Source: Candidatus Thalassarchaeum sp. (lineage in GTDB: Archaea > Thermoplasmatota > Poseidoniia > Poseidoniales > Thalassarchaeaceae). Taken from it: a stretch of 64,000 nucleotides of DNA. Positions 1-64,000 of the stretch are shown here, one piece after another; the stretch's first letter is position 1, and every line of letters starts with the position of its first letter. The position numbers and the translations under genes were made by a program. The DNA is taken from NCBI GenBank assembly GCA_022449345.1, contig JAKURL010000001.1, forward strand, positions 14,211 to 78,210, read 5' to 3'. The notes beneath the pieces are model-generated. The model was not told the DNA's origin, searched no databases, and saw only the letters and a program-made list of their open reading frames with translations.

Positions 1-431
1 AGAATTTTCATTTCGTGGATGATGCGGGTTCTTACACGAATCTTGACAGCCGACTCTAATGGTGGAACGTTGTATATTTCTCCGTTGAGAGAACTAAGTA
101 AATCCCCTAACTCGGCTGAATCTACTACTCGGCCAAATCTTAGTAAAGCAACGTATTTCTTGTCCCCAGTTAGTACCATTTCAGTCAGCCGAGTTGCTTT
201 TCCACAGAGCATGGTAAGCAAACCTGTAGCAAAGGGATCTAGAGTTCCGCCATGGCCTAATCGCTGGATTTCTAGCATCTCCCGAGCCCAAGCGGTAAGT
301 TGGTGACTGGTTGGACCTCGGGGCTTATCGACGAGGATTACTCCTGCATCCAATAGAGATTCAAGACTTCGTTCATAAGGGTTGCAACCAAATTTAGAAT
401 CGGTCTTGGCCGAGTCATCTAGTATTAGCAT
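1..431 (-). CDS. cbf5: H/ACA RNA-guided pseudouridine synthase Cbf5 (TruB family), truncated at window edge
   Basis: Not in the ORF track. Manual translation from ATG at 431 gives MLILDDSAKTDSKFGCNPYERSLESLLDAGVILVDKPRGPTSHQ...LGHGGTLDPFATG, with the DKPxGPTSH and HxGTLDP (catalytic Asp) motifs. The frame stays open to base 1. Confidence 0.95.
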   Translation of the reverse strand, partial: MLILDDSAKTDSKFGCNPYERSLESLLDAGVILVDKPRGPTSHQLTAWAREMLEIQRLGHGGTLDPFATGLLTMLCGKATRLTEMVLTGDKKYVALLRFGRVVDSAELGDLLSSLNGEIYNVPPLESAVKIRVRTRIIHEMKI

Positions 432-435
432 TGAT

Positions 436-990
436 TCAAACTCCTTTGATTGCTGAATCGACTATCGCAAATACCTCATCTGCAATGAGAGAATCTGCAT
501 TCACCACTAGGTTGTATGGTGTCATTTCGTCAAGGTCAATATCGTATAAGACTCGGTATCTTTCCTTGTCTGCGCTTTGTCTGGCGCTTGATTTGGCTAG
601 GCGGTCTTCGAAACTGCCACCCTCTCGGTTTTGTACACGTCTAGCCCTTTCTTCGTCAGAAGTATCTATCCATACCCTAAGGCAATCAATCCCAAGTTCG
701 TTGGCCCACCAACCAGCCAACCGACTTTCGATAATTTCAGGTCCATCGATGTTATTCATGGCCTCTTTCAGAAGACTATCTAGTGAGCGATCGACGTCCA
801 AATCTTGCTTGCAAAGCTCGCTAAACTCACCCACAGAAAGTCCTCGACGTGAGGCTTCGGCGCGAAACACCTCACCACCATTGAGTGAGGTCCAACCAGT
901 GGATTCCTGTATCTTACCAACTAAAGTAGATGTGCCACTACCTGGAGCCCCACTGATTGTAATTCTAAGCAATGGTTCACCTCCACTCAT
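436..990 (-). CDS. cmk: Archaeal cytidylate kinase
   Basis: P-loop ITISGAPGSGTST, GEVFR, D..LD and ESRLAGW motifs. Start moved to ATG 990 (MSGGEPLL, 184 aa); the track's longer N-terminus overlaps the upstream gene. Confidence 0.92.
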   Translation of the reverse strand: MSGGEPLLRITISGAPGSGTSTLVGKIQESTGWTSLNGGEVFRAEASRRGLSVGEFSELCKQDLDVDRSLDSLLKEAMNNIDGPEIIESRLAGWWANELGIDCLRVWIDTSDEERARRVQNREGGSFEDRLAKSSARQSADKERYRVLYDIDLDEMTPYNLVVNADSLIADEVFAIVDSAIKGV

Positions 991-1891
991 TACGGCATAC
1001 GGTGCAACGCAATCGCCCTGAACTGGTTCGATTGACAATTGCAGATGAACAATCAGGGCAGGCGGTTCCAGCCTTAGGTGGAGCTGAGTGAAGGTTGCCT
1101 CCACGCCTAGATTCTGTGTTGCCTCTCTTGCGAGGGCCATCCCGTGAACGACGCTGCCCTCGACGGGTTGTGGCAGAGGGTTTCTTATCCTCATCCTTCA
1201 ACAAATGTAGCAGCGGCTCAGGAATTGGAAGTCCTTCTAAAACCAAGGGGTGCCTGCCGAAGCGAATTATCTTGATGTGGCGATCAACAATTCTGCCAAG
1301 TGGTGCACTCATTGCGATGTAAGTGATTACCCAGGCTGGGAAAATCCAACAAATCGTATCCATCATTCCCCACATTGGCTGCCATGGAAGACTGACGTAA
1401 CCAACTCTGAACCCAGCAGCTGACTCAGCCATCCAACTAAATATTCCAATGATGAAAACGATTGTAAACATCATTGGTTTCATCATCGACGACTGCATCG
1501 CCATTTGGTCGGGCATCATTTCCAACTGTAGACGGCGCATTTTGTCCGCCCTTGCAGTATCACGTTCCGCTTGGGCTTCTCGCAACTGTTTCGAGATTTG
1601 CTTATTTCTATGTCCAATATGAACTTGGGTCAATGGGTCCATGAAAAATCCACGAATAACAGTGTTCACAATCATAATTGATGAGCCGATTATGAATACC
1701 GTTGGAACGAAATATTCTGAGTGGAAAGGTATTGTTGGTTCAATAATTGTTGCCGCGGTGTCAGCCATCACTGAACGGAGTCCCGGATTGAAGGTTAACA
1801 GCAACATAACACCGAGCAATACTAGCATAGGGGTCATCATGCCCATCGCTGCTTGGCTCTGAGCACCACCTTGCCCAGCAGGCGTCGTCAT
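977..1891 (-). CDS. DUF106 / EMC3-TMCO1 (Oxa1 superfamily) membrane protein with C-terminal basic linker and Zn-ribbon
   Basis: TM helices flank a Met-rich coiled coil (KQLREAQ...MAMQSSMMKPMMFTIVFIIGIFSWM). It sits in its usual position upstream of cmk. The tail carries CPDC...CTVC. Confidence 0.85.
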   Translation of the reverse strand: MTTPAGQGGAQSQAAMGMMTPMLVLLGVMLLLTFNPGLRSVMADTAATIIEPTIPFHSEYFVPTVFIIGSSIMIVNTVIRGFFMDPLTQVHIGHRNKQISKQLREAQAERDTARADKMRRLQLEMMPDQMAMQSSMMKPMMFTIVFIIGIFSWMAESAAGFRVGYVSLPWQPMWGMMDTICWIFPAWVITYIAMSAPLGRIVDRHIKIIRFGRHPLVLEGLPIPEPLLHLLKDEDKKPSATTRRGQRRSRDGPRKRGNTESRRGGNLHSAPPKAGTACPDCSSAIVNRTSSGRLRCTVCRNEWR

Positions 1892-1957
1892 GTCTCTTCC
1901 TCTTTGACGCTGTCAATTGAAGGATTCGGCGCGGCTCACATGTTATGTGAGCCGAAT

Positions 1958-3145
1958 TCAACTAAATTGGAAGCTACAAGTTTCACAAGATGAAGCCCCT
2001 ACAGAAGCCTCGCTGCCACAAACAGGGCAAACATCGGGAGTAATCACAGCAGGTTGTTGAGGTTCTTCCTCTTCCTCATCTGATTCTTCACTTTTTTCTT
2101 CAACTTCTTCCTCAGGTTCAACTTCAAAATTTTGCACTTGGGGCACTGATAGATCGACCGTCATATCCGAGTCCGATTCTTCCTCAAGTTCGTCTTGCTC
2201 TTCTACCTCAAGCTCAACTAGATCCAATTCTGATTCCGGCTCGATTTCAGATATCTCTGAAAAGGATCTTGTAGACTCATCTGCCCAATCTGGCAAATTC
2301 GGTTCCTCATCTACTTCGTCTCCAAATGTTGCGCCATGGTAATCCTGAGCATCCGCGACCTTGTACTCACTCTCTGAGTCCCCTTGAATTTCGAAAACCA
2401 CTTCGATTCGTTCATCTTTCTCTATTCGGCCAATAGGCCAAGTGACATGGGTGCCTTCTCTAGCCGACTCTTTGCTAAAATCGACCACCCTTTCGCCAGA
2501 ATGATTTGAACGAACTGTCGATTTTTCGATGTTGAAAGTTCCAGGAACAACATCGTGTAGTGACAGATCTTCCAAGGCGCTATCTGAATCGTTTTGGAAC
2601 ATCAAAAGAATTTCATAACGGCCGGGGCCAGCCGCTGGGAATACCTCTTTTCCGGTTGAGAAGCGACGTCGACGATGTACTACACGAATTAGTGGGGCAC
2701 GATTGCAGTACCTCGTGGCGACTGGACCGAATCTTTCCATGCTGAAATCGGCTCTTATTGGGGCAGCGAGTTTGTCGTTCTGAGGAGAAGGGTCATCAGC
2801 ATGTAATGGGTAACTTATCGTCAATGATTTACCTGGCTGTAATCCAAGTGGGGCAGACGTCCCGACAGTAATCCGTAGCGCATGGCCTTGGGAATCTGGA
2901 GATACCAATTGTTCCTCTAACTGAGTGCCATCTACAACCTCTATCCTATACTGGTCCTCATTGAGGTCCGTGCCTTCCATCTCTATGCGGACCTGATTGG
3001 AAGATGGTATGTTGAAAATACCTGGAATGTCATCTAACAGACGCATGACGTTAACTGGAGCGGAACCTGTGTTTTCAACAACGGTTATGCAATCTAGATC
3101 GGAAGCAACATACGAGCGAATTCGGGAGATTGTTGACCTCTGCAT
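1958..3145 (-). CDS. C-terminal part of a large cytoplasmic beta-sandwich protein (DUF11-like repeats, acidic linker, Zn-ribbon)
   Basis: VENTGSAPV..DDIPG and FQNDSD..LEDLSLHDVVPG..VTWPIGRI resemble DUF11 domains. There is a Glu-rich linker and a CPVC...CETC end. It overlaps the upstream ORF by 71 bp in the +1 frame. Confidence 0.7.
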   Translation of the reverse strand: MQRSTISRIRSYVASDLDCITVVENTGSAPVNVMRLLDDIPGIFNIPSSNQVRIEMEGTDLNEDQYRIEVVDGTQLEEQLVSPDSQGHALRITVGTSAPLGLQPGKSLTISYPLHADDPSPQNDKLAAPIRADFSMERFGPVATRYCNRAPLIRVVHRRRRFSTGKEVFPAAGPGRYEILLMFQNDSDSALEDLSLHDVVPGTFNIEKSTVRSNHSGERVVDFSKESAREGTHVTWPIGRIEKDERIEVVFEIQGDSESEYKVADAQDYHGATFGDEVDEEPNLPDWADESTRSFSEISEIEPESELDLVELEVEEQDELEEESDSDMTVDLSVPQVQNFEVEPEEEVEEKSEESDEEEEEPQQPAVITPDVCPVCGSEASVGASSCETCSFQFS

Positions 3146-4631
3146 CTAGTACCTTGAAACTCCTTTCTTTTAGTTCCAAAATTCCTGTCGATTCTACATT
3201 AGCCCTAGGTAGAATTGAGTAGTTTATCTCATGAGTAAAGTTTGGTTTGTCAATTGCTTCAATTCTCTTTTCAATAGAGTCCCAAAGTCCCTCTGGAGGA
3301 ATGTCCTCTCGAATATCTTCCATATCTAGGAATGGCTCACTACGACCTGCCAGCCAAACGGTAGCACCAGATAGACCGACTACGAATGAAGAACGATTCT
3401 CAACCACCAATTTACAATGGAATACGTCTGGTCTATCATCTTCCTTTGGAGAAACGTAACCGAATTGGCGTGCACGAGAATTTACCGAATCAAACTGCGC
3501 GCGAGAGACTGTCGCTTCGCAAGAATAGGCTGCACTAACTGTTCCAGTTGCGAAGCGTTGAATTGTACGTGTTGTAACTCTTGGTAATATCTCTAGAGAG
3601 GCACTCTCGCCAACAGGTAGCCTCCCAATCCGCCAAACCAATTCATTGTCCTTTATGTCATATTCAGGGCCGTCCACTAGTTCAAAATTCTCAGGCAGGG
3701 CTCTCCTAACTACAACATCGGTCAAACTGACCGGTGCAATATTCTCGACGCTAAGTCGGATTAGAATTTCCTGAGAATGTTCTGAAAATATCATTGAAAG
3801 ACTAGATTCTTGCGGCCTTTCTGGTTCTGTGTCTATATGTTCTCTGAGTATCAGCATTCTAGGACCAGAAGCGGTGTAAGGTAAGTTGGTCGTCTGGGTA
3901 GCGTCTAATTCTCGTACCGTAATTGCCCCACCTCCTATATCAGTCGAATCTGTATTCTGCAGCAAGACTTCTATATCCCAAGCACGATCTTTTCGACTTG
4001 AATTTCGCAGAATCAATTCTCCATCTATCGATTGTTGCCTGACTGTACCATCTGGATTGAGGACTGATTCTTCCTTCTCTCGAAGGGTGACATACAATTT
4101 GTCACCAGGGATTGAATCAACCTCAGCAGCGGGTCTTAAGTTGCTTGAGAGAGCAATTTGAGAGACCTCTTCGCTGGAACCCTTGGATTCTTCCTCTGCT
4201 TCGGTAACAAATGCTCTATCCAAAGCAGCATTCCAATCCTCAACTTCTTCTTCGGCTTCTTCAACACCATCTTCTTCTGCTTCGGGCATTTGTTCTAGAG
4301 AAGTCAGTGTATCATCGAAGGATTGAATATCGAGTTCGTCAACTTCCCAAACTTCCTCTTCCTCTTCGTCTGCGTCGTCAAATCCTGGCGCAGGTGGTGG
4401 TGAAGAATCGAATCCAGTAAAGGCGCGGTGGGGCGGGTCAAAACCCGGCGGAGGTGGCGGTGGTAATTCATCTTGCAATTCCGATACAATCTCTTCTTCC
4501 GACTCTACATCCATCTCTTCCTCGATAACATCACTAAATTCGTCTTCTTCGTCATCGACTCCGAAACCTGGTGGAAGTGGAGGAGGAGGTGGTGGAGGCA
4601 ATCCCGAAGGGGGGGGTGGGGTATCGGACAT
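3075..4631 (-). CDS. N-terminal part of the same protein: polyproline + acidic disordered region followed by a mu-homology-like beta domain
   Basis: Start moved to ATG 4631 (MSDTPPPPSGLPPPPPPP). No signal peptide or TM segment is visible. The folded region begins DKLYVTLREKEESVLNPDGTVRQQSIDGELILRN. Confidence 0.7.
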   Translation of the reverse strand: MSDTPPPPSGLPPPPPPPLPPGFGVDDEEDEFSDVIEEEMDVESEEEIVSELQDELPPPPPPGFDPPHRAFTGFDSSPPPAPGFDDADEEEEEVWEVDELDIQSFDDTLTSLEQMPEAEEDGVEEAEEEVEDWNAALDRAFVTEAEEESKGSSEEVSQIALSSNLRPAAEVDSIPGDKLYVTLREKEESVLNPDGTVRQQSIDGELILRNSSRKDRAWDIEVLLQNTDSTDIGGGAITVRELDATQTTNLPYTASGPRMLILREHIDTEPERPQESSLSMIFSEHSQEILIRLSVENIAPVSLTDVVVRRALPENFELVDGPEYDIKDNELVWRIGRLPVGESASLEILPRVTTRTIQRFATGTVSAAYSCEATVSRAQFDSVNSRARQFGYVSPKEDDRPDVFHCKLVVENRSSFVVGLSGATVWLAGRSEPFLDMEDIREDIPPEGLWDSIEKRIEAIDKPNFTHEINYSILPRANVESTGILELKERSFKVLDAEVNNLPNSLVCCFRSRLHNRC

Positions 4632-4757
4632 GGCAGATGCAGCCTCGAAGGTAGGTGTGGACGCGCATTCGATTGGTTTAACCATTGCTCGCCCACAGTC
4701 CTACGGACTGAATCGAATCACGAATGATTGAATTACTGCTTCTCTTAGCAACCCCTA

Positions 4758-5603
4758 GTGAGCAATCAAGACGGAACCACTCCACCTGTAATCTTCGTTG
4801 TAGGTACGGCAGGTGCTGGAAAGAGCAGTTTAGTCACCGCATTCCAACGTTGGGCGAGATTCCTACAGATCGATGTGCTAACAATAAATCTCGACCCTGG
4901 GGCAGAACGAGTCCATTACGATCCAGAATTTGATGTTAGGGATTTAGTATCCCTGTCCGATGTAATGGACGAATATGACCTAGGTCCGAACGGCGCCCAG
5001 ATTTTAGCCGCGGACCTAGTTGCTTCTCAAGCTCTGGATGTATTCGACGAAATTGAAGGACTAGCTGGTGATATTCTGGTAATCGACACACCAGGACAAG
5101 TCGAACTTTTCGCTTTCCGAGAGGCAAGTAGCCATTTGGTTGAGGTTCTAGGTCAAGGCAGAGCCTGCTTGGCCTTCCTCTTCGACCCTATGTTATCACA
5201 AACTCCTAGCGGTTTTGTCTCTCAGATGTTACTGTCTTCAATCGTACATTTCCGCCTTGGACTTCCGACAGCAAACTTTCTTTCCAAAGCAGATCTACTA
5301 GAGCCAGAGTTATTGGAAAAAATTCTGGAATGGGGAGAAAACCTAGACGTCCTTGAGGCTGCACTTTACGAAGAGTCTGCAGCTGAATCGATGGACCAAA
5401 GTTCTAGCACTTCCCGTGCCGAATTCGCAATTGGTCAACTAAGGATGATGCAGCACGCAGCTATACAGCCCGGCCTAGTGCCTCTTTCTAGCGAAGAGGA
5501 AGAGGGGTTGGCGGATATGCTAACTTTCGCCCAGACCATATTCGGTGGTATGGCCGATATGAGAGATGGATTCGCGGGAGATATAGAACATGAGCAACAC
5601 TAA
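4758..5603 (+). CDS. GPN-loop GTPase (archaeal GPN / PAB0955 family)
   Basis: GTAGAGKS P-loop, NLDPG, LGPNG signature, DTPGQVELF and SKAD motifs; GTG start. Confidence 0.93.
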   Translation: MSNQDGTTPPVIFVVGTAGAGKSSLVTAFQRWARFLQIDVLTINLDPGAERVHYDPEFDVRDLVSLSDVMDEYDLGPNGAQILAADLVASQALDVFDEIEGLAGDILVIDTPGQVELFAFREASSHLVEVLGQGRACLAFLFDPMLSQTPSGFVSQMLLSSIVHFRLGLPTANFLSKADLLEPELLEKILEWGENLDVLEAALYEESAAESMDQSSSTSRAEFAIGQLRMMQHAAIQPGLVPLSSEEEEGLADMLTFAQTIFGGMADMRDGFAGDIEHEQH

Positions 5604-6540
5604 GAAGAAAGATTTACTCGCAATCGATGATTTAATCGATGATTTAGATGACATAATCAATTGGGCAATAAGATACAAAAACGATGAAACTATTCATCAA
5701 GATTTCAAGCCATTAGACGGTATGGCAATCGGTTCGATTTACGAGAAACCATCCACTAGAACTCGGGTTTCATTTGAGGTAGGTGTGAGCCGTCTTGGCG
5801 GCCAACCACTCACCCTCCTATCCAATGATATACAACTAGGTAAATCTGAGTCTATTGGCGATACTGCGGCCGTATTATCGCGCTTTTTGGATGGCATAAC
5901 CTACCGATGTTTTGGGCATGCTGATGTTGCAGAACTTGCCCGAACCGCTACAGTTCCGGTAATCAATGCCCTATCTGACCTTCATCACCCTTGTCAATCA
6001 GCAGCAGACTTGATGGCAATTCGTGAACATGCTAAATCAGATGGGCATATCGCTTGGGTCGGAGATGGAAACAATGTATTCCATGACCTAGCACTCGCTG
6101 GTCTTGCTCTAGGATATGATGTAAAATACGCAACGCCAGTTGGTATGGAACCGAATGCAAAAGTCCTTGCTCGTTGTGAAGGAATTGCCTCCAAGACTGG
6201 GGCCAAGATTTCCGGCACGAATGACCCGATTGAAGCAGTCAGCAACGCTGGTGTCGTTTACACCGATATCTTCGTTTCAATGGGTGAAGAACATATGACT
6301 GACAAAATTGCAGTCTTCGAAGGATTCCAAGTAAACGAAGAGTTAGTCTCCCATGCTAACCCAGATTACTTATTCATGCATTGTCTACCAGCCCATCGAG
6401 GGGAAGAGGTTACAGATGCTGTAATCGACTCGCGAAATAGCATCGTTCTATACCAAGCAGAGAATCGGATGTGGGCACAGATGTCAATTCTGACCTATCT
6501 GTGCAACCATGATGCTTGGCTGGCCTATAACGAGATGTAA
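5590..6540 (+). CDS. argF: Ornithine carbamoyltransferase
   Basis: STRTRVSF, HPCQ, DIFVSMG and MHCLP motifs. Confidence 0.95.
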   Translation: MSNTKKKDLLAIDDLIDDLDDIINWAIRYKNDETIHQDFKPLDGMAIGSIYEKPSTRTRVSFEVGVSRLGGQPLTLLSNDIQLGKSESIGDTAAVLSRFLDGITYRCFGHADVAELARTATVPVINALSDLHHPCQSAADLMAIREHAKSDGHIAWVGDGNNVFHDLALAGLALGYDVKYATPVGMEPNAKVLARCEGIASKTGAKISGTNDPIEAVSNAGVVYTDIFVSMGEEHMTDKIAVFEGFQVNEELVSHANPDYLFMHCLPAHRGEEVTDAVIDSRNSIVLYQAENRMWAQMSILTYLCNHDAWLAYNEM

Positions 6541-7431
6541 TCACATCAATACAGCTAAGATTAAGCCGACCATCGTCAAAGTCATTGAGATTTTTATCAA
6601 TCTAGATGCAGCTGTATCCTCTCGCCTTAAGATGTGTTTCTTGACACTCATTAGTGCAAACAGACCAGGGGTTAGGAAAATAAGGTGTGATAATTCGAAA
6701 ATCCCTATCGCAAATGGAGTAAGTAAAGCAACTAAGGTCAGCAGGAGAATTACCCAAGAAGTGGTTCTAGCCTTATCCGCACCAACACGCATTGCATAGG
6801 TATTTCTTCCCTCATCACCACCCATATCCTCAACGTCTTTGACGATTTCACGTGATAGGTTGTATAGGATACCGATTACAAATAGAGACAAGGCTCTTTC
6901 GTTTAGTGGATCAAATAATCCAGCAGCACCGAACAAAACGACTAATCCAACTGAAATTGAAATTGCCAAGTTACCTGGTAAGCCCTTATCTTTCAACCCC
7001 AACAAAACTCTATCATCTTCGTAATTTACCAATAGGGCCAACGCGAGAAACCAGATGCCGATAGTAGGATACCAATCTGCGAAATTATCGGTCATGCCAT
7101 TGGCTATCGATGCCGCGACGAATAGGGAAGTGAAAGATATCAGGCAAGTCACGATGATACCTGTAAGGGCAACTGACTTACTGATTCGACCTGATGGCAA
7201 AGGTCTGTCTGGTCGATTGATTTTGTCGATTTCAAGGTCAAGATAATCATTTAGAGCATTCCAAGATGCCATGAAGGAATATACAGACAATGCTAGCAAG
7301 GTAGTTATGCGGAGATTATTACCCGATGGCAAGTCTTCTAGGGTTAGAATAGCTCCGAGGAATACACCAACAAATCCGGTAATGCAATTTCCGGCCCGGA
7401 AGAGGCCAAGCCAATCACGAACTGTTCCCAC
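6541..7431 (-). CDS. UbiA-family prenyltransferase, probably digeranylgeranylglyceryl-phosphate (DGGGP) synthase
   Basis: NDYLDLEIDKINRPDRPLPSG and REIVKDVEDMGGD motifs; multiple TM helices. Confidence 0.85.
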   Translation of the reverse strand: MGTVRDWLGLFRAGNCITGFVGVFLGAILTLEDLPSGNNLRITTLLALSVYSFMASWNALNDYLDLEIDKINRPDRPLPSGRISKSVALTGIIVTCLISFTSLFVAASIANGMTDNFADWYPTIGIWFLALALLVNYEDDRVLLGLKDKGLPGNLAISISVGLVVLFGAAGLFDPLNERALSLFVIGILYNLSREIVKDVEDMGGDEGRNTYAMRVGADKARTTSWVILLLTLVALLTPFAIGIFELSHLIFLTPGLFALMSVKKHILRREDTAASRLIKISMTLTMVGLILAVLM

Positions 7432-7471
7432 GTGTTACGGGGGACTTTGTCGGTCTTGATTGCTTGCACGG

Positions 7472-7726
7472 TTAAGCCGCTGGAATAAGAGGTTCAGAAG
7501 ATAATGCCCAGACGCAGACTGTGTATACACTACCTCTGAATTGGCCCCTCTGGTGTCCTACTTTTGCAAAGCGGAGATCCTTGGCGAGGATATTTCCTAC
7601 TTGGTTCATTGTTGCACCCCAGCGAAATCTCTCGTTAAGGTGATCAAACACTTCAACGGTATTTGCAGTTCCCTTCTCCTCGAGTAAAACTAGCACTGCT
7701 TCTCGCAATCGTCTTGTACGGGACAT
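7472..7726 (-). CDS. Small winged-helix-like protein (DUF3860-like)
   Basis: GGAGG SD upstream of ATG 7726. TANTVEVFDHLNERFRWGATMNQVGNILAKD resembles the DUF3860 pattern as I recall it. Confidence 0.7.
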   Translation of the reverse strand: MSRTRRLREAVLVLLEEKGTANTVEVFDHLNERFRWGATMNQVGNILAKDLRFAKVGHQRGQFRGSVYTVCVWALSSEPLIPAA

Positions 7727-8025
7727 CAGAATGCCTCCACAGTAATTGCTCTAGAGGCTAGCACTCGTGAGTGCAATCCACTCCAGCTAGATGGACTAAC
7801 ATTGACCTCTATTGCAGGCTTTGGCATAGGCTGCCATCGTCCGTCTATCGCATTTCCATTTGACGAGTTAACCAAAATCTCAGAATTCATTCTGTTTCGG
7901 TTAACAGTTGTCTTGTTTAGGCTTGCAAAGGATACAACTCGGATTGGGGTCGGTCGCTTCCTGTATGTTCTTCGGCTATCGGTCATTGGGCTTCGGTTCA
8001 TGGCCTGATGTCGCTCGGTCAGCAT
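7726..8025 (-). CDS. Hypothetical protein (weak)
   Basis: 99-aa ORF whose stop overlaps the next ATG (TGATG). No recognisable motif. Confidence 0.3.
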   Translation of the reverse strand: MLTERHQAMNRSPMTDSRRTYRKRPTPIRVVSFASLNKTTVNRNRMNSEILVNSSNGNAIDGRWQPMPKPAIEVNVSPSSWSGLHSRVLASRAITVEAF

Positions 8026-8132
8026 ATCAATGAAGACAGAAGAGTGTAAAGTAAAAGTGAAAGTGAATTATTGAACTCTTCTTTGACTCATCCATTGTTT
8101 TCAAATACCGAGCCATGGTCGCCGTGCTACTC

Positions 8133-8210
8133 GCTCGTGTAGTGTAGTTCGGTCCATCATGACGGACTCTCGATCCGTCGACCCGGGTTCAAATCCCGGC
8201 ACGAGCACCA
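8133..8210 (+). tRNA. tRNA-Glu(CTC)
   Basis: Acceptor GCTCGTG/CACGAGC, anticodon arm ACGGA-CTCTCGA-TCCGT, GGTTCAAATCC T-arm, encoded CCA. Confidence 0.96.
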
Positions 8211-8291
8211 TTTCTAAAAATGGCCAATAATCGCCATTTAGGGTAGTCAGAACGGTCTTAAATGGACCTTCGTTGGAGGATTAAGGTTCAG

Positions 8292-9344
8292 ATGCGTGTG
8301 GAACACGATGTGAAGCTTACTTTTGATGATGTATTGATTAGACCTAAGCGTAGTACGCTGGTTTCTCGTTCAGACGTTACACTGGTCCGAGAATTCAAAT
8401 TCCGCCATTCCGGTACAACTTGGACCGGAGTTCCAATTGTTGCCGCGAATATGGATAGCACTGGATTATTCTCAATCGCAGCCAAATTACAACAGCACCA
8501 AATGATAACATGCATGCAGAAATTCTACTCGACTCGAGATTATGCAAACGCTTGGGAAGATGGAATAGACCCAGAATTCGTTGCGGTTACCTGCGGCTCA
8601 ACAGACGATTCCTTTGATTTGTTAAAGCGTAAAATGGCTACCAATTCAGGAATCAAATTAATTTGTATCGACGTTGCAAATGGCTACCGAGAGGTGTTTT
8701 TGGATTTCGTAAAGAGAGTCCGCGAAGAATTTCCTAGTGTGATAATTATCGCTGGCAACGTTGCAACCCGCGAAATGACTGAGGCATTAATTCTAGCGGG
8801 TGCTGACATCGTCAAAGTTGGAATAGGGCCGGGTTCAGTTTGTACCACCCGTAAGGTGGCTGGTGTAGGATATCCACAACTTTCAGCAATTTCAGAATGC
8901 GCAGACGCAGCACACGGATTAGCAGGCCATGTAATGGCCGATGGTGGTTGCTCAAGTCCTGGTGATGTAGCCAAAGCCTTCGCAGCAGGAGCAGACTTCG
9001 TGATGTTAGGGGGGATGTTTGCTGGACACGACGAATCCGGTGGAGACCTTGTGTCCGAAAATAATGGCAAGCAGTACAAATCATTCTATGGTATGTCAAG
9101 TGCTAAGGCTATGGAAACACATTATGGAGAAGTTGCCAAACATCGCGCTCCAGAAGGAAAAGAGGTCAGAGTTCCTTATCGGGGTTCGGTTGAAGTTACC
9201 GTTCAGGCAATTCTTGGAGGAGTTCGTTCCGCTTGTTCATACGTAGGTGCAAGGCGGATTAAGGACCTCCCCAAATGTACAACCTTCATTCGAGTCACTC
9301 AGACAACAAATGAAGTCTATCAGCGGTTCAATGTAGAAGAGTAG
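8292..9344 (+). CDS. guaC: GMP reductase (type 1)
   Basis: KLTFDDVLIRPKRS, AANMD, DVANGY, GPGSVCTTR (catalytic Cys) and ADGG motifs; no CBS domain. Start ATG 8292 follows GGAGGA. Confidence 0.92.
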   Translation: MRVEHDVKLTFDDVLIRPKRSTLVSRSDVTLVREFKFRHSGTTWTGVPIVAANMDSTGLFSIAAKLQQHQMITCMQKFYSTRDYANAWEDGIDPEFVAVTCGSTDDSFDLLKRKMATNSGIKLICIDVANGYREVFLDFVKRVREEFPSVIIIAGNVATREMTEALILAGADIVKVGIGPGSVCTTRKVAGVGYPQLSAISECADAAHGLAGHVMADGGCSSPGDVAKAFAAGADFVMLGGMFAGHDESGGDLVSENNGKQYKSFYGMSSAKAMETHYGEVAKHRAPEGKEVRVPYRGSVEVTVQAILGGVRSACSYVGARRIKDLPKCTTFIRVTQTTNEVYQRFNVEE

Positions 9345-9405
9345 GACTTTGTTGCTGGGTGTCTATTGGGAAAAGACCTACAATCTGAATCCGCAGCAGA
9401 CATTC

Positions 9406-10134
9406 GTGGATATCCTAATAGTCGTAGCAATTGGAGCATTCTTTGCTGCTGCTTTAACCGTACCTGCAGGGTTTGGTCTGTCAACTATGCTGACACCATT
9501 CGTTCTGCTGCTAATGCCACCGCATGAGGCTGTTGCGGTGGTTGCGGTGGTACACGGTGCCCACAATGCGGCAAAGTGCTGGAGCATGTGGGATTCGATC
9601 GACCTTACCGCTTTTCGGCACTATGGAGTTTGGTTGGTTGTAGGGGCGATATTAGGTGCAATTTTGCAAAATCAGGTTCCTCAAGATCCTCTACTAGTGA
9701 CAATTGGGATTTTCTTGATTATCCTCCCAATTTTAACACTCTCCGAGAGTTGGACCGGATATCGAATACCTGAGACAAATGATCGAATTGGTGGATTTGG
9801 TTCCGGATTTATGGGAGGATTGTCAGGACACCAAGGTGCACTGCGTGCAATGTTCCTAACCCGAAGATTACCGGACAAGATGGCTTATGCAGCGACTGCT
9901 AGTATTCTAGCGCTATGCGTAGACCTTTCGCGAATTCCAGTTTATCTGATATTCAGACCAGACGAGATTCTCGCTCATTCAGACATCACCGTTGTCTTAG
10001 TTCTCTCGGCGATTATTGGAGTTAGAGTTGGGAAACGGTGGTTGAAATCATTGAAATCCTCATGGATTCACAATGGTGTGATGATTGGAATCGTTGCCAG
10101 TGGTGTATTCTACATCTGGGAAGGGATTAGCTGA
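9406..10134 (+). CDS. TSUP (TauE/SafE) family transporter
   Basis: AGFGLSTML and GSGFMGGLSGHQGALR motifs; about 8 TM helices. Probable GTG start at 9406. Confidence 0.8.
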   Translation: MDILIVVAIGAFFAAALTVPAGFGLSTMLTPFVLLLMPPHEAVAVVAVVHGAHNAAKCWSMWDSIDLTAFRHYGVWLVVGAILGAILQNQVPQDPLLVTIGIFLIILPILTLSESWTGYRIPETNDRIGGFGSGFMGGLSGHQGALRAMFLTRRLPDKMAYAATASILALCVDLSRIPVYLIFRPDEILAHSDITVVLVLSAIIGVRVGKRWLKSLKSSWIHNGVMIGIVASGVFYIWEGIS

Positions 10135-10140
10135 TTTGCA

Positions 10141-10614
10141 TCAGATGTCCAATACAACTTGTGCCATCCATCCAGGGCCTTCGAAAGATGGGACTCCGTC
10201 AATTCCGTCGACTATTTCTTCCGCATTTACTTCACGAACCAAGAGGTCGTGAAGGGTTACGGCTTTGACCTCGATTTCTAATTCCACATCTCTAGAATCG
10301 ACCCACAGAACTTGAGCTCTGAGGTAATTTTCATCAAGAGAAATCTCTGACTCCACAAGCCACTTTTCCTCCACATAGGAGTTGTAGAGTACTTCTTCTA
10401 GCCACCTCACTAGAGTTCTTTCGATATCACCAGAACCAGCTGAGATAGCCCACTCTGAAACGTGGCGTATGTGACCGTCTAGATACTCCAATCCACGGTC
10501 TGACAATTGTATGCCCTGAAGGGCAAGTGCTGACTCTCTGAGAATACCCACAGCACTATCTGAAAAGGCTCGAAAACCAATGTCAGCTGTAGTAGGCATT
10601 ACCCACCAAGACAT
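10141..10614 (-). CDS. Archease (RtcB cofactor)
   Basis: TTADIG near the N-terminus, EVKAVTLH, and C-terminal VVLDI. Confidence 0.9.
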   Translation of the reverse strand: MSWWVMPTTADIGFRAFSDSAVGILRESALALQGIQLSDRGLEYLDGHIRHVSEWAISAGSGDIERTLVRWLEEVLYNSYVEEKWLVESEISLDENYLRAQVLWVDSRDVELEIEVKAVTLHDLLVREVNAEEIVDGIDGVPSFEGPGWMAQVVLDI

Positions 10615-10678
10615 GTTATCACCAAGTCCTCCGAGATGGCATCAAGAGATGAACCCTAAGGAGAAACCCACTGCCTGC

Positions 10679-13600
10679 TTAGTCGTTCGTACATAATTCG
10701 CCTTGGCTGGGGAAGCTCGTAGGATCTTTCGGATTGGTATTCCATTTATTTTCACACCTGTTATTGTACCCATCGCCGTCAGAATCTACGAAGGCATCCG
10801 CTGCATCAAATGGGTCGAAGTCAAAGTAGAATTCCCAGCCAGACCACATTCCATCGTTATCGTGATCTTGGTGATAAACCTCGGATCCATCAGCCCATCC
10901 ATCACCATCCGTATCCGCTAGGACTGGATCTGTCTTGTTTTGGAATTCTTCGTAGTTGGTATAATTCTCCAAATCATCATAGAAGCGTCCACCTTTATCC
11001 GTTGTTGGGTCAATGTGACACTCAGCATTTTGTGGATCGTCCCATCCTGGGCAATAGCGATTCAGAAGATGGGTGCGATTCAATCCATCACCGTCAAAGT
11101 CCTCAGAACCATCATCGATACCATCTAGGTCGGAATCTGGCATTCTAGGGTCCATAGGTCCTCTCGCACCAAGAGCATCAAGCGAATTGTTGTCGACCAA
11201 ACCTAGGCTGATAGCTCTCTCCGATGCTGAAACTTCCCACCCATCTGCCAGTAAATCTCCGTCTGTGTCTTCGTCCACAGGATTTGTATCCCATCTATCT
11301 GGGGCTTCTAAAGCATTGAGGAGAGTGTCATTATCGACATCAAAATTAGAATCCGGCATAGAGCCGAAAGATGGGTCTAGTGCCCATCTTCCGTCATTTG
11401 GAATGGTAAATCCAGTTAGGTTCATTTCGTAGATGAAATACTTGGGATCAAGTATTCCATCACTATTACGGTCTCCTGATGTCTGGAATCCCTTGAGATA
11501 ACTATCCCATACCCAACCTCCAGGACCTAGACCACATTCTATCATACTGGTGCAACCGATGGGTAACCAATTCTGAGTAGTTATCCAAAGGCTATGAGAA
11601 TTGGTATTGTGCTGGACTGAGAAAACTTGCATCTCCCAACCATCTGGTTGGCCGTCGTCATCGGTATCGTTATCCAACGGGTTTGTTGCAGATTGCCAAG
11701 GCCGAGGAATGTACAGTACCTCACCACCATCGGATAGCCCATCATCATCAGTATCGGCATTATTTGCATGCGTGATATACTGGTCCGCGCCGTCGATTAC
11801 TTCTTCGCCATCATCCAATCCATCATTGTCCGTATCAAACATTGAAGCGTTGGTGAAATACACTGTCCCGTTCCAAATAAATCCGTCAACCGCTTCTGTG
11901 AAGTCTTCTAATCCATCGCTATCAGTATCCCTGTCGGTGGCATTGGTGTAGGTCTCGTAGTACTCTGTTGCGTCGGACAAACCATCACGATCGGTGTCAT
12001 ACACCCCTGGATCTGAACGAACAATCACATCTCTAACACCCATGTCAACTACTCGAATCGTCCAGCCTATCACTTCGATTCCGTCGATTAATCCGTCATT
12101 ATCCGTATCTTGAACTAGAGGGTCTGTAGAACGTCCATCGACGATTCCGTCACCATCCCTATCTCTAGCGTTGTATTCATCGAGATTGGTAAATCTCTCG
12201 TGATCCTCAACAACAATGGCTAGGTCTTGTAGACGGCTGGTTACTTCTTGACCTACTTCGACGTTGATTGCGTAAACATAACCTTCAGTTGGGGTTTTCA
12301 CGGGGATGTTGACATACTGACTATCTTGTACAGTCCTCACCCAAAGGATGGTTCTGTTAACTTGTACAAATTCCCCAACCTCGACCACGATGTTGTGGAC
12401 TGTAGAAACACCGACTAGGTCGGAATATCGAACGGCTCCATCACCATCTGCATCGTAGCCATCGAAATCAGGGTCTTCTTCGGCGTTACTTCCATCGTTA
12501 GGGTGTATGCCACTATGGTATTCCCATCCATCTGGCATTCCATCTTGGTCGGTATCTGAGATTAGTGGGCTGGTGAAGTTGACTGCACCCCAAGTGTATG
12601 CGACCTCATACTCTTCGACGTTGTTCAGTCCGTCCTCATCTCCGTCGCCATAGGCGTCGGTGGAATTTGCTGGGTTGAGGAGGGTGTTGTAGCAATACTC
12701 GAAACCATCGGGCATACCGTCGCCATCAGTATCCCAGTCTCCAGGTCCATTGAGTCGTCCATCACCATCCATGTCTTGGTTGAACCAAGTCAAATCTCCA
12801 ACGCCACTCATTAGCTCTGTGTATGGAGCATCCAAACGAATTGTTCCGAATTGAGGAACACCACAGTGAACTTGCAATTCCTGAGAACCGTAACCAACCT
12901 CAATACGATCAGGGATTAAATCTCCATCACTATCTTCCTCCAACGGATTTGTATCATAAATTTCTTCAAGGTAGTTTGGCAGTGAATCTGGACCTTGCTT
13001 ATCGATATCAAGAACAGAATCACAAGAATGGTCACCATTTGGCCCTACTGGAAGGTCATTCCAAGTACTGCTTCCAATGATTAATTGCATTTCAGCCTCG
13101 ACTTGAGGGGTAAGGAGTGGGCACCCCCAGTTTGGGTTCAATGGGTCAAGCAGAGTAACTTCGCCTTGCGGAGTTTGAACGGTCTCGGTGTAGAGTGATT
13201 CCCAGCGATCGTTAAGTCCGTCACCATCGCTATCACTTACCGTCGGATTAGTCCCAATTGCAGCTTCCTGTTCATTGGTTAGGCCATCTCGGTCTGGGTC
13301 TCCAAAAGGACCATTGTCGGGATCTGGGAAGGTTTCGTTTTGCTCACCTGTATCTTCATCACCATCTGCATTTTCGTTGGTTATTTCGTCGGTGTCGGGT
13401 TCGCCACTGTCGAGGGGATCTAATCCATTTTCGACTTCCCAACCGTCTTCTAATCCGTCTCCATCTGTGTCATTATTGTCCCAATCTGTACCATAGAGTG
13501 TCTGTTCCATTCTATCTGGAAGACCGTCTCCATCGAAATCTTGACCTGAAACTTGAATCTCATTATCAGTAATAATGACGTCCGAGCCGGCGGAATCGAA

Positions 13601-13720
13601 TCCTCCAGATTCAGTCGTCGAAAGACCTGCATCGATGATAGTGTAGAATCCTGCTAGACAAAGGGTCGCGGCAATGGCCGCGACTGCATATTGATTGTGA
13701 TTCAAAGCCAAAATTCTCAC
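10679..13720 (-). CDS. Membrane-anchored/secreted Ca-binding TSP3-like repeat protein with an internal biotinyl/lipoyl-like domain
   Basis: Hydrophobic N-terminal segment and more than 20 D-x-D-x-D-G-L/M-x-D-x-x-E motifs. Internal barrel-sandwich-like segment at about 12200-12412. Confidence 0.85.
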   Translation of the reverse strand: MRILALNHNQYAVAAIAATLCLAGFYTIIDAGLSTTESGGFDSAGSDVIITDNEIQVSGQDFDGDGLPDRMEQTLYGTDWDNNDTDGDGLEDGWEVENGLDPLDSGEPDTDEITNENADGDEDTGEQNETFPDPDNGPFGDPDRDGLTNEQEAAIGTNPTVSDSDGDGLNDRWESLYTETVQTPQGEVTLLDPLNPNWGCPLLTPQVEAEMQLIIGSSTWNDLPVGPNGDHSCDSVLDIDKQGPDSLPNYLEEIYDTNPLEEDSDGDLIPDRIEVGYGSQELQVHCGVPQFGTIRLDAPYTELMSGVGDLTWFNQDMDGDGRLNGPGDWDTDGDGMPDGFEYCYNTLLNPANSTDAYGDGDEDGLNNVEEYEVAYTWGAVNFTSPLISDTDQDGMPDGWEYHSGIHPNDGSNAEEDPDFDGYDADGDGAVRYSDLVGVSTVHNIVVEVGEFVQVNRTILWVRTVQDSQYVNIPVKTPTEGYVYAINVEVGQEVTSRLQDLAIVVEDHERFTNLDEYNARDRDGDGIVDGRSTDPLVQDTDNDGLIDGIEVIGWTIRVVDMGVRDVIVRSDPGVYDTDRDGLSDATEYYETYTNATDRDTDSDGLEDFTEAVDGFIWNGTVYFTNASMFDTDNDGLDDGEEVIDGADQYITHANNADTDDDGLSDGGEVLYIPRPWQSATNPLDNDTDDDGQPDGWEMQVFSVQHNTNSHSLWITTQNWLPIGCTSMIECGLGPGGWVWDSYLKGFQTSGDRNSDGILDPKYFIYEMNLTGFTIPNDGRWALDPSFGSMPDSNFDVDNDTLLNALEAPDRWDTNPVDEDTDGDLLADGWEVSASERAISLGLVDNNSLDALGARGPMDPRMPDSDLDGIDDGSEDFDGDGLNRTHLLNRYCPGWDDPQNAECHIDPTTDKGGRFYDDLENYTNYEEFQNKTDPVLADTDGDGWADGSEVYHQDHDNDGMWSGWEFYFDFDPFDAADAFVDSDGDGYNNRCENKWNTNPKDPTSFPSQGELCTND

Positions 13721-13721
13721 C

Positions 13722-13739
13722 CGACCCCTTACGGGGTCG
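13722..13739 (-). promoter_or_regulatory. 7-bp hairpin with GNRA loop abutting the GTG start of the TSP3 gene
   Basis: The minus strand reads CGACCCC-GTAA-GGGGTCG-G-GTG. Confidence 0.45.
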
Positions 13740-13793
13740 TCCCGTTGACCTACGGCATGAATATAATGTTTCAGAGAGAACGCATCTCATACA

Positions 13794-14900
13794 TCAATTT
13801 GCAATATCAACAGATGATGATAAAAATATGTGCACAGCGCCGCTGTTGAAACTACACTTGAGTTTTCCACGCCTTCCATGGGCACGCTCCCAGCAAGCCA
13901 ACAATATACCTCCTGAAAGGGCTGGATGGAATACTCCGGATAGGACAATTTCCACACCCCCATGCGAATCCGTAGCCTCAGCTGATTGCACACCTCCTAG
14001 GCCATTCATTGCCAAGTGTCGACGGGCAATGCCTACCCAATCTTCAGGCGTTGAAACGAGGATATGAAGGCCCGAATCAAATTGTGATTTTCTCATCGAA
14101 TCGGCCGCTGCTGTCCACCATAGTGAACGTTGATTATCTTCAAGAGGCCAAACGAGATCCTGCCTTCCGGATTCAATTTTGGAAATGTAAGGAAGGCAAA
14201 ACTCTTCAAATCTAAGCATTAAATCTCTGTGAAGTATCATCTTTCTCTCATTCATTATTGACCAGATTCCTTTGGATTCGACCCTAAGGTCCTCCCAAGT
14301 TTCTTCAGACAAATCAGAATCGCCATAACTGACTTCTGAAATTGGCCAAATTGGTTTTTGTTTCGACGGAATGGGTAATTCCTTGTCGTCCAGATTCAAG
14401 GTTACGATTAGTCCATCTTGGGTATTCTGAGACCAAACAAACCTATGCCTGCTAGAAGTGGCTTTCTCCCATGCTGCGGTCAGCAAACCAGAACATATCG
14501 GCGCTGAAGCAGGATGTTCGACAAGCAACCTTACCTCGTCCCGATCTTCCAACTTACGATACCGTCCGAGACCTCGGGTTTGCCAATCAATAGTATTTTC
14601 AAACCAAGAATCTGGGGATCGGCCAGAAGGTGATTTTACATCCAAATTATTCAGGAAGTATTCCTGATGTTCTAAAGCAGCATGGGCTAATCTGCGACCT
14701 AAACTCTGACCCAACCTTTGCTCTAAACCTAAGAACCAAGTTTCAAAGCCAATTGTAGAAAATTTAGCAGCACTAGAATCAATCGATGCACATTTTTTGT
14801 CATTGATTAAACCATTAGAATGGTTCTCCCAACGATGTTTTATTCTATCAACCGGATCCGAGGGGAGTCTATCTCGCTTTAGGAAATCAAACAATCCCAT
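13794..14900 (-). CDS. Hypothetical protein with two tandem V4R-like domains
   Basis: Start moved to ATG 14900 (MGLFDFLKR), 5 bp after the upstream stop. Internal duplication: RGLG..HP..CSGLLTAAWE versus NGLG..HPALSGGILLACWE. Confidence 0.65.
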   Translation of the reverse strand: MGLFDFLKRDRLPSDPVDRIKHRWENHSNGLINDKKCASIDSSAAKFSTIGFETWFLGLEQRLGQSLGRRLAHAALEHQEYFLNNLDVKSPSGRSPDSWFENTIDWQTRGLGRYRKLEDRDEVRLLVEHPASAPICSGLLTAAWEKATSSRHRFVWSQNTQDGLIVTLNLDDKELPIPSKQKPIWPISEVSYGDSDLSEETWEDLRVESKGIWSIMNERKMILHRDLMLRFEEFCLPYISKIESGRQDLVWPLEDNQRSLWWTAAADSMRKSQFDSGLHILVSTPEDWVGIARRHLAMNGLGGVQSAEATDSHGGVEIVLSGVFHPALSGGILLACWERAHGRRGKLKCSFNSGAVHIFLSSSVDIAN

Positions 14901-14904
14901 ACGA

Positions 14905-16104
14905 TCATCCGTTGATGAATTTGTCAATTCTGTCGAAGGCTTCTGATAGCACTTCGACAGGAGGTAAACAGACCATTCTAAAGTGGCCAGCACCGAATTC
15001 CGGAGAGAATCCAGAACCATGCACGACTAACACATGGTGCTGGTGTAGCAAATCTAGCACCCATTGTTTGTCAGATGCCAGAGACTCATCTTTGATTCTG
15101 ACAAAGAGGTAGAATGCACCACTCGGCGCTTCACATTCCAAGCCATTGATTTCCCCTATACGAGTCATACAGTATTCCAATCTCTCTTTGATACGGGAAC
15201 GATGGCCATCTAACCAACCGTGATTATCAATTAATCCGGCCAAGTAGCCATTTTGTGCCGGAGTAGAGGCGCAAAGACGGCTGCGTAAAAGTCTCTCAAC
15301 TCCATCCCTTACCAAATTGAGTCGTCCATCTGGATCGTGCCAAGCCATATATCCAATACGCCAACCAGGAGCGAAGTAAACCTTGGAAACCCCATTGAGA
15401 ACAATTACTGGAACACTGTTTGATCGGGATGCAACTGAACATTGTTGGCCGGTAAAATCAAGTCCATCGTAAATCTCGTCTGCAATTATAGTACACCTTG
15501 GATATTCACTAGCAATATCTAGCAGTGCATCGATTTCAGCGGGTGTTGCCACGTTGCCTGTAGGGTTATTTGGATTGATTAGTACAAGAAGCCTCACACT
15601 ATCATCCATCTTTGTTCTGATGTCATCGAAGTCGATGCGCCAACTATCTGTGGGGTCTAGCCGATATTCGACTGTAGTGGCACCATACATCTGTGGATAA
15701 GCCATGTATGGAGGATAATGAGGTCCTGGAGCGAGTACTTTGGCCCCCTCATCAAGGAATGCTGCGAAGATAATCTGTAGAGCCTCAGTCACTCCGTGAG
15801 TAACATAGACATCATCATCCGAGCAAGGCCAGCCCTTACCAGTTTCAGCCGATGCAATCGCCTGCCTTAGAGCTGGTAATCCGTATGAAGGACCGTAGCC
15901 ATTATTCTGAGAATCCAAGGCCTGCTTGTAGGCTGCAACCATATGATCAGGAGTGGGGAATCCTTCGTAGGCCAGTGGGTCACCAATGTTGAGTCGAATG
16001 ATTTCGTGCCCTTGCTTCTCCAATTCGATTGCTGGAATTACAACATCTCTGATCGCATACTCGATAGCGGCAGCGCGCTCAGAAACATCGACTTGTTCGA
16101 CCAT
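14905..16104 (-). CDS. PLP-dependent aminotransferase class I/II (AlaA/AspC-like)
   Basis: RLNIGDP, INPNNPTG, ADEIYD and SKVY..PGWRIGY (PLP Lys) motifs. Confidence 0.92.
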   Translation of the reverse strand: MVEQVDVSERAAAIEYAIRDVVIPAIELEKQGHEIIRLNIGDPLAYEGFPTPDHMVAAYKQALDSQNNGYGPSYGLPALRQAIASAETGKGWPCSDDDVYVTHGVTEALQIIFAAFLDEGAKVLAPGPHYPPYMAYPQMYGATTVEYRLDPTDSWRIDFDDIRTKMDDSVRLLVLINPNNPTGNVATPAEIDALLDIASEYPRCTIIADEIYDGLDFTGQQCSVASRSNSVPVIVLNGVSKVYFAPGWRIGYMAWHDPDGRLNLVRDGVERLLRSRLCASTPAQNGYLAGLIDNHGWLDGHRSRIKERLEYCMTRIGEINGLECEAPSGAFYLFVRIKDESLASDKQWVLDLLHQHHVLVVHGSGFSPEFGAGHFRMVCLPPVEVLSEAFDRIDKFING

Positions 16105-16108
16105 TTAC

Positions 16109-18967
16109 TCACAACCCGAGTAAATCACGAGCGGCATCTAATGCTGCGGGAATTCCATCAGGATTGGACCCCCCGCCTTGAGCCATAGTGGGACGTCCAC
16201 CGCCACCTCCATCTATGTGACCGGCTATCGCGGCGAGAATTTCTGTAGCATTGTGCTTGTCTGCGACAATTGACCCCTCAGTGCTAGCGACAATGAGTTT
16301 GCCTCCCCCATCTCTAGTGCCTAGAACAGCGAGCGTAGGATTCTCAGGGTCACGAGTCAATTGCCCAAGCATGGTCATGACCGCTTTCATATCTCCAGCG
16401 ACCTCCATAACTGCGTAGCGTATGCCGTCCTTTTCGACTGCTCCATCGCCACCTCCACTAGTCCGCAGTTTAACGATTTCCGCCTCAAGAGATTCAATCT
16501 TCTTTTGTTGTAATTTCCACTCCTCAAAGAAGCGTGAAACTGCGCTCGGAAGGTCCTCTGGAGAGACTCCGAGCACTTCGCTTGACTCGTGCAATAGCCG
16601 CTCTTGCGCTCGGGCGTGCTGGCGCGCCGTCTCCCCTGCCACGATTTGCAGACGCTCGACCCCGTCTTGGACTTGACTCGACCGAATGATGCGGAGCTCA
16701 CCAACTTCGCCGGCATTGTCGTGGTGGGTTCCGCCACAGGCCTGCACATCGTGGTCGCCGATTTTGATCACTCGAATTTCGCTATGTTTGGGTGGGCCAC
16801 CTTGGTATAATTCAAAGCCAAATTGGACATCTGCTTCGACCCTCTGAAGGACCAATTTCTCCACTACTGGATTTTCTGCGATAATCTCGTTAGCGTGATC
16901 CTCAATCTGATCTAAATCATCACGAGTAAGTCGTGAGTAGTGTGTTAGGTCAATTCTAGCATATCGGCCACCTTTGTTTGAGCCGGCTTGCCAAATATGA
17001 GGGCCGAGAAGAGCACGGGCGCTTCCACCAACTAGGTGAACCGCGGTGTGGTGATCCATTAATTGGCGTCTACGTTCCCAATCCACTTGTCCAGAAATTT
17101 CTCCCTGTTCAACTGGACTGTTTATCAAATGGTGAATGATTCCATTCTCAATTCGAGTATCTGCAACGCTTGCCGATCCAAGTGTTCCCTGATCACCTAG
17201 TTGACCGCCTCCCTCTGGATAAAATAGAGTTCGGTCGAGTACTACTGAGTGAGTAGGGGTGATGCTAACTTCAGAAGACAAATTCAATGTATCAATTTGA
17301 GACTTCGAGAGAGGACTGCAATCGATTACTGTGGCGTTGAATTGAGTTTGGCTCGTATCCAAATAGTAATCTTGCTGAGTTGCAGGGAAATCTGAGGCAA
17401 AAATCGAGCCCTTGGCTTGGACCTTTGCTGCTGCCTTTGTCCTCTCAGCGTTTCTAGCTGCCATGTCTGCGGCAAAGCCAACTCTGACAGAAAGATTGTT
17501 CCATCCTAGCCCAGATGCGATGGAAACTACCATGTCTGGATTTAGGCCTCTCTCTTCTGCTAGTCGGAATAGTGTCTCGTCGGGGACAGTGGCGGCATCT
17601 AGAGGTAGTTCTCTGAGAGCTGTTCTTACAGCAGACTCACCCTTTCGTAGCATAGCATGATAGCGGGATTCTTCTAGCGTTAGTATGGTTAGAATTCCTT
17701 CCCTACTCTGAACAAATCCATCAATGTCTAGATGGTTATCAATATGGTGTGCTCCCAATTCACTGAGTGAAACATTGATCCCCAAATCTCCCTTCATCCT
17801 ACAAACTCTACGAGCCATCATGCGAGCCAAATAGCCAGATTTGGCATTACTGGGGACCAAACCATCACCAAGCATATTGCAAATTGCATGCATGTGATCG
17901 GGTATTGCATAGATCGAGGACAGGGGTTCAGTGACTCGATTTAAGTCGGCGATTGAAATTTCCACCCCGCCATCTCCCAATCGTTCTACCAGTCGTTGAT
18001 ACAAAGAATCGACATCGGTTCCAACGTCTATGTTTAGGATGCCAGCAAGTTGAGATAATTCTGAGAGGAGGTCATCGGTATCCACGCCCAATCCTAATCC
18101 TACGACCATTGAATCGAATCCAGCAATGTCCTTCAACCACTCGACAGATTCTGGATAAATTGCTTCGTAAATTGTTGGTGTGCCCGCTGCAGCCCAGCAG
18201 AATCGCTCCAATCCATATCCTGTATCGATAATTTGCAGAGGCATCTCTCGATATCGTAGACCCTTGATTTCGATGTCTCCATCCTCATGCTCCTCTAAAT
18301 TCATGAAAACCAGTGTGGCCAATTCAAGACCACCAACGATAACTTCCAGAGCAGGGCCTGCATTTCCACCTCCAGACCATGGATTCTCGATGTAGGTGAT
18401 GTCGGCGGGAGCAACGCCAAATGTGTTCACCAGCATATCGTCGCAATATCGAACGCACTGGTCAATCCAGTAAATCACATCACCATCGTCTGGCCGATTA
18501 AAGGCGTGATGTGCCATCATTTCGAAGGTCGTTAAATGACGTCCTGAACGGCCCACTGCAGCCACATCTGTTAGTCTAATACATGGCTGGCTAATTCCTA
18601 GTGGGTTTGCAGGAGGTGGACTCATCCCACTGGTTACATGTGGTTGGAAATCAGCGATTGATGCGATAGTAAGGTGAATATCATCGCGCCATCTAGCCAA
18701 GACTGGATATGGGTTGATTCTAGCATGTCCGCGCTGCTCGAAGTAATCGAGGAATGTTTCCCGCATAGCATCTTTCAACGATTTTCCACGCATAGGGAAT
18801 CCTTCGATAATTGGATTTCCAATGAATGTGTAGGAATCCTCCAAAGTATCTCCAGAAGTGGTTCGGGAAGGGTCGCGAGACCAAAACCTAAGGCCCGTTA
18901 CAGTACATACTCTACAGGAATGTTGTGACTCTTCCCAAAATGGAATATTGGTCTCGCCGAACGCCAT
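16109..18967 (-). CDS. alaS: Alanine--tRNA ligase, archaeal type
   Basis: N-terminal CRVC, ASIADFQP, QPCIR, HLTTFEMMAHH, DTGYGLER, editing HTAVH..CGGTH and DHHA1 GGGGG motifs. Confidence 0.97.
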   Translation of the reverse strand: MAFGETNIPFWEESQHSCRVCTVTGLRFWSRDPSRTTSGDTLEDSYTFIGNPIIEGFPMRGKSLKDAMRETFLDYFEQRGHARINPYPVLARWRDDIHLTIASIADFQPHVTSGMSPPPANPLGISQPCIRLTDVAAVGRSGRHLTTFEMMAHHAFNRPDDGDVIYWIDQCVRYCDDMLVNTFGVAPADITYIENPWSGGGNAGPALEVIVGGLELATLVFMNLEEHEDGDIEIKGLRYREMPLQIIDTGYGLERFCWAAAGTPTIYEAIYPESVEWLKDIAGFDSMVVGLGLGVDTDDLLSELSQLAGILNIDVGTDVDSLYQRLVERLGDGGVEISIADLNRVTEPLSSIYAIPDHMHAICNMLGDGLVPSNAKSGYLARMMARRVCRMKGDLGINVSLSELGAHHIDNHLDIDGFVQSREGILTILTLEESRYHAMLRKGESAVRTALRELPLDAATVPDETLFRLAEERGLNPDMVVSIASGLGWNNLSVRVGFAADMAARNAERTKAAAKVQAKGSIFASDFPATQQDYYLDTSQTQFNATVIDCSPLSKSQIDTLNLSSEVSITPTHSVVLDRTLFYPEGGGQLGDQGTLGSASVADTRIENGIIHHLINSPVEQGEISGQVDWERRRQLMDHHTAVHLVGGSARALLGPHIWQAGSNKGGRYARIDLTHYSRLTRDDLDQIEDHANEIIAENPVVEKLVLQRVEADVQFGFELYQGGPPKHSEIRVIKIGDHDVQACGGTHHDNAGEVGELRIIRSSQVQDGVERLQIVAGETARQHARAQERLLHESSEVLGVSPEDLPSAVSRFFEEWKLQQKKIESLEAEIVKLRTSGGGDGAVEKDGIRYAVMEVAGDMKAVMTMLGQLTRDPENPTLAVLGTRDGGGKLIVASTEGSIVADKHNATEILAAIAGHIDGGGGGRPTMAQGGGSNPDGIPAALDAARDLLGL

Positions 18968-19069
18968 CAGTGCCCCTCCTTACGGCCTACCCATCGGTCA
19001 AACCGTCTTGAAGGGAATTGTTCATTCTGCTACGGCGCGTTGAAATCAAGGGTGCTTCACGATTCCTTC

Positions 19070-20542
19070 ATGAGCGCAACCTGGCGTGAGCACCTTAGCC
19101 ACGACGGAGAGGGTAGGATGCGTATATCCAAACATGGCTCAATGCTAACCGACGCGGTGTTAATCTCTGACTCTAAGCACATGGACACCCATAGTGACGA
19201 CCGTTCCCCAGAACAACTGTGCAACACAGCGGGTTTACCGGGTATAGTTGGTGATGCATGGGCAATGGCAGATTGGCATTTTGGTTATGGATTTCCTATC
19301 GGGGGCGTAGTAGCCACAGATGTCGACGCAGGAGAACTAGGTGGTGCGATTTCTCCGGGAGGTGTTGGATTTGACATCAACTGCGGCGTTAGACTTTGTT
19401 CACTTGATATCGGAATTTCAGATATTGATCCAAAATCCTTGGCAGCCGCACTCGCCCGTGAAATTCCTGCGGGCGCCTCAAGTAAAGGTGGAGTTAATCT
19501 CGATGAGACAACCATGTCTGCGATTCTTTCAGAGGGCGCAAAAGCCGCGGTAGATATTGGCTGGGGGGAGAGCCATGACTTGTCAGCCATAGAATCTAAT
19601 GGATTGCTGGAAAGTGAGGACATAAATGTTGGAGAAAGAGCACAGAAACGAGGAATTAAGGCTCTTGGGACATTAGGTTCTGGCAATCACTTCCTAGAAT
19701 TGCAAGTTGTAGACAGAGTAGAAGACCAAGCCGCAGCAAAGGCATTCGGAATCAGAGAAGGACAAGTTACTGCGATGATTCATACCGGTTCTAGAGGTCT
19801 TGGTCATCAAGTCTGTAGTGACCACGTCGCAACAATCGAGAGCAAGTATCAACGGGATGAAGATCATTGGCTCGCACCGGAGTGGGATTATCGCTTACGA
19901 GATAGACAACTAGCAGCAGCGCCCCTGTTCAGCAGAGAAGGCAACGCCTATCTAGATGCTATGCGAGCTGCTGGAAATTACGCTTTTGCCAACCGTTCAG
20001 CACTTACCCAAAGATTGAGAAATGTTCTGAGGAGTGAACTAGGAGTTGATGGAGGGTTAGATGTAGTATACGATGTAAGCCACAATATTGCCAAAGTCGA
20101 AGACCACATTGTTCACGGTAAATCTTGCAAATGTTGTGTTCACAGGAAGGGGGCAACCCGTGCACTGGGCGGAAATCATCCTGAACTTGCAAACAGATTC
20201 TCCGGTGTAGGTCAGCCCGTTCTAGTCCCCGGAGACATGGGTACCGCCTCATGGGTATTAGCGGGACCAAAGTCTGGTGCCAATGATGCCTTTTCTTCTT
20301 CTTGTCATGGAGCGGGGAGACAAATGTCTAGAACCGCAGCTAGGAAAACTATCGATTCTTCAGCCCTGCGACAAAGGCTGGAATCTTCTGGTATTCATGT
20401 TCGAGCGAAAACTCCCAACGTGCTGGCTGAGGAAGCACCTGAGGCTTACAAGGACGTGGACGAAGTAATCGCACTTACCGCTTCTGCAAACCTAGCAAGA
20501 CCCGTTGCTAGGCTTCGGCCGTTTGCAGTAATCAAAGGCTGA
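19070..20542 (+). CDS. rtcB: RNA ligase RtcB (tRNA-splicing ligase)
   Basis: D-x-HFGYGFPIGGV, DINCGVR, GSGNHF, HNIAK, HRKGAT, PGDMG, SSCHGAGR and EEAPEAYK motifs. Start moved to ATG 19070. Confidence 0.96.
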   Translation: MSATWREHLSHDGEGRMRISKHGSMLTDAVLISDSKHMDTHSDDRSPEQLCNTAGLPGIVGDAWAMADWHFGYGFPIGGVVATDVDAGELGGAISPGGVGFDINCGVRLCSLDIGISDIDPKSLAAALAREIPAGASSKGGVNLDETTMSAILSEGAKAAVDIGWGESHDLSAIESNGLLESEDINVGERAQKRGIKALGTLGSGNHFLELQVVDRVEDQAAAKAFGIREGQVTAMIHTGSRGLGHQVCSDHVATIESKYQRDEDHWLAPEWDYRLRDRQLAAAPLFSREGNAYLDAMRAAGNYAFANRSALTQRLRNVLRSELGVDGGLDVVYDVSHNIAKVEDHIVHGKSCKCCVHRKGATRALGGNHPELANRFSGVGQPVLVPGDMGTASWVLAGPKSGANDAFSSSCHGAGRQMSRTAARKTIDSSALRQRLESSGIHVRAKTPNVLAEEAPEAYKDVDEVIALTASANLARPVARLRPFAVIKG

Positions 20543-20557
20543 GCCTGCGAACACGGC

Positions 20558-21058
20558 TCATTGCCGTTCTCGGTATTCTATCTCGATTACATCGTCGTCC
20601 TGCATGACGTAATTTTCGTAATCGGAATTTTGCTGACCATTAACGAACATCACAACTTCATTTTCGTCATTAGCCACTTTATTCAAAATATGAGTATCGT
20701 CGAATTGCTCACCCCAGATAACAAAGAAAGCTCCGACTGTAGCATTAATTTGCCCAGGGGTTTCGATATGCAGCTTTCCTGTATCGTCGTGTGTATGCAC
20801 CCCGCGCATACCATTGGAACAAAACTCGTCTTGTATACCCACATCACTTGGAATTGCAACATTGTTGCCACTAATCGTAATTGAAAGGTAGGAATGGGTG
20901 TGCGAAATACCTCCTCCGTGGTCGGCAAGACAAACTTCCAAAACATCCCAGTCAGGCATCCCATCGGTTGAATTGGAATTGGCATCTAATAGCACCACTC
21001 CAGCAAAAGCGAGGGTGCAGAATATACCTGCTGCAAGCAAGACTTGCATTTGATCCAT
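20558..21058 (-). CDS. Membrane-anchored hypothetical protein with His-rich (HTH / HTHD / HIE) motif set
   Basis: N-terminal TM helix; C..DH...HTH..L.I, C...MRGVHTHDDTGKLHIE, FF.IWG. Confidence 0.75.
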   Translation of the reverse strand: MDQMQVLLAAGIFCTLAFAGVVLLDANSNSTDGMPDWDVLEVCLADHGGGISHTHSYLSITISGNNVAIPSDVGIQDEFCSNGMRGVHTHDDTGKLHIETPGQINATVGAFFVIWGEQFDDTHILNKVANDENEVVMFVNGQQNSDYENYVMQDDDVIEIEYRERQ

Positions 21059-21106
21059 GAATCTCCGGACCGGTCAAGCGATAATGAATGATATCCTGAG
21101 AAGTTC

Positions 21107-21736
21107 ATGGTTGAGGCTGGTGCAATACCCAATTGGTGGGAACCAGCAATAGAATCAATTTCAACAAGGGACCTTTTACTGAAGGATATAATTCAGAGAA
21201 TGAAAGAGCCTTCATTGAGTTCAAGAGGTGACTTATTCGCTACTCTAATCAAGTCAATTGTTGGGCAACAGATTTCGGTAAAAGCGGCCTCAGCAATATG
21301 GAGTCGCTTTTGCGATTGTGTTGGTAAGGTATGTGAGGAATCGATACTTGAACAAAGCCACGCCGACTTGAGACAGGTAGGACTTTCAAATCGGAAAGTG
21401 GAATACATCATTGGAATAGCTCACGCTTGGCAAGATGGACTCAAGGATGTTGATTGGAATTCTATGAGCGATGAAGAAGTAATAGAAAAACTCGTTAGAT
21501 TACGAGGAGTAGGACGTTGGACAGTTCAAATGCTGCTAATTTTCGCCCTACTGCGGCAAGACGTATTTCCTGTCGATGATATTGGACTAATCCGTGGCAT
21601 GGAAAAATTATACAATTCAGGTGAGAGTATGAGTAAATCCCAGTTACACGAGATTGCTGAGAGTTGGAAGCCCTACCGCACAATGGGTGTGTGGTACATA
21701 TGGAGATCAATGGACCCAGAACCAGTGGAATACTGA
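21107..21736 (+). CDS. DNA-3-methyladenine glycosylase II (AlkA / HhH-GPD family)
   Basis: SIVGQQIS, HhH LRGVGRWT, FPVDD and WKPYR motifs. Confidence 0.9.
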   Translation: MVEAGAIPNWWEPAIESISTRDLLLKDIIQRMKEPSLSSRGDLFATLIKSIVGQQISVKAASAIWSRFCDCVGKVCEESILEQSHADLRQVGLSNRKVEYIIGIAHAWQDGLKDVDWNSMSDEEVIEKLVRLRGVGRWTVQMLLIFALLRQDVFPVDDIGLIRGMEKLYNSGESMSKSQLHEIAESWKPYRTMGVWYIWRSMDPEPVEY

Positions 21737-21737
21737 T

Positions 21738-21923
21738 TCACATCGAATATCCGCGTTTTGGCTGATTAGGTATCTGAGGTGTAGTGCCAGATTGAACACC
21801 ATCGGCCTCCTCCATGATTATAGTCAGAAGTGTGTGAACAAGGGCCCTTAAGTCTTCGACTTCTCCTCTCAATTCTTCCATCGTAAACTCATCGCTATGC
21901 TGGTTCATATCCCCATCCCCCAT
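21738..21923 (-). CDS. Small hypothetical protein (amphipathic helix)
   Basis: Fills the gap exactly. EELRGEVEDLRALVHTLLTII looks like a helical oligomerisation segment. The true start may be the ATG of MNQH. Confidence 0.55.
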   Translation of the reverse strand: MGDGDMNQHSDEFTMEELRGEVEDLRALVHTLLTIIMEEADGVQSGTTPQIPNQPKRGYSM

Positions 21924-22055
21924 TGAAGGAATTTACTTCCCTCAGACAAAACTTCGGCTTTCTTGGGTCTATAAACTCCATAGGTCAGCCTGCCGGCCGG
22001 AGATAGTTTCGCCTAGGGCTGAGGATGATTCCAAAATGGAGATTAGGCTTAGAAT

Positions 22056-25000
22056 TCATTCACTTTCAGAATCGTCATCTGAACCCTCATACTCCTCATC
22101 TTCGTAATATGAATCATCATCATCGTAGTAATAATCCTCATCGCCACTTCTAGACCTGCTAACGAAGAATCCAACCATCCCCACAGCCACCAGTAATACT
22201 CCACCCATGAGTAGGTAAACCATGGTGTCTTCATCACTTCCTTCATCCGTTATTGGCGCTTGCACAACAACTCCACTAATTGGATGTGCAGGATTATCAA
22301 AGTCGTCATCGACAATGATGTACAATACGGGTTGACCTGGATCTCCCGCAACCCATTCGAACCTAGCGTACACTGAGGAAGTTTCAGCACTCAATTCCAA
22401 GTCGATACTATTGGTTTCCGCACGCCATTTTCCATCATTGGTAAGTTCGTAAAGGTTGATTTCGATTGTGCCATCTCTCTTTCCGCTGTTTGACCAATAT
22501 GTCTCGATAATAACAGTAGTATCTTGCAGAGGGTCCTTAGGAGTGACCACGACATTGTCCAAAGCCGGATTAAATTCCATTACTCGAAGAGCAACTGCAC
22601 GTGGGGCGTATTCACTACCTAATCCCTGAACCTCATTTCCTGCTCTATCAGTTGAAGTCACCCAAAACATGATTCTATCGCCGTCTTCGATTGTGAATCC
22701 TTCAAGATTCGGAGTGAAGTCAAGGCGACCTTGGAAAACATCTCTTCCATCTTCATCGAGTAGCATCTGTAGGCTACCTGTATCTTCGGTTCCAGCAACT
22801 GGTTGGTTGCTCCTGAGGAAAATCCATGCAACCTGAAGATCCTCATCGGGTAGACCTATTTCATCCACGATAGTTATGGATACAAGGACGTCTTCGAGCA
22901 AGTCTGATTCCAATACTGTTAGCGAAGAATCTGGATAATTCATTTGGTCAAACAATATTGTTGGAGATTTACTATCCACAGTAACTTTTCCATCTGTGTT
23001 GCTTGTCGAAGTTCCAACTCCTGGGACATTGAGGACCGCCGTAGTAAGGTCCATTGTAGGACTAAATGGAGCTCGCATTGGCAAAGTCATTGTTGTGAAC
23101 CAAGTTCCATCTTCATTTACATCTGCAACAGAGGAGATTACCTCAGTTCCGTAAATTAATGTCATCTCCATCTGCAAATCATCGGGTATTTCCGTGAATT
23201 CTTCTCCAGAGCCTGCATAGAAGATCCCGCCAGTCATCTCAAATTCATCACCCTGCCGGAGGTACAGATGTGCATCCTCTGCAAGTATAATTGGAGGTGT
23301 CAAATCTGACATGCTAGAAGCTATTGCGACTAGGGAATTATCTAACTCCCAAGTCAACTCGCCTATGTTATTTTGATATGCGACTTCAGTAATTTCGTCG
23401 ATGATACTGACGCTAGGTTTACAGTTAAATTGATCCTCTTCCCATGGATAATCCCAAGAAATTTCGAACATCACTGCGAGTTCAACTACCGCCGATGTAA
23501 TTTGCTGAGTCTGCACTGATAGTGGGGAAACCATCGAGTCATCTGCAGTCCAAATCTCACCGGTAACAGGTTTGTAGGAAATCTTTCCGAGGTTATCCAG
23601 GCTATCTCCGCAAAGCATGATGGTGATATTGTCTAGAGTTTGCAAACCATTGGGCTCGCTAATCTGCATCCTGAAGGTATGTGGCATTCCAGCTAGAAGG
23701 TAACCTGTTGATCTGTCTAAGTGGAATCCACTGTTGATAATCTCGGTCGGTTCATCTGTAGCAATAATTACGCTCGCCCAAGAGTTTTCGGCACCTGGAC
23801 CGCCACCGGTTCCGCCTTCTTGATAGGTCAGACCTGCCCAATCCGTACCTTCTAGGTAAAGGTGTACTGGACTGTTGAAGGACTGGCCAGATACATCTAT
23901 TCCAGCGAAGTTCACCTGTTGCTCTCCAGTCATTCCAGCAGAAAGTGGCTGAACTTGAGATAGATATTCTTCTTCTTCAGCAATACCGTTGAAATTAATA
24001 TCGTCCGAATCAGCTCTCCAATAATGCAATGTGATTGTTTCGCCTCTAGCCTGAGGCTCTTCTACGGTTACATACAAACTGAGAGGGAGTGATGGATCCC
24101 AAACCTTACCATTGGCGTTTTGTAATCCTGCAGCCGTCACTACCTGAAGAGGTCCAGCAATTGGTGCTGTGAAATCGTTCACCATAATTACAGTTGGAGG
24201 TTGTCCTGATACATCTTCGCCTCCAATAGAACCTGCCAAGGGACCAACTCTAAACAGATCTGGCGAGGCTGTAATCTCGGATAGGCCGCTTGGAGTATTG
24301 AATATTCCAGAGAACTGTCCGTTATCGTGAGAATCCAATAATAGTACGGAATTTGATAGATTTAGTCTGACTTGGAAATCAGAACCCATCGGTCTTGTAT
24401 CGAGTGTGTTCTGGAATCTAATAGACCCAGTGACATTGATTTGACTGCCCTCTAATATCGGGAATGGGTAGAAGGTAGAGAATTGATTGGAAATTAAGCG
24501 ATTATATTGATCACGAATTTCGAATGAATCGATCTGTAAATCATTCTCAACGGCGTTACCAGAGACACCACTAACTGAATTGGCTGGCCAAATTGTTACC
24601 TCATTTGTATCGTAAGCTTGGGCAATCCAATTTATCCTATCGACATCATTCCAATTCCAAGATAGTTCGAATCTCCAAGTTATCTGGACATCCATCCAAC
24701 CATCTCCACCATCAATCACAGAAACCTGACTCGATGACGTGTTTAGAGGCATTAATTGAGATCCAGAGGATTGGGAGAACATTACCGAACCAGAATTCAT
24801 ACCCCATGAACCATCCGCAGAATTAGTTACGTCAAATGAAATTGTTTCACCATCGGAAGCGTGACCAACCAGTGAAACCAATTGCAAATCCGAATTGTCG
24901 TAAAGATGTCTGTGATTTGTAACAATTTCGTACACTGAACCATCTGGGTGGAAAACTTGTGGGACTGAAAAATCCTTGTTGGTTATCATTAATTCATGAA

Positions 25001-28000
25001 TTATTTGCCCATCAATCAAAACTTGTCCAGCAGAAGCTGTAACGTTAGTCGGGATGTGAATGAGGACTAGAGTCGGTTCCGCAGCAGTAGCCGCACTGTG
25101 GTAATTGGCTAGGGAACTTGTCAAATCCGAAACAGTCTCTGTCAAGGAATATGATATCGCTAGTCTTGAAAGGGTAATCGTCTGAGTTGACGAACTCTCC
25201 AAGGTTAGTCCAACCTCTTTCCAAACCCTTCCATTTGCACTAGAATCGGTCCAAGTAGCGCTCATTGCCGAAATCGATGCAACCTGATTTGGAGAGAATG
25301 ATAGGTAGGTAAAAAATGGATTTGAGGTAGAGGTGGATTTTTGATATCCATTTACACCTAAGTCTACCGAACTATCAAATCCATCTGCATCTGAAGAAAT
25401 TGCTAACAGACCAGAGTTTGCGATTGCTCCATCCGGAACTAATACAGTCACGCTCTGTGGCACACCTGAAGTCAAATACAACTCGATAGATGTAGAAGCG
25501 ATTTGGTTAGGATTCGAACTTGGAGAATCTTCCAAAATTGTAGTTTGCCAACCAAGATGCCCTCTACCTTCAGAGTATGGGAAATACCAATCATCCGTGC
25601 CATCCTCAGCAACGTCGATTGCAATATCTCGAGCCGGTTCTCCATAGATTGACTTAATCAACATCTTATCGATAAATCCGTTTGGTGGGAGCATTATTTC
25701 CAACGAATAGCCATTTATCGGAGTTGCAAATGAAATATAACCTCCTTGAGATGTGTTTCCTAACGAATTTCCTCCGTGACCAAAGACCTCAATCAGAACA
25801 TTGTTTGAGGCGTTCCCAAGGAAATTTATTCTTTTTATTGGCCTAATTGAATCGATATAATTCGATGTAATTGTGCTTGTAACTGCAGTTGCATTAAGCA
25901 AATCGTCTATGACCTCGACACCTGCAGGAATCGTCCAGCCATTGAAGTCAAATAATTCCGCGGAAAGAATTCTCGGACCACCTATCTCAACATTGCTAAT
26001 GATTGGAGTAGAGATGGTACTGGAAGAAGATAATTCCAATCTGATATTAACTGCTGGGTGAGTTTCAGAGTCAAGTCCAGCCAGATTTACTGGGAAATCA
26101 AGATTCTCAAATCCAATAACTGGTTGACCGGATACCGCATCAAGGATTGTTGCGGTGACAGTGGAATTATCATCGATTCTTCCTTCAATCTCAACTGTGC
26201 CAAGGTTGAATGAATCCAATCCGTTTAGCTGAATTGGTTCACTTATCCAATCCCCTGGGGAGCTGAAATGTCCCTGTCGAACCCCGACATTATCTATGTA
26301 CCAGCCTTGCTGCAGTGAACTAGTGTAACCATACTTATCGGCAGCGATGAATTTGAATCTGACATCGCTACCAGCCCACTCTCCCATCGGCAGTTCATAT
26401 GAATTGAAATCAGACTCTCCACAGCTCTCATCTGTCCATATTGGCAGTCCGTCTAGATTAGTTAAGATATAGCCGGTTCCTGAGACATATGTCGACATAG
26501 TATCTGTATACCAACCTGGGTCGACGAGTTGCCAAGAGCCACCGTCTACTTCAACCATTAAGGCTCCACCATTCATTTCACCTTGGAAATTACTGTATGA
26601 CCAGCACATCCACATTTCGAATGAAAAGAAAGTTATTCCAGATTCGGGAACAGAAATTACTGGAGAAATTAAACTGGCTTCTTTCACACTTGTTGTGAAT
26701 GAACCTGCAGCACCTATGCTGTATAGATAGGGGAATGAGGCCGCCTCTGAAGGGCCATAATCGTCGGTTACGATTGGAGTTAAGGCCCAGCCACAATTGT
26801 AACTGTTACAATTATTCTTGGTATTGGTTCTACTAAAACCATCGACATCATCAACTTCAGGGTCGGTTACCTGTGAATCTTCAAAACCATGTTGGTCGTC
26901 AATATATCCTGAATTCAATGTTAGGAAGCGCCATTCGTTTCCTGTTGGGGTTGTAGGGGTGTTTCCGTCTAAATATACACTGAATAGTGTTGAACCAGAA
27001 GAATCGACTGGTCTGAATCCATAAACGGTTAGACCTTCTCTACCATCTGGGTCTGGGAAATTGGTGGTACTCTGTCCGTAACCTACGCTACTATCGGTCT
27101 GAACAACAAATCTTAGTGTAATGTTGGAAACCTGCCATGCTGTGGGGATATCATTTAGAATTGTAACCATTCCTCCACTATCATCTAAATGAGTAACTCC
27201 GTTCATGTCGGTATATCCATAGTTAGGGATTGATCCAGTGCGTGAGCGGCACTGGATAGTGGTACTACTGGTTCCGGTGCTAGAAATGTCTGTCCAAGTA
27301 GCACCATTATCGTTTGATAATTCAATGCAGGCATTATCCCAACCTGAGCCTTCCAAGTCCCAATGCAAATCGAATTCGATATCAGTCGCTCCTGATAGAT
27401 CCAAACCGGAATATGTAAGGTAGCCTAGTTGATTATGTCCGTAGTAACAGTAAGTACCTAGGTTCTGAGACATGTATCCATTAATGTCGCAACCATGATG
27501 CCAAACGCCACTATCGTCTCCATCATTATGGTAATTGATATTGTCAAGGAACCAACCAGGTGAGCCGGTCGAAGATGCAGAGGTCACAATTCTAAATCTA
27601 AATTGAATTTCGGAATGATTGGCGATTAGGGAAATGTTAGACAAGTTGGTGGAAGAAGAGACCCAACCACTAACTGCATCTCCGCCGAAAACTGGAATTG
27701 TATCAGATGTAGGTGTGCCTTGAACGTTCAAATCTCCCATCGGAATTGAGTGGGAATAACCCGAGTCTAATTCGGTCCATGTCCAATCTCCCCACGTACC
27801 ATCACTCATTCGGTATTCGACCCAAGCGGCATCTCCAGATTCCAAATCATGCCAGTGGTCAAATGAGAAAGAATAATTCACAATTGTGTCAGGATTTCCT
27901 GGAATATCTGAGGCTGGCAGTAAGAACCATGCATCTGTCTCCGGTTCTAGTGGACTACCTGGCAAAGTTCCGACTACAACTCCTCCCTCCGAAGCAGACG

Positions 28001-28856
28001 CAGGGACAACTCCATGAGTCAATTGTTGTTGGTCACCTACTATGACTCCCCCTAAATCAAGTAGGGATGCGAACCAAATTTCCTGTCCGTCACAAATATA
28101 GAATTCTCCTTCAATTTCAGATGCATTTAGGCTAGTCACCTTATCGTAATACATTGAGAAATCATTACCCCACAGAAGATAGGAGCCTCCGTAGGGACAG
28201 GTGGAATTACCGACTTGCAGGGGAGTGTGTTCGACTGTGACTGTTCCATTTTGCACGGTGCCGTTCACATCTCCAGATGGAGGTAAACCACTTCCATTTT
28301 CAATTGTCATATTTGTTTGACAGAGTGGTTCTAATGAAAGTATCTCATTAGCGTCCAATGCCCCATCAAAGTCGAGATCGAAACCGGAAGTTAAGTTGTA
28401 TACCAATAATCCCCCACAGTCAGATGAGACAGAAGGGTTCTGCACTTCCCATAAGTGAGAACCAGGGCCTGAATGATAATCCTCCGACATAGCGATTGAA
28501 AAATTGCCATTATCGTCGAAATCCCATAATGAAGATGAAGAACCATCATCAAACATTGTTAGGTTACCATCGAGGAGAGAGTCTGTAGTTCCATCGTATG
28601 TACCATTGTCAAAATCATCGCCTTTAATTGAGATTGAATCAATGGTTGAGGAGGCCATAGGATTGTTATTGATTGATATCCAACCATCTACAATTGTCTC
28701 ATTGCTCGGGACATTAAATGCATTAACTGTCACACCATCATCATCAGGATTAATCGGAGTCGAGATACTCCAATTTGTCACCCCTGCGCTGGCAAATGGA
28801 GCGAATATCATCAACATGACGAGGGCGGTTGCTAGTCTTCGGCGGCTGGCGGGCAT
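22056..28856 (-). CDS. Giant (2266 aa) surface protein: signal peptide, Cys-flanked module, about 3 jelly-roll-like beta-sandwiches, CARDB-like domain, C-terminal TM and Tyr/Asp tail
   Basis: Signal MPASRRRLATALVMLMIFAPFASA; recurring ..F.FRF......GW..DN motifs; TM VYLLMGGVLLVAVGMVGFFV. Confidence 0.88.
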   Translation of the reverse strand: MPASRRRLATALVMLMIFAPFASAGVTNWSISTPINPDDDGVTVNAFNVPSNETIVDGWISINNNPMASSTIDSISIKGDDFDNGTYDGTTDSLLDGNLTMFDDGSSSSLWDFDDNGNFSIAMSEDYHSGPGSHLWEVQNPSVSSDCGGLLVYNLTSGFDLDFDGALDANEILSLEPLCQTNMTIENGSGLPPSGDVNGTVQNGTVTVEHTPLQVGNSTCPYGGSYLLWGNDFSMYYDKVTSLNASEIEGEFYICDGQEIWFASLLDLGGVIVGDQQQLTHGVVPASASEGGVVVGTLPGSPLEPETDAWFLLPASDIPGNPDTIVNYSFSFDHWHDLESGDAAWVEYRMSDGTWGDWTWTELDSGYSHSIPMGDLNVQGTPTSDTIPVFGGDAVSGWVSSSTNLSNISLIANHSEIQFRFRIVTSASSTGSPGWFLDNINYHNDGDDSGVWHHGCDINGYMSQNLGTYCYYGHNQLGYLTYSGLDLSGATDIEFDLHWDLEGSGWDNACIELSNDNGATWTDISSTGTSSTTIQCRSRTGSIPNYGYTDMNGVTHLDDSGGMVTILNDIPTAWQVSNITLRFVVQTDSSVGYGQSTTNFPDPDGREGLTVYGFRPVDSSGSTLFSVYLDGNTPTTPTGNEWRFLTLNSGYIDDQHGFEDSQVTDPEVDDVDGFSRTNTKNNCNSYNCGWALTPIVTDDYGPSEAASFPYLYSIGAAGSFTTSVKEASLISPVISVPESGITFFSFEMWMCWSYSNFQGEMNGGALMVEVDGGSWQLVDPGWYTDTMSTYVSGTGYILTNLDGLPIWTDESCGESDFNSYELPMGEWAGSDVRFKFIAADKYGYTSSLQQGWYIDNVGVRQGHFSSPGDWISEPIQLNGLDSFNLGTVEIEGRIDDNSTVTATILDAVSGQPVIGFENLDFPVNLAGLDSETHPAVNIRLELSSSSTISTPIISNVEIGGPRILSAELFDFNGWTIPAGVEVIDDLLNATAVTSTITSNYIDSIRPIKRINFLGNASNNVLIEVFGHGGNSLGNTSQGGYISFATPINGYSLEIMLPPNGFIDKMLIKSIYGEPARDIAIDVAEDGTDDWYFPYSEGRGHLGWQTTILEDSPSSNPNQIASTSIELYLTSGVPQSVTVLVPDGAIANSGLLAISSDADGFDSSVDLGVNGYQKSTSTSNPFFTYLSFSPNQVASISAMSATWTDSSANGRVWKEVGLTLESSSTQTITLSRLAISYSLTETVSDLTSSLANYHSAATAAEPTLVLIHIPTNVTASAGQVLIDGQIIHELMITNKDFSVPQVFHPDGSVYEIVTNHRHLYDNSDLQLVSLVGHASDGETISFDVTNSADGSWGMNSGSVMFSQSSGSQLMPLNTSSSQVSVIDGGDGWMDVQITWRFELSWNWNDVDRINWIAQAYDTNEVTIWPANSVSGVSGNAVENDLQIDSFEIRDQYNRLISNQFSTFYPFPILEGSQINVTGSIRFQNTLDTRPMGSDFQVRLNLSNSVLLLDSHDNGQFSGIFNTPSGLSEITASPDLFRVGPLAGSIGGEDVSGQPPTVIMVNDFTAPIAGPLQVVTAAGLQNANGKVWDPSLPLSLYVTVEEPQARGETITLHYWRADSDDINFNGIAEEEEYLSQVQPLSAGMTGEQQVNFAGIDVSGQSFNSPVHLYLEGTDWAGLTYQEGGTGGGPGAENSWASVIIATDEPTEIINSGFHLDRSTGYLLAGMPHTFRMQISEPNGLQTLDNITIMLCGDSLDNLGKISYKPVTGEIWTADDSMVSPLSVQTQQITSAVVELAVMFEISWDYPWEEDQFNCKPSVSIIDEITEVAYQNNIGELTWELDNSLVAIASSMSDLTPPIILAEDAHLYLRQGDEFEMTGGIFYAGSGEEFTEIPDDLQMEMTLIYGTEVISSVADVNEDGTWFTTMTLPMRAPFSPTMDLTTAVLNVPGVGTSTSNTDGKVTVDSKSPTILFDQMNYPDSSLTVLESDLLEDVLVSITIVDEIGLPDEDLQVAWIFLRSNQPVAGTEDTGSLQMLLDEDGRDVFQGRLDFTPNLEGFTIEDGDRIMFWVTSTDRAGNEVQGLGSEYAPRAVALRVMEFNPALDNVVVTPKDPLQDTTVIIETYWSNSGKRDGTIEINLYELTNDGKWRAETNSIDLELSAETSSVYARFEWVAGDPGQPVLYIIVDDDFDNPAHPISGVVVQAPITDEGSDEDTMVYLLMGGVLLVAVGMVGFFVSRSRSGDEDYYYDDDDSYYEDEEYEGSDDDSESE

Positions 28857-28893
28857 GGTGCTTACAAGAATAACGAGATTATAGATTACTCGG

Positions 28894-28970
28894 TTCCTGT
28901 TCTACGAACAGGGAATATAAGATGTAATTGAGGAGGATAATTTTACCTAAGACACTAACCTGTAAAATTA
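28894..28970. repeat. Two inverted repeats between tRNA-Thr and the giant gene
   Basis: CCTGTTC-TAC-GAACAGG (28896-28912), and TAATTTTAC (28938-28946) / GTAAAATTA (28962-28970) with a 15-bp spacer. Confidence 0.5.
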
Positions 28971-28979
28971 GGCTAATTT

Positions 28980-29054
28980 TGGAGCCACTGGGGGGAATTG
29001 AACCCCCGACCTTCGCCTTACCAAGGCGACGCTATACCCCTAAGCCACAGTGGC
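28980..29054 (-). tRNA. tRNA-Thr(GGT)
   Basis: Acceptor GCCACTG/CAGTGGC, anticodon arm TCGCC-TTGGTAA-GGCGA, GGTTCAATTCC T-arm, encoded CCA. Confidence 0.96.
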
Positions 29055-29181
29055 AGCGAGCGCTCCACCTGTGGCGCTGATTTAACGCCTGCGGGTTGAG
29101 CTATGCGAACTTTTTCTGCTTGCAGGATGCAAAGAAATGCTACGTCAGACTCAAGTCGAGGTCGTAGTTCGGAGGGTGTAA

Positions 29182-29267
29182 GCCGAGGTCGCATAGCCTG
29201 GTATTGCGCATGACTGGAAATCATGTGGGTTCTACCCTCGGGAGTTCAAATCTCCCTCTCGGCGCCA
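29182..29267 (+). tRNA. tRNA-Ser(GGA)
   Basis: Acceptor GCCGAGG/TCTCGGC, anticodon arm CATGA-CTGGAAA-TCATG, long variable arm, T-arm GGGAG-TTCAAAT-CTCCC, encoded CCA. Confidence 0.95.
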
Positions 29268-29362
29268 CACAAACTCAATTCTTTCTCAAAGGGTAGGGTT
29301 TGCTAGTTAGATATCTCAGATTCAAGTTTGTTTCTTATGGTTGATTCGACGCGGGGGAATAC

Positions 29363-30517
29363 GTGGAAGAAGGAGAGGTCGATACAATCGGCGAGGAATG
29401 GGTTGAACCAACCCAGATTCGATTGAGTGATGTTGAACTCCCATTCAAGTTAGAAGATCGTAATCCAAGATTGGCTTCTATCGATTCGCTATTGCAAGAA
29501 TACGTATTTCATGGAAAGATGATTACTCTGCAGTGGGGAGTAACTGAAGCACTGATTCTAGGGGTAGGTTCACTGTCAATAATCCTAGGTGCTTGGGATT
29601 TAGGAATTGGTGAAATCTCATCCGGTGGGGACTACAATCGCTGGGGTCTATACGGTGATGATGCGGGATTCCTTCACGTCAACGATTTCTCACTAATGTT
29701 GGCTTTACTTTCGTTAATGGCTTGGATTGGTTTGTTTGGATTGCTTTGGACCAGATTCCCTTTGATGCGTGAGAGCCTTGTATTTATGACAATAGCAACA
29801 TTTGTTGTTCAAGTTGGATATATCATCAGTCATTCATCGGCCAGTGACTTTCCATTCGGAGCTGATGTGAGCAATTGGGCAGGGGTTGGACTAGCAAATC
29901 TAATCCTTATCTTCCTATCAGTTGTAGTTGTACACAAGGCGGTAATTGAAACTCGAGATGTCCACGTCGAAGAGCGACACTCTCACCCTGATCCTCGTGT
30001 TGTACAGAAGGCTTGGCACGATCACAGTCTGAAAGCTTGGAGTGTGAATTTGGGTGTTTGGATGTTATTTCTCAATCTATATTCGTGGGCTGGTACACAC
30101 GCGGTTTCACCTCGACCACCGATTGAAAACGATATGACTCTCTACATCGCAATGTACGTAATATTTGGAATTCTTTCTTTGGCAATATGGGTGCATGTTT
30201 TGTGGTATCCACAATTCATGCTCGGCGCCGCTGAAGATAGGATTCAATCCGTACGCGCTAGAGAGGTAGCGGGGGAATTTGTCCCTGTAAAATCAGACCG
30301 CAGACAGGGGGCTTGTCCAATATGTGGGATCGATTCTGCTGCGGTCAAGAATAAGGATGGTAGTATCGAGATACCTTGCCCAGATTGTGATGGAAATGGA
30401 GCCCCAGGGGCAGCTTGTGCAAATTGTAACGCCACAATACCGGCTAGAATCTCCTGCAGAGGTTGTGGCTCAAGTACAACCGTAATCAGTCATTTCTCAA
30501 GAGCAGAGGCTTGGTGA
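29363..30517 (+). CDS. Multi-pass membrane protein with C-terminal Cys-pair (Zn-binding) domain
   Basis: About 6 TM segments; CPIC, CPDC, CANC and CRGC motifs at the C-terminus. Confidence 0.75.
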   Translation: MEEGEVDTIGEEWVEPTQIRLSDVELPFKLEDRNPRLASIDSLLQEYVFHGKMITLQWGVTEALILGVGSLSIILGAWDLGIGEISSGGDYNRWGLYGDDAGFLHVNDFSLMLALLSLMAWIGLFGLLWTRFPLMRESLVFMTIATFVVQVGYIISHSSASDFPFGADVSNWAGVGLANLILIFLSVVVVHKAVIETRDVHVEERHSHPDPRVVQKAWHDHSLKAWSVNLGVWMLFLNLYSWAGTHAVSPRPPIENDMTLYIAMYVIFGILSLAIWVHVLWYPQFMLGAAEDRIQSVRAREVAGEFVPVKSDRRQGACPICGIDSAAVKNKDGSIEIPCPDCDGNGAPGAACANCNATIPARISCRGCGSSTTVISHFSRAEAW

Positions 30518-30552
30518 TAGTTCCTACTCAGACTAGAAAATGGTGCTTCCCA

Positions 30553-31872
30553 ATGAGCTTGAATGAGATCGCAAACCAAGACGTTTCGAAAAGTAATTCC
30601 GAAGACCAAGGGAATCCAATAATGGAAACTTTCCGAGATAACTCATTCCATTGGCTTGCTGGAATTGTTTCTGGGCTAATTTTCTTCCTCTCGGTTTTGG
30701 TTTTATTCATTTGGTTATGGGCGAACGCTAATGACATAATCCTAGGTGGCCCACCTCCTACATTGACCGGTTGGGAAGAATCGTACCGAGAATTGACTGG
30801 ATTCGATGAAGTCACAGATCTAGATGGCAGTGGAGTTACCGTATGTGTAGTGGATTCTGGAATAGAAATGAACCACCCTGATTTGCAACGTCTGACTTTA
30901 TCGGGTTGGCTAGATGTGATCAATAATCAAGAGACTCCCTATGATGATGAAGGACATGGAACTGCAATGGCAGGAATTATTGTGGCTAAAGATGGCCTTC
31001 GGGGTAATGCCCAAGGTGTCGATTTACTGGTTGCGAAGGCAATCGATTCTAATGGAGAAGGGACGGATGAAGGAATTGCCGAGGCCGTCAATTGGTGTAC
31101 TAATCAACAGGCGGACATAATTTCACTCAGCCTCGGTGGAGAAGGAGGATTTGGCTTTGGAGGAATTACAACAGATGAATTGGAAGATGCCGTTCAAGAT
31201 GCACTCGACCAAGGTGTCTTCGTTGTAGCAGCTGCGGGTAATGACGGACAAGACGATGATGGAGACGTTTCATCCCCCTGTTCTGTTGAGGATGTCATTT
31301 GTGTTGGAGGTGCAACTCGACTGGGTAATGTATGGAGTGGAAGTTCAGAAGGTGATAATGATGGGAGAATCTGGCCACCGATGCTACCCCGTTCAGACCC
31401 TGACATGAAACCCGAGGTCCTAGGGCCAGGAGCAGAGGTGCCGGTACTATTCGCTGGTGGTAGCGGTGATGGTTCTTGGTGGGGTTGGGCAAGTGGCACA
31501 TCTGCAGCGACGGCTTGGGTATCAGGCGGATTGGCCCTGATTCTAGAGGCTCATCCTGAATTTCAAAGAGAGGGGGCTTCAGGAGGTCCGAATGCGATCG
31601 AATTAATCAAAACCGAATTGAGTGAGAATTCGCAAATGGATGACGGTCAAGAGGACCACGATGATCACTTTGGTTACGGAATTTTTCGCATTGACTTGAT
31701 GCTTGAGGCATTAGGAAATTCAAGTTCTGAGGAAGCCGATAGCCTCTCGCAAGAACAGTTTATTGTTGCTGAGAAATTGAATAACTCAAATCAGGCAGAA
31801 CGAAGGAACACACCCAATGTCCCACCTGCCAGTTCGACAAAAGCAGCTGAGTGGGCCGAGTTAACGGATTGA
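30553..31872 (+). CDS. Membrane-anchored subtilisin-like S8 serine peptidase
   Basis: Catalytic triad VVDSG / GHGTAMAG / SGTSAAT, oxyanion AAGND, N-terminal TM helix. Start moved to ATG 30553. Confidence 0.92.
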   Translation: MSLNEIANQDVSKSNSEDQGNPIMETFRDNSFHWLAGIVSGLIFFLSVLVLFIWLWANANDIILGGPPPTLTGWEESYRELTGFDEVTDLDGSGVTVCVVDSGIEMNHPDLQRLTLSGWLDVINNQETPYDDEGHGTAMAGIIVAKDGLRGNAQGVDLLVAKAIDSNGEGTDEGIAEAVNWCTNQQADIISLSLGGEGGFGFGGITTDELEDAVQDALDQGVFVVAAAGNDGQDDDGDVSSPCSVEDVICVGGATRLGNVWSGSSEGDNDGRIWPPMLPRSDPDMKPEVLGPGAEVPVLFAGGSGDGSWWGWASGTSAATAWVSGGLALILEAHPEFQREGASGGPNAIELIKTELSENSQMDDGQEDHDDHFGYGIFRIDLMLEALGNSSSEEADSLSQEQFIVAEKLNNSNQAERRNTPNVPPASSTKAAEWAELTD

Positions 31873-32618
31873 ACGAATTCTATCCATTGATTGAAAGATG
31901 CAACGACCTGTTGCGCAGATGTCATTTCGACACCTAGCTCCGGTTCTCCGACATCGCCGGTAGGAACTTGCGGTTCTAACGCCATAACGATACCACCTGG
32001 TGCCAGCAATTCGAAAGCCGAGGCAGTGGCTTGAATCCTTTCTACCTCTGGCAAATCGATTATTACGAGATCGATTGGTTGAGGTAGTGGTGTGCTTCTT
32101 GCAACATCTGGAAGCGCTGCACTTGCCGCGTTCCACGATACGATCTCAGCGGCGATTTCAGCCCAAGAGTCTGAAATCACTTGAGCCCAACTAGATGCAT
32201 CATATCGGCGCAATAATCGATCGATGATTACTCCAAATTTACCGCCTTCTTCTATAACTCTGAGTGTCTCCGGACGATTGCTTCCAACCGATTCTTCATT
32301 AGACGGATCTCCACACCACAAATCCATCATCCAGGCGGTTAGGTGACCGATGCCCCCGCCAACAATTATGACATTTCGAGCAGGGATTCGCCCCACGATA
32401 TCCCGGATACGTTTACGGATTGAGCGCGGAAGCGGCCTCAGATCCATGTGGATCATTTGTTCTCCAATCGCAGCAGCGATTTCGGATTCCGAGGCACTTC
32501 GCGATTCGTCATCCCCGAGAAGTTGCTCAAACATCTCCCGCTGGGACATCGTCGGAAGTCCGATTCCACCCCCGACATCGCCCATATTCCTGCCTCGGGT
32601 TGCCCTCTCTTGAACCAT
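31791..32618 (-). CDS. Rossmann / class I SAM-methyltransferase-like hypothetical protein
   Basis: NVIIVGGGIG, VIEE and DLVIIDLP motifs. Start moved to ATG 32618. Confidence 0.55.
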   Translation of the reverse strand: MVQERATRGRNMGDVGGGIGLPTMSQREMFEQLLGDDESRSASESEIAAAIGEQMIHMDLRPLPRSIRKRIRDIVGRIPARNVIIVGGGIGHLTAWMMDLWCGDPSNEESVGSNRPETLRVIEEGGKFGVIIDRLLRRYDASSWAQVISDSWAEIAAEIVSWNAASAALPDVARSTPLPQPIDLVIIDLPEVERIQATASAFELLAPGGIVMALEPQVPTGDVGEPELGVEMTSAQQVVASFNQWIEFVQSVNSAHSAAFVELAGGTLGVFLRSA

Positions 32619-32663
32619 CCCACCCGTGGATGGCTTCAAGAGGAGCAGGTCAGCCGCCGAGAT

Positions 32664-33293
32664 GTGAACGAAGGCCCAGATGAGGACGAAGCGGTAGATG
32701 TCGCCGATTGTGCCAACTGTGAAGATTTCACAGAGCATAAAGTTCTCCGGAGAGTTAACAAGGGTGATGGAGAAGACCTACTGGTTCAATGTGTTGAATG
32801 CAATGAGGCTCAAACACTTCACCTTAGACCCAGAAAATCAGTCAAGATTACCGGGATACTTTCCGACGGACCTGATAGCAAGACACAAACGATTGAGTCT
32901 GATGACGATGAGTCAATTTCAGTAGGGGATATATTCGACCATGATGGTGTCCTTTACCGAGTAACTAGGATAGATGATTCTGATTCAAGGCCAAAGCAAA
33001 GTATGGTCGCTTGTGATATCTCAACACTTTGGGCAGTTAGGTGTGACAAATGCATCGTAAGACTGACAATGACCGATCGGGAAGATAGCAAATCGAAGAC
33101 TATCGAATGCGCTCCAGATGAGGTATTTTCCTGCGGCTCAATAATGGAAATTGACGGGGGGCGATGGAGAATACGCGCTCTTCACACAGGCAAGGGAAGA
33201 ACCCTTCGAGGAAAGCGTGCAGCGATTGATCTTCGAAGAATTTACCTTCACCCACCGCGATCTCGCGGAGATGGTCGGCAGCGATATAAGTGA
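32664..33293 (+). CDS. HVO_0476-family zinc-finger protein
   Basis: CANC..TEH.VL...L.VQCVEC followed by two repeated beta modules. Probable GTG start at 32664. Confidence 0.75.
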   Translation: MNEGPDEDEAVDVADCANCEDFTEHKVLRRVNKGDGEDLLVQCVECNEAQTLHLRPRKSVKITGILSDGPDSKTQTIESDDDESISVGDIFDHDGVLYRVTRIDDSDSRPKQSMVACDISTLWAVRCDKCIVRLTMTDREDSKSKTIECAPDEVFSCGSIMEIDGGRWRIRALHTGKGRTLRGKRAAIDLRRIYLHPPRSRGDGRQRYK

Positions 33294-33296
33294 TAA

Positions 33297-34247
33297 TTAT
33301 CGACGATTTGTCCACGGCATAATAATGCTCTTTGCGACGTGCCACGCAACATCTGGATTTTCTCTTAATCGGCGCATACTATACTCGTACCATCGGCCTC
33401 CATAGGGGATGTATACACGGGTTCGATGGCCTTGGGCAGACAATTTCCTTCGAATATTACCTCTGACTCCGAGTAGCATTTGAAACTCATAACCTGGACC
33501 TTTGCCCTTCCTTGCTTGGCCGGCATTTGACCTAGGATCTTCAATTCCTGGGCCCATTCCTCTTTCAGCCAAAGAAGTAAGTGAATAATTGATTACCGGG
33601 ATGTCATGAGTAGCGATTGCCGTGTACGATCCAGCATCGAGTAATTCGTCAACAGTTTGGTTCGTCGCTGCTACGATTTCGTGATATCCTGTATGAGCAA
33701 TGTCCTCAGGTTCGAGGTAGATCCCTTTGCAAATTCTAACATCCGAATTTCCACCAAGTTTAGACGAAAGGTGAGCGATATCATCACTAGTTCTGAACAA
33801 TCTAGATTGAAGTACGGTGCCTATGTTTCTATGTCCCCTTTCATGCATCTCAGTTACGATGTCAATAGTGGACTGAGTCACTCGGTTATCCTCCATATCG
33901 AGTCTGACGAATATGTCGTTTTTTGCAGCTATACGAGTGATATGCTCAATGTTTTCAATTGCCTTTTCTTCGTCAATTAGTAGACCAAATGCGGTTGGTT
34001 TTAGAGAGATATTTGCATCCATGCCTTCGGCAACAATCGCATCTAAGGCTCTATGATATTCATTAACGAAAAATTCGGCCTCGGCTAAACTGGTTATTTC
34101 TTCCCCTAAAACATCCAAAGTGAAACATGCACCTTGTGATTTCATGGCGCGCATAACCTTAATCGCACTATCTAAATCTGGGCCTGCGACATACCTCTTT
34201 GCAACCCAATGAACAACGAATTTCGGGGTGATGGGCATCATCATCAT
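33297..34247 (-). CDS. Monofunctional proline dehydrogenase
   Basis: RYVAG, TLDVLGE, ISLKPT, RLDMED, VRICKGIY, IATHD, EFQMLLGV and RVYIPYG..WYEYSMRRL.E motifs. Confidence 0.92.
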   Translation of the reverse strand: MMMMPITPKFVVHWVAKRYVAGPDLDSAIKVMRAMKSQGACFTLDVLGEEITSLAEAEFFVNEYHRALDAIVAEGMDANISLKPTAFGLLIDEEKAIENIEHITRIAAKNDIFVRLDMEDNRVTQSTIDIVTEMHERGHRNIGTVLQSRLFRTSDDIAHLSSKLGGNSDVRICKGIYLEPEDIAHTGYHEIVAATNQTVDELLDAGSYTAIATHDIPVINYSLTSLAERGMGPGIEDPRSNAGQARKGKGPGYEFQMLLGVRGNIRRKLSAQGHRTRVYIPYGGRWYEYSMRRLRENPDVAWHVAKSIIMPWTNRR

Positions 34248-34308
34248 GATGAGGCGGCCGGGCACACCCATATCGCAAGCCGTGTAGCGGGAGCACTTTC
34301 ACGCTTGC

Positions 34309-35241
34309 TCAAGGAATAATCTCCCTACCCCGAAGAACATCTACATCGAGATAAGATAGTTCTTCGATGATTGCATTGCGCTGCCAACCTTTGAATGATT
34401 TGCGATCCAAGTGAGCAAAAATGATTCCTCCAGGGAATGCTATCCGAGTTTTTTTCACCGCTTCGCGCAAACTGTGGCGCCAAGGCCCAGATGGTGATTC
34501 TTGATTTTCGCCATCGAAGACTAGAGCATAATTTGCTAGAATGTGTCCAAAGGGCAGGCCACTACGAATAGCGATATCGGAATGACGTGGTGCATAATGC
34601 CCTCCACCGAATCCAATCATGACATCTCCTTGACCGGCCCATTCGCCTTCTGGGTCATTATCTGAAAGTCCCAGAACTCTAGAAATTACCCTTGCCCAAA
34701 GCTCCGAAGCATCCTTGCGAACCCACTCGGATTCCTTTGATCCAATCTCTAGGTAAAGCGTCGGCTTTGTCAGTACAGGACCATGATGAGTAGTCTCCAA
34801 ACTAACATCGAATTCCTCAGCTAATGTGGAGTCAGCGGTCTCTTCTCGAAGGGCAGAATATATTGCGGAGAATCTCGGAGAGGGAGGGACTGCAAGGCCT
34901 TTTTCACCGCCGGCAAATCCAACCTCTCCGTGAGGGACTTCTCCCGGCACTCCAATTGCATGAACGGTAAGCGAAGGAATTCCGCTCTTTGCAGCATGGC
35001 GAGAAAGAACTAGAACTTCGTCGACAGATTCTCCAATCTCCTCTTCATGAATTATATCAATACCATCAGCGTGGATGTGTAACTTTTCGATTAGCAATAG
35101 ATGAACAGGTCGAACTGAGTGGCTCTTTACAAGTCCATGATCGAATTGTTCGGACTTCGACCATCCTCCTAGTTCGACTACCGCCTCATAGAGATTTACT
35201 GAGGCGTTGTCGGCCTTTGAGGCGAGCAGAAGAGTCACCAT
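34309..35241 (-). CDS. dtdA: Archaeal D-aminoacyl-tRNA deacylase (DTD2 / GEK1 type)
   Basis: LSRHAAKSG.PSLTVH, LETTHHGP, EIGS and GFGGGHYAP motifs. Start moved to ATG 35241. Confidence 0.88.
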   Translation of the reverse strand: MVTLLLASKADNASVNLYEAVVELGGWSKSEQFDHGLVKSHSVRPVHLLLIEKLHIHADGIDIIHEEEIGESVDEVLVLSRHAAKSGIPSLTVHAIGVPGEVPHGEVGFAGGEKGLAVPPSPRFSAIYSALREETADSTLAEEFDVSLETTHHGPVLTKPTLYLEIGSKESEWVRKDASELWARVISRVLGLSDNDPEGEWAGQGDVMIGFGGGHYAPRHSDIAIRSGLPFGHILANYALVFDGENQESPSGPWRHSLREAVKKTRIAFPGGIIFAHLDRKSFKGWQRNAIIEELSYLDVDVLRGREIIP

Positions 35242-35345
35242 GCAGCCTGCTAGGTACCTGAAGACTTCAACCCATCCGAGATTGAATCGAATTCCTCGGG
35301 CCATTAGCACCACAGGTTCAAACACAAGTAGCAGCGGGTCAAGAC

Positions 35346-36245
35346 GTGGAAAGAACCGTTCAGTTCACCCCCACTCGAGTGGATGATTGTGGGGGACACT
35401 ATGTCATCATTGGAAGTTTAGGTGAACTTGCAAAGCTCAACCAAGAGGGAAAGGTGCTTGGTGAGACGGCTATTCCACTCGCTTCTACTATACCTTGCTC
35501 AACCGCTATGGAAGATTCTTGGATTGGTGTCTGGGTAGAAGCAGAAATGAGATTAGCAAGAATGGCCAGTCTAAATTTAGCGGACGAATGGAAAGACGGA
35601 GCCTCTAAGAGAGACCTTAGAACCTCGTTAAACCCAATGTCATTACATCCTAAAAATTCCCGCTGGTCACACGCTCTAGATGCAGAACCGACGTGTGTTA
35701 GGTGCATTGATGATGGATTCTGTTTTGTCTTGCGCGGACGAGGTATTTACCGGATGGATTCACAGGCAAATGAGATTTGGAGATCTTCACTTCCCAGTGT
35801 ATTGGATGGGAAGTTAAGGGGACTGGAGACTGCTATTTCAATTTCACAATACAAGGATTCACTGAGCATTTGGTATGACAATGGATTGATCGTAGACATT
35901 ACCTCAGATACCGGATTGGAGATTGACCGAAGGAGTCTGAAAATACATGAAAAAGTGGAAAGAGTGTTTCATTCAGAAACTTCACATTTGCTCGCTCTAG
36001 CAGGAGGGGGATTTCTAATCTCGGATGGAGAGCATATTCTTGACTCCAAAAGCACACCTGGTCCATTGTCTGCGGCTAGAGAAAATGACGGGGTTTGGGA
36101 ATTTACCGGCTGGCGATTCGATGGCCGATTGAGTAATGGAAGCCTTGAGATCTCTGCAAGAGACCAACTAGGCATTGGCTTTGTTTCCGACAAAGTTCTG
36201 ACCAATGATGGGACACTAAGCGATTTTGCATTCACTCATTCTTGA
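35346..36245 (+). CDS. Hypothetical protein (beta-rich, possibly propeller-like)
   Basis: Long ORF filling the gap; no family motif recognised. Confidence 0.6.
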   Translation: MERTVQFTPTRVDDCGGHYVIIGSLGELAKLNQEGKVLGETAIPLASTIPCSTAMEDSWIGVWVEAEMRLARMASLNLADEWKDGASKRDLRTSLNPMSLHPKNSRWSHALDAEPTCVRCIDDGFCFVLRGRGIYRMDSQANEIWRSSLPSVLDGKLRGLETAISISQYKDSLSIWYDNGLIVDITSDTGLEIDRRSLKIHEKVERVFHSETSHLLALAGGGFLISDGEHILDSKSTPGPLSAARENDGVWEFTGWRFDGRLSNGSLEISARDQLGIGFVSDKVLTNDGTLSDFAFTHS

Positions 36246-36399
36246 CGGTGTGGCCACACTTTCCACAGGTTTTGCGGTCCGAGTGTAGACCTAGGAATAC
36301 TCCTGGGCCGCAGGTAGGGCAGGTTTCTGCCCTTACCAACTCATTACCTTCGATTGTGTATTTCGACCATTTCGCATTTGCGTTCGGGCTATCGGACAT
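36232..36399 (-). CDS. rps27ae: 30S ribosomal protein S27ae
   Basis: Not in the ORF track. 55 aa: MSDSPNANAKWSKYTIEGNELVRAETCPTCGPGVFLGLHSDRKTCGKCGHTVKNE. TGATG-coupled to rps24e. Confidence 0.95.
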   Translation of the reverse strand: MSDSPNANAKWSKYTIEGNELVRAETCPTCGPGVFLGLHSDRKTCGKCGHTVKNE

Positions 36400-36785
36400 C
36401 ACTCATCGCCTCCCTCTTCTGATTCAGCTTCGGATTCCTCTTCTTCTTCTGGAGCGGCTTCCTCAGCAACTGGTTCTGGAGCTGCAGGCTTCTCAACCTC
36501 GCCAGGTGAATGAATAGCCTTGTGGCGGTTGTGGACAAATTCTGGCTCAACTGTTGCGGCCTCGGCGTCGCCGTAGATTAGGGCAATACCAGTAGTCTGT
36601 GGTCTACCATATCGTGTGTTTACCTCTTTGACAAATGTGAGTTCTTTCTTGGAGCCTGGTTCGGCCTTTGCTGCAGCCGCGACCATATCAGAAAGAGTAG
36701 GTGTAGCCTCTTTGGAATGCTCCCAACGGAAACTCATCTCAACTCTGTTAAGCAATGGATTCTCTTTTCTTTCGATTATTTCCAT
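36399..36785 (-). CDS. rps24e: 30S ribosomal protein S24e with acidic tail
   Basis: MEIIERKENPLLNRVE, TPT, and TRYG...TTG.A.IY motifs. Confidence 0.95.
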   Translation of the reverse strand: MEIIERKENPLLNRVEMSFRWEHSKEATPTLSDMVAAAAKAEPGSKKELTFVKEVNTRYGRPQTTGIALIYGDAEAATVEPEFVHNRHKAIHSPGEVEKPAAPEPVAEEAAPEEEEESEAESEEGGDE

Positions 36786-36798
36786 TTCTAGTTCCTCC

Positions 36799-37014
36799 TT
36801 AACGGATATTCACTTTCAGAGCATAAGAACCTGGGTCGTTTATATTCAATCTCTGCGCAACTTCCGAGCGCTCAGGGTGCATGATAACTACGTAACCCGA
36901 CCAGTCGGTAGTGACTGGAGCGGATGGGCAATGAATGCATTGTGGAGGGTCGCTCTTCTTCTCAGGATCTGGAAGAATCCTATTACATTCACCACAAGCA
37001 AAGGACTTAGGCAT
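36799..37014 (-). CDS. spt4: Transcription elongation factor Spt4 (RpoE'')
   Basis: ACGEC...CIHC, DWSGYVVI..PE.SEVA..L.I..PG.YALKV. Confidence 0.93.
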   Translation of the reverse strand: MPKSFACGECNRILPDPEKKSDPPQCIHCPSAPVTTDWSGYVVIMHPERSEVAQRLNINDPGSYALKVNIR

Positions 37015-37016
37015 AC

Positions 37017-37565
37017 TTAGTCACCTCTAGTTAGCCAATCGTGAGCACCTAGGCCGGCCATCTTGCAATTCAAACCAATCTTGCTTGAACGTGGGTCGTT
37101 TTGGTTGATGGCCTTGGATACGATTCGAGAACGGACATAGGATCCCTCCTCGATGTGCTTTCCGGTTTGTGAGCCCTCGATTCTACGGATACCCATGTTT
37201 ACTTGTACAGGCTCATCAAGAATCTGTGACTTGTGAAGCAGGGCTTCGATTGGACCAATTCGCACGAATGCGCCATATTCAGACACCTCAGAAACCGCAC
37301 CGTCAACAACCTCGTTTGCCTCCATGGTAAAGTGAAGGGCCTTGAAGCGGACTCTCTGATAAATTGCCCCATCTCCGTGGATTATCTTTCCACGACCTAC
37401 AGTTTCGTGGTCATAGGTTAGCAGTGTGTAGTTTTCGTCTTCGTCGAATCGACCCTCAAAAGCTGCATGGGCCAACTCGTCGATGTGGTCCTCCAACTTG
37501 CGCCCCTTGCGGATATATTCCGCTGGGATTCTGATGGTATCCTCCATTGTTACTAGGCTGTACAT
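37017..37565 (-). CDS. rpoE: RNA polymerase subunit E' (Rpo7)
   Basis: GKIIHGDGAIY, S1 domain YGAFVRIGPIEALLHKSQI, KIGLNCKMAGLG. GGAGG SD 7 nt before ATG. Confidence 0.95.
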   Translation of the reverse strand: MYSLVTMEDTIRIPAEYIRKGRKLEDHIDELAHAAFEGRFDEDENYTLLTYDHETVGRGKIIHGDGAIYQRVRFKALHFTMEANEVVDGAVSEVSEYGAFVRIGPIEALLHKSQILDEPVQVNMGIRRIEGSQTGKHIEEGSYVRSRIVSKAINQNDPRSSKIGLNCKMAGLGAHDWLTRGD

Positions 37566-37577
37566 TCGGTTTCCTCC

Positions 37578-37672
37578 AATCGCCGGACCGCTCCGAGGTC
37601 AGTCAGAGGAAAGGCAGGTTAACCCTCCCGTCCCTCATCGGCTGTGCCTCCAGAGGAGAGGTCCGTGCGATT
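37578..37672 (-). ncRNA. Structured leader/sRNA: 95-nt hairpin containing a C/D-type kink-turn
   Basis: Nested pairings read by hand: AATCGC/GCGATT, CGGACC/GGTCCG, CTCC/GGAG, GAGG/CCTC, CAG/CTG, then GATGAGGGA/TTCCTCTGA with tandem G.A pairs. Confidence 0.65.
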
Positions 37673-37822
37673 CGCCGACCTGCGACGCTCCTATAAGCAC
37701 AACGGATGAGTCAATGCGACAGAATTACTCTCGGCGATGTAGAAAGTATGCTCAGACCGTAGGTCTGAATGAGAGTATACCCCTAACCTTCAAGTGGCTC
37801 GGAAAGCGCAAGTTCGACCCTG

Positions 37823-40800
37823 ATGAGTATGCTGAGTCAGAGTTTCAGTGCTTCTGAGAAGCGCGGAGCATTACTGGCGATAGTTTGCTTGTTGCTACTT
37901 TCTCTGTCTCCATTAATGCTTTCAAACTCGAATTCGAACCGTAATTTGAGCGATTCAGAGGGGGAAATCGCATTTACGGGCGTTGTTGAGCCTTGGGTGG
38001 ATGGTGGACAACCCTGGCCTCAACCAGGAAGAATTGGCCAAAGGACCTCCCAAGGCCCAGCTCACTCACCTGATGGAGGAGCGGGGGCTGGTGCGCCGAG
38101 TAATGCAAGTGAATTGGCATCTGTAGTAGACCCTGTTGTAAATTGGGTATACGGAACTTATTCGATAGGTAGCGATGCACTAGGCACTCCGGTAGCAGAT
38201 TTCAGTACCCAGATAGTAACCGATGATGCGGCTAGTGGGAGGTGTGGCGAGGATTCGTTATTCCTCGTACTTGTTCAAACCGAGGTCGTTGGAGGGAATG
38301 ACCACAGCGTTGTCAAAATAATCGAAGGAGAAGATGCAGATCTCGCTTGGGAGGTTGATTTGGGGGGTACGGAGATTGTCAAAGCCTCTCCCGTTATTGT
38401 CGACCTTGATGATGATGGAATGCAGGAGATCATTATTGTTTACGATGCTGGTAGCACGTTGTATGTAGATGCTTACTCTCCACGACTACACTGTTCGGTA
38501 ACTGGCTGGTCACCCGGGGGGTCGAAAAGTGCAGAATTGCTCTGGACCTACAGTGATGATGGGCTGCGAATTAGCAGTACAAATGGCCCATACACTTCGT
38601 CCATTTGGGGAGGCCACAGACCAACAACACAACCATTGCTTGCTGACTTAGATCTTGATGGTGATGCTGAATTAGTACTTGCAGCTATTGATGATAACGA
38701 GAATCCAGTGGTAGTGGCATTGCCTTTGACCGCAAACGGAGTTCCGACTCCAATTTGGCAATCGACCTTAGAGGATGGAACACACCCCTCCGATCCATCA
38801 TTCGCTCAAGTTGACGACCAAACCGCCTACGTTCTCTTGACAACAACCCAATCCTCTAGTGGGGCAATGTGGGTTTGGAAATTAGATTCTGTATCTGGAG
38901 ACCAACTATGGTCTCTGAGTCTATCCAATTTAGATGGCGATTCTGATGTCCCCCACATCCGATTGCCAGGTCCTGTTATCGCTAACTTAGATTCAGACGC
39001 CACTCCTGAAATGATAATTACAATCCCGACTGACGCTGATGGTTCGAATACCGTGGATGGTGCGGAATTCAGAGGTTTGGAGATTGATGATGGAAGTGAG
39101 ATTTGGTCATTTGAGGCGGTAAATGGATACGCGGATGCCCCCCCTCTTGCAATAGATACCGATGAAGATGGCGAAATCGATCGGGTCTGTTGGGTATCAT
39201 GGTATCAAGAGACTACTGCAAGACACGGACATGCTGGTTGTCATGATGTTTCAGGAAACAGCCCCCAACTCGATTGGTATAACGACTTAGAACAATCCAG
39301 TGGAGTGCCTAACGACGAGATTGCTGTCGCACAACCAATTTGGATGGACATCGATGGTAGCGGCACGCCTGAAGTATTGGTGGCGTATGGCAGAACTCTT
39401 TGGGCATGGGATGGAGATACTGGAACTCAAGCAGCAATTAACGACAATTGGAACGATGAGGTTGAAGTTGATCACCGCACTTGGTCCTCTCCAGCTCTAG
39501 CCGATGTCGATGGAGATGCTACCTTAGACATCGTGCTTGCTGACACCATAATTTCCACCGCGATCGCTGACGTTAGACCCTTGCTTGATGGACGTGCTAT
39601 TGAATTCAATCCAAGCGCACCAGACCCTGATGAAGAAGTGACCATTACAGCTTTCTTTGAAAATGCGGGAACCACCGATGTAGACAGAGCAGTAGATGCA
39701 GTACTCTATGCCGACGGTACAGAGATTGCTCGCCACCGTGCAAACACCCTAGAACCTACAGATCCAACCGGTTCAGCAGGATTCGAATCTTTTTCCGTAG
39801 ATTGGTCTGGTGGGCTCGGTGAATATTCCTTTGAATTGGTTCTAGACCCTTACCAAAACGTAACTCAATCACGCTACGACAACGATGCTCAATCAACCAC
39901 TTTGACGATAGTTCCACCTTACAACGCTACATTTGAGATGCCTACAAATCCGGTCAGAGTGAATCCCGGAGACTCCACCATCGGCCAGCCAACTGTTCGC
40001 TCGACAGGTCGTCTTGCTGGTGTTTGGAGTTTATCAGTAGATGCTAGCAATTTGCCTTCTGGATGGACTTGGAGCGACGAGACACCAGAAGGAATTACAT
40101 CCATTGAGATCGGTACTGATGCAACCTGGACCCCTTCACTGAGAATTCATGCGCCGACCGACGCTGAAGGTTCAGACGCAGGATACCTCACACTTACCCT
40201 TACTCTGGACGATAACGAGAATGTTAGCGTCAGCGGAGTGTTGCCGATTGAAGCAAATCGGACTAGAGGACTCTCGATTAGAGGACCCTCCGGTACAACT
40301 GCGAGCACTGGCTACGGCCTAATTGGAGAATCTGCGAAGGCATGGCTGATTGTGGAGAACCTAGGCAATGCTGATGAAAACTCAATCTCAATGTACTGGG
40401 ATAGTACATCATGGGATTCGGCTGAAAATAGTCTTACTTTGTATGATGAAAATGGAAATGAGATTCCTGCTTTGACGCTGGATTCGGGAGAGCAGAAAGC
40501 CATCTCCGCTAGACTTGGGGTGCCCTCTGATGCTTCGCTAGGCGAAAGTGTATCTACGCCTCTCACAATGTGTGTTGGTAGTGGCGAAGAAGAAGACTGT
40601 CAGACTGTACAATTACAATTCATCGCTACTGGAGTTGTGACCGAAACTGACCATCAACGTAGCATGCCGGAGAATACCCTGCAATGGGATGTTATCGCTG
40701 ACTTGCCGGCATCTACTGGAGTGTTGGATTGGAAGATTTCTGATGCCGGAATGGCAATTGAAGATTGGATTTGGTCCGGCTCGGGGTCTGTGGCAGTAAA

Positions 40801-43471
40801 TGGCGATGATATCACAATACAGGGAATACCAGGATCTAGAGTCACTGGAATTCTGTCTGCTGAACTTCCAGTTGACGCCCCTCCTGCATTCCATTCCTTC
40901 TCCGACTCTAGTAGTTTAGGATCTGATTATTCTATACGTCTATCTGTTGAGGTATTGCAGATTTACAGGTCTTCACTAACTTTGGTGTCACCGACCGAAT
41001 CTCCACATCTGGTTGAAGTTGAGGAATCTATATCGGCCACGGTTCGATTATACAATCCGGGCAATGGGGAAGATACCTATGTCATGTCCCATTCAATAAT
41101 CCTCGACGATAATCTAACCGAAGACCCAGGCATACAAGTTACCTTCAGTAACTCCAGAGTCACCCTCGGTGCCGGTAGTTTGAGAACCCTACCCGTTGAG
41201 ATAATCCTACCGGATACCACACCAGCAAGAACCGCAGTGAATATTGAAATCTTCATGACTTCCGAAGGAGATTCTACAATTTCAGACTCAGTAATCCTAA
41301 CTCTAGAAGCAAGGCAAGATCATCGTTGGGATATTGTACTCTATTCACCCTTAGGGCCGGTTGAAGGCAACACCTTTGCAGTCAATCCGGGTGACTCATT
41401 TATTGTAGGAATCAATGCCACAAATACTGGTAATTTAGATGATGATATTTCGGTTTCCGGAATAGGTGTTCTTAGCCACCAAGGTTCGGATACGGAAACT
41501 GGTTGGGGTATCTTCGGAGATAATGTGTCGGCGATTCAGGTTAATGATTCCACCATACTGGAATTGGTTGTAGAAGTGCCCTTGGGTGCATGGAATGGAA
41601 CTACCTACCAAGTAAATGGATCAATAGTTGCCTTTGATGTCGAAGTTTACACATTCACATTCACAATCGAAGTTGCGCATGTTGCTGGTTGGAATGCTAT
41701 AGCCTCTGATGCTGATTTAGAGATTGACCCCTCTGGCTCAACCGTATCTCTTACAGTCGTACAAGAAGGAAATTCTCCAACTAGACCATACGTCAGTGTC
41801 CAAGTCGACGGTGAAATAGGTTGGGTAGTAGAAACACCAGACGAATTGCCAATCCTAGACCCCGGAGGCACAGCAACACTCGATTTGCAAATCACCCCAC
41901 CATCTACAGCAAGACATGGAAGGACTGTTGAGCTACACGTCAGATTGAGAGAAGGAGATGGTAGTAGCGAGGCGACGATTACACTACCACTAAGGGTTGC
42001 CGTTATCCATGAGTTCAGCCTTCAAGGAACAGGAAATTGGATTGTATCAGACGATGGAGGTTATCCACATGCAGAATTACAAAATTTAGGTAACGCTCCG
42101 ACAACAATTTCTCTTGAAGTTCTGAGTCTCCCTCAAGGTTGGAATGTTTCAGGTCCGAATCAAGTAGTAATTGCAGTAGGTGAAGTAACCGGCGTTCCAT
42201 TAGAGGTTATTCCATCCCCAGATTGGGACGGTGCATCTAGAACAATCAGAATATTAGCTCAAGATGAAGCAGGTAATCAAAGAGAAATATCTCTTGACAC
42301 TCAATACGAAGATCACTCATGGGCATCTTCTCCAATTATCGTCTCAATGGAAGGAGATAGCGTTCTACTCGAAATACATGGAACCTCACCTGCTTCTTCG
42401 GTGGTCGATGATATTCAGTCGAGTTTGGAATGGGATTTGCAAGGAGGCTGGGTTTGGCAGGCAAGCGGAACATCACCCGGTAGCCAATTGACAATAGATT
42501 CAGATTCAGTTCTCCCATACACAGCCTATGTAATCGAACCAGCGCTTAGGTACGCAACCTGCTCAATAACAGGAACCTCGGTTTCCGTCCAAGCAGAATG
42601 TACGGTAGGAAATGGCACCAACCCCTTCAGTTATACTGTGATTCTAATCGGCGATCAAGGTATGATGTTAGACTCATATGAGGGGGATTTGGAAGCAAAT
42701 ACAACCTCTGGCCAAATTAACCTAAGCGCCTCAGCTTGGAATCCTGAACCAGGTATGAGAACTCTAATTATTCGACTCTTGGATGAAAGGGGGGTATTGG
42801 TGGCATCTGACGAAACCTCATTTGAAATTCGAAGAACTGATTGGAATGTTGGTTTAGTCGGTTTAGAATTGGAGGGAGAGGGAGCAACTCAGAAAATTAA
42901 GGTATTAACAAAGAGAGAATACCATCACCTCTTGACCGATGCAGATTGTAGCATTTCGGTGATTGCCGGCTCGCATAGCGCGACCCATTCGATTGATTTC
43001 TCTGGAATATATCCGCCTGAACCCAAGTTGGATAGGCCATCACTTGAAGATGCAGCAGATGGGGCAGAGATGGTAGTCACCATTCAATGTGCATTCCCAT
43101 GGGATCAAGATTCAGATGCCAGCGATAATGAGGCCAGATTGATTCTATCAGGTGGTTCAGTAAACACCGAAGATGGCTTTGAATGGGGCACAGCTACCGG
43201 TTCCGCTGTTCTCGTTATTGCACTAGCATTAACCTTGACTTGGATTCTTTACAACCAACGTGAACGCAGGAAATTGTTGGATATGACCGAATCAGTCCTA
43301 AGCAAGAAAAAGCAGGAATCTGATTTGCCTCAATCAACACCTTCTTCTGAAATATCTCAGCCAACAAGTGAGTCGATTAGTAGCGAAGCTGCTGAGGAAT
43401 CTCCTGACATTGTAGAGAGAGAGTTGGACGACTTCGAGAACAGGTTGAAGCGTTTGACCGGTGACGACTGA
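37823..43471 (+). CDS. Large (1882 aa) surface protein: FG-GAP/PQQ-like propeller, CARDB, multiple NEW3/Ig-like domains, C-terminal TM
   Basis: Signal/TM at the N-terminus; DLDDDG, DLDLDG, DIDGSG and DVDGD blade motifs; repeated x-N-x-G-N-x-x-D modules; TM SAVLVIALALTLTWILY. Confidence 0.85.
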   Translation: MSMLSQSFSASEKRGALLAIVCLLLLSLSPLMLSNSNSNRNLSDSEGEIAFTGVVEPWVDGGQPWPQPGRIGQRTSQGPAHSPDGGAGAGAPSNASELASVVDPVVNWVYGTYSIGSDALGTPVADFSTQIVTDDAASGRCGEDSLFLVLVQTEVVGGNDHSVVKIIEGEDADLAWEVDLGGTEIVKASPVIVDLDDDGMQEIIIVYDAGSTLYVDAYSPRLHCSVTGWSPGGSKSAELLWTYSDDGLRISSTNGPYTSSIWGGHRPTTQPLLADLDLDGDAELVLAAIDDNENPVVVALPLTANGVPTPIWQSTLEDGTHPSDPSFAQVDDQTAYVLLTTTQSSSGAMWVWKLDSVSGDQLWSLSLSNLDGDSDVPHIRLPGPVIANLDSDATPEMIITIPTDADGSNTVDGAEFRGLEIDDGSEIWSFEAVNGYADAPPLAIDTDEDGEIDRVCWVSWYQETTARHGHAGCHDVSGNSPQLDWYNDLEQSSGVPNDEIAVAQPIWMDIDGSGTPEVLVAYGRTLWAWDGDTGTQAAINDNWNDEVEVDHRTWSSPALADVDGDATLDIVLADTIISTAIADVRPLLDGRAIEFNPSAPDPDEEVTITAFFENAGTTDVDRAVDAVLYADGTEIARHRANTLEPTDPTGSAGFESFSVDWSGGLGEYSFELVLDPYQNVTQSRYDNDAQSTTLTIVPPYNATFEMPTNPVRVNPGDSTIGQPTVRSTGRLAGVWSLSVDASNLPSGWTWSDETPEGITSIEIGTDATWTPSLRIHAPTDAEGSDAGYLTLTLTLDDNENVSVSGVLPIEANRTRGLSIRGPSGTTASTGYGLIGESAKAWLIVENLGNADENSISMYWDSTSWDSAENSLTLYDENGNEIPALTLDSGEQKAISARLGVPSDASLGESVSTPLTMCVGSGEEEDCQTVQLQFIATGVVTETDHQRSMPENTLQWDVIADLPASTGVLDWKISDAGMAIEDWIWSGSGSVAVNGDDITIQGIPGSRVTGILSAELPVDAPPAFHSFSDSSSLGSDYSIRLSVEVLQIYRSSLTLVSPTESPHLVEVEESISATVRLYNPGNGEDTYVMSHSIILDDNLTEDPGIQVTFSNSRVTLGAGSLRTLPVEIILPDTTPARTAVNIEIFMTSEGDSTISDSVILTLEARQDHRWDIVLYSPLGPVEGNTFAVNPGDSFIVGINATNTGNLDDDISVSGIGVLSHQGSDTETGWGIFGDNVSAIQVNDSTILELVVEVPLGAWNGTTYQVNGSIVAFDVEVYTFTFTIEVAHVAGWNAIASDADLEIDPSGSTVSLTVVQEGNSPTRPYVSVQVDGEIGWVVETPDELPILDPGGTATLDLQITPPSTARHGRTVELHVRLREGDGSSEATITLPLRVAVIHEFSLQGTGNWIVSDDGGYPHAELQNLGNAPTTISLEVLSLPQGWNVSGPNQVVIAVGEVTGVPLEVIPSPDWDGASRTIRILAQDEAGNQREISLDTQYEDHSWASSPIIVSMEGDSVLLEIHGTSPASSVVDDIQSSLEWDLQGGWVWQASGTSPGSQLTIDSDSVLPYTAYVIEPALRYATCSITGTSVSVQAECTVGNGTNPFSYTVILIGDQGMMLDSYEGDLEANTTSGQINLSASAWNPEPGMRTLIIRLLDERGVLVASDETSFEIRRTDWNVGLVGLELEGEGATQKIKVLTKREYHHLLTDADCSISVIAGSHSATHSIDFSGIYPPEPKLDRPSLEDAADGAEMVVTIQCAFPWDQDSDASDNEARLILSGGSVNTEDGFEWGTATGSAVLVIALALTLTWILYNQRERRKLLDMTESVLSKKKQESDLPQSTPSSEISQPTSESISSEAAEESPDIVERELDDFENRLKRLTGDD

Positions 43472-43488
43472 ATGCCGGAGTTGGACTT

Positions 43489-44112
43489 ATGCGCCGCTAC
43501 ATCCCTCCTAGTCCATTCTATACCTTTGAACCATTACGTCATGACCCCTTAGTGATAATTCCATTAATCCAATCTTCACAAGGTGGAGATCATTCAGAAA
43601 TTAAGGAAATTGAAGGTGTTCCTTCCTCAATTCTTGAATTAGTTGAAGGAGAAAATCCTCCAATGGACCCTGCAATGATGCTATTTATTTGTGGAATTGC
43701 TTGGAAAAGCGAGGGGGGTATGTTGGAATCCCTAGACAAAGGTGTGAGCAGAGAACGCATCGGCCGATTTCCAGTTGAAGGCGGCAATGCGATAGAATAC
43801 CTACTCAATCATACAATCGAGAAGGCCGATGATGGGCTTCAGGAGTTACTTGCAAAACTTACTCTAGGTCTAGATGAAGAGTTTCTAGGTGAAAGTGGAT
43901 TCTCATCGGGTATTGGAGGCTTGGAATTATGCGGTTGGCTTGATCCAAAAGATGTAACCATCCTTCGTCGGGCAATCCAGAAAGGAAAATGGGCAGTTAA
44001 TCCGAACGAGCCCCTCGATGGTGGAGTAGCCGATGCTTTCAGGCACCTTACAGTTATTTTGCGAGGCGCAGAAAAGAGGCGTTGCGGCATTCTAATGCGA
44101 AAGCATGCTTGA
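43489..44112 (+). CDS. Hypothetical protein
   Basis: 207-aa ORF filling the gap; no motif recognised. Confidence 0.65.
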   Translation: MRRYIPPSPFYTFEPLRHDPLVIIPLIQSSQGGDHSEIKEIEGVPSSILELVEGENPPMDPAMMLFICGIAWKSEGGMLESLDKGVSRERIGRFPVEGGNAIEYLLNHTIEKADDGLQELLAKLTLGLDEEFLGESGFSSGIGGLELCGWLDPKDVTILRRAIQKGKWAVNPNEPLDGGVADAFRHLTVILRGAEKRRCGILMRKHA

Positions 44113-44115
44113 AAA

Positions 44116-44844
44116 TTAGACTAAGCGTAGAGCGTGAAGCCTCTCATAGATTGGCATTACTTCTTGCAAGACTGATTCATGTTCATCCGAAAGTTCACCC
44201 AATCGGAGTTGATACTCGGCAAATCCTGTCGATTTCCAAACGGAATCATACCAGTGATGGGCCCAATTTCCATCACAATCCTTTGGACCTGCTTTCCAAC
44301 TCAGCATAGATTGATCGAACGGAATTTCTAATGATGCACAAATTTTCTGCAACATGGAATTAGGGTCTAGAAGGATATCTTTCGCATCAACGATAATCAA
44401 TGGGCTATTGGATTCTAAAACCCTATCGATGATTATGGCTTGTTGAGGGAGTCCAGTAGCCCATGCATCTACCACTTCCGTTTTCTTGGCTAAGGAAAGT
44501 AAGACCTCGCGTGGATTCCTAATTAGAAAGCAATTAGTCAACAATTCTATCCAATGCAATTCCATTCCTTCGATTATGTGATGACACATGTGTTTTTGAT
44601 ACCAAATATCCGAACCGTCTGGAGAATTCGAAGTTAATTTCTCAACGATCTTTCTCCAATCGGTTTCTCCTTCATTTATGACCTCGCTGGCACTTGGGTG
44701 TTGAATTCCAGTTGCGAATAGATAGTGAGAATACAATGGCTCGTCACTACAATAGGTGTCAGACCTAGAATGGAATGAATACATCATGGCAGTGGAAATA
44801 TTTCGTGGACCAGACCACATTGCGATTCGTTTGGTTTCAGACAT
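44116..44844 (-). CDS. Sulfotransferase-like P-loop protein (BCAT-like-associated type)
   Basis: MWSGPRNISTAMMYSF, DEPLY, QKHMCHH, FLIRNP and W..HWY..V..STGF motifs. Confidence 0.8.
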   Translation of the reverse strand: MSETKRIAMWSGPRNISTAMMYSFHSRSDTYCSDEPLYSHYLFATGIQHPSASEVINEGETDWRKIVEKLTSNSPDGSDIWYQKHMCHHIIEGMELHWIELLTNCFLIRNPREVLLSLAKKTEVVDAWATGLPQQAIIIDRVLESNSPLIIVDAKDILLDPNSMLQKICASLEIPFDQSMLSWKAGPKDCDGNWAHHWYDSVWKSTGFAEYQLRLGELSDEHESVLQEVMPIYERLHALRLV

Positions 44845-45753
44845 TCAATCACCACATTGGCTCTTGATTAATTCAATGTAGAGATTCTGAAGATGTTCAG
44901 TCATCGGGCCCCGTTTACCTTCACTCATCGGCTCACCATCGTACCTTACTACAGGTGTTAATCCTGCAAATGTACCAGTTACGAAAGCTTCGTCAGCTGT
45001 CCTAACATCCTCCGTAGTGAAATCTTTCTCAAAGCAAGCAATTCCATTCGCTTTACATAGATCTATAATTTTCCTTCGTGTTATCCCATCGAGACAATAT
45101 TCACCAGTTGAAGTCCACACTTCGCCACTTTTAACGATGAAAAAGTGGGTCGAATTACAAGTCGAAACATTTCCGTTGGGATCGAGCATTAGTCCCTCGT
45201 CCCCCCCTTTTCGTTTTGCATCTAAACAGCCTGCAATGCAATTGTGCTTTGACAGACTGTTGATTCTAGGGTCCTGAGCATTTTGTGGACCTCTGATTAC
45301 ATCTACAGTAACCAAACTGATTCCTTCGATTGCTCTTTGTGGATTGGCCCTCTTATTCTCAGGTATGATGACGATTGTTGGAGGACTCGATACAACCCAT
45401 GGGGCTTGGTATGGGGTCGGTTTCAATCCACGTGTTACAATTAATCGAATGTGTACCTGATCGAACATTTCGTTGGCAGAAACCACTTCCTGGATTCGAC
45501 CAATCAATTCCTGACGAGAAATCGAGATTTCCAACCCAATTACATCGGCACCGTGCCATAACCTATCGAGGTGGTCTTCGATGAATACGAGGTTACCGTG
45601 GTGTAAACGGAAAGCCTCCCAAACTCCGTCGCCCAGAAGGAAGCCGCCATCCATGACTGAAATCTTGGCTTCGGGTCGACGAAACAATTCACCATCAATC
45701 GATATCCAGACATTCGCGTTGCGAGGGTCGCCAGTGTATTCGTGAGTACCCAC
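44845..45753 (-). CDS. Class IV (fold-type IV) PLP aminotransferase
   Basis: GDGVWE, HLDRL, SLSKHN (PLP Lys), L.GITR and EAFVTGT motifs. Confidence 0.9.
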   Translation of the reverse strand: MGTHEYTGDPRNANVWISIDGELFRRPEAKISVMDGGFLLGDGVWEAFRLHHGNLVFIEDHLDRLWHGADVIGLEISISRQELIGRIQEVVSANEMFDQVHIRLIVTRGLKPTPYQAPWVVSSPPTIVIIPENKRANPQRAIEGISLVTVDVIRGPQNAQDPRINSLSKHNCIAGCLDAKRKGGDEGLMLDPNGNVSTCNSTHFFIVKSGEVWTSTGEYCLDGITRRKIIDLCKANGIACFEKDFTTEDVRTADEAFVTGTFAGLTPVVRYDGEPMSEGKRGPMTEHLQNLYIELIKSQCGD

Positions 45754-45779
45754 GACTATTCCACGACCCTATACCCATT

Positions 45780-46691
45780 TCAGAATGACTGACCGGTCAA
45801 TCTCTCAAACATATCGGCATATAACGTCGATGTTTCGTCGATAATTTCCTGAGGTAAAGCGGGAATTGGAGGTTCTTCGGTTTCGGCCTCCCTAGCAGCG
45901 TAGAGTTCAGAGTGATGGCCTGTCTCAAGGTAATGACCCCTGACGAATTCCTTCGATAGTTGCACTATCTCGCCTCGCTGGTAAGCCTCAGAATCCCACC
46001 ATCTGTCTTCATCCAAGGTGCCGAATGAATCGACTAGAACCGGAACACGGCCTACTCCTAGGGCGAACTCTTTCTTCCCATCCACGTGAATTAATCCACG
46101 CTTTGCAGCCTCGGTTTCAATTATCGCATCGACCTTGACGACAATATCTAGAATCGCATTAAATTCTTCATCAGTCAGGTTAGAAATTTCTAGGGCTTCT
46201 TGTCTGTCAAGCAACCTATCGAATTTTTCGAACTTGGTTGAAACCTCTAGGTATGGTTTGGGTAGTTTTACCCCCTCCTGCAATTTAGTTCCAGGCTCAA
46301 AACCGAACTCTTCTGCTGGAGCATCTCCCTTTGCGTATCTGCGCCAACCACTACCAGCGAGGTAGTGGCGGCAAATTACCTCAAGAGGCACGAATACGTT
46401 CTCTTGATCTCTTGAAATCGCACCGGGCTCTCGAATTACATCAAATCGACGTGCCAATACTCGGTCAGGTGCGTTCATCTCAATAACATGCGTATCGCAA
46501 ATTCCAGCCTCCTTAACGAGTTTAAACCAATGGCATGAGGTTCTGTTTAGTGACTCTCCCTTACGCGGAATTAAGCTCGGGATTATTTGGTCAAAGACGC
46601 TAATTTGGTCAGTATACCTAAATTCGATTACATTCGGATCTTCTGTACTCCAAACCTGCTTCACCTTACCATGGTAGATCATTTCGCCCAT
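45780..46691 (-). CDS. purC: SAICAR synthetase
   Basis: GKVK, TDQIS.FD, EVICRHYLAGS, DGKKEF, LVDSFGTLDEDR and SKEFVR motifs. Confidence 0.93.
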   Translation of the reverse strand: MGEMIYHGKVKQVWSTEDPNVIEFRYTDQISVFDQIIPSLIPRKGESLNRTSCHWFKLVKEAGICDTHVIEMNAPDRVLARRFDVIREPGAISRDQENVFVPLEVICRHYLAGSGWRRYAKGDAPAEEFGFEPGTKLQEGVKLPKPYLEVSTKFEKFDRLLDRQEALEISNLTDEEFNAILDIVVKVDAIIETEAAKRGLIHVDGKKEFALGVGRVPVLVDSFGTLDEDRWWDSEAYQRGEIVQLSKEFVRGHYLETGHHSELYAAREAETEEPPIPALPQEIIDETSTLYADMFERLTGQSF

Positions 46692-46851
46692 ATCAGCAGG
46701 TCCTGTGTGAGACGACGATGAACATTGCTAATGTTAAAACTCTGTCTTTGAGATAGAATTAGTCAGATGAATATGCTGCAAATTAACAAAAATAGAAAGA
46801 AGCGAAATGATACGGGTCGATTCTATATCCTAACTTCTGCGTGGCTGGCTT

Positions 46852-48900
46852 GTGCGCACAGCGACTCCTGGCATTGAGAGAATTTTCTCTTGGTCATCAA
46901 TTGACTCTAAGTCAAGAGTTGTAATCCTAGTCTCGCTATTGCTAATTTGCACAATTCCTCAGTCAACTGGTCAAGAGACAATTACTGGATGGGGGGAAGT
47001 TGAGAGTTGGACGGATAATGACCTGAACGCTGCAGTTATTCATGGAACTAATGTGTGGGTGTTCGGAGATTTTGGAACTGTTCGATATAGTGAAGACAAC
47101 GGGGCTACTTGGCACAACCATTCTGCCCTTGGAAATGCAGACCTAATCGCTGCGGATTCCCTAGATGACTCTATGGCCGTTCTATCCGCTGATGGAATAA
47201 TCCACATGATGTTTGGGCTAGATGCAGACTGGGAAAAAATAGACTCTGGACAAAGTGGCATTAATGGCATCGCAGTAACCGGTGAGCAATCCGTGGTAAT
47301 TGTAGGAGACAAGGGTGCTATTTGGCAGTACACTGATGAGACTTGGTGGAACAGAACAACAACCTTCAATGAGAATCTGCATGATGTTGCCTTCAATGGG
47401 GATCAAGATGGATTGGCCGTTGGTGATGCAGGGACGATTCTGGCAACAAATGATGGAGGCGCTACATGGGATTACAGAGCGGCTCCAGATGCGGATTCCT
47501 CGATTGTTTCAGTATCTTACTTCAATCCATATCGTATGTTCGCAGTAAGTGATTCTGGGCAAATCCTCTACTCCACATCTCCAGGTGGATTTGAGTGGCA
47601 ATTGAGAGAAATTGAATCGATGGATTATGAGACTACACTTGCGACTACTCTTTCCTCGATTGAAGTAGTTTCTTCCTCGAGAATTCTATTTGCTGGACCC
47701 GATGGATATCTTGGATTGAGTTTAGATCAAGGCTTGAATGTTGAAAGAAATATTCTACCTGCAGGAGTAAATACCTCGTTCAATGACCATGCAATGTTCG
47801 ACTACGTAGTGGGCATCGTTGTCGGTGATTCAGGAGTCATCCTGTTTACCGATAGAGCAGGAGAAAACGAAGATATTGGATTCGAAATCCCCGACTACAA
47901 TAACTTTGGAGAATTTGTTGAATATGCAGACGATATGTTGTTGGCTGGATTCATTGCAACGGTAAAAATCGTAGTTTTCGGAATTTTGTTGGGATTCACT
48001 ATTGGGGTTATCTTGGCGATGTTAAAGACTGCACCTACATCTTTCAAGAATGTGCTAGAACGATATTCTACAAATCAAATTAGGGGACTTGGGGCATACT
48101 GTTCGGTAATCGGATTATGGTTATTATACACCGGAGTCAGTAGATTCCCAGAATTACAATTGGAGGGGTTGGAGTACATTTTCACTCCAGTAGGAGACCC
48201 TCGAGGATTTGCGATGTTTGCTTTGGGATTAGCAATTGTTGCAATTTCTATTCAATTCATTCTAGCCGATAAAAAATTGTCCGGACCTCTTTTCAAAGTT
48301 CGACCATTGAACTCATTAGCAACCGTCTATACTGATTTCTTCCGCAACACACCTCTGATTGTGCAATTTATGTTCATCCACTTCGGACTACGTTTGGGAA
48401 TGAGGATTCAACAATTGATGGAAGGAACGTTTGGTGACCCAGGTATTGATGGAATCGACTATTTCTTTTATGGGGACAGAACTTTCCTCAGCGCAATTTT
48501 CACTCTAGGTCTTAACTCAGGAGCATACCAATGCGAGACTATACGTGGTGCGATTTCTGCCATACCTTCGGGTCAAATGGAAGCAGGTAGAAGCATCGGT
48601 CTGACCTATTTGGGAACTATGAGATTAGTAATATTGCCACAAGCGATTAGAATTTGTATCCCCCCAATCGGTAATGAGATGGTTAACTTAGTACTAAATT
48701 CTTCACTAGCAATGGTGATTGGCTATTCTGAACTTTCTCGTCAAGGAAAACTGATGATTGCAACAACCTTCCAAATTTTCTCAGCATGGGGTCTTGTGAT
48801 GATTTCCTACTTCGTAGTTACTTGGACACTCGCCTTGATTCTGAGAAGACTAGAGGACACTACACGCATCCCTGGATTAGGGATTTCAGGAGGTTCATGA
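46852..48900 (+). CDS. Polar amino-acid ABC permease (HisM/GlnP family) fused to an N-terminal YCF48/BNR-type beta-propeller
   Basis: Permease motifs FFRNTPLIVQF, LNSGAY..ETIRGAI.AIP.GQ.EAGRSIG and ILPQAIR..NSSLA. Blades GDFGTVRYSEDNGATW and GDAGTILATNDGGATW. Confidence 0.88.
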   Translation: MRTATPGIERIFSWSSIDSKSRVVILVSLLLICTIPQSTGQETITGWGEVESWTDNDLNAAVIHGTNVWVFGDFGTVRYSEDNGATWHNHSALGNADLIAADSLDDSMAVLSADGIIHMMFGLDADWEKIDSGQSGINGIAVTGEQSVVIVGDKGAIWQYTDETWWNRTTTFNENLHDVAFNGDQDGLAVGDAGTILATNDGGATWDYRAAPDADSSIVSVSYFNPYRMFAVSDSGQILYSTSPGGFEWQLREIESMDYETTLATTLSSIEVVSSSRILFAGPDGYLGLSLDQGLNVERNILPAGVNTSFNDHAMFDYVVGIVVGDSGVILFTDRAGENEDIGFEIPDYNNFGEFVEYADDMLLAGFIATVKIVVFGILLGFTIGVILAMLKTAPTSFKNVLERYSTNQIRGLGAYCSVIGLWLLYTGVSRFPELQLEGLEYIFTPVGDPRGFAMFALGLAIVAISIQFILADKKLSGPLFKVRPLNSLATVYTDFFRNTPLIVQFMFIHFGLRLGMRIQQLMEGTFGDPGIDGIDYFFYGDRTFLSAIFTLGLNSGAYQCETIRGAISAIPSGQMEAGRSIGLTYLGTMRLVILPQAIRICIPPIGNEMVNLVLNSSLAMVIGYSELSRQGKLMIATTFQIFSAWGLVMISYFVVTWTLALILRRLEDTTRIPGLGISGGS

Positions 48901-49734
48901 ATGCCTGAAATAGTCCTATCAATCCGCGATTTACACAAGATGTATGCCGGAGGCGTTCATGCTGTAAGAGGTGTCTCTTTTGACGTTCATGAGGGTGAAT
49001 CAGTAGCAATAATCGGCTCCTCTGGTTCAGGTAAATCTACCGTGCTACGTTGCATAAATCGACTGATTGAGCCAACGGACGGTGTAATCGAGCTAAGGGG
49101 TGAACAAATTAACACTCCAAGTGCAGATGTTAACCGCGTTAGGAGTAGAATAGGAATGGTCTTCCAGTCCTTCGAATTATTTGCTCACCTGAAAGTCGTG
49201 GATAACGTCACACTAGGATTGCGCCACGTTCGGGGTATGAGTAAAGATGAGGCGGAGAAGGTTGCTCTAGAGGTATTAGGAAGAGTGGATATGCTTGAGC
49301 GAGTCGATGCATATCCTGGCAATCTATCAGGAGGTCAAAAGCAACGGGTTGCAATTGCTAGGGCTCTAGCGATGATGCCTGAGGTTATCCTATTCGATGA
49401 ACCAACTAGCGCACTCGACCCCGAATTAATTGGCTCGGTATTGCAAACCATTCGTGGATTGGCCGATGAGGGTATGACTATGGTTATCGTGACACATGAA
49501 ATTAATTTCGCTAGGGATGTAGCCGACAGAATCGTCTACTTAGATCATGGACAAGTAGCTGAAGAAGGACCTTCGTCAATCATCAACGATCCGAAGACTG
49601 AAAGACTACAAAAATTCCTCTCATCAATGCACGAAGATGAAGTTCCAGAAGCGATTGAGAAAGAACTGGTCGATGGGAATACTGGATATGGGTATGTTCC
49701 CGATGGTAAGGGAGCCGGGCCGCGTGTCCGCTGA
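48901..49734 (+). CDS. Amino-acid ABC transporter ATP-binding subunit (GlnQ-like)
   Basis: GSSGSGKST, FQSFELF, LSGGQKQRVAIARAL, FDEPTSALDPE and VTHE motifs. Confidence 0.95.
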   Translation: MPEIVLSIRDLHKMYAGGVHAVRGVSFDVHEGESVAIIGSSGSGKSTVLRCINRLIEPTDGVIELRGEQINTPSADVNRVRSRIGMVFQSFELFAHLKVVDNVTLGLRHVRGMSKDEAEKVALEVLGRVDMLERVDAYPGNLSGGQKQRVAIARALAMMPEVILFDEPTSALDPELIGSVLQTIRGLADEGMTMVIVTHEINFARDVADRIVYLDHGQVAEEGPSSIINDPKTERLQKFLSSMHEDEVPEAIEKELVDGNTGYGYVPDGKGAGPRVR

Positions 49735-49740
49735 GAATTT

Positions 49741-51189
<1,449 letters not shown>

Positions 51190-51195
51190 TCAACA

Positions 51196-51219
51196 GAACA
51201 CGCCCCGTAGGGGCTGTTC
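51196..51219. terminator. GC-rich hairpin just downstream of the HD gene
   Basis: GAACA..GCCCC-GTA-GGGGC-TGTTC, 5 bp past the stop at 51225. Confidence 0.4.
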
Positions 51220-51224
51220 TGAGA

Positions 51225-52541
51225 TCAGGCGAATAGGTGTCTCTCGGCTAATTTTGCCACATTTTTCTGATGACCTGGTAGTGTCATTACGTAAACTACG
51301 GCTTGGCTAACCTGTCGCTTTCTCAGGGCCTCCGCGATTGGAGTGTGCTCACTGAATCTTCGAGTTCTACCATCGTCCCCAATTATTCGGACATCTACAG
51401 CCGCCATTCGTGGTTCGGATAGTAGCAATTTGACGCTTGGAACGTCAATTGCAACATAACCTAGTTCTAGACCTGCTCTGTGTGCTAGATCGTCTTCTAT
51501 TTCTCTACGCTTTTCGGAACTTGTGGCAATTTCCACTAGTCTTTGAATTTGTGAGGAGGATAGTTCCTCTTGTCTCCTACTTGTAGCAACCTTCAGCATC
51601 TGACGATACTTTAGTCGGCGCATCATATCTCGAGAGTAATCACCCGCTTCATAGAGTGCCTGCCACATTTCAGCATCTACACTTCTTTGCATCTCCTTTG
51701 GATCCGGTAAGTAATCCGCCGAGCGTTCCACCGCTCGGCTGAGCATTACTTCTGTTACTCTTGTGACACGATGGAAATATACCGCGCTATACATCAGACC
51801 TCTAGCCATCAACATTCCTTCTAGGGAAGTTAGTCCTCCTTCTTCTACGGCAATATCACCTCCATGTCTACGCAGGCAAGAAATTAGTCGGTGATGGTCT
51901 ACGATTCCGTGTTTTACACCTGTAAAATGTGAATCCCGCAATAGATAGTCGATTTGGTCGCAATCAACGGGCCCATGTACGAGGTGACCGAGTGTTCGGT
52001 CTTCTGCAACCAAGTCCTCCTTTCCATCAGTCCAAGATAGTAGGGTTCTTTCTGTGCCCCTCGCATCTGGACCTCGAATCAACGCCGCTACATCTTCTGG
52101 TTCAATATCGTAGGATTCTAGAATCTCTGGAATCCTTTTTCGATCATTGATGCTAGTCTCTTCACCTTCACGCAATACATCATATTCGCCGAGAATAATT
52201 CCCTCTGTAATCGACATATGATCAAGGCCACCCCTTTCATGGAGTATGTGCTCTAAGGTGTGCGAATAAGGGCCATGCCCTACATCGTGTAACATTCCAG
52301 CAACTTGCACCAAAGTCTTCTCAAATTCTTCCAGGCCCATGGCATCGGCCATCATCCCACCTACGTGAGACACTCCTAGAGAATGCTCGAAGCGAGTGTG
52401 GTGTGCTCCTGGGAAAACAAGGTGAGCTAAGCCAAGTTGTTTGATGTGGCTAAGTTTGTTCATCTCTGGAGTTGAGAGCAAATCTGCCGTAACTCCGTCA
52501 AGAGAAATCTGTCCATGAATCGTGTCGTTGATGACCTTCAT
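51225..52541 (-). CDS. HD-domain phosphohydrolase (SAMHD1/YdhJ-like dNTPase family)
   Basis: INDTIHG, KQLGL, HTRFEHSLGV, LHDVGHGPYSH and D.DQIDYL.RD motifs. Confidence 0.9.
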   Translation of the reverse strand: MKVINDTIHGQISLDGVTADLLSTPEMNKLSHIKQLGLAHLVFPGAHHTRFEHSLGVSHVGGMMADAMGLEEFEKTLVQVAGMLHDVGHGPYSHTLEHILHERGGLDHMSITEGIILGEYDVLREGEETSINDRKRIPEILESYDIEPEDVAALIRGPDARGTERTLLSWTDGKEDLVAEDRTLGHLVHGPVDCDQIDYLLRDSHFTGVKHGIVDHHRLISCLRRHGGDIAVEEGGLTSLEGMLMARGLMYSAVYFHRVTRVTEVMLSRAVERSADYLPDPKEMQRSVDAEMWQALYEAGDYSRDMMRRLKYRQMLKVATSRRQEELSSSQIQRLVEIATSSEKRREIEDDLAHRAGLELGYVAIDVPSVKLLLSEPRMAAVDVRIIGDDGRTRRFSEHTPIAEALRKRQVSQAVVYVMTLPGHQKNVAKLAERHLFA

Positions 52542-52654
52542 GTCTCACCCTGCGCGATTCCGAGATACTCTCCCCCCTTCAACTGAACTGCGCATGGAGG
52601 ATGGCGGCTGTCTGCAATTTTGGCAATATCGTAATCAAATTTCTAGCGTCATGT

Positions 52655-52676
52655 ATTTCATTTGCATTTCATTTGC
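52655..52676. repeat. Perfect 11-bp tandem direct repeat in a divergent intergenic region
   Basis: ATTTCATTTGC twice (52655-52665 and 52666-52676). Confidence 0.7.
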
Positions 52677-52726
52677 AATACACTTAAGAGCCCTAGGCCT
52701 TCTTGCAGACTCAGGAGGAATGCAGA

Positions 52727-53092
52727 ATGGCAGGTCAAAGCCCGATGATTTCACTAAGAATTCCAGAAGATTACTTGCTAGAACTCGAGCGCAGGGTCGG
52801 ATTCGATGGCATGAGAAACAAGTCTGATGTTATTCGAGAAGCCATCAGGAGATTCTTGGCTACGCCTGCGATTCCTTCCGGCATCCGCATCGAGGTAGAA
52901 TTAGGCCCCGACCTGAGTGTTCGCTTGGACGACTTCTGTCGAATCCATGGCGAACAGCCAGATGTCGTCCTACGATATGCAGCGCGCGAACACATCGCTC
53001 GTTCATCTGCTGACGATGCAACAGTCGATGCGGCGCTACGTAAGCGCCTCGATGAGCTTCGTGCTCGCTTCGATGAATCGACTGAACAATGA
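52727..53092 (+). CDS. Ribbon-helix-helix (CopG/NikR-like) protein with two RHH-like halves
   Basis: MISLRIPEDYLLELE..NKSDVIREAIRRFL and IEVELG.DL..RLDDFC..PDVVLRYAAREHI. GGAGG SD before ATG 52727. Confidence 0.85.
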   Translation: MAGQSPMISLRIPEDYLLELERRVGFDGMRNKSDVIREAIRRFLATPAIPSGIRIEVELGPDLSVRLDDFCRIHGEQPDVVLRYAAREHIARSSADDATVDAALRKRLDELRARFDESTEQ

Positions 53093-53102
53093 GGTGAGAG
53101 AC

Positions 53103-53327
53103 GTGGGTGAGAATGGGATGCACTCAAACTCCGCGGGGGGGGGACAAGATCGCCCCCCCGCACAAACCTCCTCTGGGGCAGTATTGACAGTCGGATTCAA
53201 TGGACTTCGTAGAAGGGCTAAACTCTCTAACGCGGTTGGATATTCCGCCACAGATGCCCCTAGACATAAGCGCCCGGATCTTTCACCACGCAGCCGACAC
53301 CACGACCTAGAAAAGCGTGAAAAATGA
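53103..53327 (+). CDS. Possible small basic protein (74 aa)
   Basis: GAGGTGA SD overlaps the RHH stop, 5 nt before GTG 53103. No motif; the region is also strongly self-complementary. Confidence 0.35.
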   Translation: MGENGMHSNSAGGGQDRPPAQTSSGAVLTVGFNGLRRRAKLSNAVGYSATDAPRHKRPDLSPRSRHHDLEKREK

Positions 53328-53344
53328 AACTCAACACACACACC

Positions 53345-53367
53345 GTCCCGCCCATTTCGGGCGGGAC
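53345..53367. terminator. Perfect 9-bp GC hairpin
   Basis: GTCCCGCCC-ATTTC-GGGCGGGAC. Confidence 0.45.
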
Positions 53368-53431
53368 ACAAAATATTGAATACAGAGGCAGCAGGCTGAA
53401 CCTTGATGGATGAGTGCCCTAATCACGGCCC

Positions 53432-56344
53432 ATGGCGGTGGACATCTCCGACCTCTCCAGATTTGAGAGATTGACTCCATTCCGAGTCCGAGATGTGTTA
53501 CTGGTAGCCAGTCCTTTCGACCACTACCTTCTCGAGGAGTCTGGCTATTTAGCTGAAATTATGCGCCAGGAATACTCCGACCTAAACCTCTCTCAGGCAC
53601 CGAGGATGATTCATAGCCCTCAAGCTAATGACGCTCTAGAACTTCTTCGAACACGCAGTTTCGACCTAGTAATTACAATGGTTAGGGTTGGTGTGATGGA
53701 CGCTTATGCATTCGGTAGAGAAGCCAAGCGAATCAATCCTGAATTGCCAGTGGTTATGCTCAGCCACAATACGAGAGAATTGGCGACCCTTCACTCCGGC
53801 GATGGTATAGACCGAATTTTCGTATGGACGGGGGATAGTCGAATTCTGTTATCGATTTGCAAATTGATTGAAGATGAAAGAAATGTTGCCAACGACGTTG
53901 AGAATGCCGATGTTCAAGTGATTTTGCTAATCGAGGATAGTCGTAGATTTTACTCGGCATATCTACCATTACTGTATACACAATTGGTTAACCAAACAAT
54001 GCGACTCATGGGGGAAGGGGGTAACCTCCACGAGAGATTGCTCAGGTTACGCGCTAGGGCAAAAATTCTCCTAGCGAATGATTACCCGACGGCGCAGGAA
54101 TTGGTAGACAAATATCATAGAAACATAATCGGAATTTTCACCGATGGAAAATTTCCAGACCCTGTCGGTGGAAGGGATACTGCAGGTCTAAAACTTGTTC
54201 AATATGTAAAGGAAAAAGATTCTAACCTGCCTATTTTATTCCAATCAAAAAATATCGAACTAAAGGAGGACGCTGAATCTTTAGGGGTACGTTTCCTCCA
54301 CAAAGAGGATTCGCAGTTATACTCTAGAATTGCAGATTTTATGCTGCAAGAAATGAGTTTCGGGGATTTCGTGTTCAAGATGCCAGACGGTAAAGAAATC
54401 GCACGGGCTTCAACACTCAGAGAGTTGACTGCTCAATTAAAAGATGCACCAATCGAGTCCGTTGAATTCCACGCTCATCGAAACCAATTCTCACATTGGC
54501 TTAGGACAAGAACTGAATTCACCTTGGCTGGAAGATTACGGCCTCTTACGTTATCTGACTTTGAGACTACCGAAGAAATTCGTGAGTTTATTCTCGGTTC
54601 GATTGAATCCCATCTATCACAAACTCGCAGTAGGACCATTCGGGATCACGATGCTGAAGGTGGTGAAATCGGATTTCAAAGAATCGGCAGAGGTAGTTTA
54701 GGAGGAAAGGGCCGTGGTTTAGCCTTCTTCTTCACAAGAATGCCCGACCTCGGTTTAGAGGATAAATTCCCTGAGGTCAATTTCATAATTCCAAGATCCG
54801 TTGTTCTATCGACAAACATCTTTGAGGATTTCATCGAAAAGAACAACCTATCACGATACGCCCATGAAGATCATCTGAATTCCGAAGTCGATGCTGCATT
54901 CATCGCCGGAGACCTATCCGAAAAGGTTCGAGATGAGTTGTTGGCTATCGTTTCAAGATTGAAATGGCCGCTGGCAATTCGCTCTTCGAGCTTACTTGAG
55001 GATGCCAGCCACCAGCCATTCGCAGGGGTCTATTCCACACATATGCTAGCCAATGACCACCAGAATCTCGATATTCGACTGAGGAGATTAGAAGAGGCTA
55101 TCAAACTCGTGTATGCCTCAACATATCACAAGAGCTCGAAGGCATACGTTTCAGCCACTCCGTCGAATATCGAGGATGAACGAATGGCTGTTGTAATTCA
55201 GGAATTGGTCGGTAGAGAAGTGAATGGTAGATTCTATCCTCATATTTCAGGGGCCGCTCGATCACGCAATCATTACCCAATCGCGCCACTCAAGGCCGAA
55301 GACGGAATTGCTGCTGTTTGTATTGGCTTAGGAAGACAAGTTGCTTCTGGGGAAAAATGTCTTAGATTTAGCCCGGGCCAACCAAAGAGAATCCACCAAT
55401 TCCATAGTACAGATTCAATCCTCAACACCTCGCAGATGAGTTTCTGGGCGATTCCTATGGGGAAGTCGGAAACACCGGTATCGTCCGATGAGGCTAAAAA
55501 TCTGGTAAACCTAGATTTGAACGAAGCTGAAATCGATGGTAGACTCGGCTTGGTCGGTTCAACATACATTTCTGATGACGACCGAATAGTGGACTCACTA
55601 CGCGCAGATGGAGGACCTAGAGTGGTTACATTCGCTCCGATTCTAAAAAATAAGCGAGTGCCTCTTGCTAGTATCTTACACCATGTATTGACTCGATGTG
55701 AGAGTTATCTCAACTCACCCATTGAGATAGAGTTTGCATTCGTCCTAGACGAAGAAACTGAACAACAAATCTTCGCTCTATTACAGGTTCGGCCGATACT
55801 GGAAGAATCAGTCGATATCGACATTGACATGAGTGAGGTAGACAAGAGTCGTGCTATCTGTATGTCTACCCAATCCCTAGGGAATGGTGTAATCGACGAC
55901 ATCAGTGATGTTGTCTATATCCATCCAAATCGACTGGACCGAATGAAGACAAGTGATTTAACCGACCACATTGAAGAAATCGATGCGAAACTGAGGCAAG
56001 ATGGTAGGCCATACCTTCTGATTGGACCTGGAAGATGGGGTTCTTCCGATCCATCGCTAGGAATTCCTGTATCTTGGGATCAAATCAGGGGGGCGAAGGC
56101 GATTATTGAGGTCCCAATGTCCGACATCCATGTCGAACCGAGCCAAGGTACTCATTTCTTCCAGAATATTGTCACATTCCATATTGGATACCTAACGATT
56201 ACTGACGAAGATTTGCTCGATTTTGATTGGTTAGATGGGGTTGATAGTGAAGCAGAAATCGGGCCTCTTCGACATATTTCTTTGAAAAAACCACTCAAAG
56301 TCGTATTAGATAGCAGAGACTCTGAGGCAATAATTCTGAGATGA
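53432..56344 (+). CDS. Receiver-domain / PPDK-N (ATP-grasp) fusion protein lacking the PEP-binding barrel
   Basis: Two receiver-like repeats (VLLVAS..FDLVITM and ILLIEDS..IFTDGKFP); GSLGGKGRGLAF, AIRSSSLLED..FAG.Y.T, MAVVIQE; C-terminal EPSQGTHFFQN. Confidence 0.85.
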   Translation: MAVDISDLSRFERLTPFRVRDVLLVASPFDHYLLEESGYLAEIMRQEYSDLNLSQAPRMIHSPQANDALELLRTRSFDLVITMVRVGVMDAYAFGREAKRINPELPVVMLSHNTRELATLHSGDGIDRIFVWTGDSRILLSICKLIEDERNVANDVENADVQVILLIEDSRRFYSAYLPLLYTQLVNQTMRLMGEGGNLHERLLRLRARAKILLANDYPTAQELVDKYHRNIIGIFTDGKFPDPVGGRDTAGLKLVQYVKEKDSNLPILFQSKNIELKEDAESLGVRFLHKEDSQLYSRIADFMLQEMSFGDFVFKMPDGKEIARASTLRELTAQLKDAPIESVEFHAHRNQFSHWLRTRTEFTLAGRLRPLTLSDFETTEEIREFILGSIESHLSQTRSRTIRDHDAEGGEIGFQRIGRGSLGGKGRGLAFFFTRMPDLGLEDKFPEVNFIIPRSVVLSTNIFEDFIEKNNLSRYAHEDHLNSEVDAAFIAGDLSEKVRDELLAIVSRLKWPLAIRSSSLLEDASHQPFAGVYSTHMLANDHQNLDIRLRRLEEAIKLVYASTYHKSSKAYVSATPSNIEDERMAVVIQELVGREVNGRFYPHISGAARSRNHYPIAPLKAEDGIAAVCIGLGRQVASGEKCLRFSPGQPKRIHQFHSTDSILNTSQMSFWAIPMGKSETPVSSDEAKNLVNLDLNEAEIDGRLGLVGSTYISDDDRIVDSLRADGGPRVVTFAPILKNKRVPLASILHHVLTRCESYLNSPIEIEFAFVLDEETEQQIFALLQVRPILEESVDIDIDMSEVDKSRAICMSTQSLGNGVIDDISDVVYIHPNRLDRMKTSDLTDHIEEIDAKLRQDGRPYLLIGPGRWGSSDPSLGIPVSWDQIRGAKAIIEVPMSDIHVEPSQGTHFFQNIVTFHIGYLTITDEDLLDFDWLDGVDSEAEIGPLRHISLKKPLKVVLDSRDSEAIILR

Positions 56345-56435
56345 TTTGCTTAGCCTTTGTTGTGGTGAATTTTGTCTGATTACCACCATTGTTAGAGCCA
56401 ATCTTCTTGGGCGGCCTATCGGCAGGTCCGACTCC

Positions 56436-58454
56436 ATGACCGCGGAAGCAGCCGATTCCTCGCTGAGATACTTCGCTCACTCCGAAGTTCGCGAATCGCA
56501 ATCAGATATGATTGAGGACGGAATCGAGGCTTTGTTATCAGAGGGGTTTCTGATGGCCTCAGCACCGACTGGGATAGGAAAAACAGCGGCTGCTTTAGCC
56601 AGTGCAATCAGCGTTCAGAGATCCTCTTCTGACGAAATTAGTATTCTATTCCTCACAGGTCGACAATCACAACATAGGATAGTTGTAGACACAGTCCACG
56701 ATATCAATCAGAGACTTGGGCAATCTGAACCCTCTATTCGATTGGTCGATTTGATTGGTCGCGAAGGAATGTGTCGAAATGTCGACCGTATCAGTGGAAA
56801 ATGTGATTGTGAAGATGAACTCGATTCTTCGATGAGAGAAGAATTGAGAGCGGATGTTCAATCGAGTATTTTGCGAACGGTAACACATGTTGACGATTTG
56901 ATTCGAAACTGTAGACGAATCCACCTTTGCCCTTGGGCAACTGCTAGAGATGCTGTCAAGAATTGCAAAATTTTGGTTTGTGATTACAATCACGTTTTCA
57001 TCGATAGCGTTAGAGAAGCATCATTGCCATCGATGGGAATAGATTTGGAAAATACCATCCTCATCGTCGATGAGGCACATAATCTACCGGATAGAGTTCG
57101 CAATGGTATGGAACGTCGAATAATTTCGAATACCTTCCGAGATGCAAGATTTGAGGTTCAAGAACACCTAGAAACAGCAATCGAACTGGCCGCTGGTAGA
57201 GGAGAAGAAGTAGAATTAGATGAAATGGAATGGGCTGAAAGATCACTGAAACGTCTTCAATCTCAAATGCCTACATGGTTCTCTGCACGTGAGAAGGAAT
57301 TATCCCGTTCAGATGAGGAAGATATGCAAGTCGAAACAACAGATTTGTTAGAAGAGATGGAAGAGATACTGAACGAAACCCTAGAGGAAATACCAGCTGG
57401 TAGATTCTCAAGTCTCCATCGACTGGTCGCACAATTATACGCAGTTCGTGTCGATTTAGATAATGAAGATGAAGATGAAAAAGAAACCAGTAGTGAACGG
57501 CTAGCTTCATTCATCTCTACCTGCGGACAATACGAAGACTCGTCAGCTCTTGTTTTGGTGTTCGATAAATTATTAGACGAGCCGAGGGTGAGGTCTTTTC
57601 TTCTAGATCCAGGGGTTGTTTCTGGCCCACTTTTCACCGCCTGTCGAGGTTCTATCCTAATGTCAGGAACTTTGTTTCCCACCGAAATGTATCGAGACCT
57701 ATTACGATTGCCAAGTAATGCAGAAAGGCAATTACTTGCGAAGCAATACGATTCGCCTTTCCTCTCAGAAAGAAGGCCGGTATTAATTGCTCAAAATACT
57801 ACATCGAGATATACTGAACGTGGTGAAAGCAATACCAACAATATCCGCGACCACATTATCGAAGTTTTACGAAATACACCAGGGCATGTTGCGCTATTTA
57901 CTCAGAGTTATGCAATGCTGGATATGGTATTGGACGACTACCGTTGGATTCCTTGGGGTATCCAAGTAGAGAAAGAGACCGCTAGAATGAGCAAGCGACT
58001 GGTTGGTGAAATGATAGAGAATCTATATCAAAATCGGCGTACAAATGACAGAGTTCTGCTTTGCGGTGTACTTTCGGGTAAATTGGCCGAAGGTGTCGAT
58101 TATCCAGATAACATACTCGACGCGGTAATTTGCGTGGGGCTTCCTGTTCCTCCCCCAAGCGCACGACAAAAGGCATTGACAGACTATTGTAAAGACAAAT
58201 TCGGAGTGAATGTGGCTAGGAGATACTCCAGCCATCAACCGGCCGTAAACAGTGTACTACAAGCGATTGGCCGACCAATTCGAAAAGCCAATGATAGAGC
58301 ACTTGTTGTCATTCTAGAAAAGCGTATGAGAGAGAGACCTTACCGCTTCTGTGTGCCGACGAATCTACTGTTGATGAAGAGCCAAGATGCAAAAAGAACT
58401 GCCCGAATCGCAAAGAGATTCTTTGAGCGCTTTCCAGATCCCGCTATTGAGTGA
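56436..58454 (+). CDS. XPD/DinG-family Fe-S ATP-dependent DNA helicase
   Basis: APTGIGKT, Cys cluster (MC..KCDC..NC..LCPW), DYNH, VDEAH, MSGTL, LAEGVD and QAIGRPIR motifs. Start moved to ATG 56436. Confidence 0.92.
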   Translation: MTAEAADSSLRYFAHSEVRESQSDMIEDGIEALLSEGFLMASAPTGIGKTAAALASAISVQRSSSDEISILFLTGRQSQHRIVVDTVHDINQRLGQSEPSIRLVDLIGREGMCRNVDRISGKCDCEDELDSSMREELRADVQSSILRTVTHVDDLIRNCRRIHLCPWATARDAVKNCKILVCDYNHVFIDSVREASLPSMGIDLENTILIVDEAHNLPDRVRNGMERRIISNTFRDARFEVQEHLETAIELAAGRGEEVELDEMEWAERSLKRLQSQMPTWFSAREKELSRSDEEDMQVETTDLLEEMEEILNETLEEIPAGRFSSLHRLVAQLYAVRVDLDNEDEDEKETSSERLASFISTCGQYEDSSALVLVFDKLLDEPRVRSFLLDPGVVSGPLFTACRGSILMSGTLFPTEMYRDLLRLPSNAERQLLAKQYDSPFLSERRPVLIAQNTTSRYTERGESNTNNIRDHIIEVLRNTPGHVALFTQSYAMLDMVLDDYRWIPWGIQVEKETARMSKRLVGEMIENLYQNRRTNDRVLLCGVLSGKLAEGVDYPDNILDAVICVGLPVPPPSARQKALTDYCKDKFGVNVARRYSSHQPAVNSVLQAIGRPIRKANDRALVVILEKRMRERPYRFCVPTNLLLMKSQDAKRTARIAKRFFERFPDPAIE

Positions 58455-58472
58455 GTTTCAGTCAATGGATTC

Positions 58473-58967
58473 ATGACAGACGGATTATTCGACAGGGTGA
58501 AGAGAATGTGGCTGAAGGTCAATGTTGAGGGTTCTGAAACTCTAGGAAATGGTCTTGACGAACAGTTCGAACGAGGGCTCGATATCGATGCTGAGACCAT
58601 GCATCAACGGTTTTTAGCAGACCTACCACACCTCGATTCGGCGAAGAGTAATCACAATGATTTATTGACACATATTTCTGGTAGAATTGGCGAATCGAAA
58701 TCCCATGCTAGATCGTTTGATTCACCAAGTATAGGTTTTGATGAACTGGATAAAGAAGCAGTACAATCAGGGTTTGACATCATTTTGGATATCGACGCAT
58801 TGACCGGTCTGTCAGTTACAACCTCGATTGAGCAAGAGCGAAGACTGATTCGTGTGATTGCACCCGAACGCTTCGGAGGTATGATTCACACACTATCGAT
58901 ACCTGCTTATCTGGATATTGAATCGGCTAGCCTTACAGATGGAGTTCTTCATTTGAGCTTTGACTGA
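58473..58967 (+). CDS. Hypothetical protein, C-terminus Hsp20/alpha-crystallin-like
   Basis: HTLSIPAYLDIESASLTDGVLHLSF resembles the final ACD strands. Confidence 0.55.
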   Translation: MTDGLFDRVKRMWLKVNVEGSETLGNGLDEQFERGLDIDAETMHQRFLADLPHLDSAKSNHNDLLTHISGRIGESKSHARSFDSPSIGFDELDKEAVQSGFDIILDIDALTGLSVTTSIEQERRLIRVIAPERFGGMIHTLSIPAYLDIESASLTDGVLHLSFD

Positions 58968-61900
58968 CTAAGCGACTGATTCGCTTAGGTCAAAGGAATC
59001 TCTTTCAGGGATTTCTTGTAATTCGTCGATCTCCTGCAATACCATAGAGAGTGCGTGCTGAGCGTTTTGTCTGTGGCCATCGCCTAACTTGTGAGAGGAA
59101 TATCTCGCTTCTTCGAAAATCCTGTCTAATGCCACAAGGGCTTCCTCGCTAATTGGTAGAGCCTTTCTAATCGCCATTTCAAATTCTCTAACTGTTTCAA
59201 AGTCACGGCGCAAGAACCCATGACGCATGAGAATATTGCAAAGGCTCTCATAGCAATTGAAGATGGCCTCACGAATCTCGTCGCCAGCGGCAAGTAACTC
59301 TGCTGTATAGCTGAATATTCCCGCCATCTCATCGAGGGCTGCTAATCTACGACGCCTTAGTGATAAGGCGAGTCCTGTAAGAGTTCCTAAAATCAGAAGA
59401 ATTCCAACAATTGCAATTATTTGCCAGATGGTGAATAGCGATGCTGGATCCTCGTATGTCATCTTGATACCTCCATGTTCGTTGGCTAGCCACAAACGAT
59501 CGTTTGGACTAATTAGTTGAGAATCTGTCTGGAAGATTAGTGATAATTCTCCCCATTTAGTTTGGTCAAAGAATGCGGGTTGGTTTTGGATTATGAAATC
59601 ATAATCCATTATTCCATTTTCATCTGTAAGTTTGACATTCTGGAAGTGGATGGTTGTGGTATTGACCAGGCGCGCGACGATAGATATACCTCCAATAGGT
59701 AGACCTGTATCGTTTGCGGAAACTGTAACTGTTCCATTTATTCTCCTCTGGTTTTCTTTGATGTGATGGCTATCGGGTGTGAATGTGAAAGTAACTGGTA
59801 CACGGATATTGACAATGTGTTCAATTTCGACACCGTTGAGGAATCTATCAGCATCGGCGAGTACTGAGAGGGTTAGTGTCAACTCGCCAGGAGGCATTGT
59901 AGAGCGGGCCGGTGAGCGGAGGTCGAAGTGACCTGTGGATTCGTCCCAAACCAGTACCGAAGGCTCTGCAGAACCGTCCCATAGCAATACGACTTCCATA
60001 CCTTCGATAACATTGCCCTCTCCGCCGAATTCAACTATTCGTCCTACCAATTTTATCTCCTTGGACTCGTCTGAACGGATGATTAAATCAGTCTCCCACA
60101 ATACTTCGATGAGAATATCTGCTCTAGCATAAACCGTCATGTTGTATTCTACTGGAAGGTAGAATGTTTGGCCTTCAAAGGTGAATCTAATATCGTGCCC
60201 GCCTCTTGCGATAAGATAGCCAATCGAATAATCTAATTCGAAACTGCCATCTTCGCCAGTAGTTAATCGATTGATTTCCACACCATCTAAAGTAACGATA
60301 ATCTCTCGGCCAACCAGACCGGGGGCACCTGAAGTATCCGAGTCAAATAGACGACCTGTGAAGCTCCATTGTTCCCCCCTAGTAACCGATACTTCATCTA
60401 CCTGTAGATTGATTGCCGTATGGTATGCAATTGTTAGGTTGGCTTCAACACTACCTGGCCTGTAGTATCCCTGTGCGGGTGCCGATACGGTAATGGTGTG
60501 GAAGCCGATATCTAAGAAGTCCGAGACCACCCAATTGAAGGACCAGCCTCCATTTTCACGACTGGTAGTAATCCCAACTAGAGTTCCATCAATGAAGATT
60601 TCAAGTGAGTGATTGGCTAATCCACCATCTGGTAGATTATCCCTAACAGTTCCAGAAAGTCTCATCTCATCGCCTACTGCATAAGCACTCGGCGGATTAA
60701 TAGAGATGATTGTTGGAGCATATACGGTGAATACTGTTGTTGAATTTGAAGGTAGAATAAATTCCTCACCTTGGAAAATAATCTTGACTAGGCGTGGTCC
60801 TAGTGGCATATCTGGAGGGATTGGAAGGTAGATGCTGAATGTACCATTTTCTTCAACCTGAAGACCTGTTAGGAATTGATCGTTCATCGTCACCTCAAGA
60901 TATCTATCACCAAGGATGCGGCCGGCTCCATCAGTAAGCATTCCTTCAATCAGAAGCAATTGATTTCTATCGACATCACCTGGTGGAGTTGTTAGGACAA
61001 CTTGGGAGGTTTGTGTGACATTGAATTCTATAGTAGTCGAAGAAGGTAAGTAATATTCTGGATTTAACGAATCTCCTTGACCCATAGGATCTACCCAAGT
61101 AAATCCTCCAAGGAAAATTGCGGTCACAGTGTGAGCCCCATAGTCCATATCCAGTGGTAAATCATAGGTCACTTGCCATTCTCCGGAGGATGCATTTGAA
61201 ACAGTTGTATAGGTAGAACCAACATCAATTCCATCTATCCAGATGTGGAGGACACCTCCAGAAAGTAGGCCGCTATCGGTCAATGTATGGCCATGTTCAT
61301 CTAGCAGCGTTCCTGTAAAAGTAATATTTTCTCCCGCAACCATCGAACCAAATAATTCATTGAATTCAATTACGGTCGGGGCAAGGACGATTACTCTAGA
61401 CCAAGTAGCGTCACCTTGCAATCCGGTAGAACCGTTAATTCCTGCAAATTCTGCAGAAATTAGCATAGGTCCCTGTATTCTTTGCGAATCTACTGGGATG
61501 ACAAAAGTTGCACGGCCGCCTGCATCGGTAATTACAGATTGAATGAACGTACCATCGACTAGGATGTCTATAGGTGCATTATCAACTAATTGGCCGGCAT
61601 TGTCGATAAGGGAGATGTTGACACTAACATCATTGCCCCTGACTACTCTTCTATCAGGATCAAGATCCGCGGGGTCTAATATTGAAATTAGTGAATATCC
61701 TCTACTATCAAAGATTCCAGAATCACTGCTTGAACCGTAGTAATTTACGGTGGGAGTGAAACTTGCAGTGATATTATGTGTGCCGCGAGGGAAGGAAAGA
61801 CCTAGGGTAATTACTGAGTTCCAAGTACCATTCGGATTAACCACACCTCCTGATGTTTGGAATCCTGAATCTGTGCCATCGATTCGGAAGGTTAAGAATG

Positions 61901-64000
61901 CAGCCAACGAGGCTCCTGACCTATCCATTATTCCAGTACCGTTGCTTGAGAGCAATGTTCCGCTGACATTGAAGGATTCACCTGCTACTGGATTATCAGA
62001 TACTGGTGAAATTGTCAGATTGGTCGGTGAACGGACAAATATCTGGTTCATCACAGTTGATGTTGAGTGGAGGGTAGATGACCCATTGAAGAATAATGTA
62101 ATTCCTATTTGACCAAGTGGGTGGGAATGTGGAACGTCGAAGGTGAAATTGACCAAACCTTCTCCATTTGTCACTGCTTCAGTCATCCAAGTATCGTGGA
62201 ATTTAGCAGCAACCGTCATGCCACCAACCGGAATATCGTTATCGGAATATTCAGTTAATCGTGCTCCGAAAGTTATGGAAGTACCTCTATCCACAACCGT
62301 CTGAATAATTGGGGTTCGATCCGTGAAACGGGTGACTCCTTTGACTAGGATAGAAGCATTACCAGTACCCGTGAGGTAGAATGGGGAGCTATCCTCAATA
62401 ACGCTCACGACTACCGTTTTTGTGCCACTAGAAACTCCATCGCCAAATGGGTCGGTTGGGACTGAAATAGTGAAAGAGCCATTACTTGTTGTTGTGTGTC
62501 CGGAAACCAATGTTTCGCTTGAGTCGTTTAGGAAGAACACTTCCACTGCCATTGGTCCATTTACAGTTCGGTTGCTATCGAAGCCATCTAGAACCCTTCC
62601 AGAAATTGTGAATGATTGACCAGCTGTGACTTCTTGAGGAATGGAATCAATTGTAACGTGGCTATCTACTTGCACAGTTAAATTCGCGAATGTGTCATTA
62701 CCAATCCAACGCCCTGCATCTGTATCAGTGAGGTTGTCTGTTAAGTCATCATTAGCATGTACACGAAGGTCGTAGAAGCCCGGAATCGTATCTTCAAGTA
62801 GAGTCGGGTTAAATCTAGCAACACCGTCAACATCTGTGGTCGCGGTATCGATAATTATCTGGTTCGGACCACCCCAATCGAAATAGAGGTCAACATTGGC
62901 ATCAGGCACCACAGAGCCATCTGCAATATCGGTGATTGTTGCGTTGAGAATTAAGGTGGTTCCCGCTACGACAATTATAGATTCGGGTTCTGCTTCAACT
63001 ACAAATTCACTCTGGATTCCTGAGAGAACTCTTGTTTGAGCTAAAGTAGTATAGAATGGTCCGAGTATTGCTGCGTTAGTTGAGAAATCTAAAACGAAAC
63101 GCATGAAGTAAGCACCAGAGCGAATGTCACTTGGCATTGTGAATGAGTAGTTGTAGGCACCAGTGGTCTCATTGATCCATCCACTGACTAAGGTATGTAT
63201 GACTGGTGGAGCTGGGCTTCCATCTGGGCTAGGAGGTAAGTCAGAAGGAGTCTCCAGTTGAACCACAATTGACGAGTTATTTCCAATTATAGGAGTCAGG
63301 TGGAAAATGTCCTGCGCGACTCCTGACACCCATGTAACGGTTCCTCTTTCGGTCCATTCCGAACCTAGAGTAACTGTTACGTTGGCTCTTCCTTGTATCC
63401 TAATTTCATCCGAGACCGATGCTGGACGTAGCCATGTTGATCCAGAGTAATTCATCTGCCAAGAGTAATCTCCTGCAATAGTATCTGATTTAGGCGCCCA
63501 AACCACATTGAAACTACCGGATTCTGGGTCGGTAATATTGAAGACTTCCGTACCATTGAAATCGACTGAGTACAGGCCAGGGAAATCGGCAACCGAGGTC
63601 TCGGTGTGATCTGAAAGTTGCACAATAACAAATGCTTCATTGCCCCTAGGCGTTGGATTCAACACATAGGTGAACTCGACGTATGACCTGATTCCGTATG
63701 TAGACAGGAAAGTTTCCTCATCAGTTGCGAATAGATCATCCGCTGAATAGGTGAATTTCACTTCAACCAGCCCCGAAGGAATTGCTACAGATGACTCGTT
63801 GAAGTCCCATTGCAGAGCGAATTCACCTGAAGTTGAAGTCCAGTTGCTTGAGTTCAGTTGCCAAGTAGCAAGATCTGTGTATGGGCCATTGGTCCCAGCC
63901 CTGCGCATTTGGAAAGTAAGTGTGCCATTCAATGCCTCGGGAGCAGGACCTCTACTAACTGCAGTACCATTGATGAAGACTAGTTCATTTATATCGAGGA
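58968..64000 (-). CDS. Large surface protein with tandem Ig-like repeats, C-terminal TM and DUF4129-like domain; 5' end outside window
   Basis: The frame is open upstream of the track start to base 64000. Repeated G.L.D.....TT..DG.F modules, TM IVGILLILGTLTGLAL, and REAIF.CY..L..ETVREF...LDRIFEEARYS.H. Confidence 0.85.
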   Translation of the reverse strand, partial: LDINELVFINGTAVSRGPAPEALNGTLTFQMRRAGTNGPYTDLATWQLNSSNWTSTSGEFALQWDFNESSVAIPSGLVEVKFTYSADDLFATDEETFLSTYGIRSYVEFTYVLNPTPRGNEAFVIVQLSDHTETSVADFPGLYSVDFNGTEVFNITDPESGSFNVVWAPKSDTIAGDYSWQMNYSGSTWLRPASVSDEIRIQGRANVTVTLGSEWTERGTVTWVSGVAQDIFHLTPIIGNNSSIVVQLETPSDLPPSPDGSPAPPVIHTLVSGWINETTGAYNYSFTMPSDIRSGAYFMRFVLDFSTNAAILGPFYTTLAQTRVLSGIQSEFVVEAEPESIIVVAGTTLILNATITDIADGSVVPDANVDLYFDWGGPNQIIIDTATTDVDGVARFNPTLLEDTIPGFYDLRVHANDDLTDNLTDTDAGRWIGNDTFANLTVQVDSHVTIDSIPQEVTAGQSFTISGRVLDGFDSNRTVNGPMAVEVFFLNDSSETLVSGHTTTSNGSFTISVPTDPFGDGVSSGTKTVVVSVIEDSSPFYLTGTGNASILVKGVTRFTDRTPIIQTVVDRGTSITFGARLTEYSDNDIPVGGMTVAAKFHDTWMTEAVTNGEGLVNFTFDVPHSHPLGQIGITLFFNGSSTLHSTSTVMNQIFVRSPTNLTISPVSDNPVAGESFNVSGTLLSSNGTGIMDRSGASLAAFLTFRIDGTDSGFQTSGGVVNPNGTWNSVITLGLSFPRGTHNITASFTPTVNYYGSSSDSGIFDSRGYSLISILDPADLDPDRRVVRGNDVSVNISLIDNAGQLVDNAPIDILVDGTFIQSVITDAGGRATFVIPVDSQRIQGPMLISAEFAGINGSTGLQGDATWSRVIVLAPTVIEFNELFGSMVAGENITFTGTLLDEHGHTLTDSGLLSGGVLHIWIDGIDVGSTYTTVSNASSGEWQVTYDLPLDMDYGAHTVTAIFLGGFTWVDPMGQGDSLNPEYYLPSSTTIEFNVTQTSQVVLTTPPGDVDRNQLLLIEGMLTDGAGRILGDRYLEVTMNDQFLTGLQVEENGTFSIYLPIPPDMPLGPRLVKIIFQGEEFILPSNSTTVFTVYAPTIISINPPSAYAVGDEMRLSGTVRDNLPDGGLANHSLEIFIDGTLVGITTSRENGGWSFNWVVSDFLDIGFHTITVSAPAQGYYRPGSVEANLTIAYHTAINLQVDEVSVTRGEQWSFTGRLFDSDTSGAPGLVGREIIVTLDGVEINRLTTGEDGSFELDYSIGYLIARGGHDIRFTFEGQTFYLPVEYNMTVYARADILIEVLWETDLIIRSDESKEIKLVGRIVEFGGEGNVIEGMEVVLLWDGSAEPSVLVWDESTGHFDLRSPARSTMPPGELTLTLSVLADADRFLNGVEIEHIVNIRVPVTFTFTPDSHHIKENQRRINGTVTVSANDTGLPIGGISIVARLVNTTTIHFQNVKLTDENGIMDYDFIIQNQPAFFDQTKWGELSLIFQTDSQLISPNDRLWLANEHGGIKMTYEDPASLFTIWQIIAIVGILLILGTLTGLALSLRRRRLAALDEMAGIFSYTAELLAAGDEIREAIFNCYESLCNILMRHGFLRRDFETVREFEMAIRKALPISEEALVALDRIFEEARYSSHKLGDGHRQNAQHALSMVLQEIDELQEIPERDSFDLSESVA

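What the first reader, a model, noticed from the sequence alone, without database searches (positions are those of the whole stretch)
53432..56344. Double-receiver / dikinase ATP-grasp protein: a possible non-histidine-kinase phosphorelay
Seen: receiver 1 lacks the acceptor Asp (DLVITM), while receiver 2 keeps the acidic pocket, Asp and Lys (LIEDS, IFTDGKFP, FLHK). A PPDK/PEPS nucleotide-binding domain follows, then a short C-terminal domain with a conserved-looking His (SQGTHFFQN). There is no PEP/pyruvate TIM barrel and no histidine kinase in the window. Established: PPDK-N plus a phospho-His domain without the barrel is the layout of rifampin phosphotransferase and glucan water dikinases, so it cannot be a normal PEP synthase. 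From memory, Bacteroidetes homologues often lie beside gdh genes, and gdhA is 2.3 kb away here. Inference: an ATP-to-His-to-Asp or protein-phosphorylating regulator of glutamate/nitrogen metabolism.
Basis: partly seen in the sequence, partly recalled or inferred. Interest (0 to 1): 0.65.

Follow-up and report, generated by a model that had tools for sequence, protein, structure and literature searches.

The report
Receiver-gated ATP-grasp enzyme near GDH
This archaeal gene encodes a signal-receiver protein fused to an ATP-splitting module and a new histidine-bearing end domain. It belongs to a large, unstudied, mostly bacterial family whose only regular gene neighbour is glutamate dehydrogenase, so it is probably an undescribed switch on that central nitrogen enzyme.

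Summary
ORF 53432-56344 (+) encodes 970 aa: a pseudo-receiver, a canonical receiver (E168/D169/D238/S272/K291), a DUF5752-like segment, a PPDK_N ATP-grasp, and a 175-aa C-terminal domain whose H908 is kept in 95 of 96 diverse homologues. The three ATP-site residues defined by mutagenesis in rifampin phosphotransferase are kept.

The C-terminal domain is not the canonical swivel phospho-histidine domain. It has no Pfam hit and no PDB sequence hit, and a confident model finds no fold match.

The gdh link is real and strong. In 80 loci from many phyla, GdhA-type GDH lies in 53. It lies within 500 bp in 34 of the 51 loci that have flanks of at least 3 kb. No other neighbour family exceeds 8 loci. 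Some loci alternate GDH and family paralogues.

In this archaeal order the gene is a patchy single-gene indel (19 of 121 genomes). It sits 2.2-2.3 kb from gdhA in all 15 carriers of the window's family.

An obligatory His-to-Asp relay is disfavoured. Eleven of 96 homologues have lost D238 but keep H908, and receiver-less relatives keep the His domain.

Best reading: a receiver-gated ATP-to-His phosphotransferase acting on or with GDH. No paper on the family was found. Biochemistry is untested.

The parts
53432..56344 (+). Whole gene, 970 aa: pseudoREC-REC-DUF5752-like-PPDK_N ATP-grasp-His C-terminal domain
   Evidence: ORF; Pfam; AF2 pLDDT 89.9, pTM 0.83. It is a clean single-gene indel against same-genus genomes: synteny breaks at about 53370 and resumes at about 56380.
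53480..53836 (+). Receiver 1 (residues ~17-135), a family-wide pseudo-receiver
   Evidence: The acceptor position 82 is T/I/S/A/V and never D in 96 homologues. The beta1 end carries 'SS' in place of the acidic pair. The AF2 secondary structure shows a (beta-alpha)5 fold.
53840..53908 (+). Helix linking the two receivers (residues 137-159), with a conserved acidic face (E147, D148, N151, D155)
   Evidence: E147 is kept in 96/96, D148 in 95, N151 in 92 and D155 in 91. Helix 137-159 is seen in the model. Its function is unknown.
53909..54352 (+). Receiver 2 (residues 160-307), a canonical phospho-acceptor receiver; D238 codon at 54143-54145
   Evidence: E168 is kept in 92/96, D169 in 81, D238 in 85, S/T272 in 91 and K291 in 91. 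The model matches the PleD, PorX, CheB and NtrX receivers.
54356..54661 (+). DUF5752-like hairpin plus helical segment (residues 309-410); candidate substrate- or partner-binding part
   Evidence: PF19027 scores 28.5 bits against a cut-off of 23, covering model positions 19-109 of 208. Conserved residues are G309, F310, G311, F315, H347 (89/96), W356 (96/96) and A366. The role is an inference.
54674..55801 (+). PPDK_N-type ATP-grasp nucleotide-binding domain (residues ~415-790)
   Evidence: PF01326 scores 108.7 bits. The best PDB fold match is rifampin phosphotransferase 5hv1, E 3.7e-12. K426, R517 and T536 align with RPH K22, R117 and T136 and are kept in 96, 96 and 87 of 96 (PMC4844700). The E765-x-E767...Q785-x-R787 motif is conserved.
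55817..56341 (+). C-terminal domain (residues 796-970) carrying H908 (codon 56153-56155) and the G865-P-G-R868-W-G-S-x-D873 loop; proposed phosphoryl carrier
   Evidence: H908 is kept in 95/96 and R868 in 95/96. The stand-alone AF2 model has pLDDT 92.9 and pTM 0.90, and H908 is the first residue of a helix. There is no Pfam hit, no PDB sequence hit and no PDB fold match.
49741..51171 (-). gdhA (GdhA-type glutamate dehydrogenase), the inferred functional partner, 2261 bp upstream on the opposite strand
   Evidence: ELFV_dehydrog and ELFV_dehydrog_N domains. The same spacing of 2.23-2.33 kb occurs in 15 of 15 carriers of the window's family. GDH is the only conserved neighbour across phyla.

Best explanation
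The gene encodes a receiver-gated, ATP-dependent phosphotransferase of the PEP-synthase/PPDK/rifampin-phosphotransferase ATP-grasp lineage.

Proposed mechanism:
- The ATP-grasp (K426, R517, T536, E765/E767/Q785) splits ATP.
- It loads a phosphoryl group onto H908. This histidine sits at the N-terminal end of a helix, next to a glycine-rich R868 loop, in a new non-swivel C-terminal domain.
- The group is then passed to an external acceptor.
- The N-terminal pseudo-receiver/receiver pair, laid out like PleD, is the regulatory input. Phosphorylation of D238, or an equivalent conformational signal, sets the activity.
- The acceptor, or at least the controlled target, is most likely the GdhA-type glutamate dehydrogenase. 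The protein would then be a post-translational switch on ammonium assimilation and glutamate catabolism.

Shown here: the domain anatomy, residue conservation, folds, the genomic linkage to GDH, and the single-gene indel.

Inferred: ATP-to-His transfer, the direction of signalling, and GDH as the direct target.
For: Catalytic competence:
- PPDK_N scores 108.7 bits.
- The fold matches RPH 5hv1 at E 3.7e-12.
- The equivalents of RPH K22/R117/T136 are kept in 96, 96 and 87 of 96 (mutagenesis in PMC4844700).

Carrier histidine:
- H908 is kept in 95/96, in S-x-G-[ST]-H-F-F-[QH]-N. It starts a helix in a model with pLDDT 92.9.
- The genome has no PF00391 swivel domain anywhere, so no carrier can be supplied in trans.

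The His function is independent of the receiver Asp:
- The 11 of 96 homologues without D238 all keep H908, K426 and R517.
- The receiver-less proteins P0253 and P0255 keep both C-terminal-domain motifs.

GDH link:
- GdhA lies in 53 of 80 loci. It lies within 500 bp in 34 of the 51 loci with at least 3 kb on both sides.
- Adjacency is seen in 14 named phylum-level lineages.
- Unbiased clustering of neighbours gives GDH in 53 loci and the next family in only 8.
- Alternating GDH-family-GDH-family-GDH arrays occur in L045, L047 and L041.
- One Ignavibacteria paralogue clade is followed by a second GDH type in 5 of 7 loci.
- In the window's family, 15 of 15 carriers hold the gene 2.2-2.3 kb from gdhA.

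Precedent: VadK, a truncated PPDK, autophosphorylates on His and binds methylcitrate-cycle enzymes (PMC13400623).
Against: - There is no biochemistry for any family member. Seven literature searches were attempted; one was rejected for a term-format error. The six that ran found no paper on this family.
- The C-terminal domain has no similarity to any known phospho-His carrier, so phospho-His is inferred from conservation and position only.
- All characterised PPDK_N enzymes except VadK phosphorylate small molecules.
- In this archaeon gdhA is not adjacent. Two backbone genes (HD, RHH) intervene and the strands are opposite.
- In the four Poseidoniaceae carriers gdhA is on a different contig, and in the two fetched (L090, L091) the flanking ORFs have matching sizes; Pfam, run on L090 only, names them L10e and ABCE1.
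- About a quarter to a third of bacterial loci with full flanks have no GDH nearby, and two Bacteroidota contigs also lack it.
Confidence: 0.5

Rival explanations
1. Self-contained ATP-to-His908-to-Asp238 phosphorelay. The ATP-grasp/His module replaces a histidine kinase and phosphorylates the protein's own receiver. The phosphorylated receiver pair is then the output, for example by binding GDH.
For: REC2 keeps a complete phospho-acceptor pocket in this protein and in most homologues. Eighteen of 19 carrier genomes in this archaeal order have no histidine kinase at all. No kinase gene is a conserved neighbour in bacteria. The high pTM of 0.83 suggests a compact assembly in which the domains could touch.
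Against: Eleven of 96 homologues have lost D238 (to S/E/Q/N/L/C/G) but every one keeps H908, K426 and R517. Receiver-less relatives keep the His domain. Two other orphan receiver proteins persist in kinase-less sister genomes that lack this gene, so receivers in this order do not depend on it. A relay ending in its own receiver leaves no output domain.
Confidence: 0.15
2. Receiver-regulated small-molecule dikinase. Like PEP synthase, RPH, PigC/RedH, HpeHI or phenylphosphate synthase, it would phosphorylate a metabolite of the glutamate/2-oxoglutarate node or a cofactor. It would be encoded with GDH because it shares a pathway, not because it modifies GDH.
For: Apart from VadK, the characterised PPDK_N enzymes recalled (PEPS, PPDK, PigC/RedH: own knowledge) or seen in the abstracts (RPH, HpeHI, glucan water dikinase, MarK) act on non-protein substrates. 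NCBIfam's weak best hits are PigC, PEPS and RedH. The DUF5752-like segment and the C-terminal domain pocket (R868, D873, E893, N912) could bind a small ligand. GltD-like glutamate synthase subunits are also neighbours in 5 loci.
Against: There is no large substrate-binding domain comparable to the TIM barrel or the RIF-binding domain. One-to-one alternating arrays of GDH and family paralogues, and paralogue-specific GDH partners, fit protein-protein specificity better than a shared metabolite. A sister form fuses a protein-modifier-like nucleotidyltransferase.
Confidence: 0.2
3. In this archaeon the gene is a horizontally acquired accessory gene, and its nearness to gdhA is a coincidence of the insertion site. 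Its function there may be unrelated to GDH or may be decaying.
For: The distribution is patchy: 19 of 121 genomes and 7 of 21 genera. It is a clean one-gene indel. In the tree the archaeal clade sits on a long stem among bacterial clades. In all four Poseidoniaceae carriers gdhA is on another contig; the two fetched have same-sized flanking ORFs, which Pfam (run on L090 only) names L10e and ABCE1. The gene is not adjacent to or co-oriented with gdhA here.
Against: The frame is intact and every functional residue is kept across archaeal orthologues down to 50% identity. All 121 genomes have GdhA, so the partner is always available. The chance of landing within 2.3 kb of gdhA in a 1.5-Mb genome is about 0.3% (own arithmetic), and the bacterial linkage gives a prior for it.
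Confidence: 0.1
4. Catalytically silent ATP-sensing scaffold. The ATP-grasp only binds nucleotide and the protein regulates GDH allosterically, without phosphotransfer.
For: Regulatory pseudo-enzymes are common, and no activity has been shown.
Against: The catalytic K, R and T, the Mg-binding E/E/Q and H908 are invariant or nearly so across 96 sequences at 30-72% identity. Mere nucleotide binding would not require this.
Confidence: 0.05

Closest known systems
Rifampin phosphotransferase (RPH-Lm; PDB 5hv1/5fbs; PMC4844700)
   Same: It has a PPDK_N ATP-grasp and is the best fold match (E 3.7e-12). The same catalytic K/R/T are present. The catalytic His lies in a C-terminal domain rather than a central one. 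It has no PEP/pyruvate barrel.
   Different: There is no RIF-binding domain. The C-terminal domain is not the beta/beta/alpha swivel fold. Two N-terminal receivers and a DUF5752-like segment are added. The NCBIfam RPH model scores 16.8 bits against a cut-off of 999.
VadK (Rv1127c) of Mycobacterium tuberculosis, a truncated PPDK acting as a regulatory His (di)kinase (PMC13400623)
   Same: It is an ATP-grasp plus His carrier without the barrel. It autophosphorylates on His and binds and tunes enzymes of central metabolism. This is the same logic as proposed here for GDH.
   Different: VadK keeps the canonical PPDK phospho-transfer domain (His422), has no receiver domains and is about 490 aa. Its partners are methylcitrate-cycle enzymes. 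No sequence relationship beyond PPDK_N was tested here.
PEP synthase / pyruvate phosphate dikinase
   Same: The nucleotide-binding ATP-grasp (PF01326) and, presumably, a His-mediated phosphoryl transfer.
   Different: It lacks PF00391 and PF02896. The genome has no PF00391 at all. NCBIfam PEPS models score 20-49 bits against cut-offs of 598-1063.
PleD-type double-receiver response regulators
   Same: A tandem of one true and one pseudo receiver precedes an enzymatic output. The model matches PleD at E about 3e-8.
   Different: The order is reversed, with the pseudo-receiver first. The output is an ATP-grasp/His module, not GGDEF. No cognate kinase exists in this genome.
Dedicated covalent regulators of central enzymes (GlnE on glutamine synthetase, AceK on isocitrate dehydrogenase); comparison from own knowledge
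   Same: The proposed role is the same: a large dedicated enzyme that switches one metabolic branch-point enzyme, encoded beside it. A sister form carries a nucleotidyltransferase like GlnE's.
   Different: The folds are unrelated. No modification of prokaryotic GdhA by such a system has been described in the library searched.

Membership tests
PEP-utilising dikinases (PEPS/PPDK) | PPDK_N ATP-grasp nucleotide-binding domain | tested here: met
   PF01326 scores 108.7 bits against a cut-off of 27, over residues 422-793.
PEP-utilising dikinases (PEPS/PPDK) | Swivel phospho-histidine domain (PF00391, T-S-H motif, beta/beta/alpha sandwich) | tested here: not met
   No PF00391 hit for the protein or for 74 C-terminal-domain sequences at E<=1. 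The C-terminal-domain model finds no PDB fold at E<=0.001.
PEP-utilising dikinases (PEPS/PPDK) | PEP/pyruvate-binding TIM barrel (PF02896) | tested here: not met
   No hit. The protein ends 175 residues after the ATP-grasp.
PEP-utilising dikinases (PEPS/PPDK) | ATP-dependent autophosphorylation of a catalytic His (beta-phosphate), products AMP plus Pi | not testable with these tools
   This needs labelled-ATP or mass-spectrometry assays.
Rifampin phosphotransferase | RIF-binding domain with the Arg-Glu-Lys block, and a family model score over the cut-off | tested here: not met
   NF041857 scores 16.8 bits against 999. The PDB sequence alignment covers only residues 501-603.
Rifampin phosphotransferase | ATP-site residues K22, R117 and T136 | tested here: met
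   R517 and T536 align with R117 and T136. K426 corresponds to K22 only by the shared GGKG motif, which lies outside that alignment (inference). They are kept in 96, 96 and 87 of 96.
CheY-like response-regulator receiver (REC2) | Acidic pair, acceptor Asp, Ser/Thr and Lys at the ends of beta1, beta3, beta4 and beta5, on a (beta-alpha)5 fold | tested here: met
   E168, D169, D238, S272 and K291 are present and conserved. The fold matches PleD, PorX, CheB and NtrX. Pfam detects only the REC1 segment, at 28 bits against 30.2.
CheY-like response-regulator receiver (REC2) | Phosphorylation by a cognate histidine kinase | tested here: not met
   No histidine kinase exists in the genome: the HATPase_c hits are GyrB, TopoVI-B and MutL. 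Eighteen of 19 carriers in the order also lack one. Phosphorylation by another donor is not excluded.
Classical histidine kinase (some databases name homologues 'histidine kinase') | HisKA/DHp dimerisation domain and HATPase_c catalytic domain | tested here: not met
   Neither domain is found in the protein.
DUF5752 (PF19027) | Match over the Pfam gathering score | tested here: met
   28.5 bits against 23, but only model positions 19-109 of 208 are covered. The family has no known function, and no paper mentions it.
GDH-linked PPDK_N + His-C-terminal-domain family (uncharacterised; defined here and in earlier notes of this scan) | ATP-grasp followed by a C-terminal domain with the G-x-G-R-W-G-[ST] and S-x-G-[ST]-H-F-F-[QH]-N motifs | tested here: met
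   Both motifs are present. More than 7,700 homologues were found, with 1,021 clusters at E<=1e-30.
GDH-linked PPDK_N + His-C-terminal-domain family (uncharacterised; defined here and in earlier notes of this scan) | Gene next to a glutamate dehydrogenase gene | tested here: inconclusive
   In this window gdhA is 2261 bp away, on the opposite strand, with two genes between. This is the rule in 15 of 15 carriers of the window's family. Direct adjacency is the rule in bacteria.

The most novel reading that the evidence does not exclude
This protein and its relatives are a widespread, undescribed post-translational control system dedicated to glutamate dehydrogenase. It would be the GDH counterpart of GlnE/glutamine synthetase or AceK/isocitrate dehydrogenase. 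A PPDK-type ATP-grasp loads a new, non-swivel phospho-histidine carrier domain, which phosphorylates GDH. Receiver domains gate the activity (GAF domains in relatives, per earlier scan notes, not checked here). In kinase-less marine archaea these receivers must read a non-canonical signal. These would be the first protein-directed dikinase-fold enzymes with their own new carrier fold.
Probability: 0.35. Interest if true: 0.9.

Novelty: new variant of a known kind. Interest (0 to 1): 0.7.

Why it matters
Glutamate dehydrogenase sits at the junction of carbon and nitrogen metabolism. Unlike glutamine synthetase, it has no known dedicated covalent regulator in prokaryotes.

This family has thousands of members across more than a dozen bacterial phyla, plus abundant marine archaea. 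It is linked to GDH genes one-to-one and built from an ATP-splitting module, a conserved histidine on a new fold and a signalling receiver. That makes the question of how GDH is switched directly testable with a few purified proteins.

From memory and unverified, since the papers are not in the searchable library: reversible in-vivo inactivation of Bacteroides fragilis GDH was reported in the 1980s without a mechanism. This family is a candidate explanation.

It would also extend the catalytic repertoire of the PPDK/PEPS superfamily and show a histidine-kinase-independent use of receiver domains in archaea.

Tried and rejected
- Canonical swivel domain: rejected. The C-terminal domain has no Pfam hit, no PDB sequence hit and no PDB fold hit.
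- PEP synthase, RPH or PigC membership: rejected on NCBIfam scores far below the cut-offs.
- 'No kinase in the genome, therefore self-relay': weakened. Other orphan receivers occur in kinase-less sister genomes without this gene.
- RHH and HD genes as part of a module with this gene: rejected. They belong to the conserved backbone, and only the one gene is the indel.
- XPD helicase as a partner: it is a backbone neighbour only. In the Poseidoniaceae carrier L090 the gene lies between L10e and ABCE1 instead; L091 has same-sized flanking ORFs, not run through Pfam.
- Literature: seven searches were attempted. One was rejected for a term-format error; the six that ran found no paper on the family, and one search gave only the comparators RPH and VadK.
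- Naming a cultivated carrier: the look-ups returned unnamed metagenome contigs. Two of these Bacteroidota loci had no gdh nearby.
- DUF5752 in model organisms: it rings only in Sulfolobus acidocaldarius, which is uninformative.
- A profile-profile comparison of the C-terminal domain with a swivel-domain alignment was not run. The own genome has no PF00391 sequence to use, and I did not type one from memory.


Full report
**What is in the sequence**

The ORF 53432-56344 (+) of 970 aa exists exactly as reported.

Pfam finds three things:
- PPDK_N at 422-793 (108.7 bits).
- A partial DUF5752 match at 325-401 (28.5 bits, cut-off 23).
- A sub-threshold Response_reg hit at 63-115 (28 bits, cut-off 30.2).

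There is no PEP-utilizers domain and no PEP/pyruvate barrel. NCBIfam gives only weak partial hits to PigC, PEP synthase, RedH and RPH, all far below their cut-offs. The only PDB sequence hit is residues 501-603 to rifampin phosphotransferase.

**Family-wide conservation**

The protein has more than 7,700 homologues in the word-indexed search. The exhaustive search finds 1,021 clusters at 50% identity with E<=1e-30, nearly all about 1,000 aa and collinear with the query. I aligned 96 diverse full-length members of 30-72% identity (A1).

- Receiver 1 is a pseudo-receiver throughout. Position 82 is T/I/S/A/V and never Asp, and the beta1 acidic pair is replaced by Ser-Ser.
- Receiver 2 is canonical. 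E168 is kept in 92, D169 in 81, D238 in 85, S/T272 in 91 and K291 in 91.
- The ATP-grasp keeps K426, R517, S518, S519, G532 and Q785 in all 96. It keeps E523, D524, E765, E767 and R787 in more than 90%.
- From the PDB alignment, R517 and T536 are the exact equivalents of RPH R117 and T136. K426 lies in the GGKG motif that holds RPH K22. Mutagenesis showed these three residues are needed for the first phosphotransfer (PMC4844700).
- In the last 175 residues H908 is kept in 95 of 96, within S-x-G-[ST]-H-F-F-[QH]-N. A second loop, G865-P-G867-R868-W869-G870-[ST]-x-D873...G877-I-P879-V-x-W882, and E893 are equally conserved.
- A second conserved His, H347 (89/96), lies in the DUF5752-like part.

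**Structure**

AlphaFold2 on A1 gives a confident full-length model, with pLDDT 89.9 and pTM 0.83. Its domain order is:
- (beta-alpha)5 receiver, residues 17-135.
- Long helix, 137-159.
- Receiver, 160-307.
- Hairpin plus five helices, 309-400.
- ATP-grasp, about 415-790.
- An alpha/beta C-terminal domain, 796-970.

Foldseek against the PDB ranks rifampin phosphotransferase first (5hv1, E 3.7e-12). Next come the double-receiver regulator PleD (E about 3e-8), then PorX, CheB and NtrX.

I modelled the C-terminal domain alone from 74 sequences and got pLDDT 92.9 and pTM 0.90. H908 is the first residue of a helix, and the Gly-rich R868 loop follows a strand. This is the usual place for a phosphate site in an alpha/beta fold, and the reading is an inference from topology.

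This confident model finds nothing in the PDB. The best hit has E 0.013 and TM 0.29, and no PPDK, PEPS, RPH or Enzyme I swivel domain appears among the top 50. A profile of the domain hits no PDB sequence and no Pfam family. So the 'phospho-His domain' is not the known swivel domain. It is a new, or at least unrecognised, fold with an invariant His.

**Genomic linkage to GDH**

A scan of one genome per species returned 594 relatives, and the 80 best loci were kept with up to 10 kb of flank. The lineages represented are Acidobacteriota, Ignavibacteria, Bacteroidota, Desulfobacterota, Eisenbacteria, Gemmatimonadota, Myxococcota, Gamma- and Alphaproteobacteria, Actinomycetota, Fibrobacterota, Krumholzibacteriota, Planctomycetota, Calditrichota, Zixibacteria, Spirochaetota, Bacillota, Chlorobiota and Thermoplasmatota.

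- A GdhA-type GDH, at least 57% identical to the window's GdhA, lies in 53 of the 80 loci. Forty have a gap of 300 bp or less.
- Among the 51 loci with at least 3 kb on both sides, 34 have it within 500 bp and 40 within 3 kb.
- Adjacency occurs in 14 named phylum-level lineages.
- With a generous 2% chance per locus, 53 of 80 has probability about 1e-69. The loci are not independent, so this number only says that chance is not the explanation.
- An unbiased clustering of all ORFs in the 80 loci puts the family itself in 78 loci and GDH in 53. The next family, a generic ABC ATPase, is in 8. No histidine kinase is a conserved neighbour.
- Several loci hold alternating arrays. L045 and L047 read GDH-family-GDH-family-GDH. 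L041 reads family(with nucleotidyltransferase)-GDH-family-GDH-family-GDH.
- In the family tree, one Ignavibacteria/Bacteroidota paralogue clade is followed by a second, about 30%-identical but genuine ELFV dehydrogenase in 5 of 7 loci. The other clade is not.

One-to-one pairing of paralogues fits protein-level specificity.

**The archaeal setting**

The window comes from a 1.47-Mb Marine Group II (Poseidoniales) genome that is 94% complete.

- In 121 genomes of the order the gene is present in 19, spread over 7 of 21 genera. GdhA is present in all 121.
- In all 15 carriers of the window's family the gene lies 2.23-2.33 kb from gdhA on the same contig.
- In the 4 Poseidoniaceae carriers gdhA is on another contig. 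In the two fetched (L090, L091) the gene has flanking ORFs of matching sizes; Pfam, run on L090 only, names them ribosomal L10e and ABCE1.
- Same-genus genomes without the gene are collinear up to about 53370 and again from about 56380. The indel is therefore exactly this one gene. The HD-domain gene, the RHH gene and the XPD helicase belong to the backbone.
- In the tree the archaeal clade sits on a long stem inside an unresolved set of bacterial clades. Another Thermoplasmatota sequence groups with Desulfobacterota. This fits acquisition from bacteria, which is an inference.

**Kinases and carriers in this genome**

- The only HATPase_c matches are GyrB, TopoVI-B and MutL.
- Eighteen of the 19 carriers in the order likewise have no histidine kinase.
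- The genome also has no PF00391 swivel domain anywhere. No separate His-carrier subunit could serve this ATP-grasp, which leaves the protein's own C-terminal domain as the carrier.

The lack of kinases is not specific support for a self-relay. Two other receiver proteins, of about 250 aa and about 135 aa, occur in kinase-less sister genomes whether or not they carry this gene.

**Which way does the signal run?**

Eleven of 96 homologues have lost D238, yet all keep H908, K426 and R517. The receiver-less tandem proteins P0253 and P0255 keep both C-terminal-domain motifs. The ATP-grasp/His unit is therefore the conserved core. The receiver is a dispensable, sometimes degenerate, input module. 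This argues against an obligatory ATP-to-His-to-Asp relay and for His passing the phosphoryl group to something outside the receiver.

**Best reading and its limits**

I read the protein as a receiver-gated ATP-to-His908 phosphotransferase whose target, or at least whose controlled process, is GdhA-type glutamate dehydrogenase.

The nearest precedent is VadK. It is a truncated PPDK that autophosphorylates on His422 and binds methylcitrate-cycle enzymes (PMC13400623).

The steps 'ATP loads H908' and 'GDH is the acceptor' are inferences. All other characterised PPDK_N enzymes act on small molecules, so a metabolite substrate remains a serious rival. In this archaeon the gdh link is looser than in bacteria.

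Six literature searches that ran found no paper on the family or on DUF5752. A seventh attempt was rejected for a term-format error.

**Earlier notes of this scan**

Earlier notes on related windows reach the same GDH link and describe a GAF/nucleotidyltransferase sister form. I treated these as leads. I re-derived the linkage independently and saw the nucleotidyltransferase form myself in L041.

- The negative fold result for the C-terminal domain.
- The D238-loss against H908-retention test.
- The absence of any swivel domain or histidine kinase in the genome.
- The orphan-receiver control.
- The exact single-gene indel.
- The alternating GDH/paralogue arrays.

Noticed in passing
window 53840-53908 (residues 137-159): The helix joining the two receivers carries an almost invariant acidic face: E147 in 96/96, D148 in 95, N151 in 92 and D155 in 91. 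It is as conserved as the catalytic residues. It may be a docking surface for the His domain, for Mg, or for GDH.
   Followed up: partly
L041 5195-19270; L045 3971-14364; L047 8508-19598: Arrays alternate glutamate dehydrogenase genes and family paralogues, with up to three of each in 14 kb. In L041 and L060 one copy carries a C-terminal NTP_transf_2/Pol-beta nucleotidyltransferase in place of receivers.
   Followed up: partly
G000:C27:18136-18453 (L005) and G000:C28:14754-15008 (L006): Two orphan receiver proteins occur in a genome with no histidine kinase: one of 265 aa with a Pro-rich linker and a C-terminal membrane helix, and one of 146 aa. The same pair occurs across the genus. How receivers are used in kinase-less Marine Group II archaea is open.
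   Followed up: partly
window 46852-48900 (+): A 682-aa ORF appears, by eye from the translation, to fuse an N-terminal beta-propeller-like repeat region (signal/anchor, repeated DxGxTW motifs) to an amino-acid ABC permease. Its ATPase follows at 48901-49734, directly beside gdhA. Pfam was not run on these two ORFs; the ATPase reading rests on its Walker A (GSSGSGKST) and LSGGQ signature motifs and on its close L008 orthologue.
   Followed up: no
window 58968-63932 (-): A 1,654-aa ORF has many Ig-like/adhesin-type repeats rich in N-x-[ST] sequons, a C-terminal membrane helix and a cytoplasmic tail. It is probably a glycosylated surface protein typical of Marine Group II.
   Followed up: no
P0253 (1639 aa), P0255 (1523 aa): These receiver-less proteins hold two ATP-grasp-plus-C-terminal-domain units in tandem. 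The first unit keeps G-F-G-R-W-G-S and S-Q-G-[ST]-H-F-F-H-N. The second keeps the Gly-rich loop but not the His motif under a strict pattern.
   Followed up: partly
L019, L026, L033, L034, L059: A GltD-like small subunit of glutamate synthase is a neighbour of the family gene in 5 loci (Acidobacteriota, Spirochaetota and an unclassified MAG). This is a second link to the glutamate node.
   Followed up: no
L094/L095 1918-3129 and 9755-10840: In Bacteroidota contigs without a nearby gdh, the family gene lies about 3 kb from an ammonium transporter and next to a D-serine-dehydratase-like gene.
   Followed up: no
G000, whole genome: The genome has no PEP-utilizers (PF00391) domain at all, hence apparently no PEP synthase or PPDK. 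All 14 control genomes have one.
   Followed up: no
window 51225-52541 (-) and 52703-53092 (+): An HD plus HD_assoc_2 (dGTPase/SAMHD1-like) gene and a small ribbon-helix-helix gene lie between gdhA and the finding. Both are conserved in sister genomes that lack the finding's gene.
   Followed up: partly
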